This document shows positions 1 to 13,144 of a stretch of DNA of 13,144 nucleotides, one piece after another. The stretch covers positions 1 to 13,144 of the forward strand of contig MTSL01000031.1 of NCBI GenBank assembly GCA_002794465.1, given 5' to 3'. Source of the DNA: Paramicrosporidium saccamoebae KSL3. Lineage: Eukaryota > Fungi > Cryptomycota. Below the pieces are notes generated by a model that did not search any database, was not told where the DNA came from, and saw nothing but the letters and a program-made list of their open reading frames with translations. Every line of letters starts with the position of its first letter. The first letter of the stretch is position 1. The position numbers and the translations under genes were made by a program.

Positions 1-109
1 GCGAGGTCGCGACGATAACAACAGTCCCCGCAATATCTTCACCGGTAATATAATGCGCTTTTTCAGTGTCAATACGAGCATAGAGTCCGTCTCCTAGTTG
101 TCCAGCCAT
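1..109 (-). CDS. Alpha-arrestin-like paralog 3, 5' part only (runs off the left edge)
   Basis: Minus strand from ATG 109 reads MAGQLGDGLYARIDTEKAHYITGEDIAGTVVIVATS, aligning without gaps to MAGRLRDGLRVRVETEKAQYTAGEEIVGAAVLIATL of the 1024..2037 ORF (offset 1874). An upstream ATG at 163 is followed by an in-frame TGA after 10 codons. Confidence 0.75.
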   Translation of the reverse strand, partial: MAGQLGDGLYARIDTEKAHYITGEDIAGTVVIVATS

Positions 110-719
110 GTTCTCTTCAGGACCATAAGTTCAATACAATTGCCAGGGCTGACTACCTGCCATATGAATAGGCCTTCTATCTCATTTTCACTAGTATAAC
201 CTAGCTCGTTTTAATGCGACTTTGAGACACCAACAACGGGACCCCTCGTAATTAACTCAGGCGATACTCTTTATCGCGGGGTAGACCGACTGCCCCAGAC
301 GTTTCGTGCGAGAATCTCGTCTATTGATCTATAAGCTCGCAATCAAGGGCCGATATGTGGTCAAATTACGCAGCCATCGAATCCCTCATCTTTTTCATCG
401 AGCTTCCCACAAGGTGAAGGGTCAATTTACGTTTAAACCCTCTTTTAGTGGGGTACAGAGGAAAAGCCTCTACCGGCGCCGGAACGCAGCCCCCGCCACA
501 AACTCTTTAATCGCACTCGAGGTTGTTACGACCGAAATGTAACGCGTAACTACTGCTATATTACGATCCAGACTCTTAGAGTATCCAAAGTCACTTAGGA
601 ACAAGGCCATCTAGCCATTTTAAAACTGAAGCATCTATCAACAGGAGATTGCAAAATTGGAACGCTACAAACTTTCAGACCCGTTTTTATTTACATTGAG
701 GCTTCAGTTACCGCCAACA

Positions 720-797
720 CTAGGGGCGCGGATAATCGAGAGGTGACTCTACCAGAGCTTCAACCTGAACGAGCGGGCCTAAAACGTTCTTTTTGGG
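720..797 (-). pseudogene. Orphan C-terminal fragment of an arrestin-1-type gene
   Basis: Reads *PKKNVLGPLVQVEALVESPLDYPRP* versus ...AKKDILELSSQVEIPVEPPPHYPRP* at the end of 2597..3649 (13/25 identical by eye). It is bounded upstream by an in-frame TAG with no ATG. Confidence 0.65.
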
Positions 798-1023
798 CTA
801 TGGGAACGAGTCGTTTCGCCAATATCCGGAGAATTAAATACGGCTCGTACAGCCAAGGAATGGCATTCTGTAGCTCCCCTGGAAATACTGTTAATGGCAA
901 CGTGGTATCCTCTCGACCAATCAAAAGCAGGTGCCAAAACAATGAACTTTTGATAATGCCTTAACCTGGAGTTTCTAATTTTGGCTGGTGCTTTATTGAT
1001 TGCTAAATTTAGACTATCTCGGT

Positions 1024-2037
1024 CTACTCGGAATCGGGAGCTTGTGGCGGCGGTCCTTTGTCAACGATGGGAGGCAGGGCATGCGATTTGGTGGAATCCC
1101 CTCGTAATGCCCCAACTATAACCTCGACAGATACTTCCTTCTTCTGAACTATTCCATAACCAAGGGTTGCTGTCAAGAAATACCGGCAATGAAGTTCATA
1201 CGCGCTCACAGAACACTCCAGGTCTGCTGGTGTGGCCAAGTCCACGGTTTTTTCCAAAACTTCACCAGCTACAAGAGCATTACCAACCCACTTGGACATG
1301 ACTGTTGATATTACAAACTTCTCATTCCGTACGTGATACTCAATTTGTTGCTTCAACTGTAACAAAACAGGCGCCGATGTCAACATGCACTGAGAGGCAT
1401 CCAGACGAATAACTGCGGTAATGGTCTTCCCAGGAAGGATCGTGTTGGTTTGCAAACTCAGTAGCATGGTCACATCACCCGATCGCATACAGCAATACTT
1501 GTTCACAGGGTGGCTCATTTGTGCATGCGCCTGGTCAGGAACATGTAGTCGATACACTCGAAAAACATGGTCATAGAAACTATCGCGTGGGAAAAATGAC
1601 GCAGATCTGACGCATACTTTGACACGATGCTTAACGTATGCCGTATTTGGCGGACTTGTTTTGATAAACGACGCAGGCGCGTTGACGGGTATCTTCCACC
1701 GGAACGGCAAGGTATACTCACCGGGAGCAAGCACGCCTTTAGAGAGCGCGGTTTGTTCAGAGTTTTCTAAATACCTACGAGTTTTAAGTAAATACTCTCG
1801 GCCTGCATCCGCGGCGTGCGCGTGCACACGGATAACACATCCAAGACGGAGGTGGACGCCTTCGTGTTTAATAGGCAAGGTCGCGATGAGAACAGCAGCC
1901 CCAACAATCTCTTCGCCGGCAGTATACTGGGCTTTTTCAGTTTCAACACGAACACGGAGTCCGTCTCTTAGTCGCCCAGCCATGTTCTCTTCAGGGCCGC
2001 GTGGCCAAAACAATGGCCGGGGTTGGTCATGTGCCAT
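1024..2037 (-). CDS. Alpha-arrestin-like protein 2 (arrestin N + C domains); start may be Met19 at 1983
   Basis: 337-aa intronless ORF with arrestin-fold motifs YTAGEEIVG, LAPGEYTLPFRWKIPVNAPAS, YVKHRVKV, ILPGKTITAVIRLD and CRYFLTATL. Family assigned by motif recognition only. Confidence 0.75.
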   Translation of the reverse strand: MAHDQPRPLFWPRGPEENMAGRLRDGLRVRVETEKAQYTAGEEIVGAAVLIATLPIKHEGVHLRLGCVIRVHAHAADAGREYLLKTRRYLENSEQTALSKGVLAPGEYTLPFRWKIPVNAPASFIKTSPPNTAYVKHRVKVCVRSASFFPRDSFYDHVFRVYRLHVPDQAHAQMSHPVNKYCCMRSGDVTMLLSLQTNTILPGKTITAVIRLDASQCMLTSAPVLLQLKQQIEYHVRNEKFVISTVMSKWVGNALVAGEVLEKTVDLATPADLECSVSAYELHCRYFLTATLGYGIVQKKEVSVEVIVGALRGDSTKSHALPPIVDKGPPPQAPDSE

Positions 2038-2674
2038 ATAAACAAGTCCCTTATCCCATTTTCACTAGCATGACCTAACTTTTGTCCATATAGCTTTGAG
2101 ATGTCAACAACGAGAGCCCTCGTGAATAATTCAGGCGATACTCTTTATCGCGGAGTAGACCGACTGCCCCAGACGTTTCGTGCGAGAAGCTCGTCTATTG
2201 ATTTATAAGCTCGCAATCAAGGGCCGATACGTGGTCAAATTACGCAGCCATCGAATCTCTCATCTTTTTCATTGAGCTTCCCACAAGGCGAAGGGTCAAT
2301 TTACGTTTAAATCCTCTTTTAGTGGGGTACAGAGGAAAAGCCTCTACTGGCGCCGGAACGCAGCCTCCCCACCACAAACTCTTCAATTGCATTCCAAAGA
2401 TCATTAAGACCGAAACGTGACGCGTATCTACTGCTATATTACGATCCAGACTCTTAGAGTATCCAAAGCCACTTAGATACAAGACCACCTGGCCATTTTA
2501 AAACTGAAGCATCTATCAACGGGAGATTGCAAAATTGGAACGCTACAAACTTTTAGACCCGTTTTATTTACATTGAGACTTCAGCTACCACCAACACTAC
2601 GGGCGCGGATAATGGGGAGGCGGCTCTACCGGTATTTCAACTTGAGAAGATAGCTCCAGAATGTCTTTTTTGGC
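1875..2674. repeat. Tandem duplication copy B
   Basis: Partner of 1-797. Core 2135-2364 differs from 261-490 at only 9 positions by my count. Confidence 0.95.
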
Positions 2675-3649
2675 AGGCGACGAAGCGCCAATAGGCGTTT
2701 TGCTGGCTTTTGTGCATCGAAATCCAATCCGCACGGTCAATTTTGTGGCCAACAATAGTTTCACGCGCCTGGATTTGGATATTTCAATTTTTAGCACCAC
2801 TTGATATATACAGCTGAACATTTCGGACACTACTGACGCCGGAGTGTTAGCCGGCAACTTGATCTTGAATGTGTACGCGCCGCAAGCGTCCTTTGGAAAC
2901 AATAATTCGCCATGCGACACAACCTCATCCACAGTACTCCAATTTTTTCCTGAGAAGCATGCAGATGCATTGCGCTCTAGAAATAAGGTGACACGATGGA
3001 AAGATTTTAAGAAGCCGTAGCGGTCGATTTCGACAATAACGGGGATATCTTCGCCGGCTTGAAAAACATCCCTTTCCACACTCAATTTGACAACCATAGC
3101 TCTCGCGGCCATACACATGCCCTCATTGAGAACAATCTCATTGTATGTATCTGTCGATACCGGTGTAAGCAGCTTTATCACCCTGAAATCTCTTGTCACA
3201 TGCATGTCCATTGCGTTCGGGAAGATTACAGTGGCTGTAATTTGGTGCGCAATCTCCGCCAAATGCCGACCTGAACATATAGGAATCGCACAGGTTTGTG
3301 ATATATCCGATGACAGCACAAACTTGAACGGCAGTTCCATCATCCCCACATTCAAAACTCCTGGCGGCACATAAGTATCGTCTTTTCCTACTGTGTTTGC
3401 CAGTCTTAGCTCAAAAGGCCTATAATTATCCCCGCTGTTGGGTTTTTTCGGATCTGGCACCCAGTTTGCGGAAACACGGCAGTAGCATTGGATGTTAATG
3501 CCACTATGCTCAACACAACGGCGAATACGCAGGATGATTGTGCCTTGTACTGCGCTACCCGCAGTGTAGTGAGACTGGGAAATTTTGATTTCCGCATCGA
3601 CTCCGTTGACTAATGACTTGCCAGAATACTCGGATATGGGTCTATTCAT
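2597..3649 (-). CDS. Alpha-arrestin-like protein 1 with C-terminal PPxY motif
   Basis: 350-aa ORF with HYTAGSAVQGTIIL, MELPFKFVL, VFQAGEDIPVIVEID, KLPANTPAS and CIYQVVLKI. It ends in PPHY (PPxY). AATAAA on the minus strand lies ~30 nt after the stop. Confidence 0.8.
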   Translation of the reverse strand: MNRPISEYSGKSLVNGVDAEIKISQSHYTAGSAVQGTIILRIRRCVEHSGINIQCYCRVSANWVPDPKKPNSGDNYRPFELRLANTVGKDDTYVPPGVLNVGMMELPFKFVLSSDISQTCAIPICSGRHLAEIAHQITATVIFPNAMDMHVTRDFRVIKLLTPVSTDTYNEIVLNEGMCMAARAMVVKLSVERDVFQAGEDIPVIVEIDRYGFLKSFHRVTLFLERNASACFSGKNWSTVDEVVSHGELLFPKDACGAYTFKIKLPANTPASVVSEMFSCIYQVVLKIEISKSRRVKLLLATKLTVRIGFRCTKASKTPIGASSPAKKDILELSSQVEIPVEPPPHYPRP

Positions 3650-4048
3650 AAAGCCGTCAAACTAGTAAGGCGCTGGACAACTATTGTGTTTATAGAGTAT
3701 GACAAATAGAACTTTAAAAAATTGACTAGTAGGTACTAGGACTTTTATTTTTAGATCGTATTAGATCTCTGAGATTTTACTAGCAGTAGTTTGAATCGCA
3801 ACGCATTAAAGATCGTACGCTCTCAGCGACGCTATTCCAAACTCGAAACAAAATCTCCCAAACAATCTTGCGGCAACTTTAATCTATCACATAGGAGAGT
3901 CGCCTTGGGCACAGAATGTTGTTAACGCATGGCAGATGTAAATTCATTTTTGCCCTTAACCGTTTTAGTCATAGTTTTACTACAAACCCCCACAATCGGC
4001 AAGTACATAGGCTGCGCCAGTTGTATCCCTGGCAAGTTCCTTGGCACA

Positions 4049-7209
<3,161 letters not shown>

Positions 7210-7244
7210 ACAACACGTTAGTTATCGAAAGCTATTTATTGTCA

Positions 7245-7598
7245 TTATGCTGACTGTGCCATTGCATTACTGCCACCCGCCATGTACATCTTTCCGCTAT
7301 TCGACGTTCCCGTGTCCGACGACGATTGAGCATCCGAATTTACAAGTTTCGGTTTGCTCTGCTTCCCAAAAGTATGTCTCACCGACTTGTTTGTATTCCG
7401 GAAGGCGGTTGTAGTGGCGCGCTTCATCTTCTTGAACGTAAAGCCATACTTGATGCGCTGCCATGCGAATTTGAAGCTTGCCGGCCTGCTTCGTCCGTCA
7501 GTCACAACTATACATTAGCCATTATATGTAATCTTACAAAGCCAGCCGCCATATATCCAGAGCGAGATGATTATGAAGGTTGCTATTAGCCAACGCAT
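7245..7598 (-). CDS. Hypothetical 107-aa protein with N-terminal TM/signal anchor, 2 exons (7598-7538, 7507-7245)
   Basis: A consensus 30-nt intron 7508-7537 (GTAAGA...GCTAAT.GTATAG) joins MRWLIATFIIISLWIYGGWL to FVTDGRSRPASFKFAWQRIKYGF...AMAQSA*. AATAAA follows the stop. No family recognised. Confidence 0.65.
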
Positions 7599-7712
7599 TG
7601 TGGAGGAACATGGTGGGAGACGAGCTTATTAGAGAGCTGAGACGAAATTCAGTATTGACCAATGAAATTTCCCTCTGCCCTATTGTGCTGACCAATTACT
7701 ATACAAAAGACT

Positions 7713-7925
7713 TTATTGGCCAGGAAGGCGGGGGGAATGGAAATGTGAATGCGAATGGGAATGAGAATAGGAATGGAGATGTGAGTGTGAATGAGAATGT
7801 TGATTCTCCCATGTTTGGATACTATGCTGGCGAGCCTATACCAGTTGGGAATAAACAATTCTTTACCTGTCGCCCATCTATACTGGCGCCGTTATAACTC
7901 ACAAAACACCAATCATAGACAGATA
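7713..7925 (-). CDS. 3' exons of an unresolved gene with (His-Ser)n C-terminus; start not determined
   Basis: A 31-nt intron 7836-7866 (CAG|GTAAAG...TATAG) joins ...GASIDGRQ to ARQHSIQTWENQHSHSHSHLHSYSHSHSHSHFHSPRLPGQ*. The variable base of the hexamer repeat is the Ser wobble position, and the stop is embedded in AATAAA. Confidence 0.5.
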
Positions 7926-8104
7926 CTGCTTAGCAGTCTTACATGTACTGTCTCACAGCATCAAAATAATTGGCTACACATTAGTCGCGTAGTAGGTAAA
8001 CTATCATAGAATTTTAAAGCAGATGGAAGCGCGTTTATTAGCAGGCTCTATGATCCTTTTAGTAAGTACGGGCAGCACTACAGATGCCAAAAGTCGACAA
8101 TCCG

Positions 8105-8533
8105 CTATTTCACATCTGATTCACTTGGAGACATGGTCATGGGTGAATACTTGCCCGAATATCCAGTACTGCCCGAGGGGGTAACCTGTATTTCAAGCTG
8201 TGTCTGATAATGAGATGCTAATCTCTGAGGCTTTGGCTCTGCTACAATATTGTCCAAGGACGTATCTGAAGAACCATGGATAGATTTAAATGTTAGCCAA
8301 ATTGCAAAAATGCTTCCAGGGAAAATGAGCAAGTAACAATATAAAACGTGTACTCCCTGAAACATGCTCCAATAGCAAAGATAGGTCAGGTACGCTAGTG
8401 GGAGAACAAAGGTCAGCACACATGCGATGATGAGCTGCCGACTAAGGCCGTGCGTAATAATGGCCGCAATTGGCGGTAGACAGGCAGCCAGTAAGTAAGA
8501 AAAGGAAACACGAAGCCAGCCTTTCTGATCCAT
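8105..8533 (-). CDS. Divergent PMP3/UPF0057-like proteolipid, 142 aa, with internal insertion and hydrophilic tail
   Basis: YLLAACLPPIAAIITHGLSRQLIIACVLT and FPGSIFAIWLTF match the PMP3 pattern (LPP...G...LT...PG...A). There are 30 residues between LT and PG instead of 5. In-frame introns cannot be excluded. Confidence 0.65.
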   Translation of the reverse strand: MDQKGWLRVSFSYLLAACLPPIAAIITHGLSRQLIIACVLTFVLPLAYLTYLCYWSMFQGVHVLYCYLLIFPGSIFAIWLTFKSIHGSSDTSLDNIVAEPKPQRLASHYQTQLEIQVTPSGSTGYSGKYSPMTMSPSESDVK

Positions 8534-8635
8534 GGTGGTGCATAGTGCACAATTCTTGCTCTATAGGTTCTCATCGGTGACCTTGCTCCATTGGTTCTGC
8601 TGTTCTGTTGCTTACCAATCAAAAAAATGACAATT

Positions 8636-9372
8636 TTATTGCTGCGCAAGAAGCTTGGAAGCCAGATCGTGTTGACGGGTTATGCGTCGCTGACGGCTCA
8701 GCATATCGGACAGGTCCTCCGCGGGGGCTTTCGACTCTTCCAAAGTCGAAGTCTCGGTCAGCACGGTCCGAGCGCGACGCAGCTTGGCAACTAACTGTGG
8801 GATGCTCTAAACTATGAATAATAAAGACCCAGAGCTACCTGATTCAGGCCCTTTAGCTTCTCAAGTTGCTGGATTAGGCCCTCAAGCGCTAGCTCGTTCA
8901 TTTCAAGATTAACCTCCATCGGCGCCAAAGTCTCCTTTACACCGGGCATTGCCCGCTCCAAATCTTCCAGTTGCATAAAGAATCGCTCTCTAATATTGTC
9001 TGGACATGTGCGACGCAGAGCGGCAATTTTGACGAGCAGTTCGTCAGTTTCTGATTGCAGCCCCTCCAGTTTTGCCTCCAGCTCAGAATCTACTTCTTCG
9101 CCCACTACCAGTTATGACAAGAGTTGCTCGAATACTGCCACTATCCACAGTCAGACTATCAGTGTCCACGCCGTCAATTTGCGCATTCTGTCCGATGATG
9201 GAAAACACGTCGTCGAGGAACTTGCAATTAGTCTCATCTACCAGCATACCCTGTCTCGCTGTTCCTGAGTGGTGGTGAAACTGCTCTCGTCCAAATACTT
9301 TTTGAACTCGTCGCGGAGGAATTGAAGGTCTTTTGGACTCTCTAGTGGAATTTTTAGCTCGTTAAATGTCAT
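8636..9372 (-). CDS. NSL1: Kinetochore Mis12/MIND complex subunit Nsl1/Mis14-like, 4 exons (9372-9250, 9220-9136, 9104-8839, 8806-8636), 214 aa
   Basis: Three introns (29, 31, 32 nt) give MTFNELKIPLESPKDLQFLRDEF...FLDDVFSIIGQNAQIDG...DSELEAKLEGLQSETDELLVKIAALRRTCP...LKGLNQSIPQLVAKLRRARTVL. This matches my recollection of the Mis14 pattern (VAxLRRxxP; LPxxVAKLERA). The intron 2 donor could instead be 6 nt upstream. Confidence 0.75.
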
Positions 9373-9463
9373 CGGTTTATTCAATAACGAGTTTCTTTTC
9401 GCGCCTTGAATTCGACTATATTTGTGATGGTGGCAAGGCGGGAAGCCAGCCTCATTGATAGGT

Positions 9464-9768
9464 CTATACGGGTGATCCTGCCGAGGCAGGAGAAGTAATT
9501 GCCTTCTCCAAATCCTTCCTCTCTTTCTCCTCCCTCTTTTGTCGCTCATACTCATCATGGCCATCAAGTCCGCCAAGGATTACATAGAATGCAAAGATGA
9601 TTCCTACAAATTGGCCCATGTGATCTGAATACCTGGAACAAAAAATAGGATTGTGAGAATAAAGCTAATGCACCAAACTGTTCCACAACCGCGCTCCATC
9701 ATGACTGCCACGGGCGGCAAGATGACTGCAAACACTACCTTGAGACAGTCCTTGCATGCTACAGGCAT
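9464..9768 (-). CDS. PMP3: PMP3/UPF0057 family proteolipid with charged tail, 91 aa, exons 9768-9633 and 9603-9464
   Basis: MPVACKDCLKVVFAVILPPVAVMMERGCGTVWCISFILTILFFVP|GIIFAFYVILGGLDGHDEYERQKREEKERKDLEKAITSPASAGSPV*. 29-nt phase-1 intron in the Gly codon. Confidence 0.9.
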
Positions 9769-9852
9769 TCGAAGGTGGATCTAAGAATAGTAACATGGCG
9801 AGTCCCGCCAATAAGTAGTTGTACCACTGGCTAGATTTATTAACACTAGCTA

Positions 9853-10240
9853 TTACTGAGGACCTATGACTAGTGGTTTGTTATCAGCACCAGCTGGTGT
9901 TGCGGTAGCCGGCTTTTCTCCAATTGTCACGGCGGGCTGGGTAGCGCTCGATTGTCCAGGCGCGTTAGTCTGCGGAGTTGCGGTTTGAGACTCCTTCTGC
10001 AGGATCACTGGTCTGTCAGTGTACTTGTCGCAGGTGCAGATGATAAAGAACGCATGGACGATTCCTACAATCTCAGTGATCCATCTCCAGGCGCTTACCC
10101 GGAAGCCATCCACAGAGCGTGAGGATGATGTTTAGGACGAGTTGGGGACCACAGCCACGGTCAAGTAGCACTGCAATGGGCGGTAGGATGATTGCAAAAA
10201 GGATTTTGCAGCAGTCGAGCCATGTTAGTGTTGTTGCCAT
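9853..10240 (-). CDS. PMP3: PMP3/UPF0057 family proteolipid with Thr/Pro/Ala/Gln-rich tail, 117 aa, exons 10240-10099 and 10064-9853
   Basis: MATTLTWLDCCKILFAIILPPIAVLLDRGCGPQLVLNIILTLCGWLP|GIVHAFFIICTCDKY...VIGPQ*. 34-nt phase-1 intron (GTAAGC...TTGTAG). Confidence 0.9.
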
Positions 10241-10270
10241 TCTTTGTTTGGTCTAAAAATAGAATAATGC

Positions 10271-10280
10271 CTTTTATATA
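10271..10280 (-). promoter_or_regulatory. TATA box for the 10240 PMP3 gene
   Basis: TATATAAAAG on the minus strand, ~30 nt upstream of the ATG. Confidence 0.55.
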
Positions 10281-10506
10281 CGATGGCCGGGCAAAGAACA
10301 GAAATTATTCTGTAATAGTCTTATAGACTGTGCCACTTTTTTGTTGTGATAGCGGCACTCTGTACGTCCACTTGTAATCACTATCACTACTACTACCATT
10401 ACCATTGTTTAATAGTCACTTTACATTGTCGGATCCATGAACTTGTCCTTTTATTGACAAAACATGCAGTAGTTTTACTTTCCTCTGGCCAGCTGTTCAA
10501 ACTCGG

Positions 10507-10728
10507 CTATACTGGGTCGTCTGCGCAGTGGAGAATGACGCAGTATGCGTGAATCATCCCTAAAATCTAGTCGAACTGGATGAGAGGGTTACCTGGGATC
10601 CATCCAAGCAAGGTCAAGAGACAATTCAAAAGCAGCGAGCAACCACAACCTCGCTCCAAGAACACGGCAATCGGAGGGAAAAAGAATGCCCAGAAAATCT
10701 TACATATATCTCCACATGTAACAGTCAT
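10507..10728 (-). CDS. PMP3: Cys-rich PMP3/UPF0057 family proteolipid, 62 aa, exons 10728-10593 and 10559-10507
   Basis: MTVTCGDICKIFWAFFFPPIAVFLERGCGCSLLLNCLLTLLGWIP|GMIHAYCVILHCADDPV*. 33-nt phase-1 intron. Absent from the ORF track. Confidence 0.9.
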
Positions 10729-10762
10729 GGCTCAAGCGTCGGCGGCCAGACCTGATTTGTTT

Positions 10763-10774
10763 GCTTATATAAGC
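10763..10774. promoter_or_regulatory. Palindromic TATA-like element GCTTATATAAGC in the divergent PMP3 promoter
   Basis: Perfect 12-bp palindrome 35 nt upstream of ATG 10728, inside the 188-nt gap between divergent PMP3 genes. Confidence 0.45.
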
Positions 10775-10916
10775 TCGTTGTCTATTTTTAGCATTTCTTG
10801 AGTCGGTCGGACCAGTGACGAGGGCCGACCAATCGATCCCGACAATAGCCAAGATTTAGTTTCGAGCATAATCCGTCGGAAATATAAGGCGTGTGATCAT
10901 TAGACATGCAACTCAA

Positions 10917-11121
10917 ATGGCAGTGACCACGTCGGACATTTGTAAAGTCATTCTGGCAATCTTTCTGCCACCGGCAGCTGTGCTTTGGGAACGGGGATGC
11001 GGCGCAGATTTTTTAATCAACATTGGCCTGACCATTCTCGGCTATATACCTGGTTCATTTCTACGATCGAGACTAATGGGTAGGAATCATTCATGCGCTT
11101 TACATCATCCTCAAGTATTGA
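10917..11121 (+). CDS. PMP3: Canonical PMP3/UPF0057 proteolipid, 57 aa, exons 10917-11052 and 11084-11121
   Basis: MAVTTSDICKVILAIFLPPAAVLWERGCGADFLINIGLTILGYIP|GIIHALYIILKY*. 31-nt intron with GACTAAT branch site. TATAAG at 10883-10888. Confidence 0.95.
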
Positions 11122-11250
11122 TTGGCGGAAACATAGGGGAGTATGCAATAAACTGGCCTTCTGACTTTACACCAGAACACGACCCGCTTTGGTGACTACG
11201 AGCTTAATGCGTACGATATAAAGTTCCGCCGTATTGGCTTTCGGTGGCTC

Positions 11251-11454
11251 ATGGCAGTGACTTTTACAGACATTTGCAAACTTGCCCTTGCGGTGCTACT
11301 CCCACCGCTCGGAGTATTGGCAGAGCGCGGACTGGGAGTTGATCTGCTCATCAATATTGGCCTTACTTTCTTGGGATTCATTCCGGGTAACTAAATCTAC
11401 CAACGTTAAAATGTAGGGATCATACATGCCGTCTATATTATTGTAAAGTATTAA
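11251..11454 (+). CDS. PMP3: Canonical PMP3/UPF0057 proteolipid, 57 aa, exons 11251-11386 and 11417-11454
   Basis: MAVTFTDICKLALAVLLPPLGVLAERGLGVDLLINIGLTFLGFIP|GIIHAVYIIVKY*. 30-nt intron. TATAAAG at 11217-11223 and AATAAA at 11473-11478. Confidence 0.95.
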
Positions 11455-11505
11455 CACAAAGCAATGGATGAAAATAAAAGTCATGACCAGGGAATTGGCC
11501 TATGC

Positions 11506-13122
11506 ATGTTGAGCCGACGGAGCTTCTGCGATGCCAATGAAGACTTGCTAGTCGTCGGTGGCAGATGCATAGAGCATTGTATGCGTTTGTTGGACAAACT
11601 CTCCAATTCCAAACAACGGGGGGACTTGGCCTTGGTTGTTGACCGGCTCGACCAAGTGTCTAATAATCTGTGTTCTATAATCGACTATTCAGGAGCCGTG
11701 TACCGTCTACATCTAGATCGACGTGCTCGTGATAATGCACTCGCAACGGTTGGAAAGGTTTCAGGCTTGATGGCGCAACTAAATGGTGACATTGGCTTGT
11801 ACAAAACGTTAAAGAAGAGCCTCCTCGCCAACAAAGATGAGCAATTTCTCTGCAAAGAGGGTCAAAAGGTCGGAACATCCCTGCTGGCGGATTTTGAAGA
11901 CTATGGCATCAATCTTTCTCCAGGAGCCCGCAAGACATTTGCTAAATTACAGATTGACATTCAGAACATTGGACACGAATTCGAGGATTCATTACAAGAA
12001 CCTCTGCAGTCGTCAATGGTCAGTTTAAGCCAACTTGTCTGCCGACGAGCCGAGGCGGCAAAACTCCTGGGGCACTCGTCTTATGCACATCTTTTTCTCA
12101 AGGACAAAGTACTGACAGATCCCAAGAACGTTCTTAATTTCCTGAATACCTTTGACAAGCCCCAGAATTCAAATATAGCTGAACATCCAGAAGTCCATTC
12201 TGGGCTTTGCTTTGAGTCTATTCTGAAGGTGCTGGCATATTTGAGTCACAATCTGTTTGAAACGAAATTTGTTGCTAATGCAGAGGGTCTGTGGGGCCAT
12301 GATTCTGTTCGTCTTTGTTTTTCAAGCACTTTGGATGATTCCCCCATGGGAACTGTTTACTTTATTATTTCTCAACGAAACTCAGTGACGTGTCATTTTC
12401 CAATTCGCACCTGGAGAATGCGTCCCGCCGAAAACACAGTATATGGCACCAATGACGTGCAAACTCCGATTTGTGTCGTAACCGTCGAGGTTGCAGATAA
12501 GATGAATTTATCGTTCTCTGAAATACAGAGCATTTTCCATGAATTTGGCCATGCGCTGCATACCATTTGCGCAAAGACTATGTTTCACCATCTTTCTGGA
12601 ACTCGTTGCAAATTAGACTTTGCCGAAGTGCCGTCCAATTTGATGGAGATTATTCTCCAAGACTCGCGAATATTCTCCATCCTGGCACCGACACGGAAAT
12701 TTGTCGAGTCTCACCAGAGATGGGTTGCTGACATTGTTTGCCGGGAGGACAATAACAATTCCAGCCAGGCCCAATTGGCCAAGTTTGATCAATTTGTACA
12801 TGGTCTTTCTCACCGTGATTGCAATTCACCTGAAGTGTTTGCTCATCAGGTTCGGCATTGGTGCTCCAAGAACACGAAAAGCCCCACTGAGAGTTTCAAT
12901 CTGCTGAATCAGGTATGTAAATTTCGACACTTGGTCTCCTACGGCGCTGGATACTACAGCTACTTATTTAATCAACGGATTGCAAAGGATATTTGGAAGC
13001 AGTACCTAGATCCCAACTCGCCGTCATATGAGCCCCAAAGGTTTTTAAAAGATGCCTTAAGGTATGGCGGGACTCGCGACACTAGCGACATTCTAGACAG
13101 TTTAAACATTGAAATAGATTGA
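11506..13122 (+). CDS. OCT1: Mitochondrial intermediate peptidase-like M3 metallopeptidase, shortened (538 aa from 11506; ORF is open from 11464)
   Basis: HEFGHALH (HEFGH at 12538-12552), GTRCKLDFAEVPSNLME, HLVSYGAGYYSYLF and A(K)LLGHSSYA are M3A/MIP features. MLSRRSFC at 11506 resembles a mitochondrial presequence. Confidence 0.8.
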   Translation: MLSRRSFCDANEDLLVVGGRCIEHCMRLLDKLSNSKQRGDLALVVDRLDQVSNNLCSIIDYSGAVYRLHLDRRARDNALATVGKVSGLMAQLNGDIGLYKTLKKSLLANKDEQFLCKEGQKVGTSLLADFEDYGINLSPGARKTFAKLQIDIQNIGHEFEDSLQEPLQSSMVSLSQLVCRRAEAAKLLGHSSYAHLFLKDKVLTDPKNVLNFLNTFDKPQNSNIAEHPEVHSGLCFESILKVLAYLSHNLFETKFVANAEGLWGHDSVRLCFSSTLDDSPMGTVYFIISQRNSVTCHFPIRTWRMRPAENTVYGTNDVQTPICVVTVEVADKMNLSFSEIQSIFHEFGHALHTICAKTMFHHLSGTRCKLDFAEVPSNLMEIILQDSRIFSILAPTRKFVESHQRWVADIVCREDNNNSSQAQLAKFDQFVHGLSHRDCNSPEVFAHQVRHWCSKNTKSPTESFNLLNQVCKFRHLVSYGAGYYSYLFNQRIAKDIWKQYLDPNSPSYEPQRFLKDALRYGGTRDTSDILDSLNIEID

Positions 13123-13144
13123 GATTAGCGTTGTAACAAAGGGG

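Follow-up and report, generated by a model that had tools for sequence, protein, structure and literature searches.

Six Pmp3/Sna-type proteolipid genes on a contig of Paramicrosporidium saccamoebae: a probable old family of local duplicates, mostly overlooked in annotation

The window analysed here is the whole of contig MTSL01000031.1 (13,144 nucleotides; assembly GCA_002794465.1) from Paramicrosporidium saccamoebae KSL3 (Rozellomycota), an amoeba parasite with a genome of 7.3 Mb and 3750 predicted genes. Within 3.3 kb of this contig (8105-11454) lie six genes of the Pmp3 family, here called A to F, on both strands. We consider it highly probable that they form an old, locally duplicated family of Pmp3/Sna-type proteolipid genes; how the copies arose, what they do and why they were overlooked we infer from the comparisons below. 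An earlier note on this DNA had claimed six Pmp3-type genes over this span, with start codons at 8533, 9768, 10240 and 10728 on the minus strand and at 10917 and 11251 on the plus strand. All six ATGs were found where it placed them, and in a check against Pfam PF01679 (Pmp3; gathering score 22.9 bits) the products of all six genes scored above the cut-off (Table 1). The span also contains, on the minus strand between D and C, a Mis14-like gene, so the unbroken run of Pmp3 genes is C-B-A-E-F, which covers 2.0 kb. A six-frame HMM scan of the window recovered D and five exon-1 pieces, each followed shortly downstream by an exon-2 piece in a different frame, with no seventh copy or pseudogene in the window. 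Rfam and tRNA scans of the window gave no matches.

Table 1. Pmp3-family genes, the interposed Mis14-like gene and the divergent intergenic region, in order along the window
Feature	Position	Strand	Intron(s)	Details
Pmp3 D, 142 aa	8105..8533	-	intronless	Pfam PF01679 24.9 bits (cut-off 22.9)
Mis14-like kinetochore gene, 214 aa	8636..9372	-	9221-9249, 9105-9135, 8807-8838	unrelated to Pmp3
Pmp3 C, 91 aa	9464..9768	-	9604-9632 (29 nt)	Pfam 63.8 bits, full profile; E-value 1.5e-17
Pmp3 B, 117 aa	9853..10240	-	10065-10098 (34 nt)	Pfam 72.4 bits; E-value 2.9e-20
Pmp3 A, 62 aa	10507..10728	-	10560-10592 (33 nt)	Pfam 75.6 bits; E-value 3e-21
Divergent A/E intergenic region, 188 bp	10729..10916	.		one TATA box per gene
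Pmp3 E, 57 aa	10917..11121	+	11053-11083 (31 nt)	Pfam 86.5 bits; E-value 1.1e-24
Pmp3 F, 57 aa	11251..11454	+	11387-11416 (30 nt)	Pfam 74.6 bits; E-value 6.1e-21

The spliced products of A, B, C, E and F match PF01679 over profile positions 1-48 or 1-49. By hydropathy, each has hydrophobic stretches at roughly residues 1-26 and 27-60, which we read as two helices linked by an ERGCG loop. The family is marked by an LPP motif in helix 1 and P-G-x-x-x-A in helix 2; in an alignment of the six paralogues with three fungal Pmp3 proteins, eight residues (P18, P19, G27, L38, T39, P45, G46 and A50) never vary. Most of the genes also carry signals of their own: a TATA box stands 35-43 nt before the ATG in four of the six (A, B, E and F), and TATA-like motifs are scarce in the window (about 0.001 per nt). 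Between A and E these are TATATAAG at 10764-10771, 43 nt 5' of the ATG of A, and ATATAAGG, 35 nt 5' of the ATG of E; the box of F likewise stands 35 nt 5' of its ATG and that of B 38-40 nt 5'. AATAAA follows the stop codon by 12-83 nt in all six genes, the distance in B being 12 nt.

The intron-bearing copies differ in their ends and in their cysteine content. Spliced E is exactly 57 aa long, the length of the Dikarya Pmp3 proteins with which it shares 86% identity from end to end; judged by sequence, E is a canonical tail-less fungal Pmp3, and no protein more than 86% identical to it was found in the searched collection (Logan assemblies included). F is a second tail-less copy. Its best match outside P. 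saccamoebae, which is also among the best of E, is the lone Pmp3 of another contig, without synteny. A has seven cysteines and a short acidic C-terminal end, and both A and B are unusually Cys-rich. In B, the Cys-rich core is followed by a Pro/Thr/Gln/Ala-rich tail, and C ends in a charged C-terminal tail. A protein search with B returned only two weak matches, one of them bacterial, and metagenome scans for relatives of B, or of the M3 peptidase encoded nearby, returned no matches.

Divergence among the copies is deep. Protein identity between paralogues is 45-58%, rising to 72% between E and F; D shares 22-41% with the others, in local alignments whose lengths differ widely. Among the paralogues, third codon positions are saturated (24-38% identical), and the start of exon 2 is the sole DNA repeat left among the copies. 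Dating the duplications by similarity was tried and abandoned: the paralogues are about equally close to Pmp3 proteins of fungi from other phyla and to their own neighbours. A 3-kb JGI metagenome contig from an uncultured relative (L008) carries B, C, Mis14 and D in the same order as P. saccamoebae. Its B orthologue matches the 58-aa core at 71% identity, and a 29-nt intron occupies the site of the 34-nt intron here; its C orthologue is 63% identical over 93 aa, with a 30-nt intron at the site of the 29-nt intron here; in both, the exons on either side of the intron remain in frame; and its D orthologue is 42% identical over 146 aa and scores 40.8 bits against Pfam. The shared order and the same-site introns of differing length argue that these copies are old and have been retained, a claim of the earlier note that is borne out by the saturated synonymous sites and by the one-to-one orthology of B, C and D. 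Counterparts of A, E and F were not seen in this close relative, since L008 starts inside B. The Mis14-like protein is 73% identical to its L008 orthologue (214 aa in both), whose gene has three introns in corresponding parts; its Pfam PF08641 (Mis14) score of 36.5 bits was obtained with an earlier 224-aa version of the protein, and refined splicing gives the length in Table 1.

D belongs to the Pmp3 family by profile methods only, and its Pfam score is marginal. Its Pmp3 domain is interrupted by a 25-residue insertion (8333-8407) and is followed by a hydrophilic 60-aa tail. With the insertion deleted in silico, a diagnostic step only, the Pfam score rises to 41.4 bits, and hhalign of D against a profile of paralogues and fungal Pmp3 gives a probability of 83%. 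A phmmer search of D against 1.84 billion representatives matched D itself and nothing else, and close relatives of D, as of B, were detectable nowhere outside L008. D is a divergent outlier, for which hydropathy and an AlphaFold model of low confidence (pLDDT 62.6) make three helices probable; its extra 25-residue hydrophobic segment is absent from the description of the family in a review (PMC7835403). The L008 orthologue of D carries an intron at the P|G site, which D of P. saccamoebae has lost. The tail of D contains YSPM, a YxxΦ-like motif that is conserved as YSPMT in the L008 orthologue, together with a conserved stretch AEPKPQR; a four-residue motif is no proof alone.

Three other readings of the D insertion were considered and set aside. 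A 37-nt GT..AG intron at about 8357-8393 would leave a product covering profile positions 4-36 only (24.0 bits), and unspliced D already equals the spliced L008 orthologue in length across this region. A 51-nt in-frame GT..AG candidate (8357-8407) is compatible with the sequence by itself but is made unnecessary by the comparison with L008. Finally, the idea that the insertion is a P|G intron turned into exon was dropped: the P-G motif is put at FPGSIFA, past the insertion, by each of MAFFT, Pfam and hhalign.

We propose that an intron-bearing Pmp3 gene was duplicated at the DNA level and that its copies then diverged into three kinds: tail-less canonical proteins (E and F), a short Cys-rich protein (A), and tailed Sna-like proteins (B, C and D). 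In D, the helix-2 segment would have been duplicated, with the introns lost later in P. saccamoebae; read in this way, the L008 comparison would display, within one tiny gene, both a precise intron loss and a small internal duplication. By analogy with yeast and plant homologues (PMC7835403), the tail-less copies may act at the plasma membrane, dampening hyperpolarisation and cation uptake and influencing lipid-dependent endocytosis, and the tailed copies may be sorted to endomembranes via their cytosolic tails. A wider generalisation is possible, though less likely than not: the Paramicrosporidium clade may have its own Pmp3 set, with a three-helix D produced by duplication of the helix-2 segment along with its intron and with Cys-rich A and B, and the introns of about 30 nt may be mis-modelled annotation-wide.

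The earlier note had gone further and read the six copies as a specialised membrane module. In its fullest form this would be a lineage-specific adaptive expansion tied to intranuclear parasitism or spore survival and unusual in so small a gene set, which we judge unlikely. Six copies are a high share of 3750 predicted genes, six sampled fungal Pmp3 loci held at most two copies each within 6-10 kb on either side (six-frame HMM scan), and both the isolation of B and D beyond L008 and the cysteine richness of A and B would suit such an expansion; however, yeast and plants normally have families of four to ten members in which tail-less and tailed types occur together (PMC7835403, PMC6288971), a tandem Pmp3 pair also occurs in Piptocephalis, and we saw no functional link among the neighbouring genes. 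The specialised module is thus unsupported.

It is less likely still that E alone does the Pmp3 job and that some of the others are decaying or silent duplicates, A, D and F being the most plausible candidates. The low Pfam score of D (24.9 bits), its failure to find relatives by phmmer, and the lack of orthologue evidence from a close relative for A, E and F could be taken in this sense. Yet none of the six reading frames is broken, their start, stop and splice signals are present, and no copy has lost P18, P19, P45, G46 or A50 despite saturated silent sites. Moreover, L008 has intact counterparts of B, C and D, the tail of D has conserved stretches, and in A, B, E and F the TATA box has stayed at a fixed distance from the start codon.

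A, B, C, E and F have one GT..AG intron each (29-34 nt), all of which finish in TAG. Exon 1 is 136 nt long in A, C, E and F and 142 nt in B, which puts every intron in phase 1, within the Gly codon of the P-G motif; this confirms the identical site proposed in the earlier note. The intron sequences, which the note called well diverged, resist alignment among the paralogues. Retention of an intron adds an in-frame stop, and the unspliced ORFs consequently terminate early. We conclude that the five interruptions are predicted spliceosomal (U2-type) introns: their removal restores the frame, and their size and signals match those of the other introns of the contig. Introns of about 30 nt occur contig-wide (12 in 13 kb), also outside the Pmp3 array, and seven of them (29-37 nt, similar in style) belong to the Mis14-like gene and to a gene for a SERCA-type calcium pump, where they were identified by reading the sequence by hand. 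In Mortierella, the Pmp3 intron lies at the same site, after CDS nt 136 and in phase 1, which makes this an inherited fungal position rather than one specific to the array. A literature search for the intron size of the P. saccamoebae genome found nothing specific, and the paper on this genome never uses the word "intron". That the interruptions are instead assembly errors, or that the unspliced ORFs, which do exist, encode short peptides of 47-55 aa (100 aa for E, from an upstream GTG), is scarcely credible, since the conserved second half of helix 2 (G-I-I-H-A-x-Y) follows 29-34 nt downstream in the correct frame in five of five genes, the independent L008 assembly has the same arrangement with other intron lengths, the annotated Mortierella gene is interrupted at the same codon, and the SERCA-type and Mis14-like genes are readable only with their seven similar introns.

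The six genes add little new biology, as it is well known that Pmp3/RCI2 families have both tail-less and tailed members; their practical value is the annotation gap that they expose on a 13-kb contig. For the Pmp3 loci, the deposited record of the contig has only D and one 283-aa model, which has both Pmp3 and Mis14 Pfam matches and fuses a part of the B/C region to the Mis14-like gene. No gene was called at the loci of A, E and F, and C, which falls within the span of the fused model, has no separate model. The spliced proteins of A, B, C, E and F are all absent from a collection of about 15 billion proteins, and the fused model was not among the protein-search matches for B or C. The tally for this one contig is three or four missing genes, one fusion model, and one model, that of the SERCA-type calcium pump, truncated by 147 residues; all of these errors lie at or beside introns of about 30 nt. 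The earlier note had predicted that ORF-based annotation would miss most of the array. Most copies were indeed missed, but the annotation was not ORF-based: it was made with MAKER, using Augustus trained on Rhizopus oryzae, plus spore RNA. The genes may have been overlooked owing to their tiny size and to introns of about 30 nt, for which a Rhizopus-trained gene finder would be ill suited. This genome is widely used for reconstructing microsporidian gene loss, and gene counts and presence/absence calls for the lineage could change after re-annotation with a suitable intron model. If such mis-modelling is genome-wide, published inferences of gene loss for the transition from Rozellomycota to Microsporidia would rest on an incomplete proteome.

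Compared with known systems, E and F share two hydrophobic helices and the LPP...RGCG...PGIIHA motifs with Pmp3/Sna1 of Saccharomyces cerevisiae and with the 57-aa orthologues of filamentous fungi; here, unlike in fungal Pmp3, two tail-less copies adjoin each other and their introns are only 30-31 nt long. The intron-bearing genes also differ in detail from their counterparts. In Rhizopus microsporus, the introns of the Pmp3 gene are 55-75 nt long, compared with 29-34 nt here; the nearest intron lies two codons downstream of our site in Rhizopus and Spinellus and four codons downstream in Psilocybe; and the introns of plant RCI2/PMP3 genes, whose tandem copies have one conserved intron per gene (PMC6288971), come after about nt 81 rather than nt 136. 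B, C and D resemble the tailed Sna2, Sna3 and Sna4 of yeast and the plant RCI2 group II, to which AtRCI2D-G belong, in having a core followed by a hydrophilic tail of 35-60 residues (PMC7835403), a likeness of type, with orthology to none of the Sna proteins established. The PPxY motif of the Sna3 tail is absent from the tails of B, C and D as read from their sequences, and a YxxΦ motif like that of Sna2 occurs as YSPM in D, whereas B and C have no clear one. Families of this size have precedents: yeast has four members and Arabidopsis eight, with tail-less and tailed types in each (PMC7835403), and wheat has 10 paralogous loci per haploid genome, tandem pairs included (PMC6288971). Where the plant pairs and that of Piptocephalis, whose two genes are 1-2 kb apart, comprise two neighbours, the cluster described here places five or six members within 3.3 kb, on both strands and with much deeper divergence (45-58% identity).

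We read both strands of the window and joined exons by script, which confirmed six Pmp3-family proteolipid genes (A-F), four on the minus strand and two on the plus strand. The earlier note had presented their span as a six-gene array; the gene count stands, although the span also encloses an unrelated Mis14-like gene. The genes do diverge from one central gap, as A and E face in opposite directions from a shared 188-bp spacer. All six products passed the Pfam gathering score for PF01679: A, B, C, E, and F scored 64-87 bits with the entire profile covered, and D, at 24.9 bits, narrowly cleared the cut-off of 22.9. The first exon measures 136 nt in A, C, E, and F and 142 nt in B, so all five introns are phase 1 and split the Gly of the P-G motif within its codon, an identical site in 5/5 genes. 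Scanning the entire window in six frames with the HMM returned exactly five exon-1 pieces, each followed closely by a matching exon-2 piece in another frame, and D, with no further Pmp3 copies above noise. A-F belong to a known family, of which they are new and unannotated members.

Pmp3 genes and neighboring genes in the window
Feature	Coordinates	Strand	Introns	Product or note
Pmp3 A	10507-10728	minus	10560-10592 (33 nt)	62 aa
Pmp3 B	9853-10240	minus	10065-10098 (34 nt)	117 aa
Pmp3 C	9464-9768	minus	9604-9632 (29 nt)	91 aa
Pmp3 D	8105-8533	minus	none	142 aa
Pmp3 E	10917-11121	plus	11053-11083 (31 nt)	57 aa
Pmp3 F	11251-11454	plus	11387-11416 (30 nt)	57 aa
Mis14-like kinetochore protein	8636-9372	minus		between D and C
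SERCA-type P-type ATPase	4049-7209	plus	4170-4206, 4440-4469, 6732-6765, 6900-6929	1009 aa
M3 peptidase	11464-13122			ATG 9 nt past F stop codon
Arrestin-domain gene 1	1024-2037	minus	none	337 aa; Arrestin_N, Arrestin_C matches on record
Arrestin-domain gene 2	2597-3649	minus	none	350 aa; Arrestin_N, Arrestin_C matches on record

Four lines of comparative evidence argue that the five Pmp3 introns are real. Spliced E comes to exactly 57 aa and, from end to end, shares 86% identity with the 57-aa plasma membrane proteolipid 3 found in many fungi. The introns resemble the remaining introns of the contig, where the reading frames of the SERCA-type ATPase and the Mis14-like gene require four introns of 30-37 nt and three of 29-32 nt, respectively. 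In Mortierella sp., the annotated Pmp3 gene is interrupted in this very Gly codon by a phase-1 intron that follows CDS nt 136; the site lies two codons downstream in Rhizopus and Spinellus and four in Psilocybe, and in Triticeae (cereal) genes the split comes after about nt 81. We judge the strongest argument to be a JGI metagenome contig of 3046 bp from an uncultured relative (L008), on which the B and C orthologues carry introns of 29 and 30 nt in the same codon (34 and 29 nt in the window) and the flanking exons remain in frame. Conserved exons around a GT..AG-bounded spacer of drifting length are a classic comparative sign of an intron.

L008 was reached through a protein search with C, which found a single relative, P0127, located on it. 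Its gene order and orientation match the window (B, C, Mis14-like, D), and all four are reciprocal best matches, at 71% over 58 aa, 63% over 93 aa, 73% over 215 aa, and 42% over 146 aa, respectively. Because L008 starts within B, the Pmp3 orthologue comparison covers B, C, and D, and support for A, E, and F is internal only.

The claim that the expansion is old and retained was supported. Five residues (P18, P19, P45, G46, and A50) do not vary among the six copies, while third codon positions between paralogues are only 24-38% identical, that is, saturated; the sole leftover DNA repeat among the copies covers the 3' splice site and the opening codons of exon 2. AATAAA occurs 12-83 nt downstream of the stop codon in 6/6 genes, and each of A, B, E, and F has a TATA box, placed 35-43 nt upstream of the ATG. 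TATA-like motifs are rare in the window (about 0.001 per nt), so this matching placement is not chance. Taken with the B, C, and D orthologues on L008, these features support an old duplication followed by purifying selection.

D is the outlier. Among 1.84 billion representatives, phmmer found no relative of D but D itself; hhalign gave a family membership probability of 83%. D has 25 extra hydrophobic residues ahead of the P-G motif; with these deleted in silico, the Pfam score rose to 41.4 bits. A low-confidence single-sequence structure model (pLDDT 62.6) has three helices. The L008 orthologue (2109-2676) has two phase-1 introns, 2254-2290 and 2366-2398, both of which interrupt a Gly codon, with a 75-nt exon between them; the first aligns with the family's intron site. 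This arrangement suggests that the second-helix segment was duplicated internally along with its intron, and we read the window gene as having precisely lost both introns since.

The earlier note expected ORF-based annotation to miss most of the array. The deposited annotation is not ORF-based (MAKER with Augustus trained on Rhizopus oryzae), but A, E, and F indeed lack gene models and part of the B/C region is fused to another gene. Besides D, the record holds one 283-aa model (8636-10240, minus) with both Pmp3 and Mis14 Pfam matches, which merges the Mis14-like gene with a Pmp3 portion and runs across C. The five spliced proteins are all absent from a collection of about 15 billion proteins, and protein searches with B or C did not return the fused model. 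The deposited model of the SERCA-type ATPase stops at 6800 and has 862 aa, leaving the last 147 residues or so absent from the public protein. This is evidence that introns of about 30 nt are mis-modelled on this contig, which we consider the most useful outcome. The rest of the genome may share the problem. The contig has 12 introns in 13 kb, 29-37 nt long, starting with GT in 12/12 and ending with TAG in 11/12; several carry a CTAAT-like branch site. The word "intron" is absent throughout the genome paper of P. saccamoebae.

In the region 11452-11480, F's AATAAA falls within the M3 peptidase coding sequence, which suggests that the two transcripts overlap, as is reported for microsporidia. 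The unannotated gap between the ATPase gene and D (7210-8104) contains a degenerate 6/18-nt tandem repeat at 7733-7800 (GAATGN units, about 3.5 copies of 18 nt). The two adjacent arrestin-domain genes look like a tandem alpha-arrestin-like paralogue pair. In yeast, alpha-arrestins and Sna3 both serve as Rsp5 adaptors; the pair's closeness to the Pmp3 array is probably coincidence.

P. saccamoebae (Rozellomycota) is an intranuclear parasite of Saccamoeba, and calling its genome minimal is fair (7.3-Mb nuclear genome, 47% GC, 3750 predicted genes). Six-frame scans of six sampled fungal Pmp3 loci found a second copy nearby in only one, Piptocephalis, so five or six in a row is not routine. Family size, however, is ordinary, with 4 members in yeast and 8 in Arabidopsis (PMC7835403) and 10 paralogous loci per haploid genome in wheat, tandem pairs included (PMC6288971). 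The specialised membrane module that the note proposed, though possible, is thus unsupported and we think it unlikely. Overall, the note's observation was confirmed and its interpretation supported in part.

The copies differ in kind. E is a canonical tail-less Pmp3, and F is a second tail-less copy with 72% identity to E and up to 77% to other fungal Pmp3. A is short, with seven cysteines; A and B are Cys-rich (7 and 6 per roughly 60-aa core, versus 1-2 in E and F), and the L008 B orthologue retains a CC pair and the cysteine of LTLCGW. B, C, and D end in hydrophilic tails 35-60 residues long, all without a PPxY motif; D's contains YSPM, kept as YSPMT in L008. Yeast lacking Pmp3 takes up more Na+ and is more sensitive to salt, and the protein is viewed there as a membrane-potential regulator; it also binds phosphoinositides and affects endocytic traffic (PMC7835403). 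The analogy would place E and F at the plasma membrane and B, C, and D at endomembranes. The tails of B, C, and D resemble those of yeast Sna2-4 and plant RCI2 group II, the tailed class, in which tail motifs direct sorting to the vacuole or endosomes and plant members complement a yeast pmp3 deletion only once the tail is removed (PMC7835403).
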